Assembly (NCBI RefSeq): GCF_009914755.1
Contig: NC_060934.1
Length of the DNA: 64,000 nucleotides
Strand: one strand, 5' to 3'
Source of the DNA: the human T2T-CHM13v2.0 reference genome, Homo sapiens
Part shown: piece by piece, positions 1 through 64,000 of the stretch
Layout: every line of letters begins with the position of its first letter
Position numbering within the stretch: position 1 is the first letter of the stretch
The notes under the pieces: model-generated
The model's database searches: none
The model's input: the letters and a program-made list of their open reading frames with translations, nothing else
Told to the model about the DNA's origin: nothing
Translations under genes and position numbers: made by a program

Positions 1-609
1 ATAGAATTGTGACCTAAACAAACCTCCTTTTCTTTATAAATTACCCAGACTCAGATATTCCTTTATAGTAACACAAACAGATTAAGACACTTCCCACCCA
101 GTTGTCTCTCAGACCTCATTACGGTTATTCTTCTTACATGTGTTCCACTTTAGCTGCTTGGGTCCCCATGCTTTTCTCAACACACACGCTGGTGCTCCTT
201 CTTGCCTTTGCATTGTCGTCCCCTCTCCTGGGAACATGCCTCCTTTAGTGACCTGAATGGCTCACCACTTCACCTCCTGTAGGTCTTTGCTTTGGTGTCA
301 CCTTCTCAGTGTGGCCTTCCCTGGCCATCCTGTTTGACACTGGCCCTACTTCTTTCCAGAGTTCTATCTTTCCTGCTTGATTTTCCTCTGTTGTACTCAT
401 CCCTACCCACATACTTTGTATTCCTCTTTTTTAATTTGTTTATTGCCTTTTTTCCTCCTTTAGACCACAAGCTCCATGAGGACAGAAATTTTGGTCTGCT
501 TTATCCCCTGATCTCTCCCCAGCACCTAGCACATTGTACCTGGTGTATAATACATTTTTTTAAGATCTCTCCCCAGTACCTAGCACATTGTACCTGGTGC
601 ATAATACAA

Positions 610-1122
<513 letters not shown>

Positions 1123-1544
1123 TTACAAATATTTTAGAGTTAAATTAAATATATATACATTTCAAAACTTTTCCTTTTTATAGAATATGTGCCCCAAACG
1201 GCCAATATTCGAACTGTTTTCTCACTATTTTTTTGTAGGGTGAGCTTGCTGATAGCCATATGTGCTAGCCAATACTGGATTTTCTGATTTCTTTATTCAT
1301 TTAAAAATTATCCTTTATGGTGACTTTATTATTGAGCTCTCCTCTTCTGCTTGTGTACTGTGCAGTCTACTATGGGAGGAGTGAGTCCAGTTAAGGTGCC
1401 CTTCTTTAAGGGGAGGCCTGCTAAGTGGATCTTCTCTAGATAGTGAGGAGAACTGGTGAGTGAGCAATCTAGACCAGAACATGTATAATACTGGAGGGGT
1501 CTTTAGCCCAGAGATTTACAAAGAAGGCCAAAGGATTTATCAGT

Positions 1545-1865
1545 AATTACCCTATCTATGTAATACATGTAGATAAAGATAGATAGGCATGTATATGCAT
1601 ATATACAGATACCTATGTATATATCTATCTATATACATATATACATGTAGATATATACATACCTATATACATGTAGAAATATAGATGTAGATATAAATAT
1701 ATATATATGTGTATAGAGATATGTGTAGACATATATAGATGTATACATATATAGATAGATAGGTCTATATAGAAAACCATCTATCTATATCTAGATAGAG
1801 ATATGTATTGATAGATATCTCTCCCTATCTATCTCTAGATAGATTATCTAATCTATCTGTAAAAC
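1545..1865. repeat. (TA)/(TAGA)/(TCTA) low-complexity tract
   Basis: Degenerate TATA/TAGA repeats. Confidence 0.8.
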
Positions 1866-1957
1866 TATCTTAAAACCATACTAATTTAAAAATCAAGATT
1901 CATCTTAATTTAAAAATCTTAATTTAAAAGTTAAGAACCATCTTTATTTTGTGGTTC

Positions 1958-2335
1958 ATATACACCATGGAATGTTAGGCAGCCATAAAAGAGAGTGAGA
2001 TCAAGTCCTTTGCAGGAACATGGATGGAGCTGGATGGAGGTCTTTATCCTTAACAAACTAAGGCAGGAACAGAAAACCAAATACTGCATGTTCTCATTTA
2101 CAAATGGGAGCTAAATTATGAGAACACATGAACACATAGAGGGAAACAACAGACACTGGGGCCTCTGGGAGGGTGGATGGTGGGAGGAAGCAGAAGATCA
2201 GGAAAAACAATTAATGGGTACTAGGCTTAATAGCTGGGTGGTGAAATAATCTGCACAACAAATCCCTGTGACACTAGTTTACCTACATAACAAACCTACG
2301 CATGTGCCATTGACCTGAAAATAAAAGTTAAAAAG
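1958..2335 (+). mobile_element. L1P (L1PB-like) 3' end fragment
   Basis: catatacaccatggaat…gcagccataaaa…gaaaaccaaatactgcatgttctca…tactaggcttaata…aaaataaaagttaaaa. Confidence 0.8.
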
Positions 2336-2427
2336 ATTATTAAAAATATGTCAGTAAAAGTCTTTAACCAACACCAAATGGTTCATCCCAAGAGTCATCT
2401 TAATTTAAAAATCTTCACATCTTAAGA

Positions 2428-2560
2428 AGCTACATGGGAGGCTGCGGCAGGAGAATGGCTTGAACCTAGCAGGCAGGGGTTGCAGTGAAGCGAGATGGCA
2501 ACATTGTACTCCAGCCTGGGCGGCAGTATGAGACTGTCTCAAAAAAAAAAAAAAAAAAGA
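2428..2560 (+). mobile_element. Alu right-arm fragment with poly(A)
   Basis: agctacatgggaggctgcggcaggagaatggcttgaacc…gagactgtctc(A)n. Confidence 0.8.
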
Positions 2561-4467
2561 AGCAACTTTGCTGCTTAAATTGAGTATAATACCCATTTAC
2601 ATTTAATGTGGTGAATGAAAAATTTGGTTTTCATTTACCACCCTACAACTGAATTTTTAATTCCTCCACATATTCTATTTGCCTTTCTCAACTATTATTT
2701 TATAGATAAAAGGACTTACAGAAAGCAAATATATGATTCAATATTCCAATAAAAGTGCTTTTTAAATTTATATTGAGCATTTTATCCTTCTTTCTTAAAA
2801 ATCTTAAGCTACACACATTACATAGCTAGGCACTGATAAGAATCTAGTACTAGATAACCATTTCAAAGGCATAGATAGAATGCTTTCCAGGTATGGATTG
2901 TTTCCATAACTCCCCTTCCATACATTTTAAAGCCATTGCATAAAAAATAAGGAATTTTGTAGAGAGGAGTGAGTTTATATCCTTTAATATTTTCTCACTT
3001 TAGAAGTGCAGTCTTGGAATGATATAAACTCTGTAAACAGACTATCATGCTACATTTACAGAGAATTATATCAAGGTGTCTATTTTTAAGACAAGAATAA
3101 AAATTATGTTTTTTTCTAATAATAGAAATGGATAAGCAGAATTCTGGCTTCTAATAATGAGAACATACTATCCCCTAGTTTGAAATAAGTTAGATAATTT
3201 AACTTTCTCATGTTATCTTGAAGTTAATACATCATTTGTATTGAATGTATCAGTGCACTACATGAAGTCGTACATTGGATACCATCCCTTTTATCTTCCA
3301 CATAAAGTGATTTAGTGTTTTAATACACTTCTTTCCATATCCTGCAGTTTTGCATAGCAAAAGCAGCATGCACTTTGAGGAAAATGTACCTTTTAATTTT
3401 CTGTATTTTAAATATTATGGGTACAAAATATTTGTATATAATTATGGAGTACATGTGATGTTTCAATACCTCCTTTTTGATCCCAGATCTTTCCTGAATT
3501 TTTTGTCCAATTTGTATTGCATTATTTATGTTTGAAAAGGAGTAATGATGTTTAGTATATACTGTTATAAAATAACTGATTCAAAGGATGTAAAGTATCT
3601 GATACTATGTCCAAATATGATTTCTAAGCAAATGTTCCTAACAATACATAAATAATAACATGGAATAATAAAATAACATGGAATAAAATAAATTCATATA
3701 GCTTTATGATTAATAATTTTACCTAAATTAAAAAGTGTTATGTGCAAATAGATGGTATACGACACTTGGCATGTAATAATGCAATTAAGTCCAATTGAAT
3801 ATATTGCTTGATTTATGTCCACCATCTTTGATACATGTATTGTATATCCAAACATCAAAAACCATAAGTAGCCTGTATAATGCTTTTTTTATTCTCTGTA
3901 AAGTTTTTAATATAAATATATAAAAGAGCATCTTAAATTATTTAAATAAGTCAATTATTTTATATGTGGATTTGGTATTAGAACATATATCTTCTTTTGC
4001 ACAATAATCTTTTTTAAGTGTCAGAAATTATATAATTATATAGTGACTTTTGTTCACAAGGTAGTTAGTTGTACGTACCTACAAGATACTTGAAAAATAT
4101 TTTTGTCGAGATTGGATGCATTTTTCTCTTATAGACTCTTAAAAATGTTAACAAGCCAACACGTGAACGTACTGAAGTATTTTTTAATCATCTTTTCTAG
4201 TGTTGATAATGAGTTGGCTGATATAAAGTCATTAGAGTGGCAATTCAACAAATATTTTCTATGGCATAACAAATGTCATTAACTTGCTAGTCTGTCACGA
4301 TGTTGCAAAGCTAAAGTCACATTCATTTGTGTTTTTTGTTGTTGTTGCTGTAGTGGTGGTTTGTTTTGTTACATGAAGTGGCCCACTTCTTGTATTAAAT
4401 TATTTATTCTTTCTGAAAATGTTCAATCAGAATGTAATAACACCTTCAAAAATGATTTAAAAATGTA

Positions 4468-4696
4468 TTCCCATAGGTGGGAATTGAGCAATGAGAACAC
4501 TTGGACACAGGGTGGGGAAAATCACACCCCAGGGCCTGTCGGGGGGTGGGGGCAGGGGGAGGGATAGCATTAGGAGAAATACCTAATGTAAATGATGAGT
4601 TAATGGGTGCAGCAAACCAACATGGCACGTGTATACCAATGTAACAAACCTGCATGTTGTGCACATGTATCCTAGAACTTAAAGCATAATAAAAAA
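4468..4696 (+). mobile_element. L1PA 3' UTR, 5'-truncated
   Basis: cataggtgggaattgagcaatgagaacacttggacacagg…gggatagcattaggagaaatacctaatgtaaatga…agaacttaaagcataataaaaaa. Confidence 0.9.
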
Positions 4697-5249
4697 TATA
4701 TATATTTATTTCTACTGAACACAATGTCTATATATTAGATGACCTAGAACTGGTAGGGGGTTCTAATCCAGGGGATTGTTGATAAACTCAGACAACTTCT
4801 GTATTTTTACATTGTTACTCTTAAAGTCTTGTCATTGATTGTCTCAATATTGGAAAATAACATGTCAATATTCAGTGTAATAAACTGGAAGAAAAAATGG
4901 GCCAATATCCCATTCAATTAAAGACATGAAAAAGAGTGTGTATGTATTACTTCTGCTCACATCTTAATGTTCAACATGTCGTCACCAAGCCAGATAGAAC
5001 CATATACTGGGGAATGTAATGTTTATCTGAGAAACCAAATGCCTAAATACAAATTTTAGTAGTACGAAGTAAGAGGAAATAAATATGGGGGATTTTCTAG
5101 TCTTCTCTATTATATATAAATTGCAAGATTTGGCTACTTTAAAAAATATTAACATTTACTAATTTTTCATCAATTCAAATATCATATTGTAGAGTGCAAT
5201 TTAATCAAATTAGATAACAGTCCCAAATATAACATTTAACTGTACATCT

Positions 5250-6109
5250 TCCAGAAGCCAAAAAATGAGAAATTATTTGTGGCTTTTGGCTAGACAAAGA
5301 TTTCTTAGATGTGGCCCAAAAGAACAACCTAGAGAACAAACAAAAAAACCAGTTACAACAACAATAGATATGACTTCATAAAAACAAAAAATTCTATATT
5401 TCTACCCTATATGCTTCAAACTAGGAATAGACATTTCCAAATTATATCTGATAAAGAATGTGTATCCAAAATATGTAAACTCAATTATAAGGAAAATTAC
5501 AGACCAACAATAAACAATAAGGAAAAGAATATACTTGAACACATACTTTGCCAGAGGAAATTCAGAGACAGCAAATAATCACATCAAAAGATGTTCAATA
5601 TCTTTAGCCATTAGAGAAATACAAATTAAATGAGATGCCATTCCACACCTACACATACTTTGCCAGAGGAAATTCAGAGACAGCAAATAATCACATCAAA
5701 AGATGTTCAATATCTTTAGCCATTAGAGAAATACAAATTAAATGAGATGCCATTCCACACCTACTAGAATAAATACAATTAAAAATACTCATCATCTTGT
5801 GTGTTGGTGATGATTTAGAACAACTGTAATTCTCAAATACTGATGGTAGGAAAGTAAAATGATACAGCCACTCTGGGAAAAAAAAATGGACTGTTTCTTA
5901 CAAAGTTAAATAGACCCCCATCATTTTACCTACTTATTCTACTGTTGCTCTTTAAGCAGAAAACAGTACAGCATATATACATACAAGAATGTGTTTGCAA
6001 GTGGCCATGACAAACTTATTTATACTAACACTAAACTGTAAACAACCCAAAGTTTATCAATGGGTGAATAAATAAACCAAACACGGTATACTCATAATAT
6101 GAGATATAA

Positions 6110-6155
<46 letters not shown>

Positions 6156-7830
6156 CGTATTTTCAACAAACGGTGCTAGAACAGTTGGACATCCACATCC
6201 AAAAAAAAGAATCTAGACACTGTGTTTACACAATGTACAAGAATGGATAATAGATTTAAATATAAAAATGTGAGACTATAGAAGAATGTTATAAGTTGAA
6301 TTTAATAAAAATTAAAACTTCTGCTCTAAGAAAGTCATAGTTAATATTTAAAAAACAAGCCAAGACTGGGAGACAATATTTACAAAACATGTATCCAATA
6401 AAGAACTGGTATGAGCACGCCACAGAACTCTTAAAACTCAAAAAGAAAAAAAAAAGATAAATAATCCAGTTAAAAAATGGGCAGGAGATCTGAACAGACA
6501 TTTCACTGAGGAAAATATATTGATGGCAAATAAGCGAATGAAATATGCTCAACATCATGTATTATTAGAGAATCGCTCATTCGAACGAGATACCACCGCA
6601 TGCCTACTAAAATGGCTAAAATCCAGAACACTGAAAACACTAAATTGTGTTGAAGATAAAGAGCAAGGGAAACTCTCATTTATTGCTTGTGGGAATGCAA
6701 AATGGCACAGCCACGTTAGAAGATAGCTTTGCAGTTTCTTACAAAGTTAAATGTAGTCTTACCACATGGACCAGTAACTTCACTCCTATCCAAATGAGTC
6801 AAAAATATTTCACTCCTATCCAAATGAGTCAAAAAAACTTCACTCCTATCCAAATGAGTCACAGGACTCCTTAAAATAGCTTTTCTCATAACAAAACTTG
6901 GTAGCTACCAGATGCCCCCAACAGGTGAGTAATGGTTCAATAAACTGGCATACCTATAAAATGGGATATTCAGTGATTAAAAAATAAGCTATCAAACCAT
7001 ACAAAACATGCAAGAACCTAAAATGCATACAACTTAGTGAAAGAAGCTAATCTGAAAAGGCTGTATACTGTATAATTCCAATGACACAACATTCTTAAAA
7101 AGGGAAAAACTGTAAAAAGATCAGAATTTCCAGTAGTCTCCAAGGGAAGGGACGAATAAATCAAGCACAGAAATTTTTAAGAAAGTAAAACTATTCTTAT
7201 AATATTGTAGTAGTGGTTACATGACATATGCATTTGTCCAAACGCATGAAATGTATAATGTCAAGAGTGAACCCTAATATAAAACTAATGTATGGACTTT
7301 CATTTATAATAATATGTCAATATTGATGCATCAATTATAACGAATGTACCACACTAATTCAAGATATTAATCATAAAGAATATGGAGAGTAGAAGAAAGT
7401 GTATGGAAATTCTCTCTGCTTTGTTAGTTTCTACTATAAACCTAAAATTGTTCTAAAAATAAAATCTATTAATTAAAAAAAGAATGAACTATTGCTACCA
7501 GTATCAACATAGGCGAAAGTCAGAGTAGTTATGTTGAGTGCAAAAGACAGACAAAAAAGAATAGATTTTGTGTGACTCCATTTACATAAAATTCTACCAA
7601 GTGTAAACCATTCTGTAGTATCAGAAATAGATTAGTAGTTGCATGGAGATTGAGTAGGGAAGAGGGGAAGAAGCGATTACTAAAGACACAAAATAACTTT
7701 AGGGAAGTGAATATGTTCATGATCTTGATTGCCATGGTGTTTTCTCGTGTACCAATATGCCAAAACTTTAAAAATACACTGGATATGTTCAGTTTATGTC
7801 AATTACACTTCAATGAAAAACATTTTAAAA
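5250..7830 (+). mobile_element. Old L1M fragments (ORF2 3' end and 3' UTR), with a (CA)n at ~6111-6152
   Basis: Degenerate L1 motifs (caaagatttcttagat, aaaatgggcaggagatctgaacagacatttcac, atggcacagccac). Confidence 0.7.
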
Positions 7831-9896
7831 TATTATGTATCTTGACTTTATGCTTATGCAGAGATATTATTTCTCTGCATAAAAAAGGTATATATGCATA
7901 TATGCCATATATACCTTTTGGCATAGTGTAAAGATACATAAACATAGTATATAAATATGGTATTTGTAATATTCTTATTCATATGCAAAATATAGTTTAC
8001 TTTTAATTTTTTAACTTTTCTTCTGTTTTGATTCTGTATCCTCCAGACATTAACATTGAGAACTTCATATACAATTATGTATTTAAAAATGAGTCATGTC
8101 TAGTATAATACAAAATATCAGCAATGTAACATGACAGGAACAAAATATAAATGAAGTTGCTTTGTATAGATTCATTTTTCTCATTAAAACATTTCATAGC
8201 ATAATGCACTTATTCAAAAGTATTAACATATATATTTAAGTGCACTATGAAAAACAGAATCAAGAAATGGATACCATATTGATACTAAATCCTATGTTAA
8301 AGTATGTTGAATAATTTGTAGTTTTTCAAAAGTAACTCAGTCATGTCACATATTAATAATGAATATATTTATTTTTAGGAACTCCTTTTAAATAACTATT
8401 AGGTATATAGTTTTATGCTGAGTTTTATGAGAAACACAATAAGCATATCATTTTATGTCAGGAATAGAGAGTATATTTGTCCCTAGGTCATTTTCTATAG
8501 CTGTCAAAATGTTTCAACATCTTTTAAAACTCCAGAAAATGAGGAAGAAATATAGAAATGTTCCTAGGTTGTTCTTGTAACTTTATCTAGTTTTTTTCTA
8601 TTCTTAATTATATTAATTCTTCCCAATGGCTTATTTAAAAATGGGTCTTCAATTGTCTTTCATTAAAATTCTATGGGGTCTCATTACGTGTAAGAAGGTT
8701 TTATTTCACACCAAGTATTTTTCTGTTATGTAAAAGGAAAATAAAGCTCTGGGCTAAAGAAATAACTTTTTTTAAAAATTTTCCCTATTGGGAAGTAGTT
8801 GAATATATACTTTGCTGTTTTCAGCTAAAACATATTAGAATGTGATTCTATTTACAACAAAAATGAAATAAGGCTGTGTTACATTGGCAAGCTGTAATGG
8901 GAAAGGTATTTGTCACCCTAGGCAAACTGAAAGGGCAGATATATTGAATTCAGTAATGCTGAATAATTAAGCCTTCACTTATAACCCTTATATTAGAGAA
9001 TTCAACTTAATAAGTTAAGTCATTTTCCAAGTGTTTGTTAATGTATCAAAAGGATTTATACATTTCACAAAGGGGGACTCAAGCTAAGCTAAAGATTTAT
9101 AAACACAACCAATTCACTAGAGAAATAATTTTAACCGTGTTTTTCTTGTTTTTCCAAACCTTACTCTTTCATGGAAAAAAATAAAGGCAATATTATAAAA
9201 TAGATGAAAGTGCAGGGTAATTACCTTGCATTGAGAAGCCTAGAGCTCACCTGATCCACAATATTTGATAATCCATGTCACCCCTGGTTTACTTCCACAG
9301 TTCCCTTGAAGATTGAAGAGCTGTCTGAATACCACAGTCTTAGTATACTATGTTTTGTAAGGAAAACTGCCCACTCAAGAATACCTTCTATGAGAGCCAA
9401 CCCATTCAGCATGTTAGGAAGTTTACTTCCATGTATGATTCAAGCCCACCTGGTCCAGTGGATTGGACAATGAATGAACGCTTGATTTAGGTGGAAGTTA
9501 TCCATTTATTGGTTGGAAATCAATAAGCCTCCTTCACTTGAGAATTCTAATTGAGATGAAGGATATAATAATGATGCATACTGGATGCACAAAGCCATAT
9601 AGCCTCCATAATGTTATAAAGAATAATATTATTGATCCACAGGCAAGCAATGGAGATACAAAGAGTACGAGAGTAAGAAAATAAATGTTGCCCTGGAGTG
9701 AGAGAAATTGATAAAAAGCCACTGCGTTGATTTTGGACAGGTTCTTAGTTCTATGTTCAGCCTTTATTTTCTGCCCTTGGATTCTACACTGTACATTTCA
9801 AGTTTTTTTACAAAATGGTTTTGACTACAGAAAAAGCAAGTGTGCCATTATGCCATTTTTGACATATTTTGGGAGAAATAAAGTAAAAACTATTTG

Positions 9897-10249
<353 letters not shown>

Positions 10250-10791
10250 TAAAAAGAATTAAGAGAGTTTTTCAGAGTAGTTTCTGAGTTACATGTAAAA
10301 ACAAGATAAAAAAATTTAGTAACAGCTCTGTAGCTTTCAAAATTAAGCAGTCAGATTTCTGTGTGGCTGAGAATTTCTAGCAGTCTCCTCCATTAGAATT
10401 TGCCATGCCCAAAATGTCCCATGCTATACAGTTAAATGATTAATGTTTGAGTAATATTCAGTTTGAAATTTAAATTTTTCCTCTTGAGGGGAAAACATGC
10501 TTAGCCTTTCATTATAAAATTATCCAAGCTTTCCTCTCATATCTATGTTCAAATTCATTGCATGAGTTAAAGCATCTTAAGGCTTCCTTCTAAACAATTT
10601 ATATATTTGCCCTACGATTTCAACTAGTCCTAATCTCAGAGGATCACTTCACTGGAAGTTGTGCAAAAGTAAAACGAAATGGAGATTAACTATACTAAAT
10701 TGTCATGTTGAGCTTCGTGATAAATTTAGTTACAAAGATATTATTCAAATTGGAATTAACTGCAAATCTCCCCCCAATGAAAGTGGAGTGA

Positions 10792-11100
<309 letters not shown>

Positions 11101-11809
11101 AAAGTGGAGTGAAAGTACTATATAAACCTAGAGTTATGAACATCAAAAAACATGATATAGCAATAAAATAATTTAATGTTGACTTAAGGAGTCATAAATC
11201 AGATATTTTATTCAACGAACTCTGATTTTTAATTATAACATAAGAATTATAAATTAGTATCTAAAAATCATTGTTTCTTAATAAATAATGAGTTGACAAA
11301 AATAATAGTTGAAAAATAAAATTATGTAGGATGGTTATATTGTGAAAATTTCCATTAAAAATTAAAATAATAAAAAAATCACCTTTGGAAACTACTTTTA
11401 TTTAAAATATCAGGAATCCAGAAAATTGCAACTTTTCTTGATCTACATAATCATTTTTACATGAAATTTTAATTCCATAACCATTGCAAAGATTTTTCTT
11501 AATAAACACAGTATTAAGTATCAAACACCTTCTGTGAAAGTACAATAGAACACAAACATATACTAGAGGTATTGTTTTCTGCATTTATGCATGAACAATA
11601 AGATTTTTTAAATTTTTGACTTATCTGTGGAAATATGATAGAGAATTGTATGGTATGGTTTAAGTATTATTCATTTCTGCACTTAGATGAGGTAATTTTT
11701 TCTTTTCTAGATAAACTCTAATTCCACTTTTTCCATACAGTACACACATATACATGCATATATATGTTTCTGTTAAACAACAGTAGTGAGATTTTAACAA
11801 ATGACTTAC

Positions 11810-11852
11810 CTGTCTTTCTGAAAAGTGTCTTGTCTGTTAATGTCATATGAGC
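11810..11852 (-). pseudogene. Candidate relict micro-exon (SYDINRQDTFQKD)
   Basis: Strong acceptor ccctttcttcccttatag|G and donor CAG|gtaagt; 43 nt, open. Confidence 0.5.
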
Positions 11853-14800
11853 CTATAAGGGAAGAAAGGGACTATATTACAAAGGAACAGAAATGATCCA
11901 GGAGAGTATGAATACAACTGGATTCTAAGAATACTGGGCTATTGGGTATTGGGATATAGATTGGGATAAAAGAGTATACCCCTATCAGAGCACTGTCAGT
12001 TTCACTACTGATATGGTACAAACACATGACAGGATGGTTCGTAGTATCAAGGAAAAAGTGATGGCCTCAGGTGAGGTTGCAATGTCAAATTTCCCATGGA
12101 AGATGACAGAAGATGCACATATCACAAAGAAAATAATATGTAGAATAGTTAAAATCTACTCTCAATAATTTTTAAGTTATTTTAAATTATATACTATTGT
12201 TATTAACTATAGTCACTATTTCCATAGTCACTATAACTACAATCACTATAGATCTATTACATAATATACAATAGATCTCTGAAACTTATTTCTCCTGTCA
12301 ACTGAAATTTTGTTTCCTTTGACCAACATTGAGATAGCAACTTTTATCACAATTTAAAAAGTATAACATAAAACAATGTAATTTTATAACAAGGAAAAGG
12401 CATTTCTTGAAAGTTAATTCACAAAATTGAATGAATGAATTGCTAAACAAAACAATGTCAACAACCAAAACAACTCTAGATATCTCAGGCAGAATGAATT
12501 CAAAGAAAACCACTGCGCATATTTCTTCTCAACATTAGATTCACAATGGAATCACCTGGGACAATTTTTTTTTAAAGAAACGAATGCCTACATATCATGT
12601 CCAGACTCTGATTTATTTGTTATTAAATATGGCCTGGACATCACTCTACTCCTGACGTCCCTGCTCAAGAATCAACTTCCGGGAAGAGAGACTGGGACTC
12701 ACTGATTTTGGTGCTATTCAGTTGAACTATGCCCTTACTGATTTTCCACCTGCTGGTTCTATTCATTATTGATAGAGAGGTGTTAACACCTCCAATTATC
12801 ATAGTGGATTTATCTGTCTGTTCTTGCAGTTCTATCTGTTTTCACCTCATGTGTTTTGACAGCCTGTTACATGCAAACACATTAAGGATTGTTACGTTTT
12901 CTTGGAAAATTAAATCCTTTGTTACTATGTAATACCCCTTTGTATCCCCCTATAATTGTTCTTTCTCTGAAGTCTTTTTGTTGGAAATTAATATATTAAT
13001 CCAGCTTTCTTTTAATTAGTATTATCATGTTATATATTTTTCAAAGTTAACTCTCAAGCTTGTCCACAATGTGCTTCCAGAAATTAATCAACTGCATATT
13101 AAAGTTTTCTACTCCATTACTAACTCCTGTGGGGGCTCCTGGGCTTTTGCTCCACTAGGCTATAATTCTTTGCATTTTCCCATCTCTCTAATTTAGTGGG
13201 GATTTAGGGTGGGGGCAGCAGTTTTTCTGTGACCTCAGTCCTCTAATGGATCTAAAATGAGTTGTTGATAGTCTGTTTGTTCAGCATTTTTCTTGTTGTA
13301 AGGATGGGAGTGATGACTTTCAAGTTTCTTACATACTCGAATAACTGACATTTTTTATTATATACTCACCCCTGTGGTGGTAGAAGAATGCTATAAATTT
13401 TGGATCCACAGAACTAAAGTACGAGAGGGAATTTTTCACAGGAAAGATGGTTGCTACAGAAAAAAAAAAAAAAGAAAGAAAAAAAAGATAAAGTCTTCTC
13501 TGCTATCTCTGCTAGACTCTCTAAACTCTTCCTGTCTCTGGAGTCCAGACACCCAAGCCTCCTTTTAGTTTTGAGCTTTCACTGTGCTTTTATCTTAAAG
13601 ACTTTGCCTACTATGTCTTTTCTGCTGAGAAAGCACCTTATCCCCTCAATTACCTGGTTAACATCAAATATCAAATCATGCTTCTGACTGAAGGCCAAGT
13701 ACCACCTCTAGAAGAAATCTTCCCTAAGAACAGCCTACATACAGTTAATTGTGTGATCCCTTTTCTTATATCCTTCGAATACTCTTCCTTCACATTACTC
13801 TTCCTTCAAAGCCTTTAGCCAGACAATACATTACAGGAAAACAGGGAGAACATGATTTTGCCACTCACTCTTACCTTTGCCTAGCCCAGTGCCTGGCAAA
13901 TGATAGATTCTCATTATATATATATATATATTTGAATGAATTAATAAATCCAAGTAAAGTAATTGATGTTTTGGAGTTATCTAAGGCTGTTAAAATCAGT
14001 TAAATATAGTTAATGTGAAGCAAAAAACTGTAAACAAAATTAACGTAATATACACGCTGATGTTACTATTTTAGAAAAAAACACAATAATTTACAAATTC
14101 CTTTCAATAATTCAATTAATGTTTATGAGATTTGATTGAAGACAAATCTGTCACGGCAATCTGTGAATGCTTTGTTGTAAATAAAAGGTAATCCTTGTAA
14201 TAAGCAAAAACAAATTAACATAACAAATGTCAATTTACAGATAGACAAAAAGTGATTGTTTTCTGGATGAAAAGAGGATTATTAACAGTTGGCATAAGAA
14301 ATCAAAAATTAGTTCAACAATTAGTCATATGGAAATGTCAAATATTGACATTAATGTGATAAAGAAAACAAGAGTTTCTGCAAATAACCTCCCATCCCTG
14401 ATGTGAGTCTTTCACGTCATTCTATAGTTCAACTAGTTCTTAATAACTCAAAAACAGGAAAGATAAAATCCATCATTTTGTTTTACTACCCAGATCCCTC
14501 CCGTAGCTGTCATACAGAGTGTGATTTATGACTTGTAAGTTGTGCTATGGAGCTTGACAAGTAAGTTTGATTTCATTTAATATTTTCTTTAAACCATCTT
14601 AGATCTTTGACAAGTATTTCATCTATTAGTGTTCTCAAAATGTAAAATGGGTAACTTAATGAGAACAAAAATTGTACCCTAAGATATATTTGCACTATCT
14701 ACATATTTGCAATTAAATCTTAACAGATTTAATTGTAATAAATCTAATGGTTTTCCTCTTGAATTTCCTTAGACACTAGAAATTTTTATTACTAATAAAT

Positions 14801-16083
14801 AATGTTTAGCTTCCTAGTCACAAACCAAACAGAAAGCAAATTTCATCAGAGTTTAGAATGGTTAAAACCAACATAGCTGCAATATTTTTAGTTTTGCTTT
14901 AAAAATTTGTTTAATCAATCAGTAAATCAATCAGAGTTGACCATTATGTAATCCACAGACCTTGAAATAACAGAGATATATTTCTCCGCAGATCAATATC
15001 TATATATGTTTTTAAGATAAGTAGAAATTCCCCTGAAGATCATAAAGAAAAAGTATGTCATATAATATAGTTAAAAAAATAGTTATTAATTTTTTCTGCT
15101 TATGATGTTCCAGAATCTGTACTAAGCATTTTAGAGGATTATTTTATTTAATTCCCACAATAATCCCTTGAGAAATATACTACAATAATCATCTTTAATT
15201 CACAGTTATTGAAAATGAGACACAAAGAGGTTAAGAATTTTGTCCAAGGTCAGGCAGCTAGCGTGACTTAGCAAGGGTGTAATTAAGAAAAAATATGTTT
15301 TTCTTATCTTATGGGAAATTTGGAAAAGCAAATATCTACATTCTCTTTTTAATAAAAAAAATAAAATATAAAATGTGAGTCTCTCTTAAAGCAGGGAATC
15401 AACTTTAATTAAATTGAAACAATACACAATCCTTTGTTGTTCAGGTTCTATATTATTATTATCTCTGCTGACAGCAAAAGCTAAGAATAGAAAATATTTC
15501 TGACCCAAGTTGGCAAATTATGAATCAACCTGCTAAAGAATCAGAATAGACTAACAAGTGGAATTAAATATGATTATTCTATATTATATGTATAATATAA
15601 AAATTTCTTGTTATAATTTTACTAAGATTCTACCAGTTTCAACTAAATTATCTTTTAAATCCAAGCTTAATAAAAGAAATTGGCATGAGATGTTTTCATA
15701 GGAAATAGTGACAATTCATATTATTTTTAATTAAGTGCAAATGAGATACATTATTTCTGTATTTCATTTTCCTTCTAAAAGTCATCTTTAAAGTTTTAGT
15801 TTTTCTGAAGTTGACAGCTATTACTAAGTCTTTTGGGCAAAGTTTTTTGAGATAGATTAATTTATAAAATTAGGAAGAAACTAAAGTAGTTGCAAAAGTT
15901 TCTAAAAAGATAATAAAGTAGTTGTCTCTATGTTATAATAGAAAATGAGAATGTGAATGCAGATCATTTTGACTCTGTTTGTGTTTTCAGCAAATATTAC
16001 CTGAATATTGATATATAAATTGGAATTCCCCAAAGGAAAACATTTTAAAATGTTAAGATAAATAAAATCATTAACTTACATAC

Positions 16084-16284
16084 TTGTCCTTAGTATCAGG
16101 ACAATCTCCAGTGGATTCAACAGAGCATCTGCCGTTTTCTTGAACAAAGGTTTCTGCAATATAGATTTATGGTGTGAGCTTACTGGGTCACATTCTTTGT
16201 TCCTTCTTGGAGCTTTGGGAGGCTTTTATAAAAGAGCTGCTGCAGTAGAAGGACTGAGTTGTGTCACACTGAGGATTTAAGTTT
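16084..16284 (-). pseudogene. Candidate relict exon with two in-frame TAA stops (…KPPKAPRRNKECDPVSSHHK…)
   Basis: Acceptor tttgattctcccatag|A; donor CAA|gtatgt (alternative TAT|gtaagt 4 nt further); 201 nt, phase 1 to 1. Confidence 0.45.
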
Positions 16285-17796
16285 CTATGGGAGAATCAAA
16301 TTCACTTTAGTATAGGGATTTAGTGGGTTTCCCTAGCCTTATTAATAAAATACTAATACGACATGAAAAATGCATACTTTGTCTTACAATAATCCAATTA
16401 AGACACTATTTTTGCATAGCAAAATTCTTTACTAAACACCAGTTGCAAATCAAGTGAAATTGCATTGGCAAGAGGTGATCACACTGCTCTCCTACTCCTG
16501 CCCTTTCCTCCTACTCCAGCTGAAAATACTTGCTGCAAATGTCCTTTTATAGGAGACTTTGACCCCAGGGTATAGAAAAGGAAAGGAAAGGTCACATATA
16601 TATATGTCTTGTCTATAACTGAAACCTAATACCAGCACAAAAGCCTAAAAGGACCGATTTTTAGAGGGCATTGGCAGGAAACTCTTTGCTCTGCTATCAT
16701 CTGTTTTAAGCTACTTTTATACATGATTTATTTTTTCAGCTTCTACTCTGCTACTATTCAACTGCAAATGCAATTTGTTATATTGTACACTTCAACACCT
16801 TGAACAGCATCCTAATTATTAGTGAAATGTATTACGAGTTCATAAAGAAAACAGCATTTTGTTTCTTCAGTCATCTACTTAGGATGAAAGTGTTATTTAG
16901 AAAACAATACATGGGAAAAATGATACATTAAAAATAAAAATTGCATATTAACTTTTTAGATCAAATAAACCAATTTTAAGCATTTTCATGGACCTTTATA
17001 ACCAAAATAAACATTTAAATACAGATAATTTAATTCAGTATTTTGTTTCTTGAAAATATTGGAATATGTGTTTTAGATAATGCATATATTTCTGTTATTG
17101 AAAAATAAGCTTTCAATAGTCAGCTGACTTCATACGTAAATAATAATACCATTTTAAATTTATTCAAGGATTTAGGTGTTCTTAAATATGACTTTATAAC
17201 TTATTTTACTCCCTTAAAGTAAATATTTATGGCATCTGTAAGTCACTGTAAAATTGTAAAATTGGTATAGCATAGTATTCAGATTGCCCTTTGTAATGTT
17301 TTATACTATTCACATTTGTATTTAATCACAAATTTGATACAATTTAGCCAAACCTTCAATACATTTATGAAGAGAGCACTACCGAGACTTTATACAATGG
17401 AATAAAATAACAAAATGTGCTGACAGCATTCTTCCACTCAAAGAGGTATATATATTTTTTATTCTAATTCTTTAATTTTATTTTTTAGCACCCAATGATG
17501 GGGAAAATTACTGGAAGTGTGATTAAGGCTATTATAAGATACATAAACTGTATGGCATAAGCATTCTCAACTCAACTTCACACTCTACATCGTTTTATCA
17601 ACTTAGTATGCCAGCTTTTTAAGTTTGGTGGAATCTGGTATTCGACACCTACATGTCTCTGAATCCCACCCGTGTACTGATGCCAAGATGAACTGAACCA
17701 GGGACGAATTTTTCTCTTATATGGAAACGTGAATATATTCCAAACTGGAGTGAGCTCTCATCAGTGGTTTGCCTATGGTAATTACTTTGTGCCTTG

Positions 17797-18228
17797 TAAT
17801 GGGTCACGTAGTATCCTCATAAGGGTGCGTCTGAGTCCTAGACCCTCTCCCATTCCAATACCTGTAAATATCACCTTATTTTGAAATAGGAGCTTTACAG
17901 ATATAATAAAGATCTCAGGGTGAGATCATCCTGAATTTAGAGTGAGTCATGGGTATTTGGGACACAGAAACACAAGCAAGGTCATGTGAAGATAGAGACA
18001 AAGGTTAGAGTTATGCTGTCACAAGCCAAGGAGTGCCAGGAGCCAACAGAATCTAGAAGAGGCAAGGAAGGATTCTTCCCTAGAGCCGTCAGAGGATGTA
18101 TGGCTCTGCCTCCACCTTGATTTTGGTCTTCTGGCCTCTATAATTGAGATTTTTTTTTCTTTTTTTACTATTTTAAGCCACAAATTTTGTAGCAATTTCT
18201 TTTGGCAGCACTAGGAAACTAGTTAATA
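17797..18228 (+). mobile_element. MLT1-type MaLR LTR
   Basis: tacctgtaaatatcaccttatt…gtcatgtgaagatagag…acaagccaagga…ctagaagaggcaaggaaggattcttccctagagcc…gcagcactaggaaact. Confidence 0.75.
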
Positions 18229-18447
18229 CCTCTATTATTTGGTTAAACAAAGAACACTATTAAGTATTTTTAAAACAATGTACATCAGTGTTGATTATGG
18301 TAAGCATACAGTTTATAATCAGATAGGTTTCTGTGTAAAATTTCATGTTATTATATTGATTTGTTTTAACCATACAAGACTTGCTTGGATGTGGTACCAT
18401 TGAATACCAACCATCCCCATTCCCTCCTGTCCCACAGCTTTTTGAAA

Positions 18448-18835
18448 TGTATGGGGCTTTGTTCTAGACTGAACATTCCTTTTCCCTCAAATTTCATATG
18501 TTAAAGCCCTACCCCACAATGTGACAGTGTTGGGAAGTGAGGCCTTTGAGAATTAATTAGGTTTAGACAAAGTCATGAGCGTAGGGCCCTCATCAATGGA
18601 ATTAGTGTCCTTAGAAGAACAAGAAGAGAGTCTATAGAGTGCTCTCTCTCTCTCTCTCTTTCTCTCTCTATCTGCTATGTGAGGATACAGCAAGCCGGGA
18701 AGAGGACCCTCACCAGGAAACAAATTTGCTAGCACCTTAATCTTGCACTTTCCAGCTTCTACAATTGTGAGAAATGTCTGTTGTGTAAGCAATTCAGTCC
18801 ATGATATTTTGTTATAGAAGCCTGGACTGACTGAT
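18448..18835 (+). mobile_element. MLT1A/MST-type MaLR LTR
   Basis: aaatttcatatgttaaagccctacccc…ggcctttgagaattaattaggtttaga…ccctcaccagga…ttttgttatag. Confidence 0.7.
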
Positions 18836-19436
18836 AAAGGCTGGAACATGCTGGAGAGATGGTACAAAAACTAATTTTAGAAAAATATTTTAAGTTGTAA
18901 GATCTGAAGCAGAAGTCACTTACATATTACCATTTACATCACCAAATTACTCCATTTACAGTATAAATTAAGGAAATTTATGTTTTATTCAAGCCTTTTA
19001 AAATCAGCACACCCACCTTGCAGAAGTAATTAATAACCCATGATTATTAATTATGTTTGCCAAGTTAATTTTCATCCAGTATTACTTTCAGGGAAAGTTT
19101 GAAATTGATGAATCATCTCCCTTTTGAGATGTCACTTGTAGAACTAAAGGCTACCTATAATTTCTGTAATTGCTACTCTTCAATGGAACTTTAAACTTCT
19201 AAGAAAAATATTTCAATATATTGTTAAATTGACTTCAATGACTAAGATTGTGGTGGAGAGGATATTTCCCCAAACTAACTCTTTCTCTGACACTTAGGGG
19301 TTCATTGTAATAGTAACACCTTGCTAGCAATCATCTGCTAGTGATTTGCTCATGGAAGAAGAAGGCTAAGGAAATTTAGGTTTGATGACCTTTTTCAGAG
19401 TTTCTGGGAAAGCAAAACCTTCTCTCTACTACTCAC

Positions 19437-19597
19437 TGCAAACAAGCATGTTGTGCAAGCTACTGCTGCCAACCAGGTCACATCCATTAGTGAAGTCAAT
19501 GCTGTGGAGAGAGACATTCAAACCTGGGTCACTGATAGTATCATTTTCAATTTCTGACCCAATCAATTCTGGGGCTTCCAATTCCTCTCTCCATGGT
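19437..19597 (-). pseudogene. Candidate relict coding exon (PWREELEAPELIGSEIENDTISDPGLNVSLHSIDFTNGCDLVGSSSLHNMLVC)
   Basis: Acceptor tattatttcacataag|A; donor GCA|gtgagt; 161 nt, open in phase 2 to 1, in frame with the 21942-22045 exon. Confidence 0.55.
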
Positions 19598-19725
19598 CTT
19601 ATGTGAAATAATACATTTTTTAAACTGTTGAAGTCATATTGAGCTGAAATTTCCCTTAATTACAACTCTTACTATTTTAACTATTTATGCTAAGTTTCTT
19701 TGTTCCAGAAAAAGTACTTTAACTC

Positions 19726-20080
<355 letters not shown>

Positions 20081-21941
20081 TCAGTTTCACAGAAAAATTA
20101 AGAGGAAGACATAGAGATTTACCATATATATGTAGTAATATATATTATATATGGTAATATACCATATATTACTATATATATATAAAAAGCATGTGGAGGC
20201 AGGGTATATTACATATATATATATACACACACACACACCCTGACATAATATATATATATATACACACACACCCCCTGACATAATGTGTATATATAATATA
20301 AGATATATTATATATTGTATTATATATGTAATATATCCTGCCTCCACATGCATGGCCTACTTCATTATCAATATCTTCCTCCAGAGTGGTACGACTGTTA
20401 AAATTGCCTCTACATTAATACAATTTTATTACCCAGTGGTAAATATACATAACATAAAAGGTACCATTTAATCATTTTCAATTCTAAAACTCAGTGATAT
20501 TGAATACATTCACAATGTTCTATAATGAACACTGTTTTCATAACTTTTCTATCAAATCAAACAGAAGTTCTGTACCATTAAGCACTAATTCTCCATTCCC
20601 CTTGCCCCAGCCTCCATGCCCTGGAAACATGCAATCTGCATTCCCTCTGCATGAATTTGACTATTCATGATCTTTCATATAAGTAGAATCATATACTGTT
20701 TGTCCTTTTGTGTCTGGCTTATTTTATTTAGCATAATGTTTTCAAGGTTTATCCATGTTGTAAACATGTATCAGAACATCATTCCCTTTTTATGGCTAAA
20801 TAATCTTCCCTTGTATGTACATGCCACATTTTGTTTATCTACACATACAGGTTTGTTTTCACTTTTTGACTCTTGTGAATAAGAATGAGTGATGGTATCT
20901 GGTGTGTGCATACAGCCATTTTCTTACTAAAGGCCAATAGCATCAAGCAGTCTACTAATGGTTGTTATTTATCTGATTAGGATCCAGAGTTCCAAAAAGG
21001 TTAATTCTTATTTTTTCCAGTTTAATGGCAGTTTTTGTGGAGGGATTGACTTCTATAACTCCCTATTCCAATCTTCTAAAATCCACTTTAAAAGAATGGT
21101 TTAAATTGTGTGCTTGTAGGATGAAATTGATAAACAATTATTTTAATAACTTTCAAAATTACATCATAGAGATAATGTCCTTTGACTATTGGGTGTTCAC
21201 ATATTTGGCATGTTATGAACAACTTTCTGGAAGATAAAGGCCTTTTATCTCATACTTAATATTAAGACAGGAACCAGTGTGCTAGCAATGGCTTTTGGGT
21301 TTGATGTGATATATTTGTATGTAATGATTTTTTAAAACTTAGAGAGAAAAATCCTCTCATACAAAACAAAATAGTTTTTACTGTTATGAGAAAGTAGTTA
21401 TTAATTACTTATAAAACATGCAAGTATCTTTATGATATTTGGTGATTTATTTTTCTCCAGCCATCTTGTCTTGTTGTTAGTGGGGAAAAAAATAGGGATG
21501 CTCTTTATCTATGAAAATGTGAAAAGTATATACACATTTTAACTATACATGGTTTCCCTAAAAATTCTTCTTCTGTTTTTAATCCTCTAAAATGATCATT
21601 GATATGTACAAATAAATACTGATGATAGCAACTGAAGGATCATTTTTGCTGTTATCAGAAATTGAAAATACTGTAACAGTCTATCAATAGAGAAATGGTT
21701 ATGTACATTATGATACATAGCATATGTCCATATTTAGAATACGTACCAAATGTATACAACAAAGTACAATGAATACATGATTATACTAAGATGGATAGGC
21801 ATGGATCCACATATTACTCTGTTTGTACATGGTCTTTTCCAAACAGAAATACAATGTAAGAAAGAAGAAAAGAAAAATAAAGAGAAAGAGAATAAAGGCG
21901 ACAAAATAAAATATAAACCAGGATGCATAAGCTGGTCTCAC

Positions 21942-22045
21942 CTTAGGGCTGGAACACCAGTAAAGCTTCTCTTCTCTGGAAAAAGTTTAGGTCTCTGAAG
22001 TTTTCTCAGTACATCATAACTGACAGCAGCAGGAATATGGTTTTG
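21942..22045 (-). pseudogene. Candidate relict coding exon (QNHIPAAVSYDVLRKLQRPKLFPEKRSFTGVPALR)
   Basis: Strong acceptor tttttctgttgcctttag|C and donor AAG|gtgaga; 104 nt, open in phase 0 to 2; non-repeat sequence. Confidence 0.55.
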
Positions 22046-22538
22046 CTAAAGGCAACAGAAAAACAAAACAGTCTCAAGATTTAAATATTAATCCAAAGGT
22101 TAAACTTTTTACCTTAATGTTGCTGCTTTCTGTATGCACATCCCACAGGATGTAGGAAGGTGGAAAGGATGAAGGAATGTGGAAAATGTAGAAAATTAGA
22201 AAATAAGGTAAATTTAAAAGGTAATACGACTAACATTCATTCATTCACATTAAGCTCCTACCTTGTACCACATTGTATTGTAGACACTGCGGATATAGCA
22301 GTGAAAAAAAGAAAATAAAGAAAAATATGCCTTTTTGGAGCTTACATTCTCTTGGAAGGAGATGTGTAACAACATAAATAATTAAACTACATAATATGTT
22401 AAGTGTTGCTAAGTGCTATGGAGGAAAGTAAAGCAGACAAAGCAAATAAAGAACACGAGGAGGAGATATAATTTTAAGTAGGGAAATAAGGAAGGCATGA
22501 CGGAGACAGTAGCATTTGAGTGAAAGACTTGAAGAAGG

Positions 22539-22917
22539 TGATATGGTTTGACTGGGTCCCCCACTAAATCTAAAGCTTGAATGGTAGTTCCCATAATCCC
22601 CACATGTCATGGGAGGGACCTGGTGGGAGACAATTGAATCATGGGGGCAGTTACCCCCACGTTGCTGTTCTTGTGATATGAATGAATTCTCATGTTCTCT
22701 GAGGGTTTTATCAGGGTTTTTTCCCCCATTTTGCTTGGCACTTCTCCTTGCTGCCACCACGTGAAGAAGGATGTGTTGCTTCCCCTTCCACCATGGCTGT
22801 AAGTTTCCTGAGGTCTCACCAGCTGTGCAGAACTGTGACTCAATTAAAACTCTTTCCTTTATAAATTACCCAGTCTAGGATATGTTTTTATTAGCAGCAT
22901 GAGAAGGAACTAATCCA
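22539..22917 (+). mobile_element. THE1/MST solo LTR inserted in L2
   Basis: tgatatggtttg…cccataatccccacatgtcatgggagggacctggtggg…ctctttcctttataaattacccagtct…ttattagcagcatgaga. Confidence 0.85.
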
Positions 22918-23002
22918 GGAGATAAGGAAACAATTCAGGGGGGAATTTGAAGACAGGTGTTTTGAGTCAGAGAAACCATGTACAAAGCATCTAATGTGAG
23001 AG

Positions 23003-23370
23003 TGCTATGGTCTGAATGTTGACAACCCCCCCCCATTACTGTTGAAATGTAATTCACAGTATGATACTATTAAAAGTTAAGGTCTTTGGAAGGTGATTAT
23101 GTCATGAATACAGAGCCTTCATGAAGGAGATTGGTGCCTTTATAAAGGATGCCTGAGGGGGTTGGTTTGTCCCTTCCACCATATGACGACTCCACCATGT
23201 GAAGAAGAAGATGGGTCTATGAACTAGGAAATAGGGCCTCATCATATATGGAATATGTGAGCACTTTGATCTGGGACTTAGCTTCCAGAACTGTGAAAAA
23301 TAAATTTCTGTCATTTATAAGCTACTTAGTCTACGGTATTTTGTTATAGCTGCTCGAATGGGCTAACACA
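23003..23370 (+). mobile_element. MLT1A-type LTR
   Basis: tgctatggtctgaatgtt…ttccagaactgtgaaaaataaatttctg…ggtattttgttatagc…ctaacaca. Confidence 0.75.
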
Positions 23371-24999
23371 GAGACAATTCCCAGCCTGCCCAAAGAGCAC
23401 CAGGAAGTGTTGGGTACAGCAAAGCTGGAACAGAGGCATGAGGGGAAGAGCAACAGGGCTGTAATCAAAGAGGTGTGCCTGGTGGGGAGCATGAGTAGAG
23501 CTGTATAATCTGTACAATAATGACTCAGAGTGGAATTAGAAGTCCTTAAAAGTGAGTGAGCAGAGTGGCATGATCTCCATGATACTATGTTATATTCTTG
23601 CTTGGGTATTGAGAATAGACTGAGGGTGAGGGCTAATGCAGAAGCAGGAAGGGGGATAAAAATTCAGATGAGACATGATTTTGGCTTGGCCTGGGTGGAT
23701 AACAGCAGTAGTAAAAATTATTTAAATGTTTTGAAGGTGGGTTTGCTGAGAAGTAAAGGATGTGTGGAGAAAACTGGATTGAGAATTGTGTAAGGACTGT
23801 ATTGTATATTGTATGAGAGTGTAGATCCAGGATGAGTCACAGTATTTTTGAAGTTGTAGTAAATGGAATGAACTAGAAAGATAGAAGTTAATGTTCAGAA
23901 GGCAGGAGACTTAAAAGTTAGATTGTAAAAATTTGCAATTAGGAGTAATAACGTGGTTTGAGCTGAGATCATGAGATTGAATAGCTAGATACTGAAGATA
24001 GCAAGTACATTGGAAATGACGAGGTCAAATGTCAAAGAAGATAAGTAATTTAAATGAGACATCAAAATAATGGCAGTTAAGTCAGGTTGTAAAGACTGCA
24101 AAGAATGAGGGAAAGTGACTAAACATTGGGAGAGTGATCAATATAATCAAATGGTATGAGATTCTAAGCTGGAGGGGTTTGAGGAGAAGGAAGTAGAAGT
24201 ATTCTGCAAGAGGACACTTATTTTACTTCTAGAGGCAGTGGTTAGAGCGCTGAGGGTGAGAACTAGTCTGCACTTAGGGGGCGACATGAGAAGCAGCAGC
24301 ATCAGTGAGAGACAGATGACAATAAGAATGAAAATGTAAAGGGAAAATTGAGAAACTTATAAAAATTGAGATTCTTCTATGCACTCTGTACGTTTCTTAC
24401 AGAAGCTTTCAACGCATTTAATTTCATTTAAATCTTGCAATACTCTTGAGAGATATTATCATTCCCTTTTTACCAAAAAAGGCTGAATGGGCAAGATCAC
24501 ATAAAATCACATAAATAATAGAAGTCAAAAGTATGACTTTAACCCATCTAGTGTTATAAGAACCACATAATCTTCAGTAAGTTGAAAGTATCTTAATTAA
24601 ATTTAAAAAATTAATAAAAATTTTTTCAAAAGATGTATTCAAGTTATCAATTTGAAGAAAAATGAACATATTACTTAGAAACAGCCCTGGATTACAGTCC
24701 CAATTATATCACTTAATAATTGTGTGGTTTAGGTAAGCCATGTAAAGTTGCTGTACTACTTAAATTTAAAATAAAGACAATTTTACCTAAACATAAAATT
24801 GTTGTAATGTTATTGTGCAGTTATAAATCACTTATTAAATTATAAATTTATGATAAGTATTAAACAGAATACTCAATTTTAAGCCATAAGGTCTTCTATT
24901 AGAAAAATATTCAAATATAATGTGATACATCACTCATTTTTATAAAGAAAAATATAAATTTAATTATAGCCTTAATAAAAAATTTTGGAGGTGCATTAC

Positions 25000-27090
<2,091 letters not shown>

Positions 27091-29607
27091 GAGATATTAA
27101 GACTAATGAAAATGCTAATTATAATAGATTCTCAGGTCCTAGCCAAAGCTTTTGTATACTGGGATCTCTTGAGATCTAGGTCATTTAAAGGTAATAGACG
27201 ATCAGTACTGATGAATTTGTTTTCTTTTTCTATCCAGTGATTCTCAACCTTTGTTCCATATTAGAAACAAGTGGTTTGCTTGCTTGCTTCTTTTTGTCTT
27301 TGCTTTTAGTAGCACTGCCTCAATCCTACCTTCAAAAATTCTAATTTGATAACCTGGACATCAGGATTTTTGGGGAGAAGGGGACAGGGTCTCACTCTAT
27401 CACCTGGGCTAGTGTACAGTGGCATGATCACAGCTCATTGCAGCCTCAAACTCCTGGGCTTGAGGGATCCTTCTGCCTCAACCTCTCACATAGCTTGAAT
27501 TACAGGTGTGAGCCACCATGCCTGGTGACACTGGGATTTTAATGGGTCTCTGGGTGAGTCTAATATAAAGCCAAGTTTGGGAATCATTGACAAGCTCCAA
27601 AAGCCTGGAAAAAATGTATACATGAAGATAGAGATTAGTGTTACTCTCTCCTTGGATGAAAACCCCTGACAAGTTTTATTGATTTATTGGGAAACAACAT
27701 TGGAAGCAGTTTCTCCTCTGCCTCTTTAATCCCTTGGCCAACGCAATCTTGAGTTAAGCGCAGTCTCACTATTAAGTCTTGTAGGGTGAATACATCTTTA
27801 CTTCCAGTTTTCATCCACTTTATCTTCATCTCGGAGAATTATTGTGAAAAAAAAAAGTTCTCAGTGTATAACTCATATTAAGTAAAAGACATGTAATACA
27901 TTGTAATAATTCAGCAAATATTGCTTGTGGTGTTTTACCTACTTTACACATGTGGAAAATTTAAGGAAAAATTTTAAATAGTTCTACATTATTTTCATAG
28001 AAGAATCACAGTAAAATAAGAACTTTGCAAGTCCACATTTTACTACGTTGCATTATTTGAAAAGAAAACTAATTTTGAAGTGTCTGATGATTTCAAAACA
28101 CGGTTCACTATTATTTCATTAGTGAAAGAAGATGCATGCGAGCATTTGAAATAGAATTTTTAACATTGACTTAGATACTTTCTCTAAATGTATTAGACAT
28201 AAAAGTAAATAGTATTTATATATTTGTTTGTAAGATGCTATAATTTTAAATTTAAATGTCTATGTAGCTTTTTCTGAAGGAAGCTGCTCTGACATTGTGG
28301 AAGCAATTTGGGGACATTTCTCTTACTTGATTGATTCTTTTCTTATCCAGATGCTACCCATTTTCAAGATTGCACAAACTCCACTTCTATAAGGGAACTC
28401 AGCCCACAAGGCTCTCATGTACATCAGTAACATCTATATCTTTACTGAATTACATATGCCTTGCCCTATCAAATGAAATTATGTACCACGAAGTCAGGAT
28501 CATATCTCAACTCTTCTGTAAACTCCACAATGCATAGCATAGTGTTACTCATGGAAAAATCAAATACTTGTGATTGAAATGGGTTAACATTCTTCTCATG
28601 TTAAGGAACATACTTCTTTAATTGTACCTGTTGTTATGCCGGGTGTAAGACTTATTCTTTTCTCCAGAGTTGATATCAATAATTTAAAAACATATAGGAA
28701 TTGGAGATAAATGGGGAAACAAACAATTTATGAAGGTCAAAACTATGAAGTAAATTTCAGTTCATGGTTATTTGGTAGAAATACTAGGTTGGAGAGTATG
28801 GTTCACATTTGAGACCAAATTAAATATTATTTAATAGATTTCTTTCACACTTAGTTGAAGGAAAGCATGCAGTAAAAACCTAGCTTGACCAAAAACCTGA
28901 CTTGCTCTTGGCAAAAATTGTGGTGGAGACTGAGAGAGAGAGAGAGAATGAATAACCTCTACCCTGTGGGAGGGTCTTTCCATTGCAAATGACGCAAGTA
29001 GAGAATCTGATGAATCCGAGCCTAGGAAAGTCAAAAAGGAAGCAGATTGGCATCCAGTCATTGAAGACAATAAACCTGAACACTAAGAAGACATGATTAA
29101 ATAAATGTCAGGTTCTGAACAATTAAACTGGTTACTTCTGTTACATTGAAGTAAGGAGAGAATACCTTGGAGTCTAACACAGTTTTCCAAATAAAAAGAT
29201 AATGAGGCAGAAGATGACACTTTGTTTACTAAATTTTCTAGTTCATATTGAATAGTTTAATTAGAACTTGAAAGCCAAGGTCTCAGGGAACCATTTTTAA
29301 AGTGCTTTTCAAAGAGCTAATATTAAAATAATTATATGTAAATAACAAATAATTAGATATGAGGCTCACAAATGAAATATTTATGTTCATATAATATGGC
29401 TAATGTATGGTAACAATAGTATTAAATCTATAGATCTATGATGGGAGAATTACTAGAAAAACAAGAGTAGGTCTCCCAATCCATGAGCATGGAATGATTT
29501 TCCATTTGCTTAGGTTATTAGTTTTCAGCATACAATTCTTACACATATTTTGCTAAATGTATTTCCAAGGGTTTATTTGTATAGTATTGTGAATATAATT
29601 ATTATCT

Positions 29608-29913
29608 TAATTTTTTTAAGAGATAGAGTGTCTTTCTCTATCTACCAGGCTGGAGTGCAGTAACTTGCAATCATAGTTCACTGCAACCTTGAACTCCTGG
29701 CTCAAGTGACCTTCCTGCCTCAACGTCCTGAGTACCTAGGACTGAGAGGTGAATGCCACCATGCCTGGCTAATTTAAAAAAATAATAAATTCATAGAGAA
29801 GAGGATCTGTCTTTGTTGCCCAGGCTGGTTCTGAACTCCTGGCCTCAAGTAAGCCTCCTGACTTGGCCTCCCAAGGCACTGGGATTACAGGCCTGAGCTA
29901 TTGAGCCCAGCCA
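29608..29913 (-). mobile_element. AluJ
   Basis: Diverged two-arm Alu on minus. Confidence 0.85.
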
Positions 29914-30819
29914 CTTCCATTTCCTGATGGCTTTATTGATGTATTCTTCATTGTATTGACTATAACTTCCAGTGCAATATTGGATAGAATTAGGAAGAGT
30001 AAATTTTATAGACATCTTTGGCACGTCACCAATTTTGAGGGGCAAATATCCAGTCTTTCACCATTAGCTATGCTGTAAAATGTAGTGTTTTTGGTTGTTG
30101 TTGTTGTTGATGTCCTCTATCAGGTTGAAGAATTTCCATTCTTTTTTTTTTATTAATTCACATTAGATTCTGTCAAATCCTTTTCCTGCATCATTGAGAT
30201 AATCATTTCATTTTAGTTCATTTTATAACATAGTATATTACATTACATTTTGTATTTAAAATACAAAAACAGTCTTGCATTTCTGGGATTAATTTCACTT
30301 AGTCATGGAGTGCAATCATTTTTATATATGGTTGAATTTAGTTTGATAATATTTTATTGGAGATTTTTGTGTCTATATCTGTGAGGTATATGGATCTGTA
30401 ATTTAATTTTTATTTTTTTCTTTTTAAAAATTTTTTTCTTTCTCTTTTCATTTTTGCTTTTGAATATAGGCCTTATAACATCAATTGGGAAGTTTCTTTT
30501 TCTATTTTCTGAGTATGTGTATCATTTCTTCATTGAATATGCAAAATAACTTACCAGTGAAGTCATGTGGTCCTGTATATTTCCTTATGAAAGACTTTTA
30601 ATTGCTAATTCGACATATTTATTCAGATTTTCTATTCATTTTTATTTCAGCTGTGGTAATTTATATATTTTTAAGACTTTCTACCTTAAATATAAGTTGT
30701 ATAATTTGTGGTCACAAAGTGTTTCATAGTATTTCCCTTATAATTCATATATTTGGATGGGATGGGGGAGGATTGGTAGTAGTAACCTTTGCTCCTGATT
30801 TTGGTAATCAACACATTAT

Positions 30820-31136
30820 CTCTTTTTTCTTTCTTTTTTTTTTTTCTTTCTTTTTTGAGACAGAGTTTTGCTGCTGTCGCCTAGGCTGGAGTGCAATAGC
30901 AGGATGTGGGTTCACTGTAACCTCCGCCTCCTGGGTTCAAGTAATTCTGCCTCAGCCTCCTGAGTAGCTGGGATTACAAGCACCCGCCACCATGCCTGGC
31001 TAATTTTTGTATTGTTAGTAGAGATGGGGTTTCACCACGTTGGCCAGGCTAGTCACGAACTCCTGGCCTCAAGTGATCCACCCGCCTCGGCCTCCCAAAG
31101 TGTTGGGATTACAGGGGTAAGCCACCATGCCCGGCC
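30820..31136 (-). mobile_element. AluS
   Basis: Two-arm Alu on minus, within L1M remnants spanning ~29470-32350. Confidence 0.9.
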
Positions 31137-33601
31137 TTTTCTATTATTCATCATCTAAGTATTTCTCAATTTTATCTCTTCAAAGATTCAAACTTTGGAT
31201 CTTTAAATTTCTTTATTGTTTTTTGTTTTATTTTCTGTTTGATTGATTTCTGCTCTAATTTGTATTATTTCTTCGTTTTTCTTGCTTTGTGCTCAGTTTA
31301 GTCTTCCTTTTCTAATTTCTAAGGTTGGGAGAAAGAATGATTAAGAACTCTCTTTTTAAAATAACCTTTAAATTTTGATATAATTGTAGATTTACTTACA
31401 GTTATAAGAAATAATATAGAGAGATTTCTTGTAACCTTATCTCAGTTCTCCCAGTGGTAACATCTTGCAAAAGTATAGTACAATATCATAACCAATATGT
31501 GGAGGTTGATATAGTCAACATACAGAATATTTCCATTACCACGGAATCCCTCATGTTGTTCTTTCCTAGCCACATCTATTTTCCTCTTTTTCACCTCATC
31601 TTTAACCCTTGATAACCACTAATCTTTCCTCCATTCTCATAATTTTGTCACTTCAGTAATGTTCTACAAGGGAAATTCTACATCATATAATCTTTTGTGG
31701 TCAGATTTATTTACTCAGCATAATTCTCTGAAAATTTATGGAAGTTGTTGTCTATATCAATAGCTTGTTTCTTTTTGTTGCTAAGCAGTGCTTTATTGCA
31801 TGAATGTAATACATTTTGTTTAAACTTATTCACACCTTCAAAAATGTCTGGGTTGTTTCCAGTTTGGGGTTATTAAAAATAAAGCTGTTCTGAATATTTG
31901 TGTAAAGTTTTTGAATTAACGTGGTTTTTAAAAATTACTCTGCTGTAAATGCCCAGGAGTGAAATCACTGAGTCATAAAGTCATTGCCTGTTAAACTGTT
32001 TGCTTTTTAAAGAAAGTATCAAATTGTTAGAGAATGGCTTTGTTATTTTACATTCCCATCAACCATGCACCAGTTATGTAGTTTCTTTGCAGCCTTGCTA
32101 GCACTCAGTGTTGTCATTATTTTTTATTGTAACTATTCCATTGGGTATATATTGAAATCCCATTGGGGTTTTAATTTTTCATTCCCTAATGGCTAACGAT
32201 GTTGACGTCTTTTCATGCTCTGATTTTCCAAACATATATTCTTTTCAGTGAAATGTATATTCATGTCTTTTGCCCACTTTCTAATTTGACTTTGTTCACT
32301 CTTAAGTTTTGAAAGTTCTTTATATATTCTTGCTACTAGTCTTTTTCAGACACATGGCAAGCAAAAGGGGAAGGAAGGAGCACCTTTTTACTGTCAAGTT
32401 GAGATGAAGGTCAAGGTTCCCCATTAGGCCTCCTTTGCCACAAAAAAAGTAAATACTCTGTGTTTTTAAGATAAAGTGATGGATGCCAAGAAAGACTCAA
32501 ATTTTTTTATGTACTAATCATAAAAATGAACTATGATTTATAATTCTTCTCTTCCATTTTCATTATACATAAGAAAACAAAATACATCATTCTCAATAAT
32601 AAGAATTCTGAGTGAAACTCACCAGTTCACCTTAGCTATATTTTCCCTTTTGGGTTTCTTTTCTTTTACTTTTTTTTCTCTCTCTCCTTTTTCTTTAAAA
32701 ATTTTGGAGTGTGCAGAGGGATAAGAGTGAGGGAGCGTGGCAAGGAGAGGAGTTCAGATCAGGACAGGGAATGGAGGAGGGCAAGGAGTGAAGGGCACAA
32801 CCCACAGCCTGGGAAAGAGAGGCATGAAACCCAGCGTGTCAGGTGGACGGATCATGGAATGGGGGGCCAGCGGAGGTTAAGGAAGGAGGGCCCAAAGGTA
32901 GGGGTGGGAAAAAGAGAAGAGGAGGAGGAGGAAGTGCGCGTGTGAAGAGTGTTAAGAAAACGACAGGACAGAGCGGGGAGGGGAAAAGCGGGCCGAGGGA
33001 CAGGGTGAAAGGTGAGAAACGAGGGTAAGAGGAAAGAGGGCCCGGGGCGCTGGGGAGTTGGGGAGACGATGGAGCGACAGGTAGAGCAGCTTGGGCCGAG
33101 CCGCGGGGGTGGAATCCAGACGCCGGGCGGGGGAGGGGGCGGCGGGGCGGCGGGACGGTGGGTGGGGGCCACCAGGCGGCGCCGGAGACCACCAAACATT
33201 ACAGCGAGCGAGCCTGCTTCCTGGAGGGAGTGCAGACAAGGACCAGGAGCGGGAGCCGAGCCTCGCGGCCCGGGGCACGGCGCCGCCTGCCCCTCCCCGG
33301 CAGTGCCTCCCGACCCCCTGCCCTCCGCTGGGACATGGCCTGAGGCCCCGCCCGCCGCCCGGGACCCCTCCCCCACGCTGCCCCCGGACCCTCGCCCCAG
33401 GACCGCGGGGTCTCTTCCCGGCCCCGCCGCCCGCCCCGGCGAGAACAGGCCCGGCGGGCAAGGCGGCGGCAGACCGAGGGAGGCCTGGCCCGGCACCCGG
33501 GAGAAGGGTGCGGCGCAGCCCGAGTTTCCCACCTTTTATCCTGGCCCAGACGCGGCTGGGGCGGACGGGACCTCTCGCGCTCTGCCTCCTCCTCTTGCTT
33601 C

Positions 33602-33790
33602 ATGGAGCCATGCGCCTGGGTGGGGGCTCCCGAGAGAAGCTGGCCTGCGGGCGGGCCGGACGCGCTGCGCGGACGGGACGGGGCGAAGGAGGCCGGCAGG
33701 CGGAGGAGGAAGCGGCGGGGCGGCGGCGGCGGCGGCGGCGGCGGCGGCCGGGAAGAACTAGAGGTATTCCCCGGGCGGCTGGAGGACTGA
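33602..33790 (+). CDS. Candidate small ORF (62 aa) reading the GGC repeat as Gly10
   Basis: True ATG (cttcATGG) 117 nt upstream of and in frame with (GGC)10; TGA at 33788-33790. Translation is not demonstrable from sequence alone. Confidence 0.5.
   Translation: MEPCAWVGAPERSWPAGGPDALRGRDGAKEAGRRRRKRRGGGGGGGGGGREELEVFPGRLED
33719..33748 (+). repeat. (GGC)10 / (CGG)9 trinucleotide repeat, non-expanded; matches the LOC642361/NUTM2B-AS1 OPML repeat locus
   Basis: ggaagcggcgg-(GGC)10-cgggaagaactagagg inside the CpG island, ~15.3 kb upstream of a NUTM2 ATG. Confidence 0.9.
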
Positions 33791-35140
33791 GTCGAGCCGG
33801 GACCCGAGTCCTCCGGTATCCCAGCAGCCACCGGAGGCAGTGAGGTAATGGAGGAAGAATGTAGGGAGTCCTCCGGTGGACCACACTCCTTCTAGCGAGC
33901 CGCGGAAACCATAGAGATCAGGGCTCAGCCGGAGGGCCGGCCCACTGCTGTCACGTGGCCTCCATCCGTGCGCTTTATTGGCTGGTGCTGGCTTTACGGG
34001 GTTGAATTTTGGACGCTGCCTGCCATTCGTGGGACCGAGTTTCAGGCAGCTGGAATAAAGAGAGATATCGGGGGAAAGCCGCGAGAAGGCCAGCGTCCCT
34101 CGCTGGGAGCAGAGCTAGCCGAGTAGGGCGCCCGGCTGTCAAACTGGCCGGCGCAGTGCACGCTGGGCCGCCCCGGAGCGATCGCAGAGCCCGTCGGGAG
34201 TCGTAGTCCGGGACGGGCCCGCGGCATCGTCCGCGACGCAGCTCGGGATCCGGGTCGGGGTGTCGGCCGGGTTGCTGCCGGGCACCGTCGAGCGTTAGCC
34301 ACCCAGCATTGAGCTGCCAGCGGCTGTTCTCCCTAAGCACCCTCGCTCACGTCGCCTCGCCTCGCCTCGCCTCGCCTGACCGGCCGCAGCCTTGGATACC
34401 AGCCTTAAATCGAGCCGACTACGGCCCAGCCCCGCCCGCGGCGAGGTGCGCGGGGTTCGGTGCGAGCCCCTCGCCCCTGGCCGGGCCAGCCTCTTGATGC
34501 ACCGGGGACGGGCGCGCCCATCCGACTCTTCGAGGGGCGGCAGGGCCCCATCTGTGTCTTTCGCTCTCGAGCCCCCAGCTAGAGTTGGCTTCAGCGGAAT
34601 ACCTACTGTGCGGGATTATTCAACAAGCCGATTGATCACATTCTTCAGCTCTAGCAGTGCAAAGGCTTCACTGAAAAAGAACATTACAACTTTTTTGAAA
34701 GAAATTTGGGGGTAAATTTAATTTTAAATACTGATTTTTGATAACATTTGATCTTATGACAGCATTTGTATTTTTAATTACAGATAGGATTACACTAAAA
34801 GTCATTTCTGACCTGCTCCCTTACCCTTATGGCTAAAATAAACTGCTAGGCCCTGAAGCAAAGGCGAGCCATGTTCTAGAGCAATGTCTTTCTTGTATTA
34901 AAATACAGCCCCATGCTCACAAAAAAAAAAAAAAAAAATTTTGGAGTGTAAACATATACATCATCTTAATTTGAGTCCTTATGTGTTGACGGTGTGCAGG
35001 GAAGAATGGGAAAGTAACTGTAAGTGGAGCCCAGAAAGAACTAACAAATTCATGAAAAAGTGACATTATTGCTGGTCTATTTTTTTTTTAATTTTCTGCT
35101 TCCTCACACTCTCCCATACTAAATGAATTATTTAGTGGGT

Positions 35141-35447
35141 TTTTTTTTGTTTTTTTTTTTGTTTTTTTTTGTGATACGGAGTTTTGCTATTGTTGCCCAG
35201 GCTGGCACGATCTTGGCTCACCGCAACCTCCGCCTCCCAAGTTCAAGTGATTCTCCTACCTCAGCCTCCCAAGTAGCTGGGATTACAGGCATGCACCACC
35301 GCGCCCGGCTAATTTTTTGTGTTTTTATTAGAGACGGGGTTTCTCCATGGTGGTCAGGCTGGTCGCAAACTCCCGACCTTAGGTGATACGCCCACCTCGG
35401 CCTCCCAAAGTGCTGGGATTACAGGCGTGAGCCACCGTGCCCGGCCG
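35141..35447 (-). mobile_element. AluS
   Basis: Alu consensus on minus with T-rich tail. Confidence 0.9.
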
Positions 35448-38400
35448 ACAGGTGTTTTTTATGAGTTACAGACTATGTGCTTTCAGAATGAGGCAACCGA
35501 TTTAAGGATGTAAGCATAATTTAAGGATATTGAAAATGATATAGGAATAAATTTGTTTAGTCATTCATGGATTTATTCATTTTCAGATGACTATGTGTGT
35601 GAATATTTAAGAATTCTAAAACCGCATGGGATTACTTATAACTGTATAGGAGCCTAACACGATAATGGAATCAGAATATACTTTGCTGAAGGTATGAGGC
35701 TTTTAACTGAAAGTCTTCTCTCTACGTTTTTATGTCTGTAACAAGAATCCACTGAAGACCTACATTTCCCGGAAGGTTAACAGCCCCCTTCTCAGTTTTC
35801 CTGGTAAAGTGTTTTTATATTGGTAGAATACCTTCTGTCACACTCTATATTTTTCTTATCTCAAGTAGAAAAAATTTTTGCCCTTTTGCTTGGGACTGTT
35901 AACAGCCCTGGTAGTGGAAAAGTAGAAGGAAATGATTCTGTGAATTTTCTGTTATATAAATTTTAGCCAGTTTAGGACTTTTGAATGAGGGGCCATACAG
36001 CCAAGGATTTAGGATTTCAGCTCAGGAAAGAAAACTACATAGGTGTTTAATCGTGTCCTAGCCACTTATTAGCTGGGTAACTTTGAGCAAGTTTTATACA
36101 TATCCTTCCCATGAGTTTTTCATTTCTAATACTGGCTGTGTAATACAGCATGTTTCATAGGCTTGCTGTAATAATCGATGGGATGTATCTAATAGTGTTT
36201 ATTTTACTGTAACTGGGCCACAGTTAGGAAGTTCTCAATTAAAATTAGCTGTCATTATTCCTAGTATTAATATGGTGATGAACAGCTAAAGAGCATTTAA
36301 ATAATTATCATTAATATGGATAAATTTTGACCATACCTGAATAAATATTTATAATATAACTGTTGAGAGTATACAAGTTTAATATTTTAGGGAAATACAA
36401 TGTCAAATTCTATCAAGCTCTATTCTCAAACTAAAACAATAGCAGTTTGCTTTCAGATATTTTGAATATTATTGTGACATTTCCCCCTTCTACCTTTCTG
36501 GGACCTTGGACACAGGAACCATGTAAGGGTAAATAGTCTAGGTCTTCGTTGTGGGACAGGGGTGATATACTACAGTTCCACAGGGGCTGAGCCAGGTTTC
36601 AAGGGTGAGATAGAGAGCTGATGGTAAAAATAACAATGAGAGCAAAGGCCAAAATGTATGGAGTATTTATTATGTGTCAGACATTTTTCACTAAGCATTC
36701 TAGTACAATATTTCTTCAGATCTATGAAGATCTTAATCTTAAGTAGTAAATGGTTTTATTATAACCACTATACAAAATAGAAACACTAACATAAAAAGGT
36801 TAAATAATCTGTTTAAATTATCTTGGATTATCAACCCAATCAGCTGTGTCCTCAGAACAGAAGCTGGTAGCACTACACTGAACTATACCACACTTGCAAG
36901 CCTTCAGAGGAAAATTCCCTAAGAGAAAATGGTATCTATGACTCAATATTTCTTCCCATACCCTCAGTGACTTACGGTATTTATTTACTAAATGCCAAAG
37001 CAGATAGTCCAATAGGAAATACGTAGCTAAATGGCCTGCGAAGAGAAGGGAATGTCAAATAACAGGCAAAATAGAATCTGACACCCTAGGTCTCAGCAAG
37101 TGTTTTGAATGGACAATAAAGAAAGTGACTAGAATGTAACCTCTGAAAAAATGTTGTGAAGCACCAATGGCCTTGAAAAAATCTAGGGAGCTGATGTAAA
37201 GGACATCCACTTCATAATGACAATTATTGAACAAATTACTTGTTGGAGATGGAGTTGCAGACAAAACAAATATTTACCACTGCTTTAAAATACGTTTATT
37301 GTACTCAGGAGAAGAGTCTGGAACTGTGGTTTCAGAATGAGCTTATCCAAAAGTAAGAAGAGGACTGGGGCATACCTTTTAAAATAATAATGATATATTT
37401 ATAATCATCCTAGTATGATTTATTTACCTTTTAGTAAATCAAGTTCTCAGAAAACTAAAGTAAAAAAATCTTAACATTACATATGCAGGACTTAATCTGA
37501 ATAATCATAAATTTTCATAAACTTAATTTACATACCACACCATAGTAGCTGTGATATAGTAAATTAATAAGTTTTTTGTACTATGGTGTAGCTCTTTCAT
37601 CCTAAGAATAAAAAAGATTCTATTATGTCAAAAGACATGCATCTGGATGGTTAAAAAAATCCAATCATACATAACTGAAGAAAATGTAGGTATTTTAGTG
37701 GAATAAGAATGTGATATATGAAAACAGAAAAATAAATATCTTCAATGTTACTTAAAGAAACAGAATTAACAAAGATGTATCATGGAAGAGAGGATAGTTC
37801 TGTAAAAACACGTAAAATAACTTTCAAAGATGAAAATTTTATATATGTAAAAACATTTGTCAATGAAAGTAATAATAATTCCATTCATGCATTTGTTCAT
37901 GTATAACCAATAACTTACTTGTGATGCCATAGAAAAAATTCAAGCATCAAACTGAAAAGCAAATTTTAATAGGTAAGAAACTAGTGGCCTTTAAGCTGAC
38001 AATATATTTGTTTGAATAAAAAATATTATTATTTTAAAATAAATTAGCAAAATACAAAAAAAAGAACATTTCACATGAACATCTTAATTTTTGGTATGTG
38101 TTTAAATATCAGGACATTTACTCATATTCTTCATAAACAGAGTTCATAAGTCTTAGTAGATGCTGCCATGTGTAGGCGGGTTGTCTTCTCTAATTATCCT
38201 CAGTCCCCACCATTCCATAGTGCCCCCAGTAGAGATATTACTGACATTTTTCATTTATTGCCATAATTTAGCTGTTGTTTTTCACAGTCAGCTTGCCTTC
38301 TTTATTTTAATATTTATATACCACGTAGGCATCTCAGTGTTTCACTCTTGCTATGAGACAGCCATAGATCTCTTTTGACCTAGAGTTTTTTATTCTCTTT

Positions 38401-39164
38401 GTTTTTCAAAATTATTTTCCCTAAAAGCATGGAACCTATGAGCCTCCAAATAGTGCATTTAAACTCAATCACCTCTAGAAAACAATGCTAAACTATTCAG
38501 AAAGAATGAAGAGAATAAGTGAATTCTCCAAACCCAGAGCTAATGAGTGCCAGCTCTGAAAATGAGGTCCTTGATTCTTGACATCTGGCCTAGTGTGCCT
38601 AGGAAGTATAATCAGTTACTCTGACTCAGTCATTTTAATAATTGAAGTAAACTACTTAACAGTTAAACATTATATACTTAAAATACTTAAATTAGCTTAG
38701 ATATAATCGAAGAATTTCACTTTTTAACTCCAAATAATGAAGTGTTTGGTTGTAGGGTATTAGATCTTTCATGGAAGAAAGTAGTCCCGTAAGTCTAAGT
38801 ACAAATTTCAAATGTAAAATAAAACTGATCAAGCCAGAGACCAGGTTTGGCAAAAAGTATCATTTGATATGACTTGTAAAATGTCAATTATTGTGAACAA
38901 TTTTAAAAAGACCTCATCAGACCATATTGCATGTTCTCGTAAAGGGGAAAAGAAGTATATAACAGCATGTACTGAATACTTTATACCCATTATACATCGG
39001 GCTTTTTAGATTCATTCTACCATTTAATTTTTATGGACATGCTGGGGATACAGTATTGTTATCATCCTTATTCTTTAGTGAGAACTGAGATTTACAAAAG
39101 AATAAGTAAATTTTCCAAAATTAATTACTGATAATGTGTACACAGACCATTTCCAAATTCATGA

Positions 39165-39522
39165 GATAATTGCTGTTTTAGTTACTTTGGGCTGTTAAAA
39201 CAAATTACCGTAGACTGGGTGACTTAATCAGAAAACGCGTGTTCTCACAGTTCTGGAGGCTGGAAAATTTAAGATAAAGGTGCTTGCACATCCAGTGACT
39301 GATGAGGGCCTGTTTCTTTGTTTGCACATGGCCATTTTCTCATTGTATATTGACATGGCAGAGACTGAGAGAAAGAGATTATCTCTTTGATGTCTCTTCC
39401 TATAAGAGTATTAATCTCATTCACCAACTAATTACTTCCCAAGGGCCCACCACTGAATACTATCACACTGGGGACTAGGGTTTCACCATATGAATTTTGA
39501 AGGCACATAGACATTCAGTTTT
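39165..39522 (-). mobile_element. MLT1-type LTR
   Basis: tagactgggtgacttaa…ctcacagttctggaggctggaaa…tatcacactggggactagggtttcaccatatgaatttt. Confidence 0.75.
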
Positions 39523-40696
39523 AGCAACTGCTAACAATATTACTCTTACACAACCATTTTTCTCACTTAAATGTTTTCAATTATTTAATAAATGGAAGCA
39601 GTGGGATTACCTTGGTATGGCCATAAGAATTTATCTGGGAGATGTCTATGTGTGTGTGCATGTGTGTGTGTATGTTTATCGTGGGGAAGAAGTTTGTGAG
39701 TAGAAGCAGCGGATTGAGAATCTGGATAATAAGAAAATACTCTATTGATCCTGGTGATTTGAATGTACGATAGGAGCTGGTTGTCAACTGATTTAATCAG
39801 TGGGTATTTCAGTATGAGGCATAGTTGGTGACTGAGCTTTCATGTGGTAATCTGAGGTGAATATTGACATAGAATTAGAATTATAACTCACATAAATTCA
39901 CACAAAAACATTTTTACATTGCCTACTGATTTTTATACATATAACCAAGAAATAAAGTATATGGGGGCCACCTTTCTCCAGGGATTTATAGGGTAATTAG
40001 ATGAACTCTACCAATAATTATAAAAATAAGAACTGAAATAACAAGTGCATATTCTGAATTACAAAAATCATTCAAAGTAACAAAAAGCCTATATCTTTGA
40101 TCCCAATAACCTATTTTAATTTTCTTTTTAAAATAAAAGTGTTAGAGGCAAAAAACAGCCATAACTAAACCAAGTACAGATAAAGGAAATAAGAATGAGA
40201 AACAGTGTATGTGTGTGTGTATATGTGTGTGTGTATATGTGGGCATGCCTATAGGTATAGTTGTGTGTGAATTTAAGTGAACACACTTACTAATTGAATA
40301 AAATACAGTAAGTGTTTGTATATGTATCTGCATGTTTGTGTCGTATTTTGGAGTTGTTATTCAGCTTTTACAGAATATTCAAATAGAAAACCAAATAAGA
40401 TTGTCACCTATATTGCATAAATAACCAGAGAAAAGTCACTTATGTGGCCATAAAAGAAATGTTGAACATAGATGCAGAGAATTCTATTTAGAGTAAGAAT
40501 GCCCACATGTATTACAGTCCCCAAAAAGCAATTAAGCAGAAGAAATTGCTTTCAGAGCTTGGCAAGATTTAAAGCGTTACCATTAAAGTTTGAGTTGGAT
40601 GTTACTCCATGAAGAGAATATATCCTTAAACACTGCTGCCCTGTGCATCAGAACATACTCACTCCGATATTGGACCTGTTGCTGGTTAGAAATGTC

Positions 40697-42058
<1,362 letters not shown>

Positions 42059-42159
42059 ATTTAATTCACAGTTGTAACCAGCCTAAATTAAAAATATTTC
42101 TTAAGAAAGAGATTGAGACTTTATGTTTTAGATAGTTGTGTTTTTATGACAGAATACCT

Positions 42160-42193
<34 letters not shown>

Positions 42194-45100
42194 AAACTAA
42201 AGAACTTTTTCTGTTATATATCAAATCATACTTTTGTTAGTGTGTTTAATTTTATTTTATCTTTCTCTCTGTGTGTTTCTCTCTCTCATCAATTTATCTA
42301 TTATCTGTCTCTTAATCCATCCATTCATCCTTCCATTCAATCTTCTATTACTTTTAATATTTTTAAATAAACTGCCTTGTTGCTGTGATTTGTATTAATG
42401 TAGACTGGCAGAGCCTGAAATGACAGAAAGACTTTTATTTGCATGGAATCTCCTGGAATCAGCTAATAATTCACTATGGACTCTATTTACTCAGATTAAT
42501 AACTGTGCAGAAATGTCATTACCTGAAGAGCACAAATCTGGGGACAGACAGAATTTTAATCATGGGCTCTGTCATGACTGATTGGTGATTTTGGTTGCTT
42601 AAATAATCCGGACTCTAGTCTCCTCAATTATAAAACAGGGAATAATAATGGACTTAACTTTATTATATGTTAAGCAACATAAATTGCTTTGGGTATTCAA
42701 AGAAGATAATTAATTGCCGTGGATTAGGAATCTGAAATAGAAGCTTGAATTCCCAGGAGTGAAACAAATTTAGCAATATTTGCATGACTATTGGAGAACC
42801 AGGCCACTTAACAGGTATACATATGCCCCTCTGACTACCTCCTAGATATTTTCTGCCACGTCAGCAGTAGGCAGAGGACCAGTTGGCTTAGTGTCTATAT
42901 TGTTTACATGTGGCAGCTCAAACAATGTGATATGAATATGAACTAAGGAGGGAGACACTTCACACTTAACATCTGTTCTTCAGTTTCCCCAACAGGATGC
43001 CTCCAAATGTGAAAGGAAACTCATCAATAACAAGCTGAGAAATGAGTCTAAACAACTGACATTTTGGAATAACATATTTGACATTTGTGAGGTCCACTGG
43101 TTGTGGCTTAATCAAGAAAGCCATCAGATATCCACAGTATCCATCTTTTAGGCATACACATCTAAAAAACACATCCATTTGTCTTATTTTAAATCCATAT
43201 TTTAACGTTCAAAATATTATTTCATGGATATTTTGCCACACGATTATGCTAGTTTTTACTATTTTCTCCCCTAGTGTGTAAAAGTACAAGAGAATACAAA
43301 TTCCTTGGCAAGTCAGTTATTTAGTCATTTCAAATTTTGATATTTCCAGAAGTCATAAGAGGATTCTTCTCTCACAGATGTGATTATAAAACACATTTGA
43401 TTTACCAACTTTTAGACTTCTGTTTTCTACAAATTAGCTCTCTTGCGCAAGTGGAGAAATAGCATATGTATTTGGTACTAAGTTTCCCTCATAATTGTCA
43501 GAACCTCACCATTTATTGTTTTGTAGAAACTGGGCTTTAAAAAAAATCAGACCATATGATAATTTTGATATTAATACTCTTTTGAAAGACTAAGTGAATG
43601 AACTAGTCATCTATATTCACTGATTAAAAACAAAATAAGACAAACTTATTCCATAGTATAGTACTTTGGGTTTGTCTAAAAAAAAATTCATTTACAAATA
43701 CTATTTCTGAGGGACAATAGCATTTCTCTAGGATACATCTATGTACATGCAACTGAAGAAAATAGCTTTTAAATTTACTTTATCTCTTGTAGTAGTTTTA
43801 TAGCTACATAAGAGTATTGTAATGCAAAAGGTACATCATAAAAACTGCTTTGTTATATGTTGTGTGCACTTGTATTTGTGTATTTACATATCGACAGCGT
43901 ACTCACTATTGTTCAGTAGCATATTTTATGATGAATGATGAAACCAGTACAAATTACATGTGAATTTGACTTATGAACTCTTCACATCCACTACCTCATA
44001 AACACTACAAGCTAGAGAATGTAGGGACTTGAATCCACAAGCCACAGATGTCAAGATTAATCTATTACGTTTTGAGTACTTTAAACTGCCTGTACAATTA
44101 ATTTATAGCTGTTTTTTAAAAAAGAAAATAGAACTGAGAAGTGCTATAGCAATCATACTTTGTGATTTAAAAGAAAATAAATACTATTAGTTCATGCCCA
44201 GAAAAACAAAAACAAAAACAAAAACTATGGGAACTTTATTACCCTTATCTATACTCTCCCACCTGCAAGAAAAAATGCCTCTCCTCACAATGAATAACAC
44301 TAGAGGAAATATTTCTGCTTAGTTTTAGAAGGAGGAGAAAAAAAAATTGTGAAACATTCATCTGTAAATAAGAATCTGAAGGAAAAGGCAATGTGGAGGA
44401 GGATAGGGCATGACTTCACTGCTGCGAGGGAGATGTAGCCTGGCAGGCTCACAGTGACTTTTTCATAGTCAGAGCCACCTACCCAAAGGTAGAAACCAAA
44501 GCAAGTATAAATCAGAAAAATAATCCTCAGTATATTACATTTAATGTCAAAACATACTTTGTAGAATATGTGAACTGCAATCTTATTTTGAGAGCTAATG
44601 TAGAATTATGATTATATTTGGAAGCCTGATTCTGTTTGCCTGATTTGGTCCATTTGGTTGTATATTAAGGCTTGAACATAAGGTTTGTGATATAAAGCTG
44701 TCTTTAAATAGGCTCCATGACATTTCAAGTTATCTGCTGGGAAATAATCAACTTTTTCAAATTCATAATAGCCTTGCTTTGGGGAAATTAGTTTTGATTT
44801 GATGAGCAAATGGATCACTAAGGATCACTGAGGTGGGGAGTAGTGAGGGGAAGCAGTCATAGAAACCACTAGTTAACACATGTCACGGCTAATAATATCA
44901 GGTATTTTGATGCTAGTGTCAATGAGATCCAGCATGCCAGTTAATTTCAAAGAAAATAAACAACAACAAACACTTTGATTGTGTTATACAACCTGCAGTC
45001 ATTATTTTCTATTAGCTGTTATCTACCTGTTTATCCATTGATTGATTCATCAGTGTGTGTATGTGTGTGTGTGCATTTCAGAATGGAATGAGTGATGAAA

Positions 45101-45271
45101 ATTATATTCTTTCATGCATAGATATTTGTAGAGGGCCTGCTGTGTGCCAGATATTAAGCAATTGCAATTGAGTAAAATAGTATTTAAAAACTACTCACAG
45201 CCTTCAAGGAGCACAGCGTCTAACTAGGGAACTCAGACAACTAAATAGGCAATTACAGTGTAGGATAGTTC

Positions 45272-45482
45272 TGGGGATCAGAAAACAAAACCCCCAAATG
45301 AAAGCCTCAGCTGCAGCCTCAGAAACAAACATTTTTCTCTGACCTTCTCCAGTCCTCTTGTCTCTCAGTTCTATTCTCCCATAAGGCTGGCCATGGAAAC
45401 TAGAATCTCTCTTCCACAACAGTGGGTCATAGTAGACAGAAACCCTAGAACCCCTTTTCTCCAAAGCCAGCCATAAAACCTA
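45272..45482 (+). mobile_element. MER39-like ERV1 LTR, 5' portion only
   Basis: gggatcagaaaacaaaacccccaaatgaaagcctcag…tttttctctgaccttctcc…aaactagaatc…ccaaagccagccataaaacct matches my recall of the MER39 5' end. Confidence 0.65.
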
Positions 45483-45939
45483 TGGCTTTACTGCATTTTT
45501 TATTATGTCTTTATTTGTAAATCCCACATAAGTAAGCGATTCTCATGGAAGCTTTTCTTGACTTTGGCCACACTCTTGCATCCACAACCAACTTGTGCTA
45601 CCAAGTGAACAAACTATGACTAAAGGCCTGTTCTTCCACTTTGCAGCTGCTCCTATCAGTGACAAATCAGCGTATTAGAACATGCATGCTGGCTGATCAT
45701 TCTGATCAAGTCAACAAGTTTCACAACTTACTCAATGAGGTCGTCCGTGAGAACTTCACTGTTTTACGAGGACAGGAGCTACTTCTTTGCTGAACTGCAT
45801 CACGGTTTCAACTGCTGAGGTTTTCTTCAAGCTTTTGCATTGTTTGGAATGTGAAAGGCACGGCCGAGACACACTTTGAGGTTCCCACTGCATTGTTACA
45901 CCTCCCCCCTCACCTCAGGGCCAGGTGAGCAAGGGAAAG

Positions 45940-46440
45940 GAGCGCGGCCTGGGCGTCCCGCAGGGCCCCCACTAGGAAAGCTATGAACGCTTCCGCCTTG
46001 AGCACAGCCACAGGCCTGCTCTGGTCACAATGTGGGGTCGCCCCGCGGACACTGGTGACCAGTGGGAGCATGACCAGGAGGTGATTACCTTCTGATCACC
46101 CTTGGCTTTATTTTTAGGTAACACCAAGAAGGACGCCATGAGAGCGAAGGCCGTTGGGTCACCGCCCTTTGCTCTCGCGCTGCGCGTCTCCCTGCCATCA
46201 ACCGCCGCAACCGGCGCTGGGAGCGGTTGAGGGCGGCCGGCCTCGCGCTGGAACCTCGCCCGCCTCAAGGCTCCTGCGGCGGCGCACGGGGCAGGCCAGG
46301 AGCCCGCCCTAGGAGGGCCCCGCTGGAGATGTGGAAATGGAGGGACGCGGCACCTGGGTGCTTCCTGGGGCCAGACAACGCCCCCTTATTGGAACCTCCG
46401 TGACCGTGCCTCTGAGAAACCAGCGCGTCCGCAACGATCA
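45940..46440. promoter_or_regulatory. Small CpG-rich island ~3 kb upstream of the NUTM2 ATG
   Basis: Local cluster of CpGs and GC boxes (gcggccggcctcgcgctgg, gcccgccc) at the start of the GC-rich block. Confidence 0.55.
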
Positions 46441-49078
46441 CTCCTAATTTTCGGTAATACAAACCTGTAGTCCATGCACCTAGGTAACACCCTTGCTGAA
46501 AGGTTTACCTTTGGAGGGTTTATCCTAAAGCAAAGTATCCTCAAATTGCATGTCTTGCATTCCCTTTGGATGGCATTGATTTCATTCCTGCTCATGCCTT
46601 TCAAAAAATAGTATGCCCTGTTTTCCTACTCAGTCTGGAGGTTCCATTAAAGAGTATTTCTGGCAAAGATTTTTAGACCTGAAAACACACTCCAAAATAT
46701 ACTTTCTTCTGACTCCATTCCCAGAGTTTTTCCTACCGCATTCAAATGATTTCTAGAAATGTTTTTGTTGTAGCCTTGATCAATTTCAGTCGATAAAGCA
46801 GCAGATACTAAGGGAACAATTCCACGCTCCCCACCCCTGACTCTGCAACACAGTGCAGAATTCCAGTTGGCAATAAAAAACTAGTAGAGAAGCAACTCAC
46901 TGACTTCAGTTTGTAATACCTTCAGAAGAAACTTTAATCGTCACATCCTTTCTGCTCATTTGCAGGATTCCTATCATCTGTCTCCACGTGATAACACTGA
47001 AGAGCCTTCACATTGATGCAGGCCCAGGGCCTCAAGTGCAGAGTCTGAGAGCTCTGCAGGACACAGCATGGAGCCGCCATTCCTCTACTGGGTGGAGGAG
47101 CATGTGTCCTCTGAACAGGGGATCCAAGCCCTGAGATGTTCTTTCTCAGCTGTCAGTGCGGCCCAGGACTTTCTGTGGGGATGCTCAGACAGCAGGGGCC
47201 GGAGGACTTTTAGCCACCACCTCCCATGGCCAGTCTTCACAAATTACCTTTGGCTAATTTGACTGTCTCTCCTCCTGGGGTCTAGGACTTCAAACATGTA
47301 CAGAAGCGATTGCAGAATTAAGACAAGACACTTCCACAATATATTTTTTGTATCACTGGCTCAGAAAAAGACTCATTCAAATCCTGTATCAAAGCCACAT
47401 GTGAGAATCTTGAGAAAGCATCAGCTGACTGACTTGACAAGGGAGGAAGCAACCAAAAATTCTGCGCTTCTTCAGTATCTGAGTATGATATTTTGCTTCA
47501 ACATCCCTCTTAGATGAAGTTATTGATTGAAAATCATTTAAGTTTGCCCCATGGTAAAAGATCAAGTCCTCAGAAAGATCTCCAAAGTGTTTACGGTTTG
47601 TTTTGTTTTGGTAAGTTTACCATGATTTTGCTTGAATTGCTCTCCGTTGATCTTCTCAGCTAAGATGGAGGTAGAGTTGCACAGTGGAAGAGGGCTGCAT
47701 GTAAGAAGGCAGTTCTGTCTCAGAGGACAAAAGGCCTGGGAGCACCCAGACAGACAGTCACTGCATGGAGGTCACTCCCCTCCCAGTGGCCACTGTGGAG
47801 ACATTTCACAGAAATGCTTGCTGGACCATTCAGGTTCAGAGTTGGGACAAAACCGAGAACTCATGGGGATATTGGACAGGAGTTAGGAAATGACCTTCTC
47901 ACACAACTGGGGCAGTGGGGGAGAACCCTGGGCTTGAGACTTGCAATCCACCACTTGCCCCTGCCCCTGCCCCTGCAGTGTGGCCGCTGTTACATTTTCC
48001 TGCAACTCTGCCTTCTTGAGTCCAAGTGTCTTCGAAAGGGCAAATGCTTCGTAAGTGCCGACAGGGTGTGTTTCAGTGAATGTTTGCAGTGTGCACCGGT
48101 CTGGCTGAAGGCCTCTTCCCTTCCCCAACACCCTCCCATCGTGCAAAATTACCCTGCCCAGCAGGGAGTGACTTGTGTGTCTCAGAAGATTTTGTTGCTG
48201 TGCTCTGAGTTCTCACTCCTCATCTCCTTTGACCAGTTTCTTCTAATACTCCCCTTGTTCACAACACAGAACATGAGTGCTCTTTCCTATCATTTTGATA
48301 CTAATAAACGGACAGTGATTCTCAGTGTGGAAATGAGAATGAAGCTTTTTTTAAAGACAGGCTACAATAATTCCCATGCAGAGAACCACATGCGATGACA
48401 CTGGATTCCAAACAGCAAGAACGTATGGTGAAGACGAGGCCAACAGTGAGCTGAGAGAGGCCAGCCAGGGTGTGTTTCAGTGAAGATGAGAAACAATCAG
48501 ATAACACCTGTTTCCTCCAGGAAAGAAAATGTGGCCAGGGAAAAGAGATGGGAGGAAGGCTGGTCATTGCCTATTCCACTGTGCACAGTTTGAATTTGGA
48601 GCCATGAAAAGTATTGCTTGGTTAAATTAAAATCATTCAAAAGATAAAACATAAACATTTAACACCAGCACAATATGCTGGGAAACAAAATGAAAGGATT
48701 TCTGGTCTCGGTGCTGTAGGTCACATAGCCACTCTTTCCTGGATTGAGGCTTTCCAGCAAAGGGGCTGGGACGTAAGGCTGGCCTGCTGGTGTGGACAGA
48801 GATTCCAGCAACATGCATGACCTGGGGGTACAAGGATTGCTTCCTAAACAATGATAAGCACACAGCCACCTAATAGTCTGGATCGGCTGAGACCATCCTG
48901 ATTTCAAACACCCAGCCCCCTTGCCTTCCTAAGAACCCCTGTGTTTCTCAGACTGAAAATGTGTTTTGAACTTTGTTCACGAAGTGAGGCCGCTGTTGAA
49001 ATTCGTCAAGACTGGGAAAGAGCCAAAGTGGGAAGGAGCATGGGTTGATTGGCACAAAAGTAGGTCTGCTGATAAAGA

Positions 49079-49460
49079 ATGGAAGTAAAGGGGCCATCAG
49101 GTAGAAGCTTTTGCTGTGAGTCAGAAGGACAATTTAAAAGTTGCCTAAAGAGGCACACGCCATCTCTGCTGCTGCCTTCCAGTTGGAAGGGAAACTCAGG
49201 TTCTTGCCTAATGGCCGAAGCCCTTCACAGAACGTCCCCCACCCCTAACAGCTGCCCACTGCCCCTCCCCCTCTGCAGAATGTCTGGGGTCCTATGTTCC
49301 AGGAACCTGTTTACTTTCAAATTTTCCCTGTTTCAGTTGGACTCAGGAGCATCTGGTGAGCCAGGTCACTCTCTGGGTCTTACCCTTGGCTTTTCTTATT
49401 GCGGAAACTGCCAGACGGCGGTGGTCAGTGCCCAGCCTGAGGGGATGGCTTCGAATGGAG
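49079..49460 (+). CDS. NUTM2E: NUTM2 coding exon 1
   Basis: ATG in agaATGG context; donor GAG|gtaagc; 382 nt, ends in phase 1. Confidence 0.85.
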
Positions 49461-52400
49461 GTAAGCCTGTAGGGATGAGGGCATTATCTGAGTCTGCCAT
49501 GCCTCAACTCCTTAGGAATTCAAATTTGACACTGCCCCGGGGACAGTTGATAGGGCTGATGTTGAGGAGGGAGGGAAGACTGGATGTCCCCAAGGACATC
49601 ACACCTGGGGATGGCCATGGCACCCTGAGTCTGTGTTTAGGGAGGACGGCCTCTTAGAGGTGGAACAAGATGGCTGGGGGAATACACCGTGTAGGAGAAA
49701 GGACAGAGTGGATGGATTGATCCTTTCTAGAAGGAGACAGGTCACGTCATTGTGTGTTTGTAGGGAGTGGTGGGATCATGTTGTGCTGGTGGCCCCGGGA
49801 GGATGATAGGCAAGCCTGAACCCTGTGCCATATCTTCAGGCACCTGGAAGGTGCCCTTCCATAGTGTTCAGAGAGATTTGGACTGGAGTTTTCTAGATCT
49901 TAGGGAGGAGTGGGGAGAAGTGGTCTCAGCCAGAAAACTGTTGGGTGGGTTGGCTGTGACAGAGCATGTAGTGACAGCCCCTGGGTGGGCGAGGCTGGGG
50001 GCTGCTGTAACTGCCACAGCCCAGAGCCCCTCAGCTCTCTCCCTAGAGATGGCTTCTCTGTCAGTTCAGGTAGCTGTTGGCTTTGATTTAACAGGGGTGG
50101 GGGCAGATGAGGAAGTTCAGGCAACACAGGGCCTGGGTTTCCTGAGTTGTTCTGAATTGTTTGCCCTTTTGTGGAAGCTCAGGTCTTCAGACCCACTTCC
50201 TCTTGTCTGCTAGCTCATGGCCTGTCCTCTGCACTTTGTGTTACTGTGGAGATGAAGAATTTGCTCCTATTCCATTTATACTACCTCATGAACGGGGGGC
50301 AGGTGTGGATTCTTGCTGGTTCTCAGTGGAAGGGTCTGGAAAGGCTGGTTTCCTTTTCAGTAGAGGAAGGAGAGTAGCGCACGAATAGGAAGATGGTTCT
50401 CTTATTATTATTATTCAAGTTAGGATATGTGTCCTGAATGATGAGGTGCATGTGCTGTATCCCTTATTCCCCTTGACTAGAGACTGCATGAGGTCCTATT
50501 GAACAGGGATGAGTTCCAGACAACTTTGCCTCACCCGGCCCATGGCCCAAGAACCCCTGGTTTTTGGTTGGTCACTATGTTCAGTTATTGGGAGCTCAAA
50601 GGAGAAGGGCCAGGGATGGGCTCCTTGTCCCACTACCTATTGTAACATGACCAGCAGCTGTGAAAATCCCTAGACACCTCCCCTGTTAGCTCTGCTGCTC
50701 GCCATTTGCTGGCTGTGTTCTAATCGTGTGTGGCTTTTGCTGGCTATGCAGTGACACTGTCTCAGGGGACTCCACCACTGCCTCTCAGACCTGCTCCCTG
50801 GGAACAGAGCTTCCTGAGTGGCAGCCGGGACCATCGAGTACTGCGGAAAGGGTGGCCCGAATCTGACCCCTATTTAGCACTTGCTGTGGGTGGTGCCAGG
50901 ACAATCACTTGCATGCTGGGCATGACGAGTTATGGATTATCTTCAGGGTTCCTAGGGCGCTGGCTTGGGAAAGATTTCCATCCAGTGGTTTTGTTTTGGT
51001 ATGTCTGAGCTGGGAAAGAAAGGGGTTTACAAGAGCGTCAGGAAAAGGAAGATTGAAGAGGAGATGGGGCCATAATATTAGGAAGCTTCTGGCTTCCTGT
51101 CGGCCTTCTGAGTGCCGAGCACTGCCCTGGGGTAGGCCCCTCACCTGTTGCTGAGCACGCTGAGGACCACCAGGCCGCTGAGAGACTCATCCCTGACCCA
51201 TGGCTTGGGAGATGCCTGTGAGGCTGACAGGGTCTACCAGGGACACCCGAGGGAGACCCTCGGGCAGCAAAGGCTTGGCTGTTACTTCTTGGGAGACAGG
51301 GGTCAGGGAGTCTTGGTGACCGGGGCCAGGCTCTCTAGTGGAGCAACTCTCCGTGGAGGAACAGAGCATCCGATGCACACTCAGGGGCATTTGCAAGCTG
51401 CAGTTTCCCTGTCATACGCCCTTAGCTGTTGGGACTCCCCTCTGATTCCCCAGTGACTAGTGTGGACCTGGAGACCCCAGCTCATTCACCTCTTTCCTTT
51501 GTCTCCACAGCATACCCAGTGCTGGGACCGGGCGTGACCGCGAACCCTGGCACCTCCCTGTCTGTGTTCACGGCTCTGCCCTTCACCACACCCGCTCCCG
51601 GCCCAGCACACGGGCCGCTCCTTGTGACTGCAGGGGCTCCTCCAGGCGGCCCTCTGGTGCTGTCTACCTTCCCCAGCACACCTCTGGTGACAGAACAGGA
51701 TGGCTGCGGCCCGAGTGGGGCCGGGGCTTCCAACGTCTTTGTCCAGATGAGGACAGAGGTGGGGCCTGTGAAGGCCGCTCAGGCGCAGACCTTGGTCCTA
51801 ACTCAGGCCCCCCTCGTCTGGCAGGCTCCAGGCGCCCTCTGCGGAGGTGTTGTGTGTCCACCTCCCCTACTCCTGGCAGCTGCTCCTGTGGTGCCTGTTA
51901 TGGCTGCCCAGGTGGTTGGGGGCACCCAGGCCTGTGAGGGAGGCTGGTCCCAGGGCCTTCCTCTTCCACCACCACCACCACCGGCTGCCCAGCTGCCCCC
52001 CATTGTGTCCCAAGGGAATGCTGGGCCATGGCCACAAGGGGCTCATGGAGAGAGCAGCCTGGCTTCCTCCCAGGCCAAGGCCCCGCCAGATGACTCCTGT
52101 AACCCCAGGAGTGTCTATGAGAACTTCCGACTCTGGCAGCACTACAAGCCCCTGGCCCGGAGGCACCTTCCCCAGAGTCCTGACACCGAAGCGCTTTCGT
52201 GCTTCCTCATGTGAGTGTCCTCGGGGCATTGGAGCTGGTCCTGCAGCTCACACGTAAAGAGGCTGCTGGATGGACGGGAGGTCACGCTGTTCAGGGGAGC
52301 TTGCAGGGCGGTTGTGAGGGTGATGGGCTGCACTATGGGAAGGTACATTTTCAACCATATTAATCTGGCTGCGGCTCAGGACAGACTGTCAGGGGCCTCA

Positions 52401-55400
52401 TCTCAACTGCCCGTCACTGTCCCGTGAGTCCGGCCAATCCTTACTTTCAATAATTTTCACAACAATGTTTACAGAAGACCCAGGTCAGAGAGGGTTCCTG
52501 GTGTGACGTGAGCTACGGTTTGGGTTTAGGTCTTTGAGTACACACCCCAGTGCCTCCCCTTTAACCCAGTATTGATGGCCAGGAGCACCTCACATGGGGC
52601 CGGGGGGAGGAGCTGCAGGGCCCAGCAGGAACCTGGCACATGCCTGCAGTTCCGCTGAGGTCCAGTTAGCACAGCGGTGGTGGAGCCTGCATAGGGGGAT
52701 GGTCTCGGGCCCTGCACTGGGGCCGATGCCGGGCAGGTATTTGCATCTTCACCCTCAATCCCTCCTAGAAAAAGGGACAATGATGCTTCATTCAGAGGAT
52801 GGTGAAGAGATAACTTGAGCTCACATATGACATGCATAGCACAGTGCCTGGCACATGCTATGACACATTACATGACAGCAGTTACGATTACTGTCCCCAT
52901 TACTATCATTATCAAGACTAGGCCATCTAGGAGAGCACTCCCCAAAGCCACGGGCTCCAGTGATAGCTCTGAGTGCACCATGAGTCCAGCAGCCCAGGGC
53001 CATGGACTGTGGTGACTGTGAGGCAGCAACGTCAGCATCTGGGAGAGTTTGTGGTTTCATTCCCAGTCCCTGCCTCTCTCCACCCTGCGGTGCCTCTGTG
53101 ACCCTGTGTTTCCCGCTGATGAGCAAACGGGAGCTTGAGCACATCCACCGTGCAACACACTGGCCGTTCCCCTAGGGAAGTCCCCTGCCTGGGGTGTAGG
53201 TGAAAGGTGGCCCCATTTTCATCCCCCAAAATCTCGCTGTTCCCGCACCCTGGAACTGGTTGCATTCCTCCTTGGAGCGGAGTCCCGGTGCACTGGGGAC
53301 CCTGATTCTTGGGGTGGAGCTGCCCCAGGCTCACAGGCCTTTGCCATGGCTCCTGTGGGAATGTGGGATCTGGACCTGCTGCTTGCAGTGGCGTGGACAC
53401 CGCTCTGCTTTGGTTCTGGACGTGTGCTCCTGCTCCTCATGCTCCAGGGCCCTGAGGCTACGTCCCCAGGGGCTGCCTTGCTCCAGAGTCCCCAGGAAGC
53501 CGGTTAAATGCTCAGTCTTGGGGCCCTGGAACCTGCACTTTAACCCTCACCCCCAGGTCATTCTGTGTGCACGCTGTCTCAGTCAGCTCAGGCTCTGCCG
53601 TAACGAATGCCGTAGACTGGGTGCTTTATCAAGACACATTCATGTCTCCCAGTTCCAGAGGCCAGAAGTCCCAGATCAAGGTGACAGCAGATTGGGTGTC
53701 TGGTCAGGGCCCTCCTCCTGGCTGGAGAGAGCTGTCTCTGGCTATGTCTCCTCGTGGCTGAGAGCAAGAGCCCTGGCGTCTCCTTCTGCCCTTATCAGGG
53801 CTTGGATTCCATGACTGGGACCCACGCTCATGACCTGCTTTAACCCTGATTGCCTCCAAATACTGACACACTGGTGCTGAGGGCTTCAGCACAGGAATGT
53901 TGGAGACACACATGTTCCACCCATAGTACTGAGTCCACTTCTCAACACTGAGGACTCGAGGGGCAGTCGGAGAGGCCACTTGGTAGCTTGTGTTGATGTT
54001 TGATCTTGGGGTTGTGTTCTGGGGCCTGAGGAGCCCACATGGGGGAGAACAGGACAGGGACAGATGGCGGGACAGGTGTGGGGAGGACAGGGGCCAGGTG
54101 TTGGGACCAGGTGGGCTTGGGATGAAGGGTGGGCTTATAGACTGAGACTGACTGCACTGGTTTACAGCCCAGTTCTCCGATCGCTGGCCCGGCGGAAGCC
54201 CACCATGACCCTGGAGGAGGGACTGTGGCGGGCCATGCGGGAATGGCAGCACACGAGCAACTTTGACCGGATGATCTTCTACGAGATGGCGGAAAAGTGA
54301 GTCTGGGGTCCTGGGAGCAGGGCCCGCGTGGCAGGGTGAGAGTGAATGACAGAGGCCCGGTGGCCGTGGTGGCTTCTCAACGTGGAGTATGAGGAGGGTG
54401 TGGAGAAACCCAGGATACTCTGGGCCCCTGGCTCCCTCAGGAAGCTGCTCCTGCCACCTAGAGTGTTCTGGGGTCTCTGTCCTGGCCTATTGGGAAGCAC
54501 CCCCTGCCTGGCCTGGGGCCATCCCTGCCTTGACACTGGAGGTCATGGCAGGAGCAGCCAGCATCACAGCCCAAAGTGGGTCACCTCTAGCTGTGGGGAT
54601 GGGGAGAAGGGGCGCTAGTGACTATGGACAAGAGTAGGGTGCAGGCTCCTCACAGCAGTGGCCAGAAGTCGGTTTTCTCCCATCCCAGCCTGGCCAGGGA
54701 GTTGGGTTGGGGAGATCTGCACCTGGGACACCATGGGACCCATCTCTGGCCTGACTGCCTTTGCTCCTGGGCAGTCCCCTCCATGAAGGCAGACAGATAG
54801 ACAGCAGCCTCAGGGGAAAGGGGCCCTGTCCTCTGAGCTCAGCTTTTGCTTCCTCCTGACCAGGAGTCTCCCAGGCCTCGTGCCCCTGGGTTATCTTTCA
54901 GGGGCCCACAGTCCTAGCCTCAGGACTCCTGCATCTGGGCATCATCCCTGATGCCTTCTGCCATAAATCCCACCCCTGGCCAGCTGAAACCTGGAGGAGG
55001 GGTCCCCCGAGACCCTCCTGGACCTCGTGGCCCTGAGTTGAGTCAGGAAGCCCCGTTGATGCCATGGGCTCTGCAGGGGCCGGGTGAGGGAGGGTGAGCC
55101 CGGAACTCTGGGAGCAGTTTTCTCCTGGGACTGGGGGATGGGACACAGTGAGGGCCTGGACAGCCCACCCGAGGCACTCCCTCCTATCCCTGCCCTCGGC
55201 CGCTGCCTGGTCCTGCGGGGAGGGGGCCTGGACCCTCTCAGCACAGCCTGGGCCTCCTTCACCGCCAGGTTCCTGGAGTTTGAGGCTGAGGAGGAGATGC
55301 AGATTCAGAAATCGCAATGGATGAAGGGGCCCCAGTGCCTGCCTCCTCCAGCCACACCGAGGCTTGAACCTCGAGGACCCCCGGCCCCTGAGGTGGTCAA

Positions 55401-57954
55401 GCAGCCAGGTATGGCTTCCCACATTCCCACAGGAGCCATGGCAAAGGCCAAAAGGGCCAAGGGAGGCCACTGTCCCCACACCCCATGCTTCCCTTCGAGA
55501 GGGGGATTTGCTCCCTCCAACAGGACAGTTTCCAGGAGCATATGTTCGGTATTGACCTGGTCAAGTTTCCTAGCTACTCTCTCCCCTCGCCTGTCCAAAA
55601 CTCCACATATGCTCTGCCCAGGAAGCAGGGATGAGCGGGGAGAGTACACGGCATATTGGTGGCTCCAAACTTCCTCCCAAGCGATGCTGTCTCAGATGTG
55701 CCCCTCCTGCCTCCTCCGGGGGCGCTGCGGTTCAGGTGGTCCTGACCCAGCTGGGACCCACTTCACATCCCCAAGCCCTGCCCTCCCCTGTGTGGTGCGA
55801 GCAGGAGGAGCGGCCCTCACCACGCCCGTCCTCCTCCCTCTCTGCCTCAGTGTACCTTCCCAGCAAGGCCGGCCCCAAGGCCCCGACTGCCTGCCTGCCA
55901 CCACCCAGGCCCCAGAGGCCAGTGACCAAGGCCCGCCGGCCACCACCCCGGCCCCACCGGCGAGCAGAGACCAAGGCCCGCCTGCCACCACCCAGGCCCC
56001 AGAGACCAGCAGAGACCAAGGTCCCTGAGGAGATCCCCCCAGAAGTGGTGCAGGAGTATGTGGACATCATGGAGGAGCTGCTGGGGCCTTCCCTCGGGGC
56101 CACGGGGGAGCCCGAGAAACAACGGGAAGAGGGCAAAGTGAAGCAGCCACAGGAAGAGGACTGGACGCCCCCAGACCCGGGCCTCCTGAGCTACATTGAC
56201 AAGCTGTGTTCCCAGAAAGACTTCGTCACCAAGGTGGGCTGGCCTGGAGTGCTGGGGTCTGCTGGATTCCAGGGGCTGGCACTCCCAGGTCCTTGGAATT
56301 AAGCTCTGTTCCTTAGCTACTCAGCAGTGTGTGTATTTCCATGGATTTGAGTGTCTGTGTATGTGATTGTGTGTGTCTGTGTGTTGCTGTGTGTTTGTGT
56401 CTGTGGTTTGTTACTGTGTGTCTTTGTGTGTCTGTGTAGGTGTGAGTGTGGAGTGTGTACGTTACCTGTGTCTGTGTCTTTTCCTGTGTCATATGTGGGT
56501 CTGTTTGTGTGTCTGTGTGTGGTTTGTGTGTCTCTGTCTGTGTGTGTGTAGCTACCAGGTCTGTGGTCTGTGTCTGTAGCTGGTGGTCACCATGATATGA
56601 GACAGCCCCAGGAGGGTGGGGACGGGGCGCTCGCTGCTTTCTGCATCTCCTCCAGGTGTCCTTGGCTCCAGGTTACTCCCTGCCCAGGAAGCTCACGCCT
56701 TCTTCCTTCTGTTTCCAGGTGGAGGCCGTCATTCATCCCCAATTCCTGGAAGAATTGCTTTCCCCAGATCCACAGATGGATTTCTTGGCCCTAAGCCAGG
56801 ACCTGGAGCAGGAGGAAGGACTCACCCTTGCCCAGGTACCCCAGGGGCAGGAGGGACCTGGCACACAAGGCCCACCTGATTGTCTAATCCCCCCCGCTGG
56901 GGATGCTCGGCTTCTTGGGGAGCCACTCTGGAGTGGGAAGATGCAGGTTCAGAGGGAGTAGGATGGACAGGAGCCAGGGAGGGGAGTCAGCATGCAAGCT
57001 GTGGTGAGGCCCAACGGGAGGCCCGGCAGAGCCACACCCTCTCTCTTTGACATAAAGCCCAGCTGCCTCAGGCTTCCCTACCTGCCGCCTAAGTGCCCTG
57101 GTCTCCACCACCCTGGGCCCTGCTCACACCTGGGGCAGTGCCAGTAAGTGCCCCCTTTCCTCCCGCAGCTAGTGGAGAAGCGCCTCCCACCCTTGAAGGA
57201 GAAACAGCATGCGAGGGCAGCCCCTAGTCGTGGCACAGCCCGGTTGGACTCAAGTTCTTCTAAGTTTGCAGCTGGCCAAGGAGCAGAGAGAGACGTCCCT
57301 GACCCCCAACAAGGGGTTGGCATGGAAACCTGCCCACCCCAGATGACTGCCCGGGACTCTCAGGGACGAGGCAGAGCACACACTGGCATGGCCAGGTCCG
57401 AAGACTCTGTTGTGCTTTTGGGATGTCAGGATTCCCCTGGGCTGAGGGCTGCCTGGCCAACCTCTCCTCCCCAGGACCACAGACCCACCTGCCCTGGCGT
57501 GGGTACCAAGGATGCCTTGGATCTCCCTGGAGGGTCTCCTGTCAGGGAGTCACATGGGCTGGCTCAGGGGTCAAGTGAGGAGGAGGAACTCCCCAGCCTG
57601 GCCTTCCTCTTGGGTTCCCAGCACAAGCTTCTGCCCTGGTGGCTACCCCAGAGCCCTGTCCCTGCCTCGGGCCTTCTCAGCCCAGAAAAGTGGGGACCCC
57701 AGGGAACTCATCAGTCCCCATCTGCTGAGAGAAGAGGCCTCAACCTAGCACCTTCTCCTGCCAACAAGGCCAAGAAGCGACCTCTCTTTGGAAGCCTGTC
57801 CCCTGCTGAAAAGACACCCTACCCAGGGCCTGGGCTCAGGGTCTCTGGGGAGCAATCCCTGACTTGGGGGCTGGGTGGCCCCTCACAGTCTCAAAAGAGA
57901 AAGGGTGACCCCTTGGTCTCCAGGAAGGAGAAGAAGCAGCATTGTAGCCAGTAG
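49079..57954 (+). CDS. NUTM2E: NUT family member 2 (FAM22), complete 7-exon CDS, 878 aa; most likely the NUTM2E paralog (NUTM2B is near-identical)
   Basis: Exons 49079-49460, 51511-52210, 54168-54296, 55269-55408, 55851-56233, 56719-56835 and 57169-57954 all have GT-AG boundaries. They sum to 2637 nt (878 aa + TAG) in one open frame: [13 protein letters not shown]...[13 protein letters not shown]...[78 protein letters not shown]...[19 protein letters not shown]...[19 protein letters not shown]. The family call is secure. The paralog call rests on the CGG island ~15 kb upstream and the intact N-terminal frame. Confidence 0.85.
51511..52210 (+). CDS. NUTM2E: NUTM2 coding exon 2 (Pro/Gly-rich region, start of the NUT domain)
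   Basis: Acceptor ttcctttgtctccacag|C; donor CAT|gtgagt; 700 nt; lies within ORF 51429-52214. Confidence 0.93.
53575..53925 (-). mobile_element. MLT1-type LTR in NUTM2 intron 2
   Basis: tagactgggtgcttta…cagttccagaggccagaagtcccagatcaaggtg…gagggcttcagcacaggaatgttgg. Confidence 0.7.
54168..54296 (+). CDS. NUTM2E: NUTM2 coding exon 3 ([43 protein letters not shown])
   Basis: Acceptor tttacag|C; donor AA|gtgagt; 129 nt; conserved NUT-domain motif. Confidence 0.93.
55269..55408 (+). CDS. NUTM2E: NUTM2 coding exon 4 ([14 protein letters not shown]...EVVKQP)
   Basis: Acceptor ccttcaccgccag|G; donor CAG|gtatgg; 140 nt. Confidence 0.92.
55851..56233 (+). CDS. NUTM2E: NUTM2 coding exon 5 (Pro/Arg repeats, [18 protein letters not shown])
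   Basis: Acceptor ctctctgcctcag|T; donor AAG|gtgggc; 383 nt. Confidence 0.92.
56326..56580. repeat. Degenerate (TG)n tract in NUTM2 intron 5
   Basis: ~250 bp of TG/TCTG repeats. Confidence 0.85.
56719..56835 (+). CDS. NUTM2E: NUTM2 coding exon 6 ([39 protein letters not shown])
   Basis: Acceptor ttctgtttccag|G; donor CAG|gtaccc; 117 nt. Confidence 0.92.
57169..57954 (+). CDS. NUTM2E: NUTM2 last coding exon with a basic, NLS-like C-terminus
   Basis: Acceptor ctttcctcccgcag|C; 786 nt to TAG; ends [19 protein letters not shown]. Confidence 0.92.
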
Positions 57955-58200
57955 GGGCTTCTGAGCAGGCTCTCTGGGGCCAATCCCCAAGGATGGGGCT
58001 CTGGCATCCGATGCCCCAAAGCGGTCAAAAGCTTCTTCTCCCCCAGTGCTGATCTTGCTGGGCCTTAGCTTTGGAGGGTAGGGGAGGGAGGGGAGGGAGA
58101 GGGTGGCTGAATGGGGAGGGCAGGAAGGGAGGGTCTGGGGGGAAGGGGCTGGGGAGTGGGGGTGGGAAGCAGTGCGTTGGGGGCCTCGTGTGTAAGTGTG

Positions 58201-58206
58201 AATAAA
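58201..58206 (+). terminator. Polyadenylation signal AATAAA of NUTM2
   Basis: First AATAAA ~250 nt after the stop, followed by GT-rich sequence. Confidence 0.7.
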
Positions 58207-60151
58207 TGTAGTTGTCTTGGAAAATGCTCTTGGGGCTGCTGCCTCTGTCCTCGGTGCTGTGCTGCTCCGTGGAGGGTGTCTGTGAGGGAGGGCAGAGGAA
58301 CTGGCAGATGCCAGGCTCTGGGAACCCACAGGGGCCGGCCCCACTCTTTCCTCCTGATGTAGGGAGCCCCTTCAGATGCTCCAGGGACTGACAGATGCTG
58401 AGGAAGCCCTGATCCCTCCCACTACCGACTCACAAGGCCCTGCCTGCTTTAGGGAGGCTTCTTGGGGCCCCCCATCGTCATCAGCATCCCTGGAAAATCC
58501 TGGGATTGGAGAGAGCTGGCTGGCTCTTGTTCTGCTCGGTGGGAGCTGAGGAGAAGGCAGCCACCTGCAACATGGACATGGGGAGAGGAGGCTGCTCCTG
58601 CTTAACCCTCATCAGGAAGAGCGCGGGCACTGGGCTGAGGGGAGACGTTGAGGTGACCATCCACACAGGTGTGTTTGGGATACGATGATGGGTGGGGAGC
58701 AGGGGAAGTCCTTCTGCCTGTTTCTGGGCAGGAGAGAGTCTTGTCCAACTAGCTAAAGCAGATGCTCCTTGCTGTGGCCACAGGGACTGGCCTCGGGGCC
58801 CTCAAGGTCCTGCATGGAGCCCCCCACAGCTATGATTCCCTTCCCATATGATGACTGAACTCATGTGGAATTGATGTAGACACAGATTTACATTGGTTTC
58901 TAAAACAGTTCCCTCCCAACACACCATCACCAATGGGAACAAACATGTCCAGTCCATCAGGCGCAGGGTGGGTGTTTCTGCTGGTTCCAGGGCCCGGAGG
59001 AGCTGGGGCCCAGGCCAAGAGGGGCCGAGGGTCAGCCGCCCTTCTGCCAGGCACAGACCCCAAGGGCAGAGCAGGGGCTGCCTGGGATGTGGCATTGGCT
59101 GTCTGGGAAGTGACCTGGGAGTTGGGGGCTAGGTGTTCGCCAAAGGGAGACTTCCAGAGTCTACGAGTGAGATGAGGACTGCATCAGGAGAGGGACCGAG
59201 GCTGGGGAGGATGCTCTGCTCTTTCCCAGGTTGTCCTGTCCTCCCAATCTCTGCTGAACTGCCCTCACCCCATGGGCCAACTTCTGCCCCCCTTACCCCT
59301 AACCCACCTCTTAGAATCTCAGATCCCAGCATGGACAGGACCCGGCACCCACCCTGGTTCCCTCCTGGCCAACACCTTCTTCTCCACGGTCTGAGTTCTG
59401 ATTCCTCCCCCAGGGCGCTTATTGGCTCAGGACCCCTGTGACTGCCAGGGCACTGGTCCCAGCACTGCCTGCGTGCAGAGCTGTGGTCACGGCGCTGGGG
59501 GCTGGCCCAGCAGCAGAGGCTGGTGGGGCAAAGCTGTCTGGTACACGGTGGCCTGGCCCCTCGGCCAAGTGACAAAGGGAGCCATGTTTGGGTCCTCTCT
59601 GGCCCCATCTGCCCACAGAACACAGCAGTCAGCCTGACAGATGCCCCTCTGCCCCGTCCCTTCTGCTCGATGTGGGCAGTGTCGGAGGCCTGCTGTCTTC
59701 TGTGGCCTTTGGGAAGGAGAGTTTATCTTGGCAGGGCTTCCCCAGCTCAGTGCACATCAGGCCCTCGGGGAAAATGTGGGGAGCGAAGAGTCACTGGTGG
59801 GTGATGTGGGCAGCTCCCGTGACTCCTCTACATTCAGGGCCATCCTCAAGAGATAAGGTAGCACTGCCCCTTTGCAGGGTTTAGGAATGTTAAGTGAGCC
59901 GTGTTTGAAGGGAACATGGTCCATACTCTGGCGTGTGTGGGTGCCCAGCCAACTTCCTCACCTAAGGGTGAAAGTGACACCTTGGGGCTCCTGCTGGTTA
60001 CCCCACTGGCTGTTGTCTATCCCACTGTCCCTGTCCTTGTCTTGGCTGAGCCATTCCTAGGAAGCAGAACTTGTGCTTCCTCCACCTCTGTGTCCCACCT
60101 GAGCCCTACAATCTGCCCCTAAATGGGCACAGTGGGGCTGACTGGGGGGCT

Positions 60152-60528
60152 CTGGTAGACTGAACATACGTCCCCCGCCCAGTTCCTGTGCTGAAGCCCT
60201 AACCCCCAACGTGATGGTATTTGGAAATGGGGCCTTTGGGAGTTATTCAGGGTTAGAAGAGACCATGAGGGTGGGGCCCTAATGATGGGATTAGGGCCCT
60301 GGTAAGAAGCAGAGACCCCAGAGCTCTCTCTCTCCCTGACACGAGGACACAGTGAGAAGGCGGCCATCTGCAAGCCAGAGAGAGAGCCCTCACCAGAACC
60401 TTGCCCACTGGGATGCTAACCTCGGACTTCCAGCCTCCAGACTGTGACAAATACACTTCTTTTTTTAATATGTGCCACCACCCCCAAGTCTATGGCACTT
60501 TGTCCTAGCAGCCCTATGTGACTAGGAC
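60152..60528 (+). mobile_element. MLT1A/B-type LTR
   Basis: tgaagccctaacccccaacgtgatggtatttggaaatggggcctttggg…gaggacacagtgagaaggcggccatctgcaagcca…ttccagcctccagactgtga. Confidence 0.8.
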
Positions 60529-61064
60529 AAAGTCCATAATCTCAAGAACTTCCTTCATGACTGGTATCTGGAAACTGTGCATCAGAGCCACGGGAAAGAA
60601 AGGCTCGGCCCTTTACAACTGTCAGCACACCTCCACCCCAAGTGCAGTGTATCACACATGAACCAGGAGAGCCTGGGACACAGTGAAAAGGAATCTGTAA
60701 ATACCCATGATGTCATCGCATCCACACTTGGGGAAGCCATGCAGCTTGCTCACAGCAGGTGCTGGGGGTGTGCTGAGGCTCTTGGTCAGCTTGGCCTCCC
60801 TGCTCACACACCCAGGTCACTCTCTGGGAACCAGTGCGGCTGGGGTGGCCCCTGGCAGGTTTGCCTCCAGAGACCCCTCCCTTCACCATTGGATGTCAGA
60901 TCCCCGAAGAAGCCATAGCCTCCTGGGAAACTCCATCTGACAACGTGAGCAAGGCTTGCCCCCGTTAGTGAACATGCTGTGCTTTCTGACAGCTATGAGG
61001 ATGGACTTGATCCAGGTGGCTGCCCTTTTGTAGCTCACTTTGATTCTAACTTCAGCGTTGCATG

Positions 61065-63554
<2,490 letters not shown>

Positions 63555-64000
63555 GCTCTCACATGGCAACTTTGCTGACCAGTACAGGGTGTTCTTGTCC
63601 AGGAGTCCATGGACCCTCAGGCAATCTAGCAAAATTTGGAGTCTGTGATGGGCTTGGAAATTTCAGTGAAGATTTGGGAGTGTCCTAACCCCAGCTATTT
63701 AAGAGCCTCTGCTTTAGATGGTGTGAGGGACCCAACAACCACATTCTATATAGCTGTCCTGGGCATGCTTGGTCTTCCCAGCAATGAATTTTCTGTGGTG
63801 TGGTCTCAGAGCTCACTTCACTCCACCCTGAGACTCTTGCACAGTGAAGTGCAAGGATGTGGCCAGGCCAATTGTCAGCAGTCAGCTCCTGGCCTGCCTA
63901 ACTCAATATAGAGCATGCGTCCACCGTGTGCTACTCTGCTGCCCAGAGTCATCAGGCTCATGAGCCAGATACAAATGCTGAGTCTGGGGCCTGCGTGCCC

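What the first reader, a model, noticed from the sequence alone, without database searches (positions are those of the whole stretch)
33602..33790. ATG-initiated polyglycine micro-ORF reading through the OPML-type GGC repeat of a 'non-coding' RNA
Seen in sequence: a canonical ATG at 33602 (ttcATGG, G at +4) lies exactly 39 codons upstream of (GGC)10 and in its frame. It gives MEPCAWVGAPERSWPAGGPDALRGRDGAKEAGRRRRKRR-G10-REELEVFPGRLED*. A basic RRRRKRR stretch (NLS-like) directly precedes the Gly tract. The poly-Ala and poly-Arg frames on this strand are reached in the ORF track only from GTG/TTG starts. Established: CGG/GGC expansions in FMR1 (FMRpolyG) and NOTCH2NLC (uN2CpolyG) are translated from small upstream ORFs into toxic polyglycine proteins, and CGG expansion at LOC642361/NUTM2B-AS1 causes OPML. 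Inference: this lncRNA hides a microprotein that becomes a nuclear-targeted polyG protein on expansion, with no need for RAN initiation. Recent OPDM/OPML literature may already describe it, so novelty needs checking.
Basis: partly seen in the sequence, partly recalled or inferred. Interest (0 to 1): 0.9.

Follow-up and report, generated by a model that had tools for sequence, protein, structure and literature searches.

The report
Known polyglycine small ORF in LOC642361
The ATG-started small reading frame running through the GGC repeat of the LOC642361 RNA is real, but it is the already published "LOC6polyG" frame that makes a toxic polyglycine protein when the repeat expands in a rare muscle and brain disease.

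Summary
ATG 33602 opens a 62-codon frame (33602..33790, +) that reads (GGC)10 as Gly10, with RRRRKRR directly before it. One side claim is wrong: ATG 33610 opens a 77-codon Arg-frame ORF through the repeat, and ATG 33069 opens the Ala frame, though upstream of the annotated start of the RNA. On sequence alone the ORF is unremarkable: 1308 of 5000 dinucleotide shuffles of the leader give an ATG reading into the Gly frame.

Boivin et al., Nat Genet 2026 (PMC12987736) show the LOC642361 repeat is translated in the Gly frame from a classical ATG. The evidence includes an acetyl-Met N-terminus by mass spectrometry and loss of product when the start codon is deleted. They name the product LOC6polyG, find it in p62 inclusions of OPML muscle, and show toxicity in cells and mice. 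Only 33602 fits that ATG.

Nuclear targeting by the basic stretch is not supported.

New here: two intact paralogous copies of the ORF (chr2, chr10:88.2 Mb) show no sign of constraint on the peptide. Verdict: real, already known.

The parts
33237..34956 (+). LOC642361 single-exon lncRNA (NR_029407.1), the host transcript of the small ORF
   Evidence: Hub annotation given with the finding. ATG 33602 lies 365 nt inside it.
33335..33343 (+). Two-codon mini-uORF (ATG GCC TGA). It is the first ATG of the annotated RNA, and its stop closes the Gly frame upstream.
   Evidence: ATG 33335 gives MA*. The Gly frame is open only from 33344.
33602..33790 (+). Small ORF of 62 codons reading the repeat as glycine. 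By elimination it is the published LOC6 ORF.
   Evidence: it is the only ATG in the Gly frame that reads into the repeat. Searches give the published experiments.
33698..33718 (+). Basic stretch RRRRKRR (AGG CGG AGG AGG AAG CGG CGG). Its last two codons are CGG units of the same triplet array in another register.
   Evidence: Read directly. TRF array 33712..33748 with 5% indels.
33719..33748 (+). (GGC)10, read as Gly10. This is a normal-length allele of the OPML/OPDM repeat.
   Evidence: The normal range of 3-16 is quoted in the reviews.
33749..33790 (+). C-terminal tail of 13 residues (REELEVFPGRLED) and the TGA stop at 33788..33790
   Evidence: The tail is identical in both paralogues.
33610..33843 (+). 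Overlapping ATG-initiated 77-codon ORF in the Arg frame, starting 8 nt after the Gly-frame ATG
   Evidence: It is intact in both paralogues. Published Arg-frame reporter signal was negligible.
33533..33938 (-). Exon 1 of NUTM2B-AS1, which carries the repeat as CCG/GCC. No ATG-initiated ORF crosses the repeat on this strand.
   Evidence: Hub annotation; the only upstream ATG (33912) gives a 6-aa peptide. The Pro and Arg frames are open with CTG/GTG starts only, and the Ala frame has no start.

Best explanation
The ORF 33602..33790 (+) is the small ORF of the LOC642361 'non-coding' RNA that has already been characterised experimentally as the source of LOC6polyG. Scanning ribosomes start at the ordinary AUG at 33602 and read 39 codons, ending in RRRRKRR. 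They then read the GGC repeat as glycine, followed by a 13-residue tail. At normal length (10 GGC here) the 62-residue product is small and unstable. With about 50 or more repeats it becomes a stable, aggregating polyglycine protein. That protein forms p62-positive cytoplasmic and intranuclear inclusions and is toxic (published). My added reading (inference): the ORF is a fortuitous product of very G+C-rich, stop-poor, triplet-repeat-derived sequence, not a selected gene. The basic stretch is a by-product of degenerate NGG triplets. It more plausibly explains the reported binding to ribosomal proteins than a dedicated nuclear import function.
For: Shown here:
- The ATG, frame, peptide and stop are as described.
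- The ATG lies inside the annotated RNA, and it is the only ATG in the Gly frame that reads into the repeat, because TGA 33341..33343 closes the frame upstream.

Published (PMC12987736; passages and sections 8, 9, 13 read):
- GFP reporters in three frames show Gly-frame translation of LOC642361.
- Mass spectrometry shows an acetylated Met N-terminus at a classical ATG, and deleting the start codon abolishes the product.
- A normal-length (~10 GGC) ORF is translated into an unstable peptide of under 100 aa.
- The antibody stains p62 inclusions in OPML muscle but not other subtypes.
- The protein is toxic in muscle cells and mice.
- It interacts with ribosomal proteins independently of the Gly tract.
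- 100 pure GGC RNA repeats without a start codon are not toxic.

For the 'fortuitous ORF' reading:
- 1308 of 5000 shuffles give such an ATG-to-repeat frame.
- In the two paralogues, all 4 distinct substitutions in the non-repeat part of the ORF are non-synonymous (D26G, R33G, G8E, W14C).
- The substitution rate in the ORF (2/180 and 4/177) equals that of the flanks (4/223 and 5/223 upstream; 1/189 and 3/189 downstream).
- There is no Pfam match (0 families for either of 2 peptides).
- The last two Arg codons are CGG units of the repeat array itself.
Against: - I could not see the amino-acid sequence the authors print. It is in Fig. 2e and the supplements. The identity of their ATG with 33602 therefore rests on elimination.
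- The 'no constraint' argument rests on only 4 substitutions among 3 recent duplicates of about 97% identity. No primate orthologues could be examined. The authors themselves suggest that the normal microproteins may be functional.
- ATG 33610 in the Arg frame has a better -3 base, yet the reported Arg-frame signal is negligible. My model does not explain this.
Confidence: 0.9

Rival explanations
1. The repeat is translated mainly by repeat-associated non-AUG (RAN) or near-cognate initiation, in one or several frames, and the ATG at 33602 is incidental.
For: In-frame near-cognate codons exist in the Gly frame (CTG 33485, GTG 33620, CTG 33665). Many exist in the Ala and Arg frames. GIPC1's polyG does start at a CTG.
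Against: - Published: initiation on LOC642361 is at a classical ATG with an acetyl-Met N-terminus.
- Deletion of the start codon abolishes the product.
- Translation does not depend on repeat length.
- Ala and Arg frames are negligible.
Confidence: 0.04
2. Disease at this locus is driven chiefly by the repeat RNA or by the antisense NUTM2B-AS1 CCG transcript, through RNA foci or Pro/Ala/Arg products. On this view the sense-strand small ORF is a bystander.
For: The locus is transcribed in both directions. On the minus strand the Pro and Arg frames are open across the repeat with CTG/GTG candidates.
Against: - No ATG-initiated ORF crosses the repeat on the minus strand. ATG 33912 gives 6 aa, and the Ala frame has no start.
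- Published: 100 pure GGC RNA repeats without a start codon are not toxic.
- The sense RILPL1 CCG RNA shows no detectable translation.
- LOC6polyG alone reproduces inclusions and toxicity.
- The antisense NUTM2B-AS1 RNA itself was not reported as tested in the text I read.
Confidence: 0.05
3. The 62-residue peptide is a selected, functional nuclear or nucleolar microprotein whose RRRRKRR stretch is a true import signal.
For: - There are seven consecutive basic residues next to the Gly tract.
- The ORF, start and stop are kept in both paralogues.
- LOC6 binds ribosomal proteins independently of glycine, and LOC6polyG is among the more toxic and insoluble polyG proteins.
- Nuclear polyG is more harmful than cytoplasmic polyG (abstract and passages of the preprint).
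Against: - The authors speak of the absence of an evident NLS and single out asRILpolyG as the more nuclear protein. LOC6polyG inclusions are both cytoplasmic and nuclear.
- One paralogue has R33G inside the basic stretch, and all ORF substitutions are non-synonymous.
- An NLS added to a small polyG construct made no difference.
- The strict monopartite core K-K/R-X-K/R (recalled consensus) is not met, because Gly follows K-R-R.
Confidence: 0.12

Closest known systems
LOC6polyG / LOC642361 small ORF (Boivin et al., Nat Genet 2026, PMC12987736)
   Same: Same RNA, same repeat, same frame, a classical ATG start, and a peptide under 100 aa at normal length. By elimination it is the same ORF.
   Different: Nothing in kind. 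Three things seen here are not found in the paper's main text (0 occurrences of 'leaky scanning', 'conserved', 'primate'; supplements unseen): the overlapping Arg-frame ATG ORF, the two paralogous copies, and the register shift that makes part of the basic stretch.
uN2CpolyG (NOTCH2NLC upstream ORF; NIID/OPDM3)
   Same: An ATG-initiated small ORF in sequence annotated as non-coding reads GGC as glycine. The normal product is a small microprotein, and the expanded product forms p62 inclusions.
   Different: - It is an upstream ORF of a coding mRNA, whereas this one sits on a lncRNA.
- The flanking peptides differ.
- uN2C binds KU70/KU80, whereas LOC6 binds ribosomal proteins.
FMRpolyG (FMR1 5'UTR; FXTAS)
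   Same: A CGG/GGC repeat in a 5' leader is translated in the Gly frame into an aggregating protein.
   Different: Initiation on FMR1 is at a near-cognate codon and has been described as RAN translation (abstract listing). Here the start is an ordinary ATG.
asRILpolyG (antisense RILPL1; OPDM4) and uGIPpolyG (GIPC1; OPDM2)
   Same: They are sister cases in the same paper. asRIL also starts at a classical ATG on a non-coding antisense RNA.
   Different: uGIP starts at a CTG. asRILpolyG is systematically more nuclear, and uGIPpolyG is less toxic.

Membership tests
PolyG-disease small ORFs (FMRpolyG, uN2CpolyG, uGIPpolyG, asRILpolyG, LOC6polyG) | The GGC repeat lies in a transcribed RNA, on the strand that reads GGC | tested here: met
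   The repeat at 33719..33748 and ATG 33602 lie inside the annotated + strand RNA 33237..34956 (hub annotation). Bidirectional transcription is stated. No expression data could be examined here.
PolyG-disease small ORFs (FMRpolyG, uN2CpolyG, uGIPpolyG, asRILpolyG, LOC6polyG) | The repeat is in the Gly frame of an upstream ATG or near-cognate start, with no stop between them | tested here: met
   ATG 33602 lies 39 codons upstream with no stop.
PolyG-disease small ORFs (FMRpolyG, uN2CpolyG, uGIPpolyG, asRILpolyG, LOC6polyG) | Translation from that start is shown experimentally (N-terminus, start-codon mutant) | not testable with these tools
   Published for LOC642361: an acetyl-Met N-terminus by mass spectrometry, and deletion of the ATG abolishes the product.
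PolyG-disease small ORFs (FMRpolyG, uN2CpolyG, uGIPpolyG, asRILpolyG, LOC6polyG) | The expanded product is found in p62-positive inclusions of patients | not testable with these tools
   Published: the LOC6 antibody stains inclusions in OPML muscle and not in other subtypes.
PolyG-disease small ORFs (FMRpolyG, uN2CpolyG, uGIPpolyG, asRILpolyG, LOC6polyG) | Repeat length is in the pathogenic range (about 50 or more) | tested here: not met
   This assembly carries 10 GGC, a normal allele (normal 3-16). The locus is a member, but the allele is not expanded.
RAN translation | Initiation without an AUG and dependent on repeat length | tested here: not met
   An in-frame ATG exists. Published: translation is independent of repeat length and lost on ATG deletion.
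Classical monopartite nuclear localisation signal | Core K-K/R-X-K/R (consensus recalled, not from a call) | tested here: not met
   The only Lys is K37, followed by R38, R39, G40, so the fourth position is Gly. The stretch is still a run of 7 basic residues and could act as an arginine-rich signal.
Classical monopartite nuclear localisation signal | The stretch is necessary and sufficient for nuclear import | not testable with these tools
   No mutant of the stretch is reported in the text read. The authors speak of no evident NLS.

The most novel reading that the evidence does not exclude
The LOC6 small ORF exists in three intact copies in this genome. The other two are at G000:C2:128321016-128321427 with pure (GGC)7, and at G000:C10:88225789-88226197 with GGC GGA (GGC)4. 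The second lies about 15.9 kb upstream of a NUTM2-like coding exon, mirroring the window. Each keeps the ATG, the basic stretch (R33G in the chr2 copy), the frame, the tail and the stop. If these copies are transcribed, they make nearly identical microproteins. An expansion at one of them, most plausibly the uninterrupted chr2 tract, would give a LOC6polyG-like protein. That protein would be recognised by the same antibodies and would share sequence with the known locus. They would then be candidate loci for genetically unsolved OPDM/NIID-like families, and a source of cross-mapping at the known locus.
Probability: 0.07. Interest if true: 0.6.

Novelty: already known. Interest (0 to 1): 0.15.

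Why it matters
The biology matters. It explains how a repeat in a 'non-coding' RNA makes protein inclusions in OPML/OPDM, and it places the disease among the polyglycine disorders, which share a therapeutic target. That case was made experimentally and published in February 2026, so this finding adds no new mechanism.

The residual value of this check:
- The published ATG can be pinned to window position 33602 by elimination.
- On sequence alone the ORF is what stop-poor, G+C-rich repeat sequence often gives, and it shows no constraint among paralogues. A pathogenic ORF therefore need not be a selected gene.
- Three points are not discussed in the main text of the paper: an overlapping ATG ORF in the Arg frame, two intact paralogous copies, and the repeat-derived origin of the basic stretch.

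Tried and rejected
Anything there on the Arg-frame ATG, NLS prediction or conservation is unseen.
- Earlier notes of this scan: not open.
- Text search of the paper for 4 peptide strings: 0 occurrences each, so there is no direct sequence confirmation.
- Pfam scan of the 62-aa and 77-aa peptides: 0 families for either.
- RNA fold of 33585..33800: -108 kcal/mol against a shuffle mean of -112.05, z 0.84, with 159 of 200 shuffles folding at least as well. A small hairpin (GGAGCC/GGCUCC) enclosing AUG 33610 appears in both the MFE and centroid structures. It has no statistical support, so I rejected it as evidence.
- Literature searches with 'at least 2 of 6 terms': none of the 15 papers listed in either search contained LOC642361, so they say nothing.
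- Search for 'LOC642361' plus 'paralog': 2 papers. The one I read (PMC7844047, passages) uses the words in unrelated contexts. The other (PMC9808627) I saw only in the listing.
- Searches for 'LOC6polyG' and 'asRILpolyG/uGIPpolyG': only the Nat Genet paper and one later preprint. No earlier preprint of the work is in the library.
- Reviews of 2022 (PMC8918734, PMC9153130; passages): they list the OPML mechanism as unknown or pose polyG translation as a question. The ORF was not in print there.
- Orthologues in other primates: no collection of such genomes is on hand, so not done.

Full report
**1. The observation**

The window is G000:C10:80662001-80726000. The + strand carries ATG at 33602 in the context tgcttcATGg. 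From there a frame of 62 codons runs to TGA at 33788..33790. It has three parts:
- 39 codons ending in RRRRKRR (33698..33718).
- Ten GGC codons (33719..33748).
- A 13-residue tail.

Tandem Repeats Finder reports one period-3 array at 33712..33748, with 12.7 copies and 5% indels. The indel is an extra G at the junction CGG CGG | GGC. The two Arg codons just before the glycines are therefore units of the same array read in another register. The five codons before them (AGG CGG AGG AGG AAG) are degenerate NGG triplets (read).

**2.

The annotated LOC642361 leader (33237..33718) holds exactly three ATGs:
- 33335, a two-codon mini-uORF whose TGA at 33341..33343 closes the Gly frame upstream.
- 33602, in the Gly frame.
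- 33610, in the Arg frame, context ggagccATGc. It opens a 77-codon ORF to 33843 that reads the repeat as nine Arg.

So the Arg frame is reached from an ATG only 8 nt downstream of the Gly-frame one. The Ala frame has an ATG at 33069 (230 codons). That ATG lies upstream of the annotated 5' end, so inside the RNA only near-cognate codons serve the Ala frame.

**3. More than chance?**

No, not on sequence alone. The leader is 78% G+C. In 5000 dinucleotide-preserving shuffles of it:
- 1308 gave an ATG reading without a stop into the Gly frame.
- 1315 did so for the Ala frame and 1281 for the Arg frame.
- 3162 did so for at least one frame.

All three frames are open for 148 to 252 codons across the repeat.

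**4. What it is**

The literature search found the answer at once: Boivin et al., Nat Genet 2026;58:517 (PMC12987736). I read the outline, many passages, and sections 8, 9 and 13. They report the following.
- They cloned the LOC642361 sequence upstream of about 50 GGC repeats in front of GFP in all three frames. Translation was in the Gly frame, and the Ala and Arg frames were negligible.
- Mass spectrometry of the immunoprecipitated product showed an acetylated methionine N-terminus at a classical ATG upstream of the repeat.
- Deleting the start codon abolished the product.
- The ORF with about 10 GGC is also translated. Its product is a small unstable peptide, hardly detected unless the cell's degradation pathways are inhibited.
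- The expanded product, named LOC6polyG, is stable and largely insoluble.
- A monoclonal antibody against its specific flank stains p62-positive rimmed vacuoles and intranuclear inclusions in OPML muscle, but not in other OPDM subtypes.
- The protein kills muscle cells and causes myopathic change, cardiomyopathy and death in AAV-injected mice.
- It binds ribosomal proteins independently of the Gly tract.
- 100 pure GGC RNA repeats without a start codon were not toxic.

The paper's printed peptide sequence is in a figure and in supplements that I could not see. None of four peptide strings occurs in the main text. The Gly frame has a single ATG that reads into the repeat, and the RNA is a single exon. 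Their 'classical ATG' must therefore be 33602.

**5. Priority**

- Reviews of 2022 still list the OPML mechanism as unknown, or ask whether the LOC642361/NUTM2B-AS1 repeat is translated (PMC8918734 and PMC9153130, passages).
- A 2025 review (passages containing 'LOC642361') and a 2024 clinical paper (0 occurrences of polyglycine, polyG or 'translat') gave no mention of the ORF in what I read.
- The names LOC6polyG, asRILpolyG and uGIPpolyG occur only in the 2026 paper and one later preprint.

**6. The nuclear-targeting inference**

Published evidence leans against it.
- They describe asRILpolyG, not LOC6polyG, as systematically more nuclear. All the polyglycine proteins, LOC6polyG included, form both cytoplasmic and nuclear inclusions.
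- A 2026 preprint (10.64898/2026.05.11.723935, passages) reports that adding an NLS to a small polyG construct did not significantly alter its distribution. It attributes this to passive diffusion of small proteins through the pore. Control over localisation needed fusion to one or two GFPs.
- The strict monopartite core K-K/R-X-K/R (recalled) is not met, because Gly follows K-R-R.
- One paralogue carries R33G inside the stretch.

A run of seven basic residues is nevertheless a plausible cause of the reported glycine-independent binding to ribosomal proteins. That is my inference, and it is untested.

**7. Paralogues (new here)**

A search of the genome with 33480..33900 found two more copies:
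- G000:C2:128321016-128321427, 96% identical.
- G000:C10:88225789-88226197, 95% identical.

The chr2 duplicate covers window 32714..34921, roughly the whole lncRNA. The chr10 duplicate covers all 3.4 kb fetched. The chr10 copy lies about 15.9 kb upstream of a NUTM2-like first coding exon at 88241659. In the window the ORF lies about 15.5 kb upstream of the NUTM2E coding start. No NUTM2 exon match was found on chr2.

Both copies keep the mini-uORF ATG, the ATG of the ORF, the frame, the tail and the stop. The indels are 9 and 12 bases, so the frame is unchanged. Their tracts are (GGC)7, giving 59 aa, and GGC GGA (GGC)4, giving 58 aa. The Arg-frame ORF is intact in both as well.

Outside the repeat the ORF shows four distinct substitutions, all non-synonymous:
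- D26G, in both paralogues.
- R33G, in the chr2 copy.
- G8E and W14C, in the chr10 copy.

The only synonymous change is the GGA inside the tract. Differences from the window copy, by region:

| Region | chr2 copy | chr10:88.2 Mb copy |
|---|---|---|
| ORF | 2/180 | 4/177 |
| Upstream | 4/223 | 5/223 |
| Downstream | 1/189 | 3/189 |

This gives no sign of purifying selection on the peptide, but the numbers are very small.

**8. The other strand**

Exon 1 of NUTM2B-AS1 (33938 to 33533, minus) carries the repeat as GCC/CCG.
- Its only ATG before the repeat (33912) gives six residues.
- The Ala frame has no start codon of any kind between its upstream stop and the repeat.
- The Pro and Arg frames are open with CTG/GTG candidates only.

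An ATG-driven product is thus specific to the + strand.

**9. Other checks**

- Neither peptide matches a Pfam family.
- The RNA around the start codons and repeat folds no better than shuffles (z 0.84).

**10. Unexplained**

ATG 33610 has a purine at -3, where 33602 has a pyrimidine. Some leaky scanning into the Arg frame would therefore be expected, yet the reported Arg-frame signal with about 50 repeats is negligible. The main text mentions neither this ATG nor leaky scanning. Possible reasons:
- Capture of ribosomes by the first AUG.
- Stalling on a long CGG-coded Arg run.

Both are inferences. The authors' controls for such bias are in a supplementary note that I could not read.

**11. 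Verdict**

The feature is real and was correctly read, but it is already known (LOC6polyG). The nuclear-targeting addition is unsupported, and one side claim is wrong. The most novel reading left open concerns the two intact paralogous ORFs as possible further polyG loci. Its probability is low.

Noticed in passing
window 33610-33843 (+): An ATG-initiated 77-codon ORF in the Arg frame starts 8 nt after the Gly-frame ATG. It has a better -3 base (G against T) and reads the repeat as Arg9. It is intact in both paralogues. It is not mentioned in the main text of the 2026 paper, which reports negligible Arg-frame signal at about 50 repeats.
   Followed up: partly
L002 (G000:C2:128319516-128322927), ORF ATG at locus position 1623; L003 (G000:C10:88224289-88227697), ORF ATG at locus position 1623: Two paralogous copies of the LOC6 small ORF are intact, at 59 and 58 aa. 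Their tracts are (GGC)7 and GGC GGA (GGC)4. The chr10 copy is syntenic with a NUTM2-like gene, and the chr2 copy is a 2.2-kb partial duplicate of the lncRNA region. One targeted literature search found no paper linking them to LOC642361.
   Followed up: partly
window 33713-33721 (+): An extra G at the CGG CGG | GGC junction shifts the register of the triplet array. In one and the same frame the first two units code Arg and the rest code Gly. Part of the 'NLS-like' stretch is therefore repeat-derived.
   Followed up: yes
window 33237-34956 and 34083-34711 (+): The single-exon LOC642361 RNA overlaps exon 1 of NUTM2E on the same strand. A NUTM2E transcript starting at the upstream site would carry the small ORF as an upstream ORF, as in NOTCH2NLC and GIPC1. 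No transcript-start data could be examined.
   Followed up: no
window 33335-33343 (+): The first ATG of the annotated RNA opens a two-codon mini-uORF (ATG GCC TGA) in good context (gacATGg). It is conserved in both paralogues and could modulate how many ribosomes reach 33602.
   Followed up: no
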